This document shows, in pieces, positions 1 through 64,000 of a DNA stretch of 64,000 nt. Both the position numbers and the translations under genes were made by a program. The stretch is from Camelus ferus (Eukaryota): the NCBI RefSeq assembly GCF_009834535.1, contig NC_045696.1, positions 5,582,001 through 5,646,000 on the forward strand, given 5' to 3'. The notes under the pieces are model-generated. The model searched no databases. It had not been told where the DNA came from and worked only from the letters and a program-made list of their open reading frames with translations. Within the stretch, counting starts at the first letter, position 1. Each line of letters begins with the position of its first letter.

Positions 1-1371
1 CATCTTGCCTCCCAAATGCTGCCCCAACCTGTCAACAAGTAGGTAATATACATCTTAGCATCTTGTGGTTAAGAACCCCAGAAGCTTGGGTTGGTGGACG
101 GGGAAATCCATGTCATTAAAGGAGACCATGGTTTCTGTCTACATTTCTCATTTTTTTAATCAATGTGATATTCTTCTACAAACATTTTTCCCCATTAAAA
201 GAGCACCCTCTGAGTGTCTACAAGTGTGTGCTGGGTGAGCACGGGCAATAGTTGAGATCAGAGACAAACATGACTCAGACACTCACTTAGCGGGTCTGTC
301 ACTCGGCTTAACACCGCCAGCCGCTGGAGGGAACTGTCAGCACTGCACACTTGAAAATGGTTCTTAACACACAAATGAAAGGCTTGAAAAATGGCCAACT
401 CTGAAGAAGGTCTGTAAGTCTACCTAGCAGAGATATTCCTGGTTTCCATCTCTACTGTGTCATTTGAGATGTCACCCCTGGGGGACGCCAGGGGAAGGGC
501 ACACAGGACTCGGCACTGTGTCCCTGCGAGTGTGTAGCTGTTTCCAGATAAAAGGTTAAAACACTTTCACACTTCCTCATCAGGAATGGTGGGGCTGAAT
601 CAGGCTGTGAGCTCTCACTTTGCTCTCCCTACTACAGAAAATTAGAGAGAGAAGAAAGCCACTGTCCCTCCCCACACTCCAAGGAAGATGGCCACGTGCC
701 TGCTCTGGTTCCCCGTCCCTAGGGAAGAAGTGATAGGCCTTGCTTTTCAAAGCCCTGGGCTCGGAGAGGCGATGAAGCTAGATGCTCCCTGGAAGGAAGA
801 GCTTGGAGCTGAGATGGGTGCAGCCAGGTGGAAGAGAGAAGCGGGCAGAAGGTGGTGGGTGTCCCAGGAGTGACGCCCGATACAGAGGCTGAGTCAGGGA
901 CCACTGGGGCATCTGGGGAGCACCTGGGCACTCTGCCCCAGGGAGCAGCCGAATGTGGTCAGAGGGCTGGAGCCCAGCCAGGGCAGAGGGCCTGACCCAC
1001 ACGGAGATACCAGCTCTCAACAGTGGCAACGAGCAGCATAAACCACGTCCCAGCGTGACCACCACAAAGAACCAGAGCCCTCGCCCCGTCCCGCCACCAC
1101 TGAGAAGCCAGGATGACTCTGAGTCCCTAGGGAAGACTGAGTCTCCCAAACACCTCGCCGGGATTGAATTTCCTGCCAGCCCGGGGTTGCGGGGGGAGGT
1201 GCGGGCAGGCAGGAATCTCATCACGTCCAGAGGAATCACTGACGCCAACATTCCATGCACATGAGTCTCTGGAACCAAATCTCAGCGCACAAATATCATG
1301 GGGTGTTACCTCCCTCACAGCGTGCTGGTCAGAGAAGGGAGCACGGGAAGCTGCTGTGTAAAGACAGTGGT

Positions 1372-1560
1372 GGGGTACGGGGGTGTACAGCTCAGGTGCA
1401 GAGCACACGCTTAGCATGCACGAGGTCCTGGGTTCAATTCCCGGTGTCGCCATGAAATAAATAAACACATAAACCTAATTACTTCCCAATAAATAATAAA
1501 TAAATAAATAAATAAATAAGAACCTAATTACCTCCCCCCAAAAATAAACAAATACAAAAT
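1372..1560 (+). mobile_element. tRNA-Ala-derived SINE (Vic-1-like), duplicated tail motif
   Basis: tRNA head (AGCTCAG...CTTAGCAT...GGTTCAATTCCC), (AAAT)n, and AACCTAATTACYTCCC twice. Confidence 0.9.
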
Positions 1561-3734
1561 GGGCAGGGAGGAGCAGAAGGTAAGAAGCCATGAAATCTTC
1601 TCCAGATGGTTTCAACAGAGCAGTTTTTATCTAAAAGCCTTGGGTTTATCTGGGCAGTAATTATCCAGAAAAGCCTACTAAGATGTGACTGGTACTTTAA
1701 AAATCCATGTTAGGAAGGTCGAACACGGTGCTCGAGTTGCCCTATCTGTTCATCACAAATGAGCCCACGGAAGCCCGGGTGCGCAGCGGGGAAGGTGTGA
1801 GGACGAATGGCCAGGCCGGCCTTCCTACCTTAACCCTGAAAAACAATCCGAAACCAGAAATGCCGACAGAAGGCTCTCGAAGCACAGAAACACAAGGAGT
1901 ATTCTAAATATCAGGTCGTTTCTGCCTCCTTTTTAAATTTCAATCATGTTTTCTATGTAGTCAGTCCCAAAGCTGATCATGTGATGATGTCGTTTTTCAT
2001 GTTCACTGACAGATCATGGTTTTTTTTTTCTTTCTTATTTAACTGAATTACAGTAAGTCAAAGAGTATGACTTGTCAGATGGGAAGAAGTCAAAATCTAT
2101 CTTCCCGCAGAGCAACTATTATTAAAGAATGGGTCACTGATGTTAATACTCTGTGCATCCAAAATAAGAATGTCTCCTATTTAGTTACTTCTTCATCACA
2201 GCCAGTGCAAAAATAACAAAACGATTTTTTAAATTTCTATAGGAGTCACAAGATTATAATTTACTTTATAAAGGGCTCACGATTTTTTAAAAAAATATTT
2301 ACAAAGAGAATCGCCAGGCTGGATGGCTTTTCACATCATCAGATTAACCAGCCCAGCGGCTGAGCCTCTGAAGCAAATCCCAGTCTTGCTGCGGGAGGCA
2401 GGGTCTGATTATAAACACGCTACCTTCCTCTTGGTCTCCCAGGCAAAAGGGATTGGGGTGTAATGTGTTTTATCTTTGTCTCTGTCTTATAAGGAGTAAA
2501 CTAAATTTCAATGCATAAATCAATAATGCTGTAAGAGTGCATTAGGAAATTCATGAAAAGTTCAAATTATAAAAACATGGATTTATTTAAATTATAAGAT
2601 AAGTAAACTGTATGTCATTTTAAATTTATTATCTCTGAATTATACAGGCTGCCATGAAACTCTACCTAACTTCTAGGTCAAGGTTGAAGATCTTGTGTTT
2701 CTTCAAAGCAGAAACTTCAAAGAGTCTTAAATTATCAATATTCTGAAATAGCAGTGTTCAAATATGAGGGAATTTACTGCCGTGGTTCCTCTCAAATTTA
2801 AATTTCTTAGGATAAAGACAAACTGATGACAACCCGCGTTTTCCAAAGCGGGGTTGTCAGTCTTGGCCCCTTTCCTAACTACATTCCTTCTGCTAGGAAC
2901 AAGGGTCCAGTCATTTTAAAAGCTGTCCATGCCTCTCCTGGAATCAATAAATAGGTATCAATGCAAACGATCAGGGTTTGGTAAACAGCCTTTGCTACAC
3001 TGGACCAAGGCAGAAGCACACTGAAATTCCCCAAGGGGTAGCTCAGTCGGATGCGGGCAACCCCACCCTATTCAGGCTCCCTGGATGCCAAGGTCTCCAC
3101 CTTGCCTGGGTTCCCAGCCACATCTCCAGAATTCCTTGAATAAGCAGCCTGTCTGATCGCCCGCTACCTTAGCGTGGTGCTTCTAGCAACATAGTCTCCC
3201 CCTGGCCCTTTATCCTGCAGCCCCTGAGCTGGAATCCCTTTAGAATCAGATCACAGGCCCTGCTTCCGCCAGGACCTGCCCTTCCCCTGACTGGATGTGA
3301 GCTGGCATGGGCTTCCGTCCCCACAGCCCCCCTCTTGTCCTCAGCTCCTGTCGGCTCCCCACAAAGCCTCTTGGTGGATATACTCTGGGAGTCCGTCACG
3401 GCCCATAACCAAACCGTAAGATCTCTCATGTTAGAAAGAACATGAACCCAACTTAATCTGAACAACACAACGACCAGTTGTTGGAGCCTGTGCAGCCTGT
3501 CCCTCCAGGCCTGGGTCCAGGCTCCTTTCTCAGTCTTCCTTTAAGCCGCCTACCCACTTCCCACATGGCAATTAGCGCACTGAGTGAAAATTGCCTGCTT
3601 TTTTCCGGCTACACCCTCAGCTCCCTACTTTCACACTCACTGTTGTGTGCCCAGAAGGACGGCCGACACCTGGTAGGAGCTCCAAAAACACTTGTGGAAC
3701 TGAACTGAAGCCAGTGAAAACAGCAAACACTCAC

Positions 3735-3827
3735 ATCCTTTTCCTGGGATCCGGTGAGGTCGCCCGCATCTTCATTCTCCTCTTTTTCTGCCCCGTGCTC
3801 TCCACTCTCTTCAGTCTTCTCCGTTCC
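3735..3827 (-). CDS. SH3BGR: SH3BGR acidic-tail exon (GTEKTEESGEHGAEKEENEDAGDLTGSQEKD)
   Basis: ttcctttctgaccag|GGA ... GAT|gtgagt, 93 nt, phase 0/0; Glu-rich like human GSEKAEEGGETEAQKE... Confidence 0.92.
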
Positions 3828-4191
3828 CTGGTCAGAAAGGAAACCCATGGTGTCACCAACCTTGGATAAGCTTCCAGGTAAACACCAGACCACGTGTGCT
3901 GTGGTTTTCTGACTTAAGACATACAGCATGTAAATGAAGCAAACATGGACCTCTACCTATGAATCACAGCCACCAGAGGACAGGGTCGCCAACTTCGACG
4001 TCGCTGATTGGATCTGTCGGTGTCAGTCAACAGAGCCGACTCCCGTGTATGTAGGGTAAGACAGACCCTAACAAGAAGTTCATTCACCCATTTAAGGCTT
4101 ATGAAGACAATGCCAAAGGGTTCCATACTTAGGCAGTATTGGTTTTCTATTGCTTACGTGGAAAGGGGCTTTATAATTTTAAAGACTGAAA

Positions 4192-4209
4192 AAGATAGAT
4201 GATAGAAAG

Positions 4210-4277
<68 letters not shown>

Positions 4278-4335
4278 CGTAGGTAGATAGATAGGCAGGC
4301 AGGCAGATAGACAGACAGATGGAGGAGGTAGATGG
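4192..4335. repeat. (GATA)n STR with a pure (GATA)17 core at 4210-4277
   Basis: Direct count. Confidence 0.97.
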
Positions 4336-4446
4336 ACAACTAGACAGGGAAAGATTAGAATCTGTAGAAGGATTCTAGAAAGATTAGAAAGATTACATTC
4401 TGAGGAAGTAGGTCTTTGGGAAGGTGGTTCGAGACTCGACTCTCAC

Positions 4447-4521
4447 CTCTGCAGCGCTCTGTGCCTCTCCGGCCATGTCACCACTGGGAAGGGAAGACTC
4501 CTCCTCAGGCAATTTTGTCAC
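4447..4521 (-). CDS. SH3BGR: SH3BGR 75-nt cassette-type exon (VTKLPEEESSLPSGDMAGEAQSAAE)
   Basis: atgcag|GTG ... GAG|gtgaga, frame-preserving; resembles a segment recalled from mouse Sh3bgr (VTKSEEASSLPNGDVAGEAEGAAE). Confidence 0.8.
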
Positions 4522-5049
4522 CTGCATCATATAAATTAAGACTGGTTGAGAATTTTCTTGAGGATAGTAGCTTGTGTCCCAACATTGTTTAATCATTCAA
4601 AGTATGTTTGTCTTCACCCCGCACTTCCTCTTTACCGCACCACCAAAACCGACGTTGGTAGGGCAGTCCCTGCTGCTCACACCTTAGAGACAAGAAAATA
4701 AAAGCAAAAAAGCGTCACACTGCAAGTTAGGGGCAGGGCTGGCATACACTTTCTACTTTATGTTTTCTTGACTTATCCAGTGGCTCCCAGTCTTTTAAAA
4801 TAGTAGGTTATTTTTCTCATCATAAGGAAAAAACTTGTAACCATGTGAGGTGATGAATGCTAACTAAACTTATTGTGGTGATCATTTTGCAATAAATATA
4901 TACCAAATCATTATGCTGTACCCCTTAAACTAATACAATGTTACATTTTAATTATACCTTAGTAAAACTGGGGTGGGGGATTATTTTTATTACAAAGGCC
5001 CTTCAAGCTCCTGGAAACAATTTGAGCCACATACACACCCTCCAGCCCC

Positions 5050-7950
5050 AGGCTCCTACAGTACTTACTATCAGAATTTTTACATGTACCTAACTCTATT
5101 GTAATACAGACACGGAGGCTATTTTTGTTTTATTTTTGTGGTTTTTTAAAAATAGAAATGGGAACACACTATGCACAGCTTAATTTTTTAGCTTGATGTC
5201 TCATGGACATTTGTCCAGATTCATTCATGTGGTTCTAACTCACCATTTTTAACATCTCCTTCATATTAAATATATAATCATTTATTCAAATATTTCCCGA
5301 TTGATGGTTATTCAGAACGTCCCCACGTCTGTGCCTCTACCAACAACACTATACTGAACTGCATAAAATTGTGGGGAAGATTAGATTTCCTTCTAAAAAT
5401 AGAAACTGCCACAATTCACAGTCCCACGGGACAAGGTGCCTGTCCCCGTCCCCTTTGTCCTCGTCACCAGTGAAGACGACTGCTCGCTTTAATCTTTGCC
5501 AACCTGTTGGGGAGAAACTGGAATTTCATTTTTGTCTTAATTTACATTTTCCTCTTTACTGAAAAGGAAGGGCATATTTTTCATGAGTTTTAGCTACTTA
5601 CATTTCCTGTTCAGATAAATGCCTTCACGTGTTTTGCCCGTTTTTATGGGTTGTTTGTCTTCTACTGTGAATATTCAGAGGTTCTTTATATAATAGAAAT
5701 ATTAGGCCTTTACCAGGTCACAAATTTTTTTTCCAGGCTATGATTTTTTACAACTTGTGTGATTTTTTGTTTTGTAGCCTTTTATACACAAATTTAGCTA
5801 ACTTTTATTCTCTGAAATGTAGTTTTATTATTTTATATCAGCTATTAACATCTACAGATTTAACCCACCTGGAATCTAATTTTGTATATAATGTTAAGTA
5901 GGGCTCTGTTTTTTTCCAGACAGATGACAAATTGTGCCTGTACTATTTATATGCCATCATTTTCCACTGAATTAAGATAAACAACAAGTTCATACTGTAC
6001 AGCACAGGGAACTATATTCAATATCTTGTAGTAATCTGTGGTGAAAAAGAACATGAAAATGAATATATGTCTGTACATGTATGACTGAAGCATTACGCTG
6101 TACATCAGATATTGACACAACATTGTAAACTGACTGTATTTCAACAAATGTATATATACAAACTTAAAATAACACTATTAAGTCAAAAACAGATGTTATT
6201 CTTGTCATTTATTAAGTTATATATGTATACTTGGATCCGTTAACACACTCGTCTATACATAAATATATAAACATATCCATGGACATATTTATCAGTTCCC
6301 ATGTAAATATATAGCTTTTATCACAGTAGTTTTTAACATGAATTTTAATATTCAGAAAAGCAAGTTGCTACACAAAGTCTCCTTTTTCAAAAAATGTTTG
6401 GCTCTCCTCAGGCATTCACTATTCCAATACATTTTAAGATCACTTTTTCTAGTGTCAAAAATATTTTAATAGGTTTTTCGTTGAAGTAGTAGTAAATGTA
6501 TTTATTACTTTAGAAATGTTTCACTTCTTATTGTCAAGGCATCCTATCCTAGGATACCATAGGTCTCTCTAACTAGTATTTGTTGGTGTCTGCCTTTCAG
6601 ATAAATTTATTTCTAAACATTTTATAGACTTTTATCACCATTTTGAATGGGATTTGTTTTCTACATGTTAACTTCCTATCCATTATTGTTGATACAAATA
6701 AAGGCTACTACTTTTTGTATGTTTTTATTTTACCCAGAAATTTCATAAACTATCTTATTAATTCTAATGGCTTTTATTGGAGTTTCTTGAGATTTCTAGG
6801 CATACAATTATATCATGCACAAATAAAGATAATTTTTATATTTCATATGTGTTATATACACATGAGATACTTCATTTTTTTACTTTATTGTGATAACTAC
6901 AGCCTCTAAAACAATGTTTAATGATGTGATGGTGACAGGCATGCCTATCTTGCTTCCAATTTTAAGAGAAATGCTTCAATATTTCATGGTTCATTATGAT
7001 ATAGCTGTCTTTTGATAATTGACATTTATCATATTTAATCAGTTTACTTCTACTATATTTTAATCCATGTTTCTTTTAACTAGGAATATCTGATGACATA
7101 TAAAATATCTTCTTGGTATTTATAGACACAATCTTATGGATTTTCTTCATTAAAAATTCCATATAATGAACTATGTTGATAAAATAAATTCTACTTTAAT
7201 TTGAGGTATTGCCTTTAATTCATTGCTAGATACAGTTTACTAACGTATTATTCAGACTTTTCCCCTCTGAATGCATAACAAAATTTGATCCAGGTATAAC
7301 TGAAAGTGTTCTAAGTAACATGTCAACTGGTCAGGGGTTTCACCTATTTCATTTGTCTGTTCAAATTATATATAGTCAAATTACACATAAATGTACTCAA
7401 GTTATATGTAAGTTATGTACATATATACACACAGAGATGCGCACACATACTTCCCTTTTGTATTAAATTAATCTTGGTTTTTCTATTTGTTGATCCTCTG
7501 CCTACATTTTTATTCTATTTTTCTGCTTTCCTACTTTTATAAGTTGAATATTTATTTTACTAAATTTTTACCTTTCCTTTTTAATTATAATAATATTTAA
7601 AGTTAGCAATTTTCCTCTGTATAGGTATTTGGCTAGATACTGGGTTTGGGGTATGAAATAATCTCTTTTGCTTATTATTTGATGATTTGTAATCTCCATT
7701 TCATTTTCCCTTGGATATGGAGTTATTTGAAATGGTATATATAATTATTTCTTAAGCCTTTATGATATTTCTCTTTCAAGTTGTAATGATACACTTGGGA
7801 TAAAAATGTAGTCTGTAAAATCATCCCTTTTAGAAATTTATGAAGGTTTTCTTTGTAACCAAGAACATAATAGATTTGGAAATTGTTCAGAAAGTGTAAG
7901 AGAAGGATACATTCTATTAATATCTATCTAATATACTTTTATTCTTGTGT
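5050..7950 (-). mobile_element. Old degraded L1 (L1ME-like) fragments
   Basis: T-rich decayed antisense L1 ORF2-like sequence; boundaries approximate. Confidence 0.6.
5974..6160 (+). mobile_element. Short L1 3' terminus (young family)
   Basis: CTGTACAGCACAGGGAACTATATTCAATATCTTGTA...ACATTGTAAACTGACTGTATTTCAA; related to the 41877 copy. Confidence 0.82.
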
Positions 7951-7995
7951 GTATGTACATATATCCTATACATATCTATTAAATTGCTTGCTGTC

Positions 7996-10215
7996 ACAAA
8001 AGACCCCGAATAGCCAAAATCATCTTAAAAAGGAAAAACAAAACTAGAGGTATCATGCTCCCTGGTTTCAAACTATACTACAAAGCCACAAAATCAAACA
8101 GCATGACACTGGCACAAAAACAGGCACACAGATCAATGGAACAGAATAGAGAGCCCAGAAATAAACTCACACACTCATGGTCACTTAATCAATGACAAGG
8201 AGGCAAGAATATACAGCAAGAAAAAGACAGTCTCTTCAATAAATGGTGTTGGGAAACTGAACAGCTACATGCAAAAGAATCAAACTGGAGTACCTTCTCA
8301 TACCATGTACAGAAACAAACTCAAAATGGAGTGAAGACCTAAATGTAAGACCTGAAACCATAAAATTTCTAGAAGAAAACATAAGCAGTATGTTCTTTGA
8401 CATCAGTCTTGGCGGTATTTTTTTTGGATACGTCTCCTCAGACAAGGGAAACAAAAGCAAACACAAAGTGGACTACATCACACTTAAAGCTTTTGCACAG
8501 CAAAGGAAACTATCAACAAAACAAAAGGCTGCCTACTGAATGGGAGAAGATATTTGCAAACAATACATCTGGTAAGGGATTAATATCCAAAATATACAAA
8601 AAATCCATATTACTCAACATGAAAAAAAATTTTAACGGGCAGAGGACCTGAATAGACATTTTTCCAAAGAAGACACACCGAAGGCCAACAGCACCTGAAA
8701 AGATGCTCAACATCACTACTTACTAAGGAAATGCAAATCAAAACCACAATGAGATATCACCTCACACCTGTCAGAATGGCTATTATCAAAAAGACAACAA
8801 ATAACAAGAGTTGGTGAGAATGTGGGGAAAAGGGAACCCTCATACACTGCTGATGAAATTATAAATTGGCGCAGTTACTACGGAAGAAAGTATGGAGATT
8901 CCTCAAAGAATTAAAAATAGAACTATCATATATTCCAGCAATTCTACTCCTGGGTATTTATCTGAAGAAAATGAAAACACTCATCTGAAAAAGTATATGC
9001 ACCCCAATGTTCCTTGCAGCATTATTTACAATAGTCAAGATATGAAAGCAACTTAGGTGCCCATCAACAGATGAGTGGATAAAGAAGATGTGGTTTGTAT
9101 ATTTATATACAATGGAATATTACTCAGCCATAAAAAAGAGTGGAATCTTGCAACAACATGGATGGACCTAGAGGGTGATCTGCCAAGTAAAATAAGTCAG
9201 AGAGAGAAAGACAAATACTGTACGATTTCACTTATATGTGAAATCTAAAAAACAAAACAAATGAACAAACATAACCAAACAGAAACAGAGTCATAGATAC
9301 AAACAGATGGTTGCCGGAGGGGAGGGGAATGGAGGGAGGAGAAAAGTAGGTAAGGGAGATTAAGAGGACAAACTTTCTTCATGGAGCACAGCCCCATTGT
9401 ACATCCAACTGCAACTGGGTCCAAGGATGCCTCTTTGCAGGATGCCAAGAGAATCTGAGACCCTTCTCAAAATCTGCTGACTCTTCTGCCTGTGATTTAT
9501 AGCCTGAATCGAGATGCTTGCTGGTGTGCCTGAGTGTTTTTCAGAACACTTGGAGATTTAGGTCGCTTCAAGAATAGTTTTATCCTACAAATAAAGTGTC
9601 AACTAGGAGCTCAGGGGAATAAACAGAGGTACAAACTTTCAGTTACAAAATAAATGAAGTCACTGTTATGAACTGTACAGTATGAGGAATATAGTCAATA
9701 ATGCTGTAATATCTCTGTATGATGACTGATGGTAACTAGACTTACCATGGCGATCATTTTGAAATGTACCGATATACTGAATCACTATGTTGTGTACCAG
9801 GAACTAACATAGTGTTGTTGGTCAAGTATACTTCAAAAACAAACAAACTCATAGGAAACAATTTGTGGTTACCAGAGGCAGGAGGAGAGGGAGGAGAGTT
9901 GGATGAAAGGTGGACATAAGGTACATATCTCCAGTTATAAGGTAAGTATTGTGGGTGTACTGTCTAATATGATAAATATAATTAACACTGCTGTACATTA
10001 TATATGAAAGTTGTTAAGAGAGTAAATCCTAAGGGTTCTCACGCAAGGAAAAACTTTTTTTCTTATTCTTTAATTCTGTATCTATATGAGATGATGCCTG
10101 TTCACCATACTTACTGTGGCTCATTCCATCACAGATGTATGTCAGATCACAATGCTGCGTACCTTAAACTGTTGTGCTACGTGTCAAATATACCTCAATA
10201 AAGCTGGAAGAAAAA
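7996..10215 (+). mobile_element. L1 ORF2 3' end plus 3' UTR (L1MA-like), decayed, interrupted at 9378-9624
   Basis: Classic ORF2 motifs (CAATGGAACAGAATAGAGAGCCCAGAAATA, GAAATGCAAATCAAAACCACAATGAGATATCACCTCACACC); broken ORF 8397..8651. Confidence 0.92.
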
Positions 10216-12194
10216 AGTTTTAAATTTTTAAAAATTAAGTTTGCTGGAAAAAATTAAGCTTGCTCATTCCATGTGTTTGTATGCTTAAAATAGTGTGTAA
10301 TATGTACAAAGTACAATATGTTTATTGAAAGGTATGTTTTTAACAAGTTTCACTATATTTGTAAGAGTTTCTGATTTATGTACTTGACTGTCATGTAGTA
10401 CGACCCATAAAGATCCACGACTGTTATATTTTCTTCATAGATTTTTAACATTTTTCATTATATAAGACCTCTTTTACCTAGCTTAGTGCTTTTATTCAGT
10501 TAATGCTTTTGGTCTTGAATTCCTCTACATATAATATTATTAATGCACTCCAGCTTTCTTTTTGTTTGTTTATTCCCTTCATTTCTATTTTTCTTTGAAT
10601 TATTATTTTATTGTTATAAATAGCATTAGCCTCGATCGTTGTGAAAATCTAATTTCACTGACAATTCCAATCCCAGTACAGGCAAGTAATCTCCTGTAAA
10701 CTCTCTAACAGGTAATGACTATAATCTCAACTCTTTTTACTTTTTATGGAAGTATCATTATTTGTCTAGGTCCAGTAAGAATCTGTGCCCCTGTTACCGG
10801 GGCATAATTGGAAATTGGTTATGCAACCAAGGCCTCACCTGAGTGTGGCATTAAGAGTGATGCTCACAACCAGATGCTTGTGAAGAGCTGGGGTTGACCT
10901 TACGAAGACAGTGCATACTTACAGAGCTATCCCGGGAAAACCGACCTGGCCCTTGGCCTGGGACAGCCCACCTAAGACAAGAAACGTGCTCTAAAAGCAG
11001 TAATGCTGCTTATGATACTGAACATCATTGTATAAGCACACATTCTCTCCATAATACTCAAGAGTGTCTATTTTTAGCTTGAGCAAGATTAATTTCCTTG
11101 CTGACACTTCTCCACGACTTGTTTACTACAAAACGATACTGTGACAAATAACATCGTTTCCATAAATCATCAAGTGTCCGTCTACCCAAAGGATACTTGA
11201 AGGACTTTGCCCGAGTGCCAGGCATAAACACCTGTAAACCCGAGCAATGCTGACAACTCCAAAGGTTCCAGCTCGGACAGTGCTGCTAATTAGCGCAAAC
11301 CACCCAAGTTCCTTGGGCTGCAGCCGCCTCCTCCAGAAAGAGAAGGCTCTGGACTGGATGTCCCCTCAGGTCCCTCTGGGCTGGGCTTTATCATTCCACG
11401 GCCATCCCCTTTTTCCACTTAATCAAACAGAACTTCACACAATATGACAGAACCTAAGCACAAACTGGGGCGGGGGAAGGATCTAAAAACTGAGATTAAC
11501 CTTTTTTTCAATTGAATAAGATGAAACACAGCAGAAGGTGAAACAGAATTACATACATTAGTGTGGCTGTATCTCAACACATAATGTTGATTTTGAAAAA
11601 AGGAAGCTGCAGAACATTCCAAAAAATTGCAATACCATTAAAAATACAAAAAAATATGTATTGCTTGTGAAGATAAATACATAGTTTTATATAGTTTTTT
11701 TAAAAATCCATGATGTTGGTGGTCCCCAAAAAGGAGGGAAACAGGGATGGGGAGAGGAACAAAGTGACCCCATTGTTTCTCTGTAATGTTTGAGTTCTTT
11801 AACTAAAGCAAATATGACATCATATTCACTTTAGAGAGGCATATACATGAATATTTGCTAAGTGAGCCCTAACTTAGTGGCTGTTGAACAGAAGTGTACA
11901 TCAGAATCAACCAAGGAACTTTTTAAAACTGAAGATCCATGACCCTCTCCCCTCATAATTGAGGGTCAGTAGGTCTGAAGTAGAACTCTGTCATCTGAAT
12001 TTTTGTTTAAAGAAAAAAATCACCCACAATCCCACCATCTTCCTAAAGAAACCCGCTGTGAACATTTTTTTTCATCATTCCTTTCATTATATTTTTTTGT
12101 CCCTTGTCTATCCCCTTGTAGTTGAGATGGTATTGAATGTACACTTCAACTGTCTGCTTTTATTCACTTACATTTTTAAAAACTGAATTTTTTA

Positions 12195-12372
12195 GGGCAG
12201 AGATTATCGCTCAGTGGTAGAGTACACGCTTAGCATGCTCGAAGTCCTGGGTTCAATCCCCAGCACCTCCATCTAAATAAATGAATAAATAAATAAACAA
12301 ACAAACAAAACTAATTACCTCCCCAACCCCCCAAAATTTTTAAATGTAAAAAAAAAAATGAATAAAAATTTG
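12195..12372 (+). mobile_element. tRNA-derived SINE (Vic-1-like)
   Basis: A/B boxes, AAAT tail, approximate TSD aaaactgaattttt / aaaactgagttttt. Confidence 0.9.
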
Positions 12373-12459
12373 AAAACTGAGTTTTTAAAAAACTGTCCAA
12401 GTGATTCTTTTGCAAAGCAGCTTGTAATAAAACATAGTAATATTTAAAGAAAAATTAAA

Positions 12460-12960
12460 CAAAAGATACACAAATGGACATAGCTGCATTTTTCATAATG
12501 GTCCCAAAGTGGAAACAACCCAAATGTCCATCAGCGGAGGAATGAGTACGTAAAATGTGGTCTATTCGTACAATGGAATATTATCCCACCATAAAAAGGA
12601 AAGCAGTACTGACATGTACTGCCCCACAGATGAACCTTGACAGCTAAGTGAAAAAAAGCCAGAACAAAGAATAAAATATTGTATGATTAGTCCAGGAGGG
12701 GCAACATCCCAATAAAAGGAATTTCAAAAAGAGCAAAGCAAAGGAAATGGAAACTAATGGGAAGAGAATGACCACAGAAATAGTGCCCCCAGTGTTTCTG
12801 AGAACTGAGGGACATGACTTTCCAGATTTTAAAAAAGCCCAGCAAATGCCCAGCACAAACGAGGAAGAAAAGATCAATTCCAAGCAGCTCCTCATACAAC
12901 TTCAAAACGAAAAGAAGATCCTAAAATCTCCCAGGAACAAGAAAAACAAAAACAGGCACA
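12460..12960 (+). mobile_element. Old L1 fragments (3' end and ORF1-like)
   Basis: GGAAACAACCCAAATGTCCATCA...CAATGGAATATTAT motif. Confidence 0.7.
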
Positions 12961-15000
12961 AATAAACGACTAAAGAAAAGTCATACGCGAGGATTCAAGG
13001 CAGCATCGACCACTTTCTGTAATAATCCTGGCCTCACTGTTTGACCTTTACAATATTATGCATGTATTAATCAGGTAAAAATAAAATTTTATTATTCAAA
13101 GAAGTCTTTTCGTAGAGAAATGAAAATACACATTGGGTTATAAAGATGCATTTAAGATAGAAACTCATCACACCAAATTTCTTTTCGTAGCACAACAAAA
13201 TCAGAAGCCAAATTTTAAAATAGAATCTGATGGCCCTAAAATCGAGGGGATTAAACACACCGATCACTGATTTAGTGAAGCTGGTACACCGTGAAAGTTA
13301 TCATCCTATCAGAGAGCTACTGGGTGGCACATTTCTGGCCCATAAAAATACTTAAGCAGTTTTGTCTCACTAAAAGCTCTGGGAATTTCATGGCCACAAT
13401 TATGAAAGGGTTACTCACAATTTTTAAAAACCTGTGAGCAACAAATGTTCAAAAATATAAGCAAAGAAAATTATGGCACACCAACTTGATAGAGTATTAT
13501 ACAAGCTATATAAAGGACCATCACGAGGCCAGCACAAACAAGTTGATGATACACTAATAAGACTAAAAATAAAGCAATGAGTAAGTTGATCATGATACAA
13601 TTTAATAGCTCATTAGACAAAAGTTTCAAAAGATCATTATGAAGACAATAGCCACAGTTTAAAAATTGTAGTGTTACAAGAAGAAGAATGAAAAAAACAT
13701 TAAAGAACTGTGCAAAGGGAAGAAATGAAGATTCCTGGGATTTGCTGTGAACATGGAGAGAACATATTTTTCTATTACTCTTCTGTCCTGTTTTTGTGAC
13801 TCTGGGTGGAGAGGGTGGCTCTAAGAATTTGACCTATGAAAGGTTAAAGGAAAACTCTCATTTCAAAGCTCTGCCGGATTATTATTGACCAGGGATAGAA
13901 AAATCCATTTTGTTTAGAAAACCGCGACGCAGTCTTCGATTGTAAAAACTGGACTCTCCCTCTCAGTTCAACCACATTTCCAAATGTGGTCCTTCTTCAG
14001 AATGAGTATCTACACCCACCAGCTAGAAGTAATCATTCCATCCCCATCACAATTCAATTCATCAGCAATTCTTACCCATTCTCCCTCCAAAACAGACACT
14101 AAAGTCATTCACTTCTGTACTGTACTCCCCACCACCACCCTGGTCCAAGCCACCCTATCATCTCTTCCAAAAAACTACAGTAATTTGTGCCTCTTCAATC
14201 CATTCATCCCATTGTAGCCAAAAGAGTTTCAGAGAAGGAAATAAGATGACTTTACCCCTCAGCTTAAAACCCTAATAATGTCTTCACTGCATCTAAAATA
14301 GACTCCAGAGTCCTGCTGTGGCCCATGGCCCACCCACCTGCCCTTCCCACATCCCATGGTGCCCCTTCCCCTCACTCCAGTGACTCAGGCCTCATGGCAG
14401 GTCTTAGAAATTGCCAAGCTCTTTCCTGCCTCAGGGCCTTTGCCCTTGCTTTTACCGTTGCCTAAAACACTCTTCCCTCCACCCTTCCTTTCCTTCTTCA
14501 AGACAGAAGTGTCCTCACCAAGAAATGTATCTTAACACTAGGTGCCATCTCTTAAACGTAACAGCTAAACTAAGGTGACTCAGTTAACAAACTCCTATAC
14601 CAAATAAAACAAATAAATAAAGTGATGCCTTTAGCACTTTTAAAACTGTTAATAAAGTGTGTGAAATATGTTGCATTTAAGTTGACCAAAGCCAGAAGGT
14701 ATTTCATTAAAAGGCAAGGCTTCTTCCTCCTATAAAACCCTTAACCAACTGTGAAATCTACATGTTACTTTTTGGAGAAGGATCTGGTGCTGCACCTGCA
14801 CACGTTAACCAAGTTCTAAGAAACCGCAGACGCGTGATCTGAAGAACATGGACACCCGCCCACCTGCCTCTGAGACAGACCCGCCTCCATAAGGCAGGAC
14901 TTGGAGCTGTTTCTCCTACACTGAGAATTAATTTGGACTCAGTCATCACAAATCTCTTGAAATGACTCTGGGCACAAGCAAACAAATTAATTAAGAAATA

Positions 15001-15150
15001 GGGGAAGGTATAGCTCAGTGGTAGAGCACGTGCTTAGCATGCACGAGGTCCAGGGTTCAATCCCCCATCCCTCCATTGAATAAATAAATAAATAAATAAA
15101 TAAACAAACAAACAAACAAACAAACCTAACTACCTCCTTCCACCAAAAAA
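15001..15150 (+). mobile_element. tRNA-derived SINE (Vic-1-like)
   Basis: GGGGAAGGTATAGCTCAGTGGTAGAGC...GGTTCAATCCCC followed by (AAAT)n(AAAC)n. Confidence 0.92.
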
Positions 15151-15824
15151 TATTAAGTAACTGAATTAGACAAATGTGTGCTTGACTTGTATCTATGGAG
15201 AGTCCTGTATGAGACACTTGGAAGAGGCAAGGCATGCAGTGAAGACAAGAAAAAGTGAATCCAGGTGGTCTCCACTAGGCACTCAAATTCATGGTATTTG
15301 CTTTATTAGCATAATTATTTATCTAACTGATATAATTATACATAATCAAAGATGAAACAACACGGGAGGGAAAAACTTGATGACACTTATCTTGTTCTTG
15401 AGTCTAGACCTTACTTTTTCCCTCCTATCAGACTAAAAAATCAAAATTCAATTTATTTTAAATAAAAATAACTCATCTAGGAGCACAGATCACTATTAAA
15501 TTAACTAATATAAGCTGTTATGAGAAATTTGTAACAAAGTAATTTCATAGACATAATCTGAGGATGTATATTTTTACATATTTAATTAATGCACTTAAGA
15601 TTATTTAATGCAATGATATTTCTTAACTTAGGTATTGTAAAGCTTACTGTAACAAGGTGTAAACAGAGCAAAAACAATAAAAGCACAGTTTTGAAACATG
15701 TTTTAGTAGAAACCATGCATTATCTCTATGCAAAAGACTCCATCAGAATAAGAAGTGTATTAAAACCATGTTAATTTAAAGATCACCACTTATTAAACAG
15801 TCTTGGATGTGAAATTTGTCCTCA

Positions 15825-16010
<186 letters not shown>

Positions 16011-16569
16011 CTAAGTCGATCTTTATATTTATTACTCATTAAGTTAGGAGCTAACACAAAAGATTACACTCACTTGCTTTGCCTGAGATGACTAACCCCA
16101 AAAGGTAGGAAGTTTACATTTGTTTTTTTCATCCTTTCACTCTGCCTGTTACAGTGCGGTGAGAATTCACACACACACACAAATTATCCATGTTCAGGAA
16201 TTGTTGACAAGACCCAGATATACATAGTAAAAGGCTTCTCCAAAAGTTTCACGTCTTTAGCCGGTTTCCCTGTAATTTGTTCCTATGGATTTGGACTCTG
16301 ATTGGGGTCCAAACAACACAGGACTAAAAAGACTCTGACAACTTAGGATTTCTCTGCTAGTATCACAGCAGTCTCTAAGGGCCCAGACCTGACCTGTCTC
16401 AGGCCCCTCCGATACCAGGAGCCACAGGATTGTGGAAGGCTTAGAAAGACACTCGTGTTGCCAAAATGGGAAAAACTATAGAGAGATGTGAAACCTGTGA
16501 AGTTCCGCCCCCCACGCCAGGCCACACCCAGGTCAGCATGTCACCAGGTGGGTCCAGCCCTAAACAAAC

Positions 16570-16696
16570 TAGCTCAGTGGTAGAGCGCATGCCTAGCACG
16601 CATGAGGTCCTGGGTTCGATCCCCAGTGCTTCCATTACATAAATAAACAAATAAACTTAATTACCTCCCCCTCAAAAAAAATTTAACAAAAAAACA
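16570..16696 (+). mobile_element. 5'-truncated tRNA-derived SINE, probably part of a chimeric insertion 16465-16696
   Basis: TAGCTCAGTGG...GGTTCGATCCCC and family tail; flanking repeat GTGTTGCCAA at 16455 and 16697. Confidence 0.88.
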
Positions 16697-17663
16697 GTGT
16701 TGCCAAGGGCTTCAGCAGGTATGGTTGAGTCTGGCCTGAATGAACAGGACAACCCTCAAATCAACATGGTTGGGTTACTGCCTGCCCTACTATCATGTGT
16801 GTTAAGAGCTTAAACCCAAAGACAGGCCACTTCTATTGGGAAGAAAATGTTATGTAATTCCTGTGTGTTTATCCTAGCCAAAGCTTCACTATTTTCCTAC
16901 CTCTTGCCTTGATTCTCTCAGTGATTAATTTTATTCTTTTGTACTGACAGTATTTTTGTAAGCTGCCTCAAATCTTAGCTAAGGAAATACAGCTTCATGA
17001 GTAAGTGATTCTTTGGTATCAGAAATTCTGATTGACTCCTGGATCACACACTTTCTAGGTGGTGTTAAAAAGATTACAGGACAGAGGCATTAACAGCAGT
17101 AGTAGTAAGTAGGTAAAATGTAATAAAGTAAATTTATGCCATTTCCCCAAAATTCTATAGATAAATATCTGATCATCTCTAGTTGCCAACTGTAGAAGCT
17201 TTCAAGTCAAGACAGGCTTTCCTACAGTTGAGGAGATTGTCTTTTGCTTCAACTTAAATCCAAATAGCTTCTTCAGAATTTCAGACTGAAGAGCAGTGGG
17301 TCAGGGCTTTTTACTTGATGTTAACAAATAGATGTAGAAAATCGTAAGTATGAAATGTTTTTTTCAACTTCCAGTTATGTTAATATGGCAGATTAGATGC
17401 CCTGAAACACCAACTCAAAAAAAAAACTTAAATCAGATTAAGAAAAAAATAAATCATAAAAGCATTGCTAAACTGGTACAAAAAAAAAAAAGAATATAGC
17501 CACGTGAGATCAAGAGTCCTAAGAATAAGCACACACCGAGGCTTCCATCCAGGCTGAGAGCTCCTTACAAACCCAGGAGACCTTCATCTTCCACTCTGAT
17601 GCCACAGAGAGAAAACAGGGACGGAGCTAAAGCCAGGGTCTCCTTGAGGTGGAGTTTTATAAA

Positions 17664-18079
17664 ACACACACACATACATATACACATATATAGATACACA
17701 TACATACATATGCACATACAAGCACACACATACATACAGATTTATACACAGATGTATAGATATGCATACAGACACACACATAATATATACATATACACAT
17801 ATATATGCATAATATATGAGAACGTACATGCACAGATATATACACACACATATATAACATGTGCACACATATACATACACATGTATACACATACATGCTC
17901 ATATATACACATATACATGCACATGCAAGAACATGACATACACATATACATAGATACACATACAAATACATATATACGCAAATATGTGCACATATACATA
18001 TACATATATTTGCATATAAACATATACACAGACACACATATCTATACAGACAGAGATATACACATACATGCACGTATAT

Positions 18080-18109
<30 letters not shown>
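17664..18109. repeat. Degenerate (CA/TA)n purine-pyrimidine alternating tract ending in pure (CA)n
   Basis: About 445 bp of CACATA/TACATA variants; source of the spurious His/Ile/Tyr and Cys/Val ORFs. Confidence 0.95.
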
Positions 18110-18110
<1 letters not shown>

Positions 18111-18379
18111 TTAGAACCCCATTGAGGGCTCTATGCTCAATGTAAGTATAAATGAGAAATAACCCTCCCATGAAAACTAGAAAGGAAGGAAACTTGCCTG
18201 ATTCAACTTTGGTGCTCAGTGAAAGAGAAGGCATTCTTCCCTGAGACGTTCTAAACACAAGCCAAAATTCATGAGAGCTTGTGATCCAAATTCCCAAGGC
18301 ATGTGTGGTCCAGAAACCAATGTAAAAGGGTTCTAGCTTTTATTGAGCTCCCAGGAAACTAGCAGAAACAAATTCCAGG

Positions 18380-18950
18380 CCTCAAAGAGTATCCACAAAT
18401 AACGTTTTTAAAATGAACAGTTCAGAGTCAAAAATGACAAAATAAATAGGGAAGTAGATATAGCCTATGAGTGAAAGCCAGCAGAAATCGCGGAGCACAC
18501 ACTCAGATCTCTGCCTGGAATTATCAGGCAGAAAGCATAAAATATCTATATTTAATATAGATAAAGAAATGAAAGAGAAGCCTGAAAACACAAGAAATAA
18601 ACTAGAGAAAACAAGGAAGCAAACTTGGAAAAGAACCAAAAAGTCCTCCTAAAAGTGAAAATGTGGGTTACATAGCCAACCAGACACATCAGATGAAAAA
18701 CTTAGCTAACTGGGAAATGCAACCAAAGACATTACCTGGAGAAGGAAAAAAGAAAAAAGATGGGAAATGCAGAAGAAATATTATTATAGAAAAATGAGAA
18801 GAATGAGAAGAGAGAATGAGATGGTCTAACACACGTCTTACAGGTGCTTTAGGAGAAACTAAGAGATAATATGGGGGATGGGGTATAGCTCAGGGGCTCA
18901 GGGGTAGAGTGTGTGCTTGAGGTCCCGGGTTCAATACCCAATACTGCCAT

Positions 18951-19025
<75 letters not shown>

Positions 19026-19440
19026 AACTAATTCCCCCCCCAAAATAAAAATTTTTTTAAGTTAAAATTTTTTTAAAAGAGAGAGATCATGGGGAAGAAG
19101 CCATACTCAAAATACATACCTAATAATTTTCTACACTTGTTGAAGATGTCAGTCCTTACACTCAGGAAGCCCAGTCAATAACCCTGTTGCTTAGGTATAT
19201 ACACAAGGGAGATGCAAGAAAAGAAAAGGAATGGTGAACACAAAATTCACGACACTGGCTCCCTCTCGTGCCGAGGGAGCTAGACGCGAAGGGGGTGATG
19301 CACTCAGTGTGCTTCTAAATTTCTGGGGATATCACACTTCTCAAACCTATGGTGTGTGCACGGCTGTTCACTTTTATTACTCGTGTATAAGCTATATGTT
19401 TTTCTCATCTCCAGCATATTGCATAATAAAATTTTAATAA
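18380..19440 (+). mobile_element. Old L1/HAL1 ORF1-like fragments
   Basis: A-rich decayed L1 ORF1-like sequence; boundaries approximate. Confidence 0.5.
18872..19077 (+). mobile_element. tRNA-derived SINE with compound (TAAG)8(TAAA)11 microsatellite tail
   Basis: tRNA head; repeat at 18951-19026; inserted in an old L1 ORF1-like fragment. Confidence 0.9.
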
Positions 19441-20589
19441 CATGAAGTTGCTTGTTCGGTAGCATCGATGTGTTGAGAACGCCCTCCCCCTGCCCTAATT
19501 GGGCGGGCATCCTGTCCTCCCTTGCAGCCCGGAGTCCCCAGAGATACTTGTCTCTCTGTTGAACGGTCAAGGTCCCCTTTGGTTGTGTCCAGGTCCAGGC
19601 AGGCATCCCAGCCCTCACCTCGGCTAAGGTGCACAGACTCCAACTTGGCATCGCCAGACCAGTTTGCTACCCCCAGTTACTACTCCTCTGCCAGACGGGT
19701 AACCTGGCCTCCGCTGTGCCTGGCTTCCCATCTGGTGTCTCCTTTCTCTAGCTAAGAGCTGTCTGCCATGCCCTTGGGATAACGTCTTCATCAGCTTTGC
19801 ACAGAGCAGCAGGCATTCAGCCTGGCAGGGGCACGGTGGTACTCAGGACTAGCCCTGCCCTCCAGTCTGCTCACTGCCCTGGTGCCGAGAAATCCACTGC
19901 TTGTCCTTGACGTCCCCTCTACCTGCTGCCATCATCAGGTACGGCCTCTGGGTGACCATTCAAGAATCCCCAGAGTCTAGTGAGTCAACTTAAATAATAG
20001 AGTTATTCCGACAGAACACATTTCCATCTTGTGGAAAGAAATAGTTACCATCTGGATTTCTGCCATTTTAAACCTGACATATCCTTCAGAACCTTTGAGT
20101 CTCCTTTTAAAATCTGCACCTACAATACAAATAATCATTTTTACTACTTTCTAGACACAAAGCCCTCTGCCTCATTAATGCACTTTTTTGTTAAGAATAT
20201 CCACGGACTGCAGAAAAGCAAATTTAGCAAAGCAGCAAGTAAGATAAACGACTAATATTTCTCTGAAGGCAGAACTGAAAAGAATTAAATACAGTTAAAC
20301 ATAAAATAGTTTCTATGCTTATTTCACTAGAGCCATACTTATAATAGGAAAATACATCTTAAAAATTGAAGTCTTTTTTCTTATTCGGAAAATCTTTTCT
20401 TTTTCCTCCACAATTAAAATGAAAAACATTGCTAGATCACAGCAAAACAGAGTAAGAAATGCCTTTGAGGTTTTAGTTTTATTTTTATAGCAGAAAAATA
20501 CCTGCAAACCTTTTACCCTGGGAGTTAACATAGGTTGAAAGAAAATACCTCAATATTGTCTCTACTGTAACTAGGACAGTTAAAATAAA

Positions 20590-21500
20590 AGTAAGACGTT
20601 AAAAATCCTACTTTCACTGGAAAAATACTAGAAGTAAACATAAGATGATTCTCTTGATGACTTTAGAGCACAGAACGATTTTCTAGACAAGACTAGGAGT
20701 GTGGGAACCATTAAAAAAAATTTCAAAATTTTTTAAGTTCTTTATTCCAAAAAAATCACTTTAAAAAGTTAAAAGACAAATAAGAAACATGGGAAACTAT
20801 TTCAACATCTATGATAGTGAAAGGGCGACTTCCCTTCGTACACAGAAAAACCAACAAACAATACCTGTAACCAAACAGAAAAACAGCCAGTCACAGAACA
20901 CAGACAGCTTATCAACAGAGGAAGAGACGTTCGGCCTCACCCATAAAGACAGAAATCCAAGGCAAAGCAGTGAGAACACATTTTTCATCTAAAACATTGG
21001 CAGAGATCCAAAAGTTTGCATGTACAGTGTTGTCCAAGTCGCAGGGAACTAGCCATTCTCAAACTACGTTTGAAAATGTCAGCTGGTGCCATTTCAGTCC
21101 AGGGCCATTTGCCAAGATCTACTGAAACGTGAGATGCGTATATATGCATATGCATATATGCTCTACCTCAGCACACCTTCTAGGAGTTTATCCTACACAT
21201 ATATGCTCAGACTGAATACAAAGCTCTGGGTGCCTAAGCGGGTTTCTACAGCAATATTTGTAGCTGTGAAAGACCGTTCCCCCTTAGAGGACTCTGCCAA
21301 TAATAAACGTCTCAATCAATGAAACATTATGCAGCCATTAAAATCAGGAGTATGTGCAGCTAGGCAATGCTCCCTGAGATACGATTATTAAGTAAAAAGA
21401 ACGAACTGTATAGAGTACGCCCCCATTTTTAAGTTATATACAGTCATTAATATACATCAAAAATTTCTAGAAAGCCAAACCAGAAATTGCCAACGCTGAT
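20590..21500 (+). mobile_element. Old L1 (L1ME-like) 3' fragment
   Basis: Decayed ORF2-end and 3' UTR motifs (TATGCAGCCATTAAAA). Confidence 0.55.
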
Positions 21501-21509
21501 TGGTCAGAG

Positions 21510-21702
21510 CAGGAACTGGATACATAATTTGCAGGGCTGGTGTAAAAAGCACAAGGTATCTCTTGTTCAAAAATCATAATAAATTTCAAGACAGTGACAG
21601 TGGAGCATCAAACTAGGCAGAGAGCTCTCTTGAGCATGCGGCCCTGTGTGACTTCCCGGGCGGCAGGCCTGTGAAGCCAGCCCACCTCAGAGGCAGAACC
21701 AG
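21510..21702. mobile_element. MER45A-like hAT DNA transposon
   Basis: CAGGAACTGGATACATAATTTGCAGGGC...GCCCTGTGTGAC...GTGAAGCCAGCCC pattern. Confidence 0.65.
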
Positions 21703-21835
21703 AGTGACAGGGCTCTGAAATGGGAGGAAGAATAATTTCCACTGCAAGCAACTTCTGAACCGCTTTAATTGTTCTGTGTGCACGTGTATTCATTTTTCAA
21801 TTATTAAAAAATATTTCATAAAAAATAAAATAAGT

Positions 21836-22003
21836 GGGGAGGGTATATAGCTCAGTGGTAGAGTGCATGCTTAGCATGCAGGAGGTTCTGGGTTCAATCC
21901 CCAGTACCTCCATGAAAAAATAAATTAAAATAAATAAACCTAATTACCTCCCCCCTCAAAAAACAAAAGCAAAAAACATTTTAATAAATAAAATAAATAA
22001 AAA
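21836..22003 (+). mobile_element. tRNA-derived SINE (Vic-1-like)
   Basis: Full head with A/B boxes and AACCTAATTACCTCCCCC tail. Confidence 0.92.
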
Positions 22004-22339
22004 TTGTCCATCACCACTACCCTCCCCCAGAAAAATTCTCCCTTTCCTCATCCAACAAGAGCCACAGTTCTTAGAAATTCAGGTCAGGGCGGAGTGATGC
22101 CAGGAGGTGACAGGTCTGGAGGGGAGTGGGGGACAGGAGGGCTGGAGGGCAGGGAGTAAGGGAGGGGCTCTTCCTGACAGAGGAAGTGCTCTCTGCACTC
22201 CTGAAACTCCAGCTGAAATCCCGGAGAGCTGGACTGGAATTTACATTCCACTACACAAGTGCTGGCCACATTAAGACTGAAAACAGACCCACAGGACTTT
22301 GAGACAAGCCTCTGAAGAACAGCCATGTAAATTCATACC

Positions 22340-23112
22340 TCCCTGTACTGCCCCCCAACAGATCCACATCCACCCACAACCTCAGAAGGTGACCTTATTT
22401 GGAAATAAGGATATTTACAGATGTAGTTGGTCATGGTGAGGCCATATTGGACTAGGGTGGAGCCCGTTCCAATGACTGTGGTCCTTATAAGAAGGCCCTG
22501 TGAAGATGCAGAGAGACCCACAAGGAGAGGCCCTGTGAAGCTGGAGGCAGAGCTGGACATGACACCTTAACAAGCCAAGGAATGCCAAAGATTGTTGGCC
22601 GCCACCAGAAACTAGGAGAGAGGCCGGAAATGGATTTTTCCCTCAGAGCTTCCAGAAGACACCAACCCCCTTGGCACCTTGATTTCAAACTTCAGGCCTC
22701 TAGAACTGCGGGAAAATAAATTTCCGTTACTTTAAAGCACTGTGATAGTCAGCTTGGGCTGCCATAACGAAAAACCATCGACAGGACAGGGCTTGAGCAA
22801 GAGAAATGTGTCCTCTCCCAGTTCCGGAGGCCAGAGGTGGCCTAGTCGGGTTCTGACCAGAGCGCTCTTCCTGGCTTACAGACGGCTGCCTCCAGCTGTG
22901 TGCTCACAGGGCGAGGAGAGAGGGAGCCAGTCCTGCCTCCTCTTTCTGCTGGGGCACTGATCCCAGCGTGAAGGCCCCACCCTCGTGACCTCATCTAACC
23001 CCCCCTCCCAAAGGCCCTGTCTCCAGATACCACCACACTGGGCGCTGGGACTTCACCCTGTGAATCTGGGGGCAGGGCTGTTTTGTTACCTCAGCCTTAG
23101 GACACTAATACA
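22340..23112. mobile_element. MLT1 (MaLR) LTR containing a nested opposite-strand MLT1-type LTR at about 22741-23075
   Basis: GTGACCTTATTTGGAAATAAGG, GCCAAGGAATGCC and AATAAATTTC; outer element resumes at TTTTGTTAC...ACTAATACA after the inverted copy. Confidence 0.78.
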
Positions 23113-23142
23113 AAACCTAACAACTGAACAATCCACGCTTCA

Positions 23143-23362
23143 AATCAGAGGCCAGGAAGCTTTTCTGTAAACGTGTAGAGTAAATATTTTTGTGGGTCAT
23201 GCGGTCTCTGTCACAACTGCTCGGCTCTGCTGTGTGCAAAATCAGCCGTAGGCAACAGGTGAATGAATTCATGTGGATGTAAAACTTTGCTCCAGTAAAA
23301 CTTTACTTCGTAAAATGGGCAGCTGCAGGCCTTGGCCCCTAGGCTAGACTGTGGGACCTGCT
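23143..23362. mobile_element. MER58-like hAT-Charlie element
   Basis: TTTTCTGTAAA...GTAAATATTT...GGTCTCTGTCACAACTGCTC...AAAACTTTA pattern. Confidence 0.7.
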
Positions 23363-24116
23363 TCAGAAGAGAAATGTCATAAAGAGAACGTAAGCTAAGC
23401 GACCAGCAGTTTTGTGCAGCAAGAAGAGAAGAGGTGAGTCAAGGTCCCCCCGCCAGGCTGCAGGCTTCAGAGGCAGCACGGGCCTGAGCAGCCTCCACCT
23501 TCCAGGACCCGCTGCCGCAGTCCGGAGAGCGGCCTAGAAGTCCTGCATGGCCCCTAAGATGGCTAGCTCTCATGCTCTACAATGCTTGGGGTTTTTAAAT
23601 GTTTCTTTTCAACAAGTTGCCTTACTAAGTATAATCTGTAAACTCTGAGGGAAAAGTGATTTTTATGGTAAAATGAACTACTAAAGGTATAAAACACAGT
23701 TGCTGTTGTAATCAAAACGTCCAGAACAGCTTCTAATTATTTAGAGGCATTTACGCAAACTGCTCTTGTATCTGCAGTAGGATTTTCCTTCTGCAATTTC
23801 TTTACAAAAGTGAAAACCCAGCCCTGTTTCTGTGTGAGTGCATGAAGGAGCACCCTGCAAGGCCGATCAGAATTTCTTTCCAACTGAATGCATATTTTAT
23901 TTGAACCAGTGAGCTCGATTCTTCAAAATAAAATAAGGAACCTAAAATCATCCCAGGAACTCCTGAATTATCATTTGACTGTTTCCATCATTTTGTAAAT
24001 CTTAAATATTGATTCTTCACAATGGACCTACCATCCAGGTGTTGGATGGAAGAAATAGATCGTGACCTGAAAAATGTGAATAGATGCAAATGCTGCCTCG
24101 AAATTGATCTGCTTTA

Positions 24117-24386
<270 letters not shown>

Positions 24387-25808
24387 TTAGGCTGTTTCTA
24401 ACAACTGTTTTGCTTATGTTTACATAAATTAAACCCTTTCTCCAACTACACCATACAACACGAATACTTTTAAGTATTTAAACCAGGAAAACAATAAAAT
24501 CACGTCTCTTCATTATAAAGGATCAACAGAGTAACCATTTAAATTCTGAAATTTTTAATCTCATCAACGTTTTAATCACAGTATAATCAACCTAATAAGA
24601 ATAATGGTGATTTCCTCATAGCTTTATTTGAGGTTCTCAAATAACTTTCAATTTTCTGCTAAGCCTTAACACCAAAAATAGATAAATAAGAACTGGTTAC
24701 AAAGAAACAGATGCTAGGAAACTCAAATACCCAGTACCCCCATCCTCAAAGGCCCTTCATTCACAGTTATGAAAATAGGAACATGAGTCACGTTGGACAA
24801 GAGTAAGCTTTAGAAATAATACAGGAAGCTGACAAGCCCACGTGGAGATTATTGGGGGGAAGGACAAAAAAAAAAGCTACAAAAGCTGGTGGATATTTCT
24901 GCCAGCACATTGAAGAGCAACGCGGTAAAATAACCCCCTTCTCCCACAGATTCCCCCTGTCTGACCCTCACCCAACTCCTTCCCTGAGGTCAAGTGCCAG
25001 CCACACCTAAGACAATGCCCCAGTGCCCTTTCCCTTCCCACGGTTCACGTGCAATGACTGCATCTAACAACGACCATTTATGGTGCATTTGGTCATCTTG
25101 AAAGCTCAGAACTCCTTCCCCAGAAACAATTACAGTTTTCTCTCATCGGTCTGAGAATTCACTCCCAGAAAGGCACGATGCTCTCTTTCATAAACACTGG
25201 TAAACAGGTTACAGCAGACTGTGTGGACCCCGCTGTAAGCACTCTGGGAGAGATCAATTGAACAAACCAGTCAATACTTATTTATTGATCCCCTACTCAG
25301 CACACAACATAGTGCCAAGCTCCTCACATGAACAGATTCATAAGCTGCTTATTTGGGTGAAAAAAAATGTCAAGAATTCATTTGTACAGTCGAGGTATAG
25401 ATCACACCAAAGATGCTAACGATGTAGAATATGGTCATTTCTTAAAAGTAAGATTAAAATTTTAAATTAGAATTTCCTTTGATGTGAAAATATCTAATAT
25501 CTTAATTTTTAGTACCCTGAATAGAATATTGTCTCATAAGGAAAACAGTCATTAAAAATGACTTTTTTGAGGCTTCTTGTCTCTTTCATGTAACTTGCTT
25601 CTCAGCGAGGGACTAGACTGAGGATTCCAAACAAATGCTGTAAAAGATACACACCCATCCCAAACCTAACATCGAGATTCAAATTCTCTTTTGGTTAAAC
25701 CCAATTCATTTTGTAGAGATTTGTACGCCAAAAAAAATGTTTTTCTTATTCATTTTTGCCAAAATGAATGATTCTATCAGCATCTTGTGTATAGAGTGTT
25801 TCTTCCCT

Positions 25809-25943
25809 GGGGGAGGGCATAGCTCAGTGGTAGAGTGCATGCCTAGCACGCACAAGGTCCTGGGTTCGATCCTCGGTACCTCTGTTTAAAGAACTAAATA
25901 AACCTGAAATTACCTCCTCCATTCAAAAAAGAAAAAAAACCAA
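25809..25943 (+). mobile_element. tRNA-derived SINE (Vic-1-like)
   Basis: Full head; TSD agagtgttt(t)cttc on both sides. Confidence 0.92.
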
Positions 25944-27904
25944 AAGAGTGTTTCTTCTTTAATATAAGGAAAAGTAAGGTGTATATTGGATGCTTAAGTC
26001 CTGGAATAAAATCACCACCAAAACTAAATTCTATATAATTTGGTTTGGTTGGTAACTTGATTGCATATATTATATTAATTATAAATATAAAATATCATAA
26101 TTTAAATTTTAATTAATATATAAAAAATATAAATTATATATAAAATTTTGTATATAAATTACCTATACACACATATGTAAATGGTAATCACACATTTACT
26201 TTTTAATTAACGTTTGTACCATCAACATAACAAAAATAAGTGACTAAAAGCATGAGATCAATAAATTAAAGGCTGCTCTTAGCTGCCCTAAGATAATCAG
26301 GAAGATCCAGGCCAAGATAATATTTCAGTTTGGGGCAAGTGTAGACAAAAAATAAAAATAAAAGTCATACAGACAAGTATGTAATGATGGAATGTCCCTT
26401 TAGCTTCTGGCATACGTTCTCTGACACATTCCTGAGTGTCACATCTCTCAGAATCAAAGGACCAGCAGCCTATTTCTCCACTGACGGGCCCTCCCCCAAG
26501 GCTCCGCTGGGGTAAACCCCAGACCAACCTTCTGCTTCTCATCTCAGAAACTGTGCTCCAAATTCCATAGCTGCACGGCTGAATTTCTGAATATTACAAA
26601 ACCCCACCAGACCTGATGACAGGTTGTTGGACTAAATTATTATTTTAACTAATCATGATTTCTCTACGTACTTTCCAGCCTGTCCGTAATTATCCATGCC
26701 ACTTTATAAGTTACTTACTCCTTTGGCTATTTTCAGAGATAACTTTGCTGTTTCAAAGAGTAGAGACGTCTTTGTTTTAGACAGGCTGACTTTTAATTAC
26801 ACATTCAGAAGGCAACATCCTTTATTCTGTCCAAACTCCTGTCTTCCCTCCTCAAATGCCCTCCCAGGAGCCTCAGCCACTGCCCCATCACCAGCATTAT
26901 TTCCATCTCTATTTATCATGCGTCAAGACTTGGGGTGGGATGAAAAAGGGTTTCATTTGATTTTACAATTTCTGAACATAAGAAGAACATTTCCCAAAGT
27001 CCTGACTTAACGTTTCCTTCTGCTGGAAAGTCAAAGAGCCGTGGAGAAAACAGGAGAGGGAAATGGATCTGTTTACTGACAAGCAATGACATCTATGGGC
27101 AGTTGACTTACTGTTGGGTGCATGATAGAGTGTTAAATTTTATTTACCACCCCCCCAAAAAAAGAGTAGAAAAATGAAATCTGGCCCTCTGAACTCCCCC
27201 AACACCAGTGATTTAAACTGAGCCAAAGGCATCACATCACTCATCTGGCTATTTGGAGAACTTGGCTTCTGCCGAGGGCTGGAGAAGGGTCTTAGGATGA
27301 GCCCATAGGAGGGGACAGGGGCATGGGGAACACGTGAGCTCACCTGGCTGGCCCACACCCTGATGCCCACCCGAGTTGGGGTGCACCCCGCTGTAGTCCC
27401 CCTCCTTGGTGGGTCCTTGTTAAGGAGCCCCACTGGACCCTGGCGAAGGACAGCTCCTCTCCACGTGGCTTCCTGGGCTGACCTCAGGGACACAGCCTCG
27501 GCTCCCAGAGGAAGCCTCGCCTTGAAGACATCAAGGGGAGGGGCGTGCACAGTACCTCAGTAGTCCTCACCCCAGACACACTCCCCTTCCACCTGTCGGC
27601 CCTTCTCCCCTCTCCAGGGCACCATGGCCAGTGCTGGCCCCACAGTCTGCATGGTCTTTCTGGGCAGCCCCTCTGGAGGGTCCAGGGTCCTTGGAGTCTG
27701 TCACTTGGAGCCTTTGGGATCCCAGTGGAGGCTCAGAGTGCTGTTTTCCTATCCTGTTACATTTATTCATCAAAAAGTATTGTTCTCTGCCTTGAAGTCA
27801 CTGGCCACTGTTGGTTACTGCGATGCATCAGAGTGATGTTTGGGTCACTCACTTGGCACCTCCCGTCTGTTGTCTTGTACAGTTAGAAACCTTTCCAAAC
27901 AAGG

Positions 27905-28300
27905 TCACTGTACTGTAGTAAAAAGCACGCTGCACTTGAGTGAGAGGTGCCCTGCGTTTCCATCCTGGCTGGGAAAGTTGCTATCTGGGCAGGGGCTCTG
28001 CTCTTCCATTGCCTCATCTGCAAAATGGACAGAACCCTGCCTTCTTGGCGGGTGTTGGTGAGAACCAAGGCATGTGTGGAAAATCACTTTGCACCACCAG
28101 TCTGGAAGCTGCGCCGTCAGGCACCCGGCACACTCTTATGCCATCCACTCATCCTGACTGCCATGCCAGGCAGGAACTCTGATCACCATTTTAAGACAAC
28201 AAAGCTGAGGAGCCAGGGAATTAAAGAATTTTCCAAGGTTCACATCCAGCTCCATCTAATTTAAGAGCCATGTTTTTCCCACTATATTAACACTCAATCA
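27905..28300. mobile_element. Two MIR fragments in opposite orientation
   Basis: CCTCATCTGCAAAATGG core and CCATTTTA...TCCAAGGTTCACA. Confidence 0.6.
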
Positions 28301-28321
28301 AGACTGGAAAAAGGGGTGGAC

Positions 28322-28470
28322 GGGGGAGGGCAGAGTGCATGCCTAGCATGCACAAGGTCCTGGGTTCATTCCCCAGTACCTCCACTAAAGATAAATAAAC
28401 AAAAACCTAATTACCTCCCCCCAAAATGAAAACAAAGAAAGAAAAACAAAACAAAACAAATTAGAAAAAA
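28322..28470 (+). mobile_element. tRNA-derived SINE lacking the A box
   Basis: GGGGGAGGG joined directly to CAGAGTGCATGCC; B box and family tail present. Confidence 0.85.
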
Positions 28471-28689
28471 GATTGAGAAATCCAGGAGCCACCTAAGGGT
28501 CTGTCCCTAAAGATGGTGGATCTTTGCACCTTGAAAACAGTGAGGACTGTCCTCTCTCCCTTTGTCCTTTGCCCACTGTGACAACAGTCTTCGGGAAGAG
28601 AGGAGGGTCACACATGAAGATGCAGCCTTCTTCTGCTCCCAGGGTCTGTCACCCAACTCCCTCTGTAAAGTGGTAAAACATGTGAGCAC

Positions 28690-28930
28690 ACTTTGGCATC
28701 AGCTGTTAAAATAAAGATGCGAGATGCAGCTGCATATTTAATCCCTGTAAAGAGATTACCATGTGTTTTTTCCCTTTTTCATTTATTTCATTCATCCAAC
28801 AGAGGTCATAGTGACCTCCTTGGTTCCAGGCAAAAATCTATTTTTAAAGTCTACAGACTAAAAAAATAAGTGGTAAAGGTTTTGCAGACCAACCCCCACG
28901 CACAAAGTGTAAGTACAGGCAGCTGCGCTG
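28690..28930. promoter_or_regulatory. Candidate muscle enhancer in SH3BGR intron 1
   Basis: CAGCTG E-boxes at 28700, 28727 and 28920; MEF2 site CTATTTTTAA 28838-28847; perfect ERE AGGTCAtagTGACCT 28803-28817. Confidence 0.5.
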
Positions 28931-29229
28931 GGTTCTTCTGCAAAGAGGCTTCTGGCTGAAATTCCCCGAGCCAGGAAGAACCATTAGCACCGACACTGTG
29001 GAAATAACCAGTTCTCATTCTTCAGGATAAGACAGAAATTCTTCCATTCATGTGGCTTGACACAATTCTTCTGAAATGTCATCATAGAAGCAGACATCTA
29101 ATAATAACTAATAATTATAATAACTACAATCATATTGATTAATATTAACTAACACTCACTAATAATTATAATAACTGATGGTTATAACAATTATATTAGC
29201 TAACCGTAGCTAGTAATTACAACATTAAT

Positions 29230-29400
29230 AATGATGATATTTATTACTTGGCACTACACTGGGCCCTCCACGCTTATTTTCAGAATCCTCAGGACAATGC
29301 TGTGAAGAATACTATTCTTATCCGCATTTTACAGTTAAGGAAATTTGAGGTTTAGTAAGGTGAAGGAAACTTTCCCAAGGTCATACAGCCCAAAGTGGCA
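29230..29400 (-). mobile_element. MIR
   Basis: CATTTTACAGTTAAGGAAATTTGAGG...CCCAAGGTCATACAGC. Confidence 0.75.
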
Positions 29401-31020
29401 CAAAAACATGTGCTTAGGGCAGCAGAATTAACTTGGATTGTCTGAGATCCTGGAATGAACAGTACCCCTCCAGATCCTCCCAGGCTAACTAAATCGTGCT
29501 CCCAAACTTCAAGAATGTAGGATACCAAATAATCCTAAGAAATCCATACAATTTGTCCACTGTCTCCGGAAGGATACACACGGCCACTCAAACCTGGGCT
29601 ACAGCATATGTAAAAGATTGGCAGGTTAGTGGTAAAAGTTTCCAGCAATGAGCATCAACAGCCTATTTGAAACCTACCAAAGCCATTTTCTTTAAAAAAA
29701 TTTTTTTTAATCTAAATGATCCAAAAATGTGCTTTTTTAGATGAACTGAAAGTTTCTGAGGTCATCCATCAACAGCCACAAGAGATTCTGTAGTTTTACA
29801 TTAAGAATTCCTCCTCACCTTTTCCTGTTAAAAGATGTTCAAGAGATCACTACACAGTTGCCAATCAATTGTGCTCAGAAGGGACAACCAGGCTCTTTTC
29901 TTGTGTTTTCTTCTTACACTCTGTGGAAACCATAAGAACTTTCAGGGCTGGGGGTGGCGGCATTCAGGAGATGCCGTTAGGGCTCCTTCCCCTGCCAGCG
30001 ACTCGCCTAGGCTATCATCCCTGGCTGAGTGACCACTGAAACCCAAGCTGCAAGCTGAGAAGGCCCAGGAACTAGATATAAAAGGAAACAGCCCCTTTGC
30101 TGGTCTCCAACTCTCAGGATTAATAAAACTGTATTCTCCCCACAGCCTCCTATGCTAAAATGCTGGTGGAAATTTCAGTCCCATGGAGACACTGCAGGTT
30201 CAAGCCTAAAATTAAAGCCTGGGTCCTTTCCAAGGAGAAACGGGTCCCTCTGTTACCCCTATTTCTTAAGGCAGGTCTGCACTGCACAGAACGCAGGCTG
30301 GACTTGGAGAGGTGGATGGGTGATTCCTAGCAAGGAAATCAGACAAAGCAATGTTATGAGGTTGGCTTTTAGTCCCTAATTTGGGTCTGTGTGGATTCCT
30401 AGGGTATCTAAATCTGTGGCCTTAGAGATGTTTGCTCTTGTGACTGTGACATCATTTTCCTCAAATAATAAATAGTTTTACACATGCTAACTTTACACTT
30501 TCCTTACGGTTACATCACATACGCAAGTAACTACACCCACACCCAGGGTCATTTTAGTGATCTGGTCCATCATCTGCTCCAAATATTGTTACACAAAGTG
30601 CCATTTATTTGCAATTTTAAATTAGTCTCAGTCTTAAAGAATGAATGGCAGAAACACTCCACAAAAAAAAGAAAAGGAAGAAAAAAGCGCCCCTGAGTCT
30701 ATCATACATGCAGCACAACATGACACACATCACATGTTAAAAGCTTTACTATCAAACACGCCCCCTTCCTCGAGTCCCCTTCCACACCCAGCTACCCCGG
30801 ATCACACACATAAATGTGTGATAATACATAAATACTTCTTCAACACCATTCAAACCAAGGCAGAAAGCAAAGGGCTCACAGGCATCCGCAGAGCCGCGTT
30901 TACTTACACACGCCTCAAAAAGAAATTTAAGGCCAGCGCTGGGCCATACCCGCTCCTGCTACCTCCAAGTCTGAGTTATTCGGAAAATAGGACAGGAAGA
31001 AATTTCCCCAAATTCCATCA

Positions 31021-31600
<580 letters not shown>

Positions 31601-32118
31601 CTTCCTTACTTTAAAATTTTCTGGCAGATTAAGAAAAAAACTTCAATGAACTGTCAGACAATAGATTCCTTTATGAGTGGCCTGTTTCTAGTTTTCTCCC
31701 TGTCCCACCTGTTTCTCCTAAAGAACAGAAGCTGACAAGCGGAGGACCGTGTAAGGTTTCACTGACATCTCAGACCAGGCAGGGAAGTAGTTGGCTTGTC
31801 AGCACCGGGGACTCCAACAAGCAAGACGTTGGGGGAAAATTAATGATATTTGTAACAGGCTCTCTCCATCTTATTTGTATAGATAATATGAATTGTGTTG
31901 AAAATTAGAAGAATTAAAAATCTAGTAAGAAGCTCAAATGCTAGCAACCCAATTCTGATGGGTTTCAAAATCAAGACCAAGGGTCTTAGGGGCAAAGGAG
32001 GGAGCGAATATTTAAGTCCTCTTAAGATAAGTGAGTCTTATTTTAAGTCTCTTGCTACTCATGGAGGAGGCGGCTGTGGCATCCTGGAGGAATTTATCCT
32101 AAGAAAACAGTCAGGGAT

Positions 32119-32569
32119 TGTTACTGAGTCCAAACTCATTCTGCTCACTCCAGGACAGGTCAAGAAATTGGGAGATGAGGTGTTGGGGCAAGGAATAGCG
32201 ACTTTATTGGAAAAGCCAGCAGACGATAGGATGGCAGACTAACGTCTTAGAGAACCATCTTCCCCCAGTCAGAATACAGGTTACTTTTATACCAAAAAAA
32301 CCCAACATACAAAGAAAACAGGGGAGGGGGAGTGGTTGATTGTTGCAAACTTCTTGGTGTAGGAGCTCTTCGTTCCTGCAGCTGTCCGCGTGGGCCAGCT
32401 CACGGTGCTCCTGCAAAACCTCCAACAAAACAAATGCTATTCTCTGTTCTGCAACTTGTTATCTTTACGTGAGTGCAGGGCTGGCAAGACTAAGCCCAGA
32501 AAACAGGGCACAGGGTTAAAGGCAAAGGAAGAGATCTCATATGGAGTCAGATTTGTTTTTTCTATTACA
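32119..32569 (-). mobile_element. Solo ERV LTR (ERV1-like)
   Basis: TG...CA ends; 4-bp TSD ggat/gggt; on the minus strand TATAAAA (32285-32291) followed by AATAAA (32203-32208). Confidence 0.75.
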
Positions 32570-33149
32570 GGGTGACCCCTAAGATTCATATACAAGGACA
32601 TTCAATAAGGCATTGATACAATGGAAGAGGTGAGGAGGAAGAGGAGGTGAGGAAGAGAAAAGAGAGTAATATTAACATTCATTAATTATACCCTTATATC
32701 ACTAAAAATGTCTATGCAATCGCTGCATAAGAATCACCTATAATTCTAAAATTGAGGTGATTTTTACTTTTTCTTGGTACTTTCCTATACATTGTAAATT
32801 CTCAACACCAACACATACTGCTTTATTATCAAGAATTTCTTTCACCAAGAAATCCATCTTTATGAGACGTTAACAAGAGCGCTCCGCTCTCGGTCCACGC
32901 CCCTTCCAGGCTGGGAACCCTCTATGTGCATCGGGCGCGGCCAGGGTGCAGGCGGGCCCAGGGCGCCAACGAGGGACGGCGGGAGGCCCGCTTGCAAACG
33001 TCTAGGCAGTCAGGTGGGGAGGGACTCACACCCCGACCCTAGACCGCTGGCCCCTGCCCGGCGAGACCTGGTGTCCAGTGCGCGTGCGCGCAGACCTCGC
33101 GGCCCCGCCCCTGGCCCCTCCCCTCCTGTTCAGACCAGTCCCAGGAGGC

Positions 33150-33229
33150 CCCTCGTGCCAGTTTCCAGGGCGACGCGTCCGAGCCCGGAGGCCGCGGGGT
33201 TGGCGCTACCGCGGAGTCGCGCGGAGCAG
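33150..33229 (+). other. LCA5L: Probable LCA5L non-coding first exon (start approximate)
   Basis: Donor CAG|gtaacc at 33229/33230 inside the CpG island, downstream of GC-box and NRF1 motifs. Confidence 0.5.
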
Positions 33230-33245
33230 GTAACCGCCTCGCCTC

Positions 33246-33266
33246 GCCGCCGCCGCCGCCGCCGCC
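33246..33266. repeat. (GCC)7 trinucleotide repeat in the CpG island
   Basis: Direct count. Confidence 0.95.
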
Positions 33267-33779
33267 GCAGCCCGAGGTCTCCGCCCAGCTGCAGCCGGAG
33301 CCTCCTGCTAAACTTTCCGAGCCTTCCGGTGTTGCCCGGTCCCACAACCCTAGCCCCTGCCGAGCTCGGGCCTCGCTGCCTGGCTTTCACTCGAGTTGGT
33401 AACGTAGCGGATCGTCCCGCACCTTCCTCCGGCAAAGCGCGTGCAGCCTGGTGGAGAGCCGCCCTCGGCGTCCTTCCCTGCTCGGACAGCGTGACTGCGC
33501 CTTCGCAGCACCCTCACAAGCCACCCTGGCCCGGGGGCCCGCCCGCACGCGGTCCGGCCACAGGAGGCGTTCGGGCAGGGGTGGGCCTGGAGCTGGCCCG
33601 GGTACCACCAGGGGAAGGGGCCAGGCCCCAGTCACCCCACCCCACTGCCCACCCCCGACAGACGGGGGCCGATTTTACCCCCTCCCCCAACTTGCAGGCT
33701 TTGGCCCACAGGTAACTTTTTTCAGACCAGTTTTTCATTGCGGAGCATGACCTTGAACCTTTTCTTTTTTAATCTAGAA

Positions 33780-36480
33780 TGACTTTCTAGATGAATTCAT
33801 CTTGTTTCATAGTCTCGAAACCCACCTAAATGCCAATGAACCACAAAGGTGTATCTCCAGCCCTGACCCTCCTCTGAACTTCAGACCCATGTCTGCCTGC
33901 CTACATCTCTTCTTAGATGTCTAAGGCATCTCCAACACAGCAAGTCCAAAACATTGCCCCAAACCTGGTCCTCCCACACCTTTATCCACCCCAGTCGCTG
34001 GAAATCTCTCTCCCAGTTGTCTGGTCGTTGGTGTCCTCCTTGACTCCCGTTTTTCTCCCTCCCCACATTCAGTCTGTCAACATATCTTTCAAAATGTACC
34101 CAGAATAGGTGCACAATCCTGCCGTTTCTCCCAACCCGGGCTATCACCACCCTGGTCCTGGCCTGGGTTATTTCAGTGGCCTATTTGGTCTCCCTGCCTT
34201 GAGAATAGACAGCCATGCTATTTTTCCTTTCTCTGTTATTTCACAGAAGCTTTGGGGGAAAAAAGGATATGAATTTTACAGTTTCCATAGATAAGAATAC
34301 AGTATTTTTTCATATGTATTTTGAGAATTACGACTTTTAAACCAAGTAGAGGATGCTAAGTTAGCACCTTAGGATTCAGCTAAAAATGGAAAGATGCCCT
34401 TTAACTTTCTTAAGTATATGACAGGGTGTCTAGGGCAAGAACTTTAAAACTGACCATACGGAAGAATAAAAGAATGCATAGACTTCTTCCAAGTGAGAAA
34501 AAGAAGTCATGTAGGAATTTAGGCTCTGTTTGTTCCCTATTCTTTCTTTCTTGGTTTTTTTAGAGAAGTACCAAAAGAAGCAAACTGAAATGGAGACAAA
34601 TGGTCATTCCTGTGCCGATCACTTTGATAGTAAGTACCTGGACGCCGATATTCCAGTCAGTCACAGTGATACAGTGATGGATATGACAGGTCCCTGCCCT
34701 CCGGCCCCCACACACCTGTCTCCTTGCCAGTCAAAAAACCCCGGCCTCCATTGTCTCTTTTTCCATGGAGTGAAACCCTGCCTGACGAGAGTAACAATGT
34801 AGGGCAGCTGAAACTCGCAAAGGGACTGTGGGATGTCCGCCCTCCTGCCTCCCCTCAGGCTATCACTTCAGAGAGACAGGTAAAGCGACGTGGTGGGAGT
34901 CTCCTCGGTCCCCAGCTGCCACAGCTGTAAACCTCCCTGTGCTCTGGATCTCCCCTCCTCCTGCTCGTCAGAATCCCTCTGCTGTCATTATCAGCTCTCG
35001 ATTCTCTGGCCTGCGTAATCACCTGTTCCATCTCAGCTGGCTCTTTACCTGGGCTTTTCAAGATGCTCGAGCCTCTCATCACAAAAGAAAGAAGAAAAAG
35101 CAAACACACAAACTCCCTTACCCCAGTTCCCCTTCATCTTCCAGTTATGGCCCAATTTCTCATCCCCTTCGATGGGCAAACTTCTGTAAAAAATTGCTGT
35201 ATTCAGTGCACCCATCCCTTGTCTTATTCCTCAGCCCCCTCCAGTCTGCCTTCCAGTGTCATCTCTGCCGTGAAACAAAAACCACCAGTCAGACAGTCCC
35301 AGGCCTCCTCTTGCTCCGTCTCTCAGCAGCATTTAAATTTGAAGCTGCTGCTCACATCCCACTCTAGAAACCCAGCCTTGCCTTGGCTTCGGCACCTTCA
35401 CCGACACCCAGCCATCTGCTCTTCCTGCTTCCGTCCCGGCTCGCTCTCCTCTCCTGGGCCCCTTCGTATTGCAGTTCCTCAAAGTGCAGTGTCAGTCCTC
35501 ATGTCCTCCTCCCACGCGCCCTGTATTCTGACATGGGGCACCAATCCACGCTCGCCATCTACGCGCTCTTGACCCCCCAGCCTTATCTCTCCAGCTTGGC
35601 CTTCTCTGAGCGAGACCCCCGAGTCCAGCTAGCTGAGTGGCATTGCCTCTTAATACCTCCCAGACACCTACACTTTACATCCTCAAGACCAGACAGTCCC
35701 CCACCCCGCGGGGCCCCCTTCCACTGGAACCTAGGATTCCTCCTTGACCTTTTCCCTCACCGCAGCATCCAAGGGGTCACCAAGCCGTGGTGACACTGTC
35801 ACCTCTGCATCTTCCCCATCTCCTCATCGTCACGGGCACCCTAGTCTGAGCTCCCGCCTTCCTCTATCCAGCCTTCTGCAGTCTGAGTCTCTCTGCCTTT
35901 TCTCTGTTCTCTCCTCCGCCCTGCAGCCAGAGTCCTCTTCAAAAGGCAGAGCTGATGGTGTCATCCCTTCCCCAGGCTCTCTTTCTCGTTTACTGCTCAT
36001 AGCCCATTGCTCTTCCATAAATGATCCAGATCATAAACCTGCCTTCCCATGACCCTGCAGCTCTTCACCCCACCTACCTCTGGAGACCCATCTAAGACCA
36101 CCGACCCTTCCCTTCCCCCTGGGCCCCAGCCACGTGGGCCTCCTCTCCCTGCCAGCCTCGGCACTGCCCTCTGTCTGCAGTGTTCTGCCTTCCTGCTCTC
36201 CCTTCTTCTTTGCCCAGTTAGTTCCCAAGTCAGATGGCACCTCTAGGGGGAGCTTCCCGGGTCACTGTCTAGATCAGTCTGGATCTTTGTCATACGTCCT
36301 CACAGAGTTGTAGCTCATTCCTTTAAAACGCTGAGAACAGTCCCTACGGTGATTATTTTATTACTGACATATCAGGTCCACGGAAACAGAAACATTTCCG
36401 TGTTCTCTATTTCCCCCACGCCTCACACAGCTCCTGGCACAGGGTAACCACTCTTACCTGTGTGTTGAAAGAATGGGTGA
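33780..36480. mobile_element. Discontinuous L2 LINE fragments
   Basis: Pyrimidine-rich L2-like tracts (ATCTCCAGCCCTGACC, CCTGGCACAG...GTTGAAAGAATG). Confidence 0.55.
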
Positions 36481-36895
36481 AATGGGCAAATTGCAAATGT
36501 GTAAGGTCAAATGTGGGATATTGTCTTGCAATTTTATTAAAATAGAATGAAAATTCTAGTAAAAAAGAATCAGGTCAACACTAAAAAGAAGTGGCCAGGA
36601 GGGGGAGCTGAAAGTTTGTGCTTCTGTAAATTTAGCCCGAGAGCGCTGACTTTTCCTTTAGCCCGTGCAGTAGTGGCATTTGTCCCCACTTGGTGGGAGT
36701 AGAGAGGCGCAGCTTCTAGCCCTGAAGGCGTTTCTTTGGTTGCTGAGTCTGGTAATGAATTTGAGCTTTTTGTCAAAAATACATAAAATATATAAAATTG
36801 TTAAATAACCGAAACCTACATAACTTGTCTATAACCACCCAAACTGACCATGGCACAATTCCATGTTATCCAATAAAGCTTGAAATTTCTGATTG

Positions 36896-36972
36896 ATATA
36901 CACACACACACACATACACACACACACACACACGCACACACACACACACACACACACATATGTATATATATA
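36896..36972. repeat. Interrupted (CA)n microsatellite
   Basis: Direct observation. Confidence 0.95.
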
Positions 36973-37107
36973 GGTCTATTTAATTTACGGATTTTCATGC
37001 TGGACTGAACCTGAGAAGTCATTGAGAACAGTCATCAAATTTCATGCATTAAACCGTTGAGGCCAGATGGCTGGTTGTACTGGCAGAGCTGGTACTGTTC
37101 ATACATA

Positions 37108-38530
37108 CATGGAGAAAAGACAGTCTCTTCAGTAAGTGGTGATGGGAAAACTGGACAGCTACATGTAAAAGACTGAAATTAGAACATTTTCCAACACCAT
37201 AAACAAAAATAAACCCAAAATAGATTAAAGACCTAAATGTTAAGACTGGAAACCATAAAACTCCTAGAAGAAAACAGGTAGAACACTCTTTGACATAAAT
37301 TGTTGCGATATTTCTTTGGACCTATCTCCTAAGGCAAAGGAAACAAAAACAAGAATAAACAAGTGAGACCTAATTAAACTTAAAAGCTTATGCACAACAA
37401 AGGACGCCATCAACAAAACAAAAAGCCTATTGAATGGGAGAAAATATTTGCAAATGATACACTCATTTGCAAATGGTATGACCAATAAGAGGTTAATATC
37501 CAAATACATAAACAGCTCATACAACTCGACAACAAAAAAACAAACAACCCCATTAAAAAATGGACAGAACATCTGAGTAGACTTTTTTCAAAGAAGACAT
37601 ACAAAAGACCAAAAGGCATATGAAAAGATGCTCAACATCATTAATCATCAGAGAAATGCAAATCAGAACTGCAATGAGATATCACCTCACACCTGTCAGA
37701 ATACTTATCATCATGGGGGAGGGTATAGCTCAAGGGGTAGAGCGTATGCTTAGCATAAACAAGGTCCTGGGTTCAATCTCCAGTACCTCCTCCAAAAATA
37801 AAATAAATAACTAAACCTAGTTACCTGCCCCCCCCCACAAAAAAGAATACTTATCGTCAAAAAAAAAAACATAATAAATATTGGTGAGGACGTGGAGAAA
37901 AGGAAACCCTCATGCACTGTTGATGGGAATGTAAATTGGTGCAGCCACTGTGGAAAACAGTACGAGGTTTCTAAAAAAATAAAAAATAGAATTACCACAT
38001 GACCCAGCAATTCCACTCCTAGAAATACTTCCGAAGAGAATGAAAACATTAATTCAAAAACATATATGCACCTCAGTGTTCATAGCAGTATTATTTACAA
38101 TAGCCAAATTTGGAAGCAACGTGTCTGTCACTAGATGACTGGATAAAGAAGATGTGATATATATAGGACTTGGAGGGTATTATGCTAAATGAAGTAAGTC
38201 AGAGAAAGACAAATATTGTATGATATCACTTATATGTGGAATCTAAAACTAAAAACTAGTGAATATTAAAAAGAAATAGAGTCACAGTTATAGAGAACAA
38301 ACTAGTGCTTACCAGTGGGGAGAAGGAAGCGGGAAGGAAAAAGTTTGGGGTAGGGGATCAAGAGGCGCAAATAATGTATAAAATAAATAAGCTACAAGGA
38401 TATATTGTACGGCACAGGGAAATAGACAAAATTTTATAACTATAGATGGAGTATAACCTTTAAAAAACGTGAGAACCATGATATTGTACACCTGAAACTT
38501 ACATAATATTGTAAATCAATTATAACTCAA
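37108..38530 (+). mobile_element. L1 ORF2 3' end plus 3' UTR (L1MA-like)
   Basis: GAAAAGATGCTCAACATCA, GGAATGTAAATTGGTGCAGCCACTGTGGAAAACAGTA and 3' terminus TGTAAATCAATTATAACTCAA. Confidence 0.92.
37715..37843 (+). mobile_element. tRNA-derived SINE nested in an L1
   Basis: 16-bp TSD agaatacttatcatca (37698) / agaatacttatcgtca (37844). Confidence 0.93.
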
Positions 38531-38641
38531 TTTTTTTTAATTTTAGGTAGCTAGTTTTACTAGTTTCTTTTGTGGTTTGTGAGCTTTATTTCTTGACACA
38601 TGCCATGCTTTTTAAGATTTGTTTTTAACATTTACATTTTT

Positions 38642-38816
38642 TATTAAAGTATAATTGATTTACAGTGTTTCAGGTTGTACAGCAAAGTGATTCAGTTATA
38701 CATATTTATGTACATTCTTTTTCAGATTCTTTTCTAGTACAGGTTATTACAAGATATTGAATATAGTTCCCTGTGCTATACAGTAGGTCTTTGTTGTTTA
38801 TCTATTTTACATATAG
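38642..38816 (-). mobile_element. Short L1 3' terminus with 16-bp TSD
   Basis: TSD taacatttacattttt at 38626 and 38817. Confidence 0.87.
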
Positions 38817-40675
38817 TAACATTTACATTTTTAATTCATCTAACATTTATTCAAGTATAAAAAATGAAATAAGGATTCATTTTTGTTTTGATTTCCAGAC
38901 GGATGTATAGCCCATTGCCACTCACTCTCATTTCCTGAATGTCTGCTTCTCTCCACCTTTATCTTATGCTAGGTTTGCACATGGATTTGTTTCTGTTTCT
39001 GAACTCTTTATCTCATTACATTGCTTTATCTATTCAAGCACTGGTATCCAGCTCTGTTAATGACTGTAGCTTTATATCTCAGTATCTGATAGAGGTCGTC
39101 CCTTCTCATCATTTTTTCAAATTCCTTTGTGTTCTCTCATATTTATTTTTCATATTCATAATTATATAAATTTAGGATAATTCTGTCAAATTCCTAAAAA
39201 ATTACTCTTGACATCTTTACTAGGAGTATTTTGATTATGTAGATTAAATTAGGGAGAATTTACATCTTTATCCCCTTGGTCCTTCTTATTTATATAAGAA
39301 CACAATATGTCTTTCCACTCACATAAATCTTCTTTTATTTCTTTCAGTTGTTTTAGAGTTTTCTTTGTATTATTTGAATTAACCTGTCTAGTTAATTAGT
39401 TTTTAGCTGATAAGTGGGAGCTCTTCATCTATTTTCTAAGTCATTTTAATTAATATATAGAAAGATTGATTTTTATATCTAATAGCCTATAGTTTTATTG
39501 AATTCTCTTTATAGTGTTGTGTGGGGCTTTCTAAGTTTTAAATCATGTTATGTGCACATAATAAATAATTTGCCTTTTCTTTTCCAGTATTTACACCTGT
39601 AATTTCTTTCTCATGTCTAATTTCATTGGCTAGTACCTCCAGAAAAATATTAATTAATTAACAGAAGTGGTAGTTGGCATTTCTATCTTAACCCTTACAA
39701 CAATGTAAATTAATGTTTCACTTTTAAGCATGCGGTTATCTTTTAGTTTGAGATAGGTATTTCTTTATCATATTGGGAAAGCATTCGTTTAGGGCATTTT
39801 GAGTTGGGACAGCAGTAGCGAGAAGTTTGCCAGGAGTAGTGGATATGGAGACAGGAATTAAGGAAACAGAGGCACCTTGAACACTAATTTATTTCATCGA
39901 TGTTTGTTGAACCCTTACTATTTCCCAGGGACTCTTCTGGGCACAGGGGATGCGGCAGTAGACAGAACAGTCAACAGTACCGCCACCATGACGCGTACAG
40001 TTCAGTGGGGCGTTCAGGCAACGTTCAGGCAACTAAATAAGTAAAATACATACATTAGATTGATGCTATGTGCTAAGAGGAAAAAGAAAGTGGGAAAGAG
40101 ACTAGGAAGTGTTGAGAATGGGTGAGAAAAGAGGGAAATCTTGTAAGTCGCACTGCTGTTTCCCATGAAGCAGGACTGGTGAAGAATAATACAGTTTCCC
40201 ACCCACACAATAGTTGGGGCTGGGAAACGGTCGTAACCAAAACTAAATGGTCCCTGTGAAGTATTATAACTTTGCTACAGAATATTTACCTTTAAGAATT
40301 AGGATTTTCTATAACACAAAATCCAAAACCTTTCCTTACTCATGTTCAACTTTGTACTGGAAAGAAGGCACAGGTGAGCCATGTGAATCTTTTGTTTTAT
40401 GCCCCAAATTTTGAGAGGCCCTGCTCTGTTGGGGCACCTTCACATCTTGTTTCAGCAGGACTGTTTGATAATTACAACCAAAAATTTTTCAATCAGTTGC
40501 CAGCAGCTGATTCACTTTGATAGAGAAAAAGCCTTACAGGGTATGAAGTATGAAGCAATCCATATGCAAATAAATGTACACAGATTGATACTGGTTCACA
40601 TTTTTGTTCTTCTTCTTCTTACATAAATGTTTATTTGTGAGCTTTTAACATTTTCCTTTTGTAATATCATTCTAG

Positions 40676-40831
40676 GTTTTTTGAAATACATTATTTTCTT
40701 AAAAAGAGACCAAAGCATGTCCATAAACACTACCCTGGAAACCTCATAAATACTACAGTGTGAAGAACCCTCCTCTCAGAACATAAAGTTGATCCTCATA
40801 CATCTTAGGGACATTTGGTAACAAACGGCAG
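40676..40831 (+). other. LCA5L: Probable LCA5L 5'-UTR exon (156 nt)
   Basis: Acceptor ttttccttttgtaatatcattctag|G and donor CAG|gtatgc in non-repetitive sequence upstream of the ATG exon. Confidence 0.6.
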
Positions 40832-41876
40832 GTATGCATTAGTTCCTTTTAAAATGTGTTTGCACATGTTTATTTTTGGTCTGCCCTGTTATAAGAGCAA
40901 AATTGAAGGCAATTACACAATGTTGTAATACTCAGAATTATTCAGATATATATCTTGATCTTGAACATTCTTATTTCCCATTCTATAATTAAGTGAATAA
41001 TTATAATAAAAATTATAATATAGTTAATGATAAACAAAAACTATAATAAAAATAATTAACTGAATGTGATATACACATTTATTGTACGTATAAGTGGCCA
41101 TCCTTTTTCCCCATGGTGCGTGCATGCCAGAAAGGATGCATCATCGACAGGATCATGTCCTTCCATTAGTGTTTTCACCTGTGGGTCGTACTCCTCAGTC
41201 CGACGGACAGCAAGGAAACTGCTATGAGCCCTAAAATGATAGGAACATAATGAAATCATGCCTCAAGTGCAATAAAATGGGTACAGTTATGCTGTAAACA
41301 CTGTTCAAAATATAGATGCTGCCAAAAAAATCTGAACTCCACACTGTCATAAATTTGATATATCAAAAACTAGTATGCTAAGTACATAGTGAGCACTAAT
41401 TACTAACTTTATTTTCAAATCCTTGAAGACAGAGTTTGCCTTCTTCCTAACCCCAGTACCTGGAAGACACTGAATAAATGTTCCTTAACTGAACACTTTA
41501 AATTAATTAGCCAATTAATTAGGTGGTTGGCTTAAAACCTAGATTTTTCAATAATACACCACAAAATCAGAAATCTATATGTGTGGAGACTGCCTACATT
41601 TTTTACTGATAACAATGTGGTGTAGCCTATTTTTATTACTACAAAGACACTCTAAAACAACTTAATCAACGTAAAAGTGTAGTTATAGACCTGATATTAG
41701 TCATCAATCAATTTTTAACAGCCCAATGAAAAAACCACCGTTTAACAGACTGAATATTCCAGAGAGCTGCTTGATGCTTTCAAGGTACATCTCATTCTGA
41801 CTAGTAATAGCCAATTGTCGAGCAGGAAAGATTACAAGCAATTTTGCTACCAAGGCTTCTTCTCACTGAGACATTT

Positions 41877-42566
41877 ATTTTTTATTTTATTTTATTTTAT
41901 TTTATTGAGTTATAGTCAGTTTACAATGTTGTGTCAACTTCCAGTGTAGAGCACAATTTTTCAGTTATACATGAACAAACAACATTCATTGTCACATTCT
42001 TTTTTACTGTGAGCTACTACAAAATCTTGCATATATTTCCCTGTGCTATACAGTATAATCTTGTTTATCTACTCTATATATACCTGTCAGTATCTACAAA
42101 TTTCAAACTCAGTCTGTCCCTTTCCACCCCTCTCCCCTCTGGCAACCACAAGTTTGTATTCTACGTCTGTGAGTCTGTTTCTGTTTTGTATTTATGTTCA
42201 TTTGTCTCCTTCTTTTCTTTCTTCTTTTTTTTTTTTTTAGATTCCACATATGAGCGATTTCATATTGTGTTTTTCTTTCTCTTTCTGGTTTATGTCACTT
42301 AGAATGACATCCTCCAGGGACATCCATGTTGCTGCAAATAGCGTTATGCTGTCATTTTTATGGCTGAATAGTATTTCATTGCATAAATACCACATCTTCT
42401 TTATCCAGTCACCTGTCAATGGACATTTAGGCTGTTTCCATGTCTTGGCTATTGTAAATAGTGCTGCTTTGAACACTGGGGTGCAGGTGTCATTTTGAAG
42501 TAGGGTTCCTTCTGGATATATGCCCAGGAGCGGGATTACTGGGTCATATGGTAAGTCTATTCCTAG
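41877..42566 (-). mobile_element. Young 5'-truncated L1 (690 bp)
   Basis: Perfect 14-bp TSD tcactgagacattt at 41863 and 42567, TT/AAAA endonuclease site, (TTTTA)n tail, ORF2 C-terminal ORF 42237..42476. Confidence 0.95.
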
Positions 42567-43282
42567 TCACTGAGACATTTTTAATTGTGATATTTCAAAC
42601 ATTTTAAAAGAACTACAGTTACTGTCTCCTTGCTATAGAGACTGTGCAAAATAGAGACCCACAGGGGACAGTGCAGCCCTCAACAGAGGCCATGACTCTT
42701 GCCAATCCACAGGGAGGGGGCAACGAAGCCTTTAAATGCCCCTCTCTTACAGCTAACCCTAGACAGCCTTCCGTCTGGGTGCATTTTCATCTGGTACAAC
42801 TGTTTTAGGAGAGATGTTTATAGACATTAAGGTTTATGTGGCTCCGATGGATTTCCATTAGAGTTTTTCTCCCTTTTTCTGTGTTACATCAATGTTTGTT
42901 AAAGTGAGAGACCAGGATGGCTAGTTTTCTACTGTATCAGCCATGGGGCAGTCAAAGCTCATTTTGATGACCATGTGATTCGGATGGAGGGTTTTTTAAT
43001 TATAGGGGGGTAGGACCACATCCTCCTACCTCAACATTCTAATCTAGGAGTGGAGACGACACCTCCCCACCCTGACCTCCTTACCTTCGTCATCTCACTG
43101 TTCCTACCAAGTCTGACAAATGAAGGAATAAGTGGTTATTTTCACATATTCTAGGATTTTGAAACAATGAAAAGCCACGTAGCAAGTAATTCCCATAGGC
43201 TTCCCATAAGTCTTGACACAATTTAACATTGCGAGATTGCAATGATAAACAAATTGGATCAAACTAGGTCTGTTTGGGGTCA

Positions 43283-43520
43283 AGCAGTATGTGTAATGAA
43301 AGGAAGGTTAAAGGCAGACAGACCTGGATCCAGAGCCTGGTTCTTCCCAGTCACTGGCTTTGTGACCTCAGACGAGTTACTTCATCATTCTGAGCCTTCG
43401 TTTGCATCCATAAAGTAGAGTTAATGATACCTACTTCACTGAGCTGTTGTCATGATTAATTAAGCAGTGTATGTTAGCTCCTACCTCCATGCTCGGCATA
43501 CAGTAGGTGATGGCGGTGGC
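43283..43520 (+). mobile_element. MIR
   Basis: AGACAGACCTGG...TGTGACCTC...CTGAGCCTTCGTTTGCATCCATAAA. Confidence 0.7.
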
Positions 43521-43789
43521 GTGGCCATCATTCGGGCATTTACAGATACTGCCTGTGGGGCAGCACTCTGCTGGGCTTGAAGTCACAACAGGAACAAGGC
43601 CCAGTCTCTGTCTGCAGGGAGTCTTCAATCAGATGGGATTGGTCAAGTTGCTGTCCCCGGGAAAACAGTAGAGGGGCAAATAGACTGACTCCTGTCTGCA
43701 CCTCCCACACGAAGACGCCAGCAGTGCCCTTGATGGTCCTGGCATTTGCCCCAGAATTCCTCTTGCAAGAGGAGAAACCAGTATTTGTT

Positions 43790-43960
43790 GATTGCTTACT
43801 ATGTGACAGGCACTGTGATTCCAACACTGTCTTACTTCCCCCTTTAACAGCCCTAAAAAATCGCTGTTGTTCGTCACATTTTACAGATGGCCAAGGTCAT
43901 TTAACTAAGTAAATGACAGGCCAAGGTTCAAACCCACGTCAGTCTGCCTTCAAATGTCTG
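43790..43960 (-). mobile_element. MIR
   Basis: TTACTATGTGACAGGCACTG...CATTTTACAGATG...CCAAGGTCA. Confidence 0.65.
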
Positions 43961-46747
43961 TCACCTTCCGCTCTGTCACACTCCCACTCTTGCAGCTGTT
44001 GGACAACTTGGGACTGTCACACGGAGAGCACTCGAAGTAAGCCTTTATCCTCCAAGGCGGGCACGAGAAGGCATGTTCTAGGCTGGGGAAGAAGGAGGGG
44101 GTTTTGACGGGGCTTCAGCAGGAAGGGTCATCTGAAGGGTAGCTTGTGTCAGGAACAGCTGGTCAAAGACAAATTCTTACAGATTAGCAACCACTTTGGG
44201 GCAACCTGGATTCCTCAAGGTGGGTGGGGAGGAAATTAGGGGCTGAGGTCATGAGCAAGAGGGTGAGGAGGAACAGCTCCGAGGGACGAGGACAGGCGAG
44301 GCTGCGAGGGCTACAGCAGAACGTTTTTGGTCCCTCGGGGTCTCTTACATCAATATCCGGGTCTCTTCTTAACCCAGATGCAAAGCTTCAAAATTGAGGG
44401 TTTTGCCTGTGCTTCCGCCCAGTTACACGGCAGAATGTGTCTGGAAGGATGGATTCTGTGCTGTAGGATTGTGTGGTGTTACCACCAATGTGTTGTTCGC
44501 AGTCATGATGCCTAATGAAAAAAGTCCTGACCCTGAAGCTGGAAAACATGGACAGTCGCTTCCCCTGCCCGAGCCTGTTCCCTTTCTGCGCTTAGTATGA
44601 GATGGTGTGGACGTGGTTGGTAGAAACGCACTAGTTAAATATTAAGTACAGTGCTAGTATCACTAATATTGCATGGGCTAAGATTCCTGTAGTAGGGAGA
44701 TTATGAACTGCCTGATGTATTTCATCAGAAGAGGAGAAACCTTGAGGGTCGATCAGATGCAGAAAGAGGCAGAAACTGATTAACAGGAAAAACCTCTCAG
44801 CAGAGGGAGTGATATTTGACCCCTCTTAGGAAGGATCTGATGCCAGCTAATTTCTCTCTTACTTTCTTGATAAAATAGGAGAATTCAAAGTACTGAGTGA
44901 AAAGATAACCCTTTTAAAGACCCCTGGGAGATGGATTACTTTGTTTCAATTGTGGTTGAGGTCGACTCATATAAAAGGGATTCTGGTGGCAGCATTACAG
45001 AGAAACGCGGAGCCATCTGGTGTGTAACTAAACCAGGGTATATTACTTATTTACGGGGAGTATATATTTGAAGTCCTTCTGTGCTTGATTTCCTATTCTC
45101 TGCATTTTAAATTCTCACTTTGGACAACTAAGAGGGCGTATCAGCAGTGTCAGGAGTCAGTGTGCACTGGAATCCACTATTTGTAAATTTTCAAGGATCA
45201 GGACCGGTGACAAGCTCTCTTGTAGCCGTCTTGAGCTATCGTGGAGCTGCACTGTGTTCTTCAGAGATAACTTTTGTATGAAACTTTTGGATTGTTAGAG
45301 AGTGTGTATTTAACTGTGGGCTGTCACCTCTCCCAGAGTCCTTAGACTGTGGGGACAACACAGTGTAGTATTGCAGACCCCCTGCAAGTGTGGGAGAGTT
45401 TGTGCAAAACACATGAGAGACATTACCATCTAGCCTTGTCTGTGCACAGATTATTCAGCTCCATCAACTTTGATACCACCGCCTATGCCCTATACCAAGA
45501 ATTTAAAGTGGACATGAAACACCATAATATTTTTCCACTGAATTTTAAGCGAGGTGCTAGGAGCAAAAAGTTGAAGAGTTATTTTAGCTACATAGAACCC
45601 AGAAGCATCTGTGGAAGTTGCTTTGGGGATGAATTCACTAAACTAAAATATTCCTGATCTGTAAATTAAGAACTACTATGTTTAAATTACTGTAAATGTA
45701 CTTAATTATAATCAAATTCACCCTAAATAAAAGCAGTGCGACTCCATGTACATCTTAATGCAGTTAGTTTTTAGAAATTAGGATCACAGCATCAAACTTC
45801 ATTTTCATTTTTGGCTTTTAAACACATTTCTTTGAAGGCTACCTTACTCTACTATTGTTTTGTTCCCAAAAAAGATTTTGATTTTTCACATTGAACAGTT
45901 AAATTTTTCATAATTAAACAGACTGACTTTTGAATTTCCCAAATCCATTATTTATAAAAGTTTGGGGTTTGTATGGATGAAAATCTGGTCAGGTCTTTAT
46001 TAAATAAACGTAAATTTTCCATGGGGTGGATTTCCTTCCAAAGGTTCCAAGCCCCAGATGATTTTCCCAGGGAGGCTGGCATGTTCTGAACTGTTTCTTC
46101 TGTTGTCACATGGGACATAATCAGGGAGGTCATATTCATGTCAGAAGAGTTTAAATGAAGGTTAGAAAGGAAAGCAAATTTCCTGAATTAAAGTATAAAG
46201 AACTTTATAATCATGGATCAAGTTTACAACCCACTATTAACTAAGAGTTTAATTTCAAAACAAACAGCAGCTCTAGAAAACTAGTAAATTAATTATATTC
46301 TACTCTATTTATTTAATCTCCGAAGTATGTGATTTCATCATTAGTAAATAAAAATGTGTGTATCTCCACAAATATGTTCAAATTTCCTTAAATGCTGCAT
46401 TTCACAGCAGCCCTCCAAACTTAGCAAATACTGTCATTGTCTTCAGTTCTGATCAAGGCAGAAAATCCCAACCAACAGCCAGCTTTGGAGAATGAGACTG
46501 TAATTCACTCACTTATAAATCGTAGTCACTGCTGTTATCCAGTGTGAACTTTATATTTCCTGTGAATGTAATCGCACCAAAGTTCAGTCTCAGGAGTCAT
46601 ATTTTATGTAGAAAAAAATATAAAAACCAAATTGAAAATTTTTCCAGAAAATACTTCAGAATAATGTGTTGTCTTGCATTCCTGATTACGCATTTCTAAA
46701 TATAATAAAGCATAGGTTCATTTGACTGTCAATAGCTGTAAATCTAA

Positions 46748-47248
<501 letters not shown>

Positions 47249-48229
47249 TGAGGAAATAGAGAAATTAAGGATAATTACAAAAGAATGGAAAGCTAGGCTC
47301 AGAATGTAGAGCCTAGCCCCCGGCACGACTTCCCGTCCTGCAGCCTACTAGCGAGGTTGGTTCCGTTTTCAGTTAACAGGAGGCTGTGTTGCAGAGTACC
47401 GCAGTACCTGGATTTCGCTGGGTTTCTGCCTTTCATCTCAGCTGAAGGATCAAGGTTTGCATCACCAATGAAATGTAAATATCTGTCTCAACAGCCCAGG
47501 AAGATGGTCTTCGAGTCCGGTGAGGCATATTGGCAAAGACGATCTTTAGAAAGAGAGTTGGTTCAAAAGGCTGTTAATAATGTCATTTCCTTGTAGATTT
47601 TAAAAGTGCCAACACCATCAGCTCCTAATGGTCCAAACTGGGATGGGCTGTGTGATATCCTCAATCTGCTCGCTCTCCTGACCTCCTGCCCAGACTGTGA
47701 TTACTCACACGTGGGCAATCCTAGGCTTGTAAATAATCCCTATGTAGAGATAGCTGGAACTCTTTTCCCACTATGACCATAAGAATTGCCCCTAGTCTCC
47801 AGGCGGGAAATAAGAGCCTCCTCTCTGCGGGGCACATCTACTGTCAGGTTTACCCAGAGCCTGTCTCCCACCCCCAGCCTGCGATGACCAGCTGTGCCTG
47901 GGACCCCCTGTGCTACTGCTGGACCATCTAGACTCTCCAGTTCCCCTTATTCCTAGTTACAGAGCCAGGACTCCTAATCTAAGACCCATGTCTGGGGACC
48001 CCAGGAAATCCTTTGCATTTTTTGTCTCTGTTTGCATTTGTGAACTTTTCTAGGGAGAAGAGGACCCACAGTTTCCCTCCAAATTCTCAAAAAGTTAACA
48101 GACCTTTATCTCCAGAGGTGGGGGTCCCGCATCCCTGGCAAAGCCCAGGACGGAAGAGTCTGTTAGAAGTCTGTCTGGCCGTTTGTAGAGATTATCACAA
48201 CAGGACATACATCGTGCACAGTTAGATTC

Positions 48230-48546
48230 CACAGTTCGAATCCCTTATCTGGATCTGAAATTTACAAAGCTCTGAAAACCAAACGTCTTTCACATCTTTG
48301 GCACCAAAACTGATTTGGTAAAAAACCTAATTTGAACTGACATGAAACCGATCTTTATTAATTTCACTTAGAGTGAAATATAGTCATATATTTCACCACA
48401 GAAATCATCTTTGATGAAAGTACGCTGTCGCCAACCCTGCTGGGAGTACTATGGAAACACTATAGGTGCACCACAAAAAATAAACCCCCAAAATTCAGGA
48501 ACGCTCTGGCCCAGGGATTCATGACAAGGGCTCATCCAACAATGTA
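48230..48546. mobile_element. TcMar-Tigger-like DNA transposon remnant
   Basis: CAGTTCGAATCCCTTATC left end and a degenerate inverted right end (GACAAGGG...TGTA). Confidence 0.4.
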
Positions 48547-48599
48547 TTACATCTTCTACTGAGTCTAGACTCTCGGCTGTGATTTATAATAGAAATAAA

Positions 48600-48795
48600 T
48601 ACAGGTTTTAGTGTCAGAGAAGACCTTACTTTCCATTTGTTTTATGTCACTTTGTGGTTGGTTATGTAACCTTGGACAAATGACTTATCATCTCTAGCTA
48701 TAAAATGGACTACCACTGACCTTACAGAACTGTATTAAATGAGATAGCTAAATACAAATACCTGGCCTAAAGCACAGGTATTCATTAAATGTCAG
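48600..48795 (+). mobile_element. MIR
   Basis: TGTAACCTTGGACAAATGACTTA...CTATAAAATGG...ATTAAATGAGATA. Confidence 0.7.
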
Positions 48796-48912
48796 TTCCT
48801 TCCCCTTCCAGCTGGCGTGTGTCCGTGTGTATGTGAGTGGTGGTGGGGGGGGGGGTATTACACATACGTGTGTATTTATGGACCTACATATCTACAGACA
48901 TATCACTAGTAA

Positions 48913-49470
<558 letters not shown>

Positions 49471-51380
49471 TAGAAATGTTCAGTTTCCAAAATTAATATG
49501 AAGAGGGGGCACATTCATCATGCTTGCCCCCGTGGGGTGAAGCGTGACCAGCTGCTTTACTGGGCACAGCACACGGATGGTGGTGTCCGATGGGGAGGGG
49601 GGACAGCGAGGGCAGGGAGGAGAGGCAGAAACAGCTCCTTTTGTGGCTGGGCTCACTGTCTGGACATGACCGTTCTCCAGCAGTCCAGCTGCTGGTGTCA
49701 GGGGTGTCTGTTCGTGTGCTGAAGGGGTTTTGCTGGGTTGGGTTGTGTTGTGTGAAACCTCTCAGAAAGCAACCCTCTACTTCAAACTGCTTAGTAAAAG
49801 GCTCTTCCCTAAACCCTAAACTGCATCTCCTCAGCACCTCTCCTGGTACCCCCTCACCAGCTTGTCCAGCCACTACCACAGAGGCACTTCTGGTGTTTTA
49901 GAAACAGGAATTTTTCCCAAATAATATCCCTGGGAACAAATATGGAAAAGGAATTTAAATCATTGAAGAAATGAATAGATTGATATTCCTCAGCCGTGTC
50001 CGGCTGTCAAAAGCTTGGGGATTATGTTATGAAGGGTAATTTGGGAGAAACGCGTCAGTTATATTGAGAATTCTGCCTGTTTTACACTGGGTATTTTTTG
50101 GTCTCGATGGACATGAACATAAATGGAATCAATTTCCTGTTTAATTCCTTAGTGGTGAGAGACAAGTATTTTCTACGATCTTGAAGTAGTAAGAAGATAT
50201 CAAGTTCACTTTAACCCCTTTTTTATCTCAGTTATTTCTTCTTGGGTAAAAATCGTCCTCTGTTCTCACATAAAATGGACATGTGAGCTACAGAAAGTAA
50301 AGAGCAACCTCGTTTTTCAGTCATGTAACTACTAGACCAAAGTTCCGTTGTTTGGCCTTTCAGGTAAATTGGATTCATCTTAACATCTTCTGTCATGGAA
50401 CAGGAAGTGTGTTTCTCTCTCATCCGCAGATTTTGACACACACATGTTTAAGTAATTCCTGTTTTTATGCTGTCACCAAAGCCAAAAAGAATTCAAGAAC
50501 TAATTCGCTATTTTCCTGGCAGAAGCACTTGGTTGTATGGGAACTTTCATTTGGTTGTAGGGCATTTGGTGGGGGGAAAACGTTTGTGGGCTAAAACACA
50601 GGCATTTTTTAAAATACTAGTATTTCAGGAAGTGGGATTTTTTAGCAATTACTTCACCCTATTAGCTTACCATATTTCCCACTTTTCTTTAATGAGAAAG
50701 TATTAATGTTAGAATGGGGGAGACCACACTTTGTGGAAAAAAGGTAAAGAAAAGCCCTTTTAGCCAAGCTGCTGTCAAAATCCAGATCAAACAATTCTCC
50801 AGTAAGACAGGTCTCACCCCAGAGAGAAGGTGGCTATGCAGCAGTGAGTCCTGTGTGTTTGGAGACGGTCACTGTGCTAAATCAGTCCTTTTGCTGTCTT
50901 CTACTCCATCTAAGTGGTGTGGCTCTGAGTTCCGATCACAACCTCCAGTCTCAGTTCCGGGGAATCGTAGTCCCGGACGGTCTGCGCTGACACTGGTCAG
51001 CTCTGGCAAGAGAGGCTTGAAAGCCTTTTAGAGAGTGCGCTGTGCCAGGTCAGCAAAACACTTCGTTTCAACAGACCTGCTTTGGTTTAGTTTTAAAGTA
51101 AGACATTGATTACATTTACTGATTTTCAAGATCTGCTCAAAAAATTTTTTTATCAAGTGCAGAATGTAAAAACCATTAGGCCGGAAACATTTATTCTCTA
51201 AAGCTGGGACCAGGGGTTTTTCACTTTGTCGGGGGCAGGGGGGCTTTTTAGTTCTAATACACACCCTCTAGACAAGCCACCTACTAACATTGTATTAAAA
51301 TTTTGCTCTTTTCATACATGTAGTTAGTTCCATTACGTTTGAAGTTTTGTATAATGTTACATTGGTTCTAGAAGAGTTGA

Positions 51381-51614
<234 letters not shown>

Positions 51615-51917
51615 TAAATTGTAATTACTTGACTTTAGGAATATCTTTCTCAAATTAACTTTTTTCCCTACCATCATGTGAACAGATAGAGGATCTGAAA
51701 TTATTAGAATGAGTTAACAGCCTGGTGAGTATGTACTGTAATTAGAAAAATTAAAGCTCTAATCTATCATTAAAAAGACTTTATCATTTTATGTCATCAC
51801 ATGAAGTAATATTACTGGTTTTTGTTAACACTTTAGTGGAAACCCAAATAAGTTTTTCAATTAAAAAATTAACATTATTAAAATAGAGTAATTTTAGAGG
51901 CCCATAAATTCATTTTA

Positions 51918-52103
51918 TTTATTTTTTTATTTTTTTTTAATTGAAGTATAGTTGATTTACAATATTGTGTTAGTTTCAGGTATACAGCAAAGTGATTCAG
52001 TTATTTTTTTCAGGTTATTTTCCATTATAGGTTATTACAAGATATTGAATGCTGTTCTCAGTGCTATACAGTAAACCCTTTTAGCATATCTATTTTATAT
52101 ATA
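51918..52103 (-). mobile_element. Short L1 3' terminus with 15-bp TSD
   Basis: TSD cataaattcatttta at 51903 and 52104. Confidence 0.88.
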
Positions 52104-52170
52104 CATAAATTCATTTTACAGTCTCACTTGCCAATACGCTTGCAAAACTATCTTTTAAAGTGTGCTCTAA

Positions 52171-52549
52171 CTTGGAGGGTATTATGCTAAGTGAAACAAG
52201 TCAAATAAGAAAAAGACAAATACTGTATGAGATCACTTATATGTGGGATCTGAAAAATACAGCAAACTAGTGCACGTAACAAAAAAGACACAGAATCACA
52301 GATACAGAGAATAAATCGGTGGTTACCAGTGAGGGTGGGGGGTGGGGAGGGGCAGTCTGGGGTAGGGGAGTAGGAGGTTCAAACTCTTAGGTATAAAATA
52401 AGCTACAAGGATATATTGTACAACTTGGGGGATATAGCCAGTATTTTATAATAACTATAAATGCAGTATAACCTTTAAAAATTATGAATCACTGTATTAT
52501 ACACTTGTAATTTACATATTGCACAGCAACTATACTTCAATATTTTAAC
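52171..52549 (+). mobile_element. L1 3' UTR fragment with TSD
   Basis: TSD agtgtgctctaa at 52159 and 52550; ends CAACTATACTTCAA. Confidence 0.88.
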
Positions 52550-54995
52550 AGTGTGCTCTAAAAAATGAGAATTAAAAATATTTACTTTTTCAGAGTTTGC
52601 TCTTTCTGCCTTGAAGATTTCTAAAGTATTTGATAAGATACTTAAGAAACACAGGTCTTTTCAGCCTCAACTAGTAAATCTTAAGCTCGATTCTTTAAAA
52701 CAAGAATCTTTAACTTTTATGACAGGTAGGGAGTTCAGATTTCCTGGGAGCCATGAGAGCACGGAGAGGCAGGGGAAGGATATTAGGGGAGAAAGCTGGA
52801 TGTAAGCTCTCCCTTGTAAAGCAGGGAGAGAGTCCTGTTCCTTTCTTCTCTGGAGCCTCAGGAAACTTCAGAGAGAATATGCCAGAAAATGGGCGTGGCC
52901 ATAACCACCAGCTTAGAAATCCAACAGGAGAGGCTTCAAGATCCATTGGTCGAGGCAAACACACACACACACACGGAGACACAACCAGGGAATTTTAAAA
53001 TAAATTTGTGCTATCATATGCAACCATATGCACATAAATACTATGCAGTCATTAAAAAACAATTTTGACAGGAGAAAAGCTTAATGATTGATAAAATATT
53101 TAATGAAAAGAAAGATCCAAAATTTATTTTAAAAAAGAAAAGTAAATATACCTCCACACAATGGATTTCTGTGCATCTGTAAAAAGGAATGAGGACTCTT
53201 TACATTGTAATATGAGTAATCGCCAGGATACATTGATAAATGAAAAAGGCAGGCAGAGGAGCGTGCAGCATGCCAGCATGTAAGTAAAGGAGACAGAACA
53301 AATACATCCACATATTTGCTTATAATTAGAAAAACCCGTAGTAGGATGACAACGGAAGTGGGGAGAGAGCAGCAAGTAGAAGGGACAGCTGTAGAACCTA
53401 GGTTTCCTCAAATATATTTTTGGTAGATTTGACTTTGGAACCATGTAAATGTTTTGCATAATTATGAAGCAGAATGAAATGTAAAAAAAATTGGAAATCA
53501 TTCCCTAAAAATACAAAGTAAAATGAAGGAAAAAAATGAACCCACTGCATATTCACTGTTGGCATAATGTCACAGAGAGACACCATTCCAGGCGACCTAA
53601 AGCACGTTAATTTCACTGCATGTGCCTAGTGAAACACACTCCCGCTGACAGTGTAGGAATGGTGATTTTGAGACTGTTGTGTATATCTTAGGAGATAAAC
53701 CACATGGTGAACTATATTCATGTCATTGAGAACTGGGATTTGGGGATGGAAGAAAGAAAATACAGAAGTCAGATAAGGTCAAATAGTAGACCTGGCTGTG
53801 AATTTAAATGAAAGTATGAATTTATGACATTCTATCTTTAAAAATAAGTACATATTTCCTAATGCGACCAACTCACCTGCAGGGAACACCCCTAGTGCAA
53901 GCTTGTTCTTCAAAATCCATAACCCACTAAAAAGAACTGAGTCACCTTAAAAAAAAAATTCTAGGTCTGGAGCATGAAAGACGTACTATGTGAGCCCGGG
54001 ACACTGTCCTACAAAAAAGCAAGAAAAGTGTAAGAACTATCAGGGGAACGTCAGAGAGACTCAGGAGCCATCAGTCTGGAATAGGTTCCTAATGGCCAGA
54101 GATGAGGCGGTTTAAGGACTGATAAAGGGAACTGCGTGGACAGAAACTTATCAAATGTATAGAAATCAAAAAGTTCATAAGGCTGCTTACAAAACAGAAC
54201 ACCTCAGTGATTAGTCATCTTGAGTATACTAGGGAACCTAGCACACTATTTCAAAAACTGGTAAATAAAGGAAAGGAAACAATTACTTTCACCTTTCCCA
54301 TACCCGGAGTAATCAAATAGTTTCTGAGGAGGGAAGATCCTCTTTGTAAAGGCATTCTGATCAATAATGTCAAAGGAATGATAGGATGACAATATCACTA
54401 TTTTGGAACTTTTAATGAGTTAGTGAATCTAAGCAATGATCGTCACAAAAGGGAAACCATCTGACGCTGTGCACTTCCTGACTCCTGTACACACCTCCAC
54501 CCAGGGAGTGTTCCTGCCAAAAAAACCTATACCTTGATTGATTAAACATTTAGATCTAACAACCAATTTAAAAGAAATACAGGGGTCAGGGGAACATGAT
54601 AGATAACACCTCAGGGACACAATCAACATCACACTGTGGGAAACTCTACAGCACAAACAACCCAGTTTCCACAACAAATAAATAGCAAAGTGAAACAAAC
54701 AAAAGAGATGATGGTGGGAACTTACAGAAAAGAGACCATGACGGAAAACTCAACAATGGAAAAACAAATGACCCAATTCAAAAATGAAAAAAATTACTGA
54801 AATAGACATTTCCCCAAAGATAGACAAATGATCAACTAGCACATGAAAAGATGCTCAAGTGTTTATGAGGGAAACACAAATCAAAACCACCATGAGGATG
54901 GCTACTATCAAAAACAAGTATTGGCCTATTTACAATAGCCAAGACAGGGAAACAACCTAAATGTCCATCAACAGATGACTGGATAAAGTTGTGGT

Positions 54996-55012
54996 GTATA
55001 TATATATATATT

Positions 55013-55048
<36 letters not shown>
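54996..55048. repeat. (TA)n(CA)n compound microsatellite inside L1
   Basis: Direct observation. Confidence 0.93.
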
Positions 55049-55050
<2 letters not shown>

Positions 55051-55145
55051 GGAATACGACTCAGCCATAAGAAAGACTGAAATAATGCCATTTGCAGCAA
55101 CATGGATGGACCTGGAGATCGTCATTCTAAGTGAAATAAGCCAGA

Positions 55146-55325
55146 GGGGAGGGAATAGCTCAAGTAGAGTGCATGCTTAGCATGTCCGAGGTCCTGGGTT
55201 CAATCCCCAGTACATCCTCTAAAAATAAATAAACCTAACTAACCCCCCACCTCCACCAAAAATGAAAATAATTAAATAATACAATAACAAATAAAATATT
55301 TTTTTAAGATACGTTAAAAAAAATA
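55146..55325 (+). mobile_element. tRNA-derived SINE adjoining an L1 3' fragment
   Basis: tRNA head, B box GGTTCAATCCC, family tail. Confidence 0.88.
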
Positions 55326-56057
55326 CATGGAAGAAAAATAAGACACCCAGGGAGTGTGTTACACAAAGTAATTTAAAACCACCCATTGTGACACTTCCTC
55401 TGACTCAGTCATTGAACCCAGGCCTCTCACCGATGGTCCCTCCTGCGTTCAGGATATACTCCTACCTCCCACCAGTCCTGTCTCATCCGGAAGGATGAGA
55501 CTGCCTTTCATGCTTCATGGTCACCTCTAGGGCCGACCCAAGGGAAAGAGGAGTAGAAACTTTAAGGATGTTTTAGACTCCTGACTATTCCAGAGATTTG
55601 AGCCTAAGGGGACACAGAACCCCATTCAATTTAAAAATACAGCAGACTAGTGAATAAAACAAAACAAATGTAGATTCACAGATCTAGAGAGCAAACAGTG
55701 GGGAGAGGGGAGGGGGAGAATGGGGTGGGGATTAAGAAGTCCAAACTATTATGTATAAAATAAGCTACAAAGATATATTGTACAGCACAGGGAATACAGC
55801 CAATATTTTATAATAACTATTCATGGAGTATGACCTTTAAAAATTGTAAATCACTATATTGTTCACCTGTAACTTGTATATTGTACATCAACTATACTTC
55901 AATTTAAAAAACAAAAAAAACACCTTTTTTTCCCTCAACAAACTAGGATTTCAAACTTTTTGTTTTGCCAAGACTTTAAAAAGTCAGCACTGAGATTTAA
56001 AGCTGAACAACAATGTCTTTGTTGCAGGCTGCACCTCTGGCACTCGCTGTGTAAATG

Positions 56058-56240
56058 CAGCCCCGTCTAACAGAATTTTGTGTGAGGAGAGTGTTCGGTC
56101 CCACAGATCAACACTGTGGTCCCCACTCACATGCAGCGACTGAGGGCTTGAAATATGGGTCGTATGACTGAGGACTGAATTTTTTTGTAATTAATTTAAA
56201 TCACAGCGGGGTTCGTGGCCACCGTATTGGACCACACAGA
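56058..56240. mobile_element. MER3-like hAT-Charlie element
   Basis: GTCTAACAGAA...GACTGAGGACTGAATTTT...GTGGCCACCGTATTGGAC. Confidence 0.6.
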
Positions 56241-56530
56241 ACAAAAACTTCATGACACAGTCCCAGGGGACAGAAAAACTACAGTGAAAGGAACTGGCTT
56301 GCAGAGTCTTCAGAAATGTTGTCCCCATCACAATGGTTTGTCACTGTTAAAAAGCTAGTACTTTCTGATGTCAGAAATGATATATAACAAAATGGCCCAT
56401 TTCTCTTTCTGCTGGAATCTATAGTTTTGCTCAAAGACCGCTGAGCTCACCCTAAATCGTTTTTTACAAGAACCTCAGGTTGAGAAAAAGCAAACATTTA
56501 TAGAAATGTTGGTACTGCAATTCCCTTTAG

Positions 56531-56677
<147 letters not shown>

Positions 56678-56949
56678 TAATTTATATCATCAAAATTTTT
56701 AAAAATTTTTTTATTTAAAAAAAATCATTGTATTAGGCATTGAAACATTTTGTGGTTCTAGAATAATGAAACCTAACATGGTTGAAACAGCTAGAGGAGA
56801 AGAGAGATCCTTTCCTGTCTTCCCATCCTCTGTCCTCTCTGTCCTTACTCAGGCAGGTTAGAGGGTAACTTTTCAGCTTGAAGCAAAACGTCTGCCAGAT
56901 ACTGACCTTTCTAAGTATGTCCCTTAGCCAGTGTGTGGATGTTTAAAGT

Positions 56950-57320
56950 TACCTTTATTTCAGTACAATTTACCTCAATAAAATGCATGCATTTTAAGTG
57001 TGCAGTTCAGTAGGTTCTGACGAGCGCGTGTACCCACGTAACCACCACCCCGCCAAGATGCAGAACATCCCATCTCCTCAGGAGGCCCCCTCCTGCCCTG
57101 GCAGTCCGCGGTCCCCCGTCCCCGGCCTGCGGCCACCTCTGGTTTCCCTTGGGTCACAATAGCTTAGTTTGCCTGTTGTGGAATTTCCTGCGTGGGCTCA
57201 TGCAGCAGGTCCTCTCTTGTGCCTGGCTGCTTTTGTTCAGCATGACGTTTTTAAGATTCATCCATGTTGCGCCATGTGGTTAGTTTGCACCTTTTTATTG
57301 CTGAGCAGTATTTTTTCCTT
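56950..57320 (-). mobile_element. L1MB-like 3' UTR fragment
   Basis: TTTAAGTGTGCAGTTCA...ACCACCACC...CAGCATGACGTTTTTAAGATTCATCCATGTTG. Confidence 0.75.
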
Positions 57321-57689
57321 CAGGACAGGACGTCCTTATTTTCCCCTCCAGATCTCCCAGCCCAAGATTCTGCTCAGAAGACGTTCAGTAGGAACACTCC
57401 CCTCTCATTTTGCTAGAAGTAACAACATGTTTACTTTTAAAGGCTGTGACCTCAGATTTCCTGGCCTTCCTTCCTTTGTTCCCTTCTGGCTCATAGACCA
57501 GAGTGACAGCCAGCAGAGAGGACGCTAAAATCAAGCAGGGGGTCATTTAAATGGAATAACACTTCCAGGAAAGGGACTGCTGGGTTTAGTGGTCATGCCC
57601 TTTGGCGTGGGCAGCGCAGCCATCAGTGGCCAAGAACTCTGGCACAGGAGACCTTGGTGGCTCACCCTCTCACCATTGCATGTCTACAG

Positions 57690-57799
57690 TTTTGGTTTTT
57701 GGTTTTTGGTGTTTTTTGTTAATGGAGGTACTGGGGATTGAGCCCAGGACCCCGTGCATGCCAAGCACGGGCTCTGCCCCTGAGCTATACCCTCCCCCC
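57690..57799 (-). mobile_element. tRNA-derived SINE
   Basis: Reverse-complement head (GAGCTATACCCTCCCCCC); degenerate TSD tgtctacagtttt / tgtcttcagcttt. Confidence 0.88.
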
Positions 57800-57931
57800 G
57801 CCTGTCTTCAGCTTTGAACCCTTCTGCAAGCAGGGAAGCCGTGTCCTCCAACAGCAGTGCTGACCCAGCCTAACTCCTGCTTGTTTGGTGCTCTCTGCCT
57901 GGGAACCCATAACCCTTGTGGCCCAAAATGA

Positions 57932-58546
<615 letters not shown>

Positions 58547-59679
58547 TAGTCTTTTTTTTAATTGAAGTAGAGTCGATTTGTCTCCTTTACGCTTAGTTTA
58601 TTCTTTTAATTGTGAATTACTGTGTGTGTATAAAAGTACACATAAAAGAGAGATCTTCCATTTAAAGAACCGTTGTAAAATGAACACCTGTGAAGCCACT
58701 TCCTTGCTTAAGCAGCAGAACGTGGGTGTCCCCTAGGACACCCCGTGGGCCCCTCGTGACCACAACCCTCCCCTGCCCCCCAGAAACACCACCCTCTTCA
58801 GTTTGATGCCAGTCATCCCTTCCTTTCCTCACCCTCCCTATCCTGCGCGGACCCTTCAACAACGTGTTCAGTTCTGAAAAACTGAGTCACAAACCCAAAC
58901 CCAGCTGAGCCAAGGGCAGCACTACCCCTCATGGAGACTAACGAAGCATCCAGAGAAGGCAGGCTGGACGGAGGCTGGCTGCAGCTTCCCGAAGGCCTGG
59001 GGCACAGCCAGAGCCCTGGTCACGGGTCCTGGGAGGAGGGGCCCATGGGAGCCGGGTGGCCTCAGGGCTGCTCTGCAGGTGCAGGGAGAGTCCCGGGTGG
59101 GCTGCTCGGTGCTTCTTGTGCTCAGATCCCAGAGCTGATGTCCAGCTCTCAGGAGTCTGTCAGAGCAGAGCATTCCTGGGGGGTGAAACCAGGGTCCTCG
59201 GCCAACCCAGACTGCCGGGACCAGAGGGTGGGGACACCTCCGCCAGGCCCTGGTCAGAGTGGACCCGGGATGCTGGAGGCTGGAGGGTCAGCCCTTAATG
59301 CTTAAGCCCCTTGGCCTCCGGCCTGTGCCCCATCCCTCTGGAGCACAGCTGTCATCCTGGGGCCTCCCTTCACCTTTCCCGCTGGCGCCTGGCGCCCCTT
59401 CTTCACTGGGCCTTCTGTTTCTTCCGCCAAATCCTCCCCTTCCTTGGTTAACACCATCACATCCTGCCAGCACAACCTCTTACTTGCTCCCTGAGAATGG
59501 ATGCGTGTGAGGTAAATCTGTGTGCCTTTCATCCCGAGGTGTCATTATCCGACCCTAGACTTGACTAATAATTGACTAGAAAGAAAATTCCGGGTTGGAG
59601 ATCATTTTCCCTCAGAATTTTGAAGATGCTGCCCCGTTGTTTTCATGTTAACATATTGCTCAAGGGAAATCGGGTGAAA

Positions 59680-61030
59680 CCGCACACGGCTGGGCAGGCC
59701 CAACCTCCCTGGAGAGAGCAGTCACTGGGAATAGCCCCCCAGGTTCCCCCGGAGCCGCGGGGAGGGGCCTCAGTACAGGCCGGGAGGGGCCACACCTGAG
59801 CTGTGCGGTGTGGCCTTAGAATGAAGTTTAATTAACACCCCGGGCCCCACCCGGAAAGCCACGCTGCCTGGTGCAGGTCCTGCTGTGGTCCCCGGTCCAT
59901 TGACGTTTTCCACCTATTTTTTTTTGTCCTTTTGGTACTTCATATCGTCCTAGGAAGTTGACTCACTCACTCGACAACTATTTTCTGAGCATATGCTGTG
60001 TGTCAGGCTCTGATCCAGGCATTGGGGGTTGGGGGCAGCGGAGAGGGCAACATGCCCGCCCTGGGTGCGCGTGTCCCGGGGCGGGAAGATGTGCGGGACG
60101 TTTAGGTGAGCGGGTGGCAGGCGCTGCAAAGACGGGCCAGAGAAGGAGGTGGGGAGGGGGCCGTGGTGGGGAGATGAGGGTGTCGATGGCACCTCAGTAG
60201 GACTCGCAAGGAGGGAGGAAGTGACCCACGGGGTCATCCGAGACGAGCACTCCAGGCAGAGTGCCCCGCAGACGCCCGGGGAAGGGGGAGAGATCACGCA
60301 AATTTTATGAATGCCATTTTTCTCTTGTTTCATGATTCTCATTTATTCGGTGTGTGTATAAATTCACATGACAGCGCCTTCCTCTGTATTCCAGTGTCAG
60401 ATGCATGTATTTTCTTTCCTTTTTGTCATTTTAATGTGCCCGACCGGAGGTGTAGCTCAGTGTGCTAAGTATCCAGCTTGCAGTAGAAACCCATCACTCT
60501 TAAAGACACTAAGCTGGCTGCGTTTCTAACACAGGCTTATCCCAGGACGGGGGGCGTCCGGAAGCAGAGCCGTCTCTGGAGAACGCTGGGCCGCAGAGAG
60601 AGACAGTGGCCGATCCAGACAGGAAACCCACGTTACTGAAGGAACAGGAACTGCCACCGAAAGGCGCTCAGATGACCCATCCTGAAGGGGAAGGCGGTCA
60701 GGAGGACGAGCCAGGAAAAGAAGAGTTTAGACGAAGTCCGGAAGTCAATGACACGGGCGACGTGCCGGATAAAAACGCCGCTCCAAGTGTCAAGACACCC
60801 TTCAGACAGAGAAAGCGTTACTCCTTCACAGAAGCCACGGAAAACCTGCACCAGGGGCTTCCCGCCGCGGGGGGCGCGGCCGCCCCGGGCGGCGCCAGGG
60901 CCGCGCTCGGCACCGGCCGGCGTCGCGGGCCCGCGGGGGAGCCGAGGCCCGAGGGGCCGGCCGGCGCCGGCCCGCCCTCCTGCGGGAGGTCCTCCCGAGC
61001 AAGCGCGAAGGACACGGCTTTCAGGGAGAA
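59680..61030. other. Intragenic GC/CpG-rich domain over the last LCA5L intron and exon
   Basis: Many unmutated CpGs; 60861-60980 has only 8 A/T in 120 nt. Confidence 0.75.
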
Positions 61031-61259
61031 GAAAAGCAGTCTGATGGAAGAGCTCTTCGGCTCAGGCTGCATCTTAAAAAACGACCAAGCTGGTCCTGCG
61101 GTCGTTAAAGAGCCTGAGGAGAGGCTGCAGAGTGAGATGCACCGCGTGCCTCCTGGTCAGGCCTCCGCCAGCAATGCTTTCGGAGATTCTAAAGTAACTG
61201 TGGTCAGTTCTATCAGGTCATCTTCACCGACAGAAGGAAAGAGGAAAATAATTATTTAA
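60535..61259 (+). CDS. LCA5L: LCA5L terminal coding exon
   Basis: ctaacacag|GC; continues in frame into ORF 60606..61259 with [26 protein letters not shown] and C-terminal [13 protein letters not shown]. Confidence 0.95.
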
Positions 61260-62100
61260 ATATAATCAATATCCTAACCCACTCTGGTTTGATATTCTGG
61301 TCTTATGTGCCTTGAATCTTACCATTTTAATTACATACGTGTATGTGTTTTCACTACTTAAATCGACTTTGGATAATTAAGGTTTTGTTCTAGTGCTCAT
61401 CTGACTTTAAAATCCACTGTACATTAGCCAAGGACAACGTTTCAAAAACAAAATTACATCTTTTTTTCCCTACAACTGAAACATGTCCACTATCTTTTGG
61501 AAGACTGATTTATCATATGGTTCAATATTCCATGAGCCTCTGTAGCCAGTAAGTTAGTCAACCCAAGACATACACATCTCCTGCAAGTGAGAACTGTGTC
61601 AGGAGTCAAATGACTCTAACTTAAAACCACGGAAGCAGCTCTGAAAGGAACCCATATAATGAGAAGCCTCTCTTTAAATTTAAATTTTAAAAAAAGCAGT
61701 GATGACCAAGCTTGGTTTTATGAAAATTATTTTTGAGTGTTCTCTTATTCCGCTAAACTGGGCGTCTAATGTCCTGCCTTTGTAGGTGACACTTTCCTCA
61801 TGTACACCTACGGTTCAGCATTTTTTATTTATATTTGTTGCACACCTGTACCTTGACCCTTTTTCTGTCAATCTTCTTAGAAACAAGCATAATGGTATAA
61901 TTCGTGTCCATTCAAGTGAGCTGTTCAGTCCTAATGAATGTATTTGTTACACCCGGAATATTTTATATTCGGACTATACAGAGGGGGCTGTACTCCCAGT
62001 GTTAATCCATTAACTTACCTTCATTTATTGACAAGGGAAACTTATTTATGATTTAGACCATACTATTTCCAAACATGTTTATGGGTTGGTGTGTAATACT

Positions 62101-62541
62101 TTTGACAAAAAGAGCAAATAATGGTTGATCTAAGAAAGAAATGGAAATTTTATTTGAACCAGGCTGAGGATTACAACCTGGGAGACAGCCTTTCAGAAAG
62201 CTCTGAGGGCAGTTCTGCCCATTAGAGGTCAAAGCACAGTTATGTAAGTTTTTTAGACAGAGGTTATATGTCAAACGTATTATTGACAGTTTACACAATC
62301 CAGATCTACACTACAAAGCAGTGGGGTCACTGCACCTTACCAGATTAAGACGGAAGGTTATCTTCTAAGGAGTCATGACCTTTCATGAGATTAAGAAGGA
62401 ATGTCTCCTCAGGAGACTGGTTAATGCAGACGTATGATACACACCCAAGGGAGGGGGAGGCCCAACCAGCAGAGAAAGTTTTTATGTTTGAATTTTCTTG
62501 TCTTGCCAGAAAATACGAATTGTATTTCATCAATATCAACA
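62101..62541 (-). mobile_element. Solo ERV LTR-like element downstream of LCA5L
   Basis: Ends (T)TTGAC...TCAACA, near-TSD tact/cact, TTTATT near the left end (AATAAA on minus), MER41-like GAGGATTACAACCTGGGAGACAGCC. Confidence 0.6.
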
Positions 62542-63119
62542 CACTTTTGAAAACTGAGAACAGTAAAATAAACTTCCAAAAGGGAGTGAAAGTCGTGGTG
62601 TAAAAAGAATTGCATTTAAAACCAAAGATGAGATACATACTACGACTGGCATAAGCTTTGATCTTTATGAAAACCACAGTGAGGGGGAAAGAGAAGGCAG
62701 GACAAAAGTGGGAGCAGGAGAGGGGAGGAGAGCTGGAATCCTTGGAGGCGCATACAGGGAGATGCACAAACCCACGTGGAAGGACAGAACTGCCCAGCTC
62801 TAAATGCAGAGACATTTACTAAAAGCGTTCCTGAAACGCTGCCCAGCATGGTACCACAGTCTCACGACGCCAACCCCACTCTACAGAGGATGGAGGAATT
62901 TTCAAGGGGTTCTTCCTTATGCCTCCCCACAACAAAAGCACAAATCATAACTTTAAATCGGAGCTACCTAAAAGTGCTTCTGTGGGGAATTACTCAATAA
63001 AAACATCATCTGTGCCCGTTACTTTGTAGTCATCTTGTTTTAAAATTATATGCATAGGAAGTTACAGGGTAATAAACTAAAATGCTAACCTTTTATCTCT
63101 GAGGAATGAGATTGTGGCC

Positions 63120-63277
63120 AATTTTTAAGTTTATTCTTGGCATTTTTTCTACTATGATTTCCTTTTTTGTTTGGGTTGTGTTGCTGTTGTCGTTTAGTGG
63201 AGGTCCTGGGGACTGAAGCTGGGACCTCGTGCATGCTAAGCACATGCCCTGCCTCTGAGCTACACCCACCTCCTCCC
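63120..63277 (-). mobile_element. tRNA-derived SINE, diverged
   Basis: Reverse-complement GGACCTCGTGCATGCTAAGCAC...TGAGCTACACCC. Confidence 0.8.
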
Positions 63278-64000
63278 AATATTCTATAATGAACATACCT
63301 TTATAATCAGGAGAAAAAAAGGCTTTAAAATAAAAACAAGAAATCCATTTCCTGTAGTCTGGTAGACAAGATACTCTGTCACTCCTGCTGTAAAAAAGCT
63401 AAAAATGCTGTATTAACTATACAAACATATTTTTTAATCAGTTGCTCAGCTGGTAAACACCAGGGAAAGTGGGTGCCCAGGGTGGCAAGGAAGCAGAGCT
63501 CTGAAGTCAGCTTCTGCCTAGCGGGCATTTGCTAAGTATCCAAAAAGCCTTCAGGACAAAACCCAGAGGACAAAGTCAGCCCAAGTAGGTGCCCAACAGG
63601 GGGTCCTTCCCACAAACTGGGACATCCAGCCGCCGTGCGCTACCAAAATTGTCTTAACTCTGAACCTCTGTAGCCACAAGCAGCCCTCATCCTGCTGGAG
63701 AGTCTGAAATTGGGTTACCTGGTCTCTATAATCTAAAATTAAAGTTTAAAGAGATCTAGGCTGGTGGTACCCCCATGGCAGTAGAAATGCAAATCTTCTC
63801 AAGAAGAACCTACCTTTAACCCCGCCCTCAAGAAATTCCCCCAGAGAGGTAAGGAAAAAACACAAGAAAGCAAGGAGCAACAGGATCAGATTTGCAAACA
63901 CTCTGCATTTTAGTAGTAGTATATGGGGACAAAGAAAGTCACCTGCAGCTTCAGTAAACAAAGGATGTCGTGGCCATAAAGCCATCAGTCACGGCAGGGG

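Follow-up and report, generated by a model that had tools for sequence, protein, structure and literature searches.

On the camelid stem, the central part of LCA5L's last coding exon was probably rewritten by strong, long-lasting GC-biased gene conversion (gBGC). Within the window (the whole 64-kb stretch of Camelus ferus DNA analysed here), a short block of this exon combines extreme G/C content with amino-acid replacements that are common to four camelids, run towards G/C, taper away on both sides, stay in the orthologous reading frame and erase a motif of bony vertebrates. The features needed for the argument are as follows.

60535..61259, + strand: last coding exon of LCA5L (acceptor AG 60533-60534, stop TAA 61257-61259)
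46778..58517, + strand: LCA5L's six upstream coding exons, which serve as internal control (GC3s 0.40), as tblastn blocks at approximately 46778-47101, 48943-49449, 51399-51536, 56531-56615, 58126-58233 and 58400-58517 (all +)
60861..60995, + strand: GC core, LCA5L codons 538-582 (C. ferus numbering), GC3 44/45
60819..60863, + strand: upstream anchor, Y524 to P538, kept in camelids
60969..60983, + strand: codons 574-578, GPPSC in camelids versus YEPSF in other vertebrates
61029..61067, + strand: downstream anchor, K594 to G606, kept in camelids
60441..61190, no strand: CpG island by sequence criteria covering the last exon (750 bp, GC 0.62, CpG o/e 0.88, 64 CpG)
59921..60350, no strand: stretch of the last intron resembling a CpG island (GC 0.58, o/e 0.72)

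The GC-rich last exon of camelid LCA5L

The last-exon product is 100% identical to the C. ferus lebercilin-like protein (P0001). The other 119 listed of 165 protein matches are 45-64% identical to it and, barring a few labelled hypothetical or otherwise, bear the name of mammalian LCA5L. The lebercilin domain (PF15619, precomputed on P0001) and seven colinear blocks in the window identify the gene as the LCA5L ortholog; a Pfam search of the last exon by itself gave no match. LCA5L is reported at the basal body and axoneme, mainly in tissues with motile cilia (PMC3555842, a meeting abstract), and the accessible part of PMC9481538 gives the paralog LCA5's C-terminal part as predicted to be mostly disordered. 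In the fifth coding block, 58221-58233 (+ strand) has one base extra relative to other camelid proteins and reads to a stop just before the splice donor; the C. ferus LCA5L record, which is flagged LOW QUALITY, has another residue there. An assembly error within a G run is the most likely source of the extra base, given intact records for C. bactrianus, C. dromedarius and alpaca. A CpG island at 32791-33620 (GC 0.69, o/e 0.86, 83 CpG, with a short GCC run) is the presumed LCA5L promoter. A short frame at 31074-31024 (- strand) that starts MVIKVF resembles the first coding exon of the head-to-head neighbour gene, which we take to be SH3BGR. An Rfam tRNA match at 57723-57794 (- strand, 48.9 bits), adjoining T-rich repeats at 57690-57714, is most likely a tRNA-derived camelid SINE.

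The original prediction described 60861-60980 as 93% GC and CpG-dense, with more AT-rich exons upstream. A recount agrees: 112 of the 120 bases are G or C (93.3%), with 8 A/T and 26 CpG. The peptide written at the time is found in the translation of the frame 60513-61259 (+ strand), and the human segment given there matches database protein P0058 over the 45 residues shown. No other 120-mer in the window has as much GC; the next, at 0.817, falls in the CpG island around 33183. CpG o/e is 1.0 in the patch versus 0.36 for the whole window, TpG+CpA is depleted (0.66) at 60801-61000, and 24 of the 45 third positions in the patch are located in CpG. GC3s, which records a state and not a count of substitutions, is 44/45 in the patch, 62/107 and 45/85 in the flanks and 0.40 (164/414) in the upstream exons. 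If third positions followed the upstream-exon rate (0.40), at least 44 of 45 would be G/C with probability 8e-17; with the rate seen elsewhere in the last exon (0.56) the figure is 1e-10, and none of 100,000 random draws with upstream codon usage went above 29/45.

The GC shift is wider than the 120-base patch and tapers across the whole last exon. GC3 climbs from 9-14/20 to 18-20/20 over about 180 bases and is 7/20 at the stop, so that biased change is clustered at the scale of a hotspot: a peak of about 180 bases, a taper over an exon of 725 bases and upstream exons at 0.40. On the 3' side of the exon GC falls to 0.33-0.38 (0.33 directly after the stop codon). In the last intron (59001-60400) GC is 0.48-0.68 and CpG o/e climbs towards the exon. 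Its far part, 59001-59400, has GC of 0.66-0.68 yet CpG o/e of just 0.24-0.31, unlike the CpG-rich stretch closer to the exon, and could be an older, methylated GC gain. The camel CpG island over the last exon may be a product, not a cause, of a hotspot. No Rfam RNA family was found in the patch, and its DNA secondary structure is no better than that of shuffles (z -0.32). One G-quadruplex-like pattern on its + strand is expected at such GC and is given no weight.

An assembly artefact was rejected for the patch itself, because the C. bactrianus, C. dromedarius and alpaca records carry the same residues and public sequencing runs agree. At least 20 of the 24 runs among the matches listed contain at least half of 120 sampled words from 60300-61500. 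Fourteen of those runs, under four organism labels, reach a share of 0.94-0.97, and one is possibly the source of this DNA; five runs recorded as RNA have shares of 0.69-0.90, from which no evidence of expression is drawn. In an older pair of records (P0128/P0122), the alpaca protein is without 19 residues directly before the patch and the dromedary model is without the entire last exon, gaps that are expected since very GC-rich DNA is sequenced poorly.

Across residues 538-582 C. ferus matches C. bactrianus and C. dromedarius exactly, and the alpaca has one gap and two residue differences. Sequences of pig, warthog, hippo, whales, cattle, sheep and deer follow the usual mammalian form. The GC-rich state is derived within mammals: the Gly/Ala/Arg/Pro fraction of the patch is 0.80-0.82 in camelids versus a median of 0.38 in 126 mammalian proteins, and is low in afrotherians, primates, colugos and other even-toed ungulates. 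In the upstream exons the camel fraction (0.17) is close to that of hippo (0.18). As the patch is common to four camelids and absent from other even-toed ungulates, the change is placed on the camelid stem. According to the accessible part of PMC13751797, the split between Old and New World camelids, which the change precedes, is more than 11 million years old.

The rewritten segment includes a motif that is otherwise widely conserved. Y574, E575 and F578 are retained in 115, 117 and 115 of 119 other mammals, where camelids have G, P and C, and each of these replacements (Y to G, E to P, F to C) includes A/T to G/C changes. YEPSF was found in 36 of 48 distant representatives; its carriers, by protein name, include turtle, crocodile, gecko, caecilian, axolotl, coelacanth, sturgeon, gar and smelt. 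The motif, shared across the fish-tetrapod split, would be more than 400 million years old. The neighbouring anchors are stricter still, with Y, F, N, L, H, G, L and P of the upstream anchor and K595, E601, L, F and G of the downstream anchor present in 119/119 other mammals. Constraint has therefore been overridden in camelids, where the ancient motif is gone and the two strongest flanking motifs are intact. Two amphibian-type proteins, P0217 (Bufo bufo) and P0219, are also without YEPSF and keep both flanking motifs, which is an independent loss.

Direction, rate and mode of change

Changes were polarised by comparing camel codons with outgroup-majority residues along the path that minimises A/T to G/C changes. 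The expected weak-to-strong bias is present: changes towards G/C and towards A/T number 20:19 in the upstream exons versus 19:0 in the patch, a ratio that partly restates composition since few A/T are left to reveal reverse changes. The exon flanks give 26:2 before the core and 13:2 after it, and the whole exon 58:4. Changed residues make up 20/36 of those polarisable in the patch (9 of 45 are not), 36/100 before it, 17/83 after it and 43/401 upstream; Fisher tests of patch versus upstream give p=8e-5 for direction and 1e-9 for rate. Unpolarised comparison agrees. Camel has the GC-richer residue than pig in 67:11 cases in the last exon versus 35:48 upstream (p=6e-9); the patch ratio is 23:1, which bears out the statement that most replacements are to residues with GC-rich codons, and is 21:1 against hippo and 24:1 against cow. 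At codon positions 1-2 of the patch, camel has 0.24 A/T per codon versus 0.76-0.94 implied by six outgroup proteins, and in the upstream exons it equals the outgroups. Where the residue is unchanged, third positions are G/C in 16/16 cases in the patch versus 138/353 upstream, so selection on the protein is no explanation for them. Two metagenome-contig scans for orthologous non-camelid DNA gave 599 and 490 pattern matches, none confirmed, and silent change is accordingly read from the GC3 state.

The gap-free camel-human alignment originally described fits the anchor spacing, which is 66-67 residues in 10/10 proteins examined: alpaca and pig have 66, and human, cow, hippo, rhino, blue whale and three Camelus proteins have 67. 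Of the 45 patch residues, 16-21 are identical to those of six orthologs in the same register. In-frame scores against orthologs are 57-84 and those of the five other frames 14-41, which excludes compensating frameshifts and, at the protein level, any foreign-frame origin. The patch changed by point substitution in the orthologous frame and not by indel or insertion.

The amount of change is large. To reach 44/45 from a starting GC3 of 0.4-0.7 takes a cumulative A/T to G/C hazard of 2.6-3.3 per site (lower bound 0.9-1.6). The neutral expectation for the camelid stem branch is about 0.05 per site, tens of times less. Dromedary and alpaca differ at 18/239 residues in the last exon versus 7/428 upstream, a ratio of 4.6 (p=2e-4) that lies at 0.7-2.0 in four control pairs. 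After the camel-alpaca split, about 6-7 changes towards G/C and 2-3 in reverse were counted by eye in the last exon, where the bias is not clear. Together, the needed hazard and the fast dromedary-alpaca last exon speak for a site that lived long or was active repeatedly rather than for a single brief PRDM9 episode, and lend indirect support to the long-lived hotspot of the original prediction.

Mechanism, recurrence and rival explanations

These patterns are what gBGC would be expected to leave. A recombination hotspot a few hundred bases wide would have stood over the middle of the last exon for a long time on the camelid stem, and heteroduplex repair favouring G/C alleles would have fixed A/T to G/C variants whatever their effect on the protein. 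Third positions would thereby have risen to 98% G/C, and about 70% of the A/T at codon positions 1-2 would have been replaced. A loosely constrained linker could in this way have become Gly/Ala/Arg/Pro, with YEPSF overwritten and the strongest pair of flanking motifs preserved. The CpG-rich island so formed is likely to escape methylation in the germline and might continue to draw PRDM9-independent recombination; the site would then be long-lived. From substitutions and composition, we infer recombination, a fixation bias in preference to a mutation bias, hypomethylation and longevity. As its textbook trace gBGC leaves, on one branch, a G/C-ward peak spanning a few hundred bases that silent and replacement sites share (PMC12290510; also the accessible part of PMC11161765, which describes GC* peaks of roughly 400 bp, to which the camel GC3 profile is similar in shape). 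Equilibrium GC3 is about 94% in exon-level gBGC episodes of rodents (PMC12290510). Substitution patterns are, by the same part of PMC11161765, unsuited to measuring recombination at one locus. The gBGC reading of the original prediction is thus supported; an ancestral GC-rich state, a lack of bias and frameshifts, any of which could have overturned it, did not turn up.

Comparable shifts occur in other mammals. Patch Gly/Ala/Arg/Pro is at least 0.55 in 16/122 non-camelid proteins, most of which have unremarkable fractions upstream; they come from shrew, fruit bat, gundi, pocket mouse, degu, sloth, tree squirrels, pipistrelles, Phyllostomus, meerkat, hyena and canids. Sorex, gundi and star-nosed mole have upstream fractions of 0.23-0.26, so their shift is partly regional. 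Clustering was tested, as a protein-level proxy, in 26 non-overlapping non-camelid pairs of living species with signs permuted within pairs. Plecturocebus, Smutsia and Suricata, parts of whose records looked mis-annotated, are outside these pairs, and Sorex, Rousettus, Condylura and Ctenodactylus, which came from a divergence-favouring search, are descriptive only. After scan-wide correction, over-dispersed directional asymmetry occurs solely in windows within residues 451-594:

60600..61031, + strand: zone of lineage-directional GC shifts in non-camelid mammals, residues 451-594

The peak window, residues 487-531, has z 7.0 (scan-wide p<0.001), and the best windows have scan-wide p<=0.002. 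The pooled zone, which was picked after the scan and whose test is limited by imperfect alignments in disordered regions, gives z 7.3 (p<0.001), or p=0.004 without the four strongest pairs. Pooled clustering elsewhere in the 26 pairs was not found (first exon p=0.09, coiled-coil part 0.97, tail 0.78). The non-camelid peak lies about 150 bases upstream of the camelid core, and the camelid patch position itself has z 3.8 (pointwise p=0.001, scan-wide 0.07). Nine later pairs, of species first used after the zone was set, give p=0.017 for the zone and p=0.022 for the patch, with two partner species re-used and much carried by pocket mouse versus gopher (16:0 in the patch). Indian muntjac and red deer differ at 10/45 patch residues and 25/573 elsewhere (p=7e-5). 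Within the same linker, felids, hyena and meerkat have a common deletion of nine residues at residues ~548-556, and several bats and rodents have other deletions.

A tentative reading, to which we give somewhat less than even chances, is that the middle of the last LCA5L exon is a conserved PRDM9-independent intragenic hotspot. It would have been switched on repeatedly across mammals, with convergent Gly/Ala/Arg/Pro recoding, and in camelids alone for long enough to destroy the motif, GC gain and hypomethylation reinforcing each other. The lineages that hint at such re-use are camelids, common shrew, Egyptian fruit bat, gundi, pocket mouse, degu, two-toed sloth, tree squirrels, pipistrelles, Phyllostomus, hyena, meerkat, canids and, weakly, muntjac.

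Another account, which we regard as less likely than not, is that one or a few short-lived PRDM9-directed hotspots struck the camelid exon by chance and that the shifts of other mammals are independent and visible through weak constraint. It is a form of the gBGC explanation without longevity or re-use, and its probability is a share of that explanation's own. Camelids appear to keep the N-terminal domains of PRDM9: the accessible part of supplement 1 of PMC5519329 lists for C. bactrianus, C. dromedarius and V. pacos a PRDM9-type gene with KRAB-SSXRD-SET and three catalytic tyrosines, in rows labelled PRDM7 and with zinc fingers absent from the table. Episodes are also common, with 29,845 in 71,040 exons of 48 rodent species, and 65% of those classified are punctual (PMC12290510). 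The zone is singly significant in just 5/26 non-camelid pairs and 0/9 later pairs, and the signal of the 45-residue patch weakens to p=0.06 without two pairs. The first coding exon (residues 1-108) has GC shifts too, in rabbit (P0079/P0077, 27:4 versus kangaroo rat) and Rousettus (P0241, 26:7 versus Rhinolophus), and is a second, 5' site of biased change in LCA5L in some lineages. However, a hazard of about 3 per A/T site far exceeds the yield of a short episode (non-synonymous A/T to G/C change rises 6.9-fold in punctual rodent episodes, PMC12290510), and the last exon was still fast after the camel-alpaca split. Clustering is also confined to residues 451-594, as opposed to the equally divergent first exon and the tail (residues 595-669).

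It is improbable that mutation locally biased towards G/C, or hypermutation tied to recombination, acted along with a relaxed constraint on the camelid LCA5L tail. Such a combination would account for the excess of GC-neutral changes (9 per 36 codons of the patch and 11 per 100 preceding it, versus 6 per 401 upstream), which conversion bias alone does not predict, and the same pattern between species would be expected from it. Relaxed constraint also fits P0217 and P0219, whose sequences without the motif imply that YEPSF is dispensable. Mammalian mutation is generally biased in the opposite direction, towards A/T. The accessible part of PMC13186367 describes this same A/T-ward tendency, which speaks against mutation bias here; relaxation alone would lift changes in both directions, whereas the exon has 58:4, and the GC-neutral changes may be multi-step paths through saturated sites.

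Loss of methylation alone, in which a new CpG island halted CpG decay and G/C built up without conversion bias, is highly improbable. The CpG o/e of 1.0 in the patch and 0.88 over 60441-61190, the TpG+CpA value of 0.66 and the 24/45 third positions in CpG are what it would produce. The original prediction had offered a new unmethylated CpG island as an alternative cause, and by itself this does not suffice: only 6/19 changes towards G/C convert TpG or CpA to CpG (13/19 do not), and third positions that cannot form CpG are G/C in 10/11 cases in the patch (114/255 upstream). A lower flux from G/C to A/T would moreover be unable to give a fivefold amino-acid rate or fixation in a conserved motif, and the presumed promoter island at 32791-33620 reaches no more than 0.82 GC.

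That positive selection favoured a new, disordered linker rich in Gly/Ala/Arg/Pro in the cilia or sperm flagella of camelids is hard to credit. Many amino-acid changes fall on one branch and expression is reported in motile-cilia tissues (PMC3555842, a meeting abstract), but silent sites are equally extreme and all classes of change run towards G/C; LCA5L is also absent from the accessible parts of six supplement files of a camelid selection study (PMC12127551), a weak test that covers Old World camels. Block replacement, whether by compensating frameshifts, GC-rich repeat insertion, ectopic conversion or assembly error, has a sharp core in its favour and a negligible probability given residues in register at the same spacing, low scores in other frames, biased change for about 300 bases on each side and agreement among four camelid records. 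A tandem-repeat origin was dismissed; the 11-bp tandem signal at 60878-60906 is weak (score 37).

Significance and comparison with known systems

The gBGC explanation makes LCA5L an unusually clean and near-complete case of non-adaptive protein change, in which biased repair fixed replacements in a vertebrate-wide motif and which would be mistaken for camelid adaptation in a scan for selection. As camelids do without LCA5L's YEPSF, they offer a lead on the role of this motif in motile cilia. If the site is re-used across orders, one locus would offer a dozen natural replicates for how default hotspots arise within genes, a test of reinforcement between GC gain and hypomethylation and of tolerance to protein load, and a case of molecular convergence without selection. 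Literature naming LCA5L, seen mostly at title and abstract level and with few subscription journals, held no account of the camelid case; the supplements searched for it were those of PMC11161765, PMC4839675, PMC5519329 and PMC12127551, and other gBGC or camelid gene lists could contain it. Camelids are not named in the searched parts of the text and supplements of PMC11161765. The imprinted human WRB region (PMC4839675, PMC6088800, both in their accessible parts) is in a neighbouring gene, with no tie to the LCA5L exon established; islands 4 and 5 of the human WRB locus are described there without coordinates (PMC4839675).

The closest known systems are gBGC-accelerated exons (PMC12290510; Berglund et al. 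2009 as cited there), which have been studied in rodents and primates, not camelids. In both, clustered A/T to G/C changes affect replacement sites and, as the GC3 state suggests for the camelid patch, silent sites of one exon on one branch; the camelid GC3 is near the reported 94%, and the other LCA5L exons are untouched. The camelid patch differs from gBGC-accelerated exons in being near-complete, in the loss of a bony-vertebrate motif and in having no compensatory reversal in the patch. It apparently spans more than one branch, like the '2-branch' class of PMC12290510. Default hotspots (Joseph et al. 2024, the accessible part of PMC11161765) have in common with the patch a peak of a few hundred bases and CpG-island-like sequence. 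Their use differs sharply between close relatives, as may that of the LCA5L zone (tree versus ground squirrels, Pipistrellus versus Eptesicus, pocket mouse versus gopher, with canids among the shifted lineages). The default hotspots in that part of the paper are defined by breaks in Prdm9-null mice and sperm hypomethylation and are mostly promoter-like, whereas the LCA5L site lies in a 3' coding exon, some 27 kb away from the island presumed to be the promoter. Mouse Fxy and the high-GC regions of gerbils (cited in PMC12290510) represent the same passage from persistent gBGC to Gly/Ala/Arg/Pro, and the accessible part of PMC6636035 describes the same drift in exome-wide GC/GARP landscapes. Those cases span whole genes or about 100 kb, whereas LCA5L exons 2-14 kb upstream are unchanged. 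gBGC is a known process, to which the camelid exon adds the loss of an ancient motif and the hint of a re-used site.
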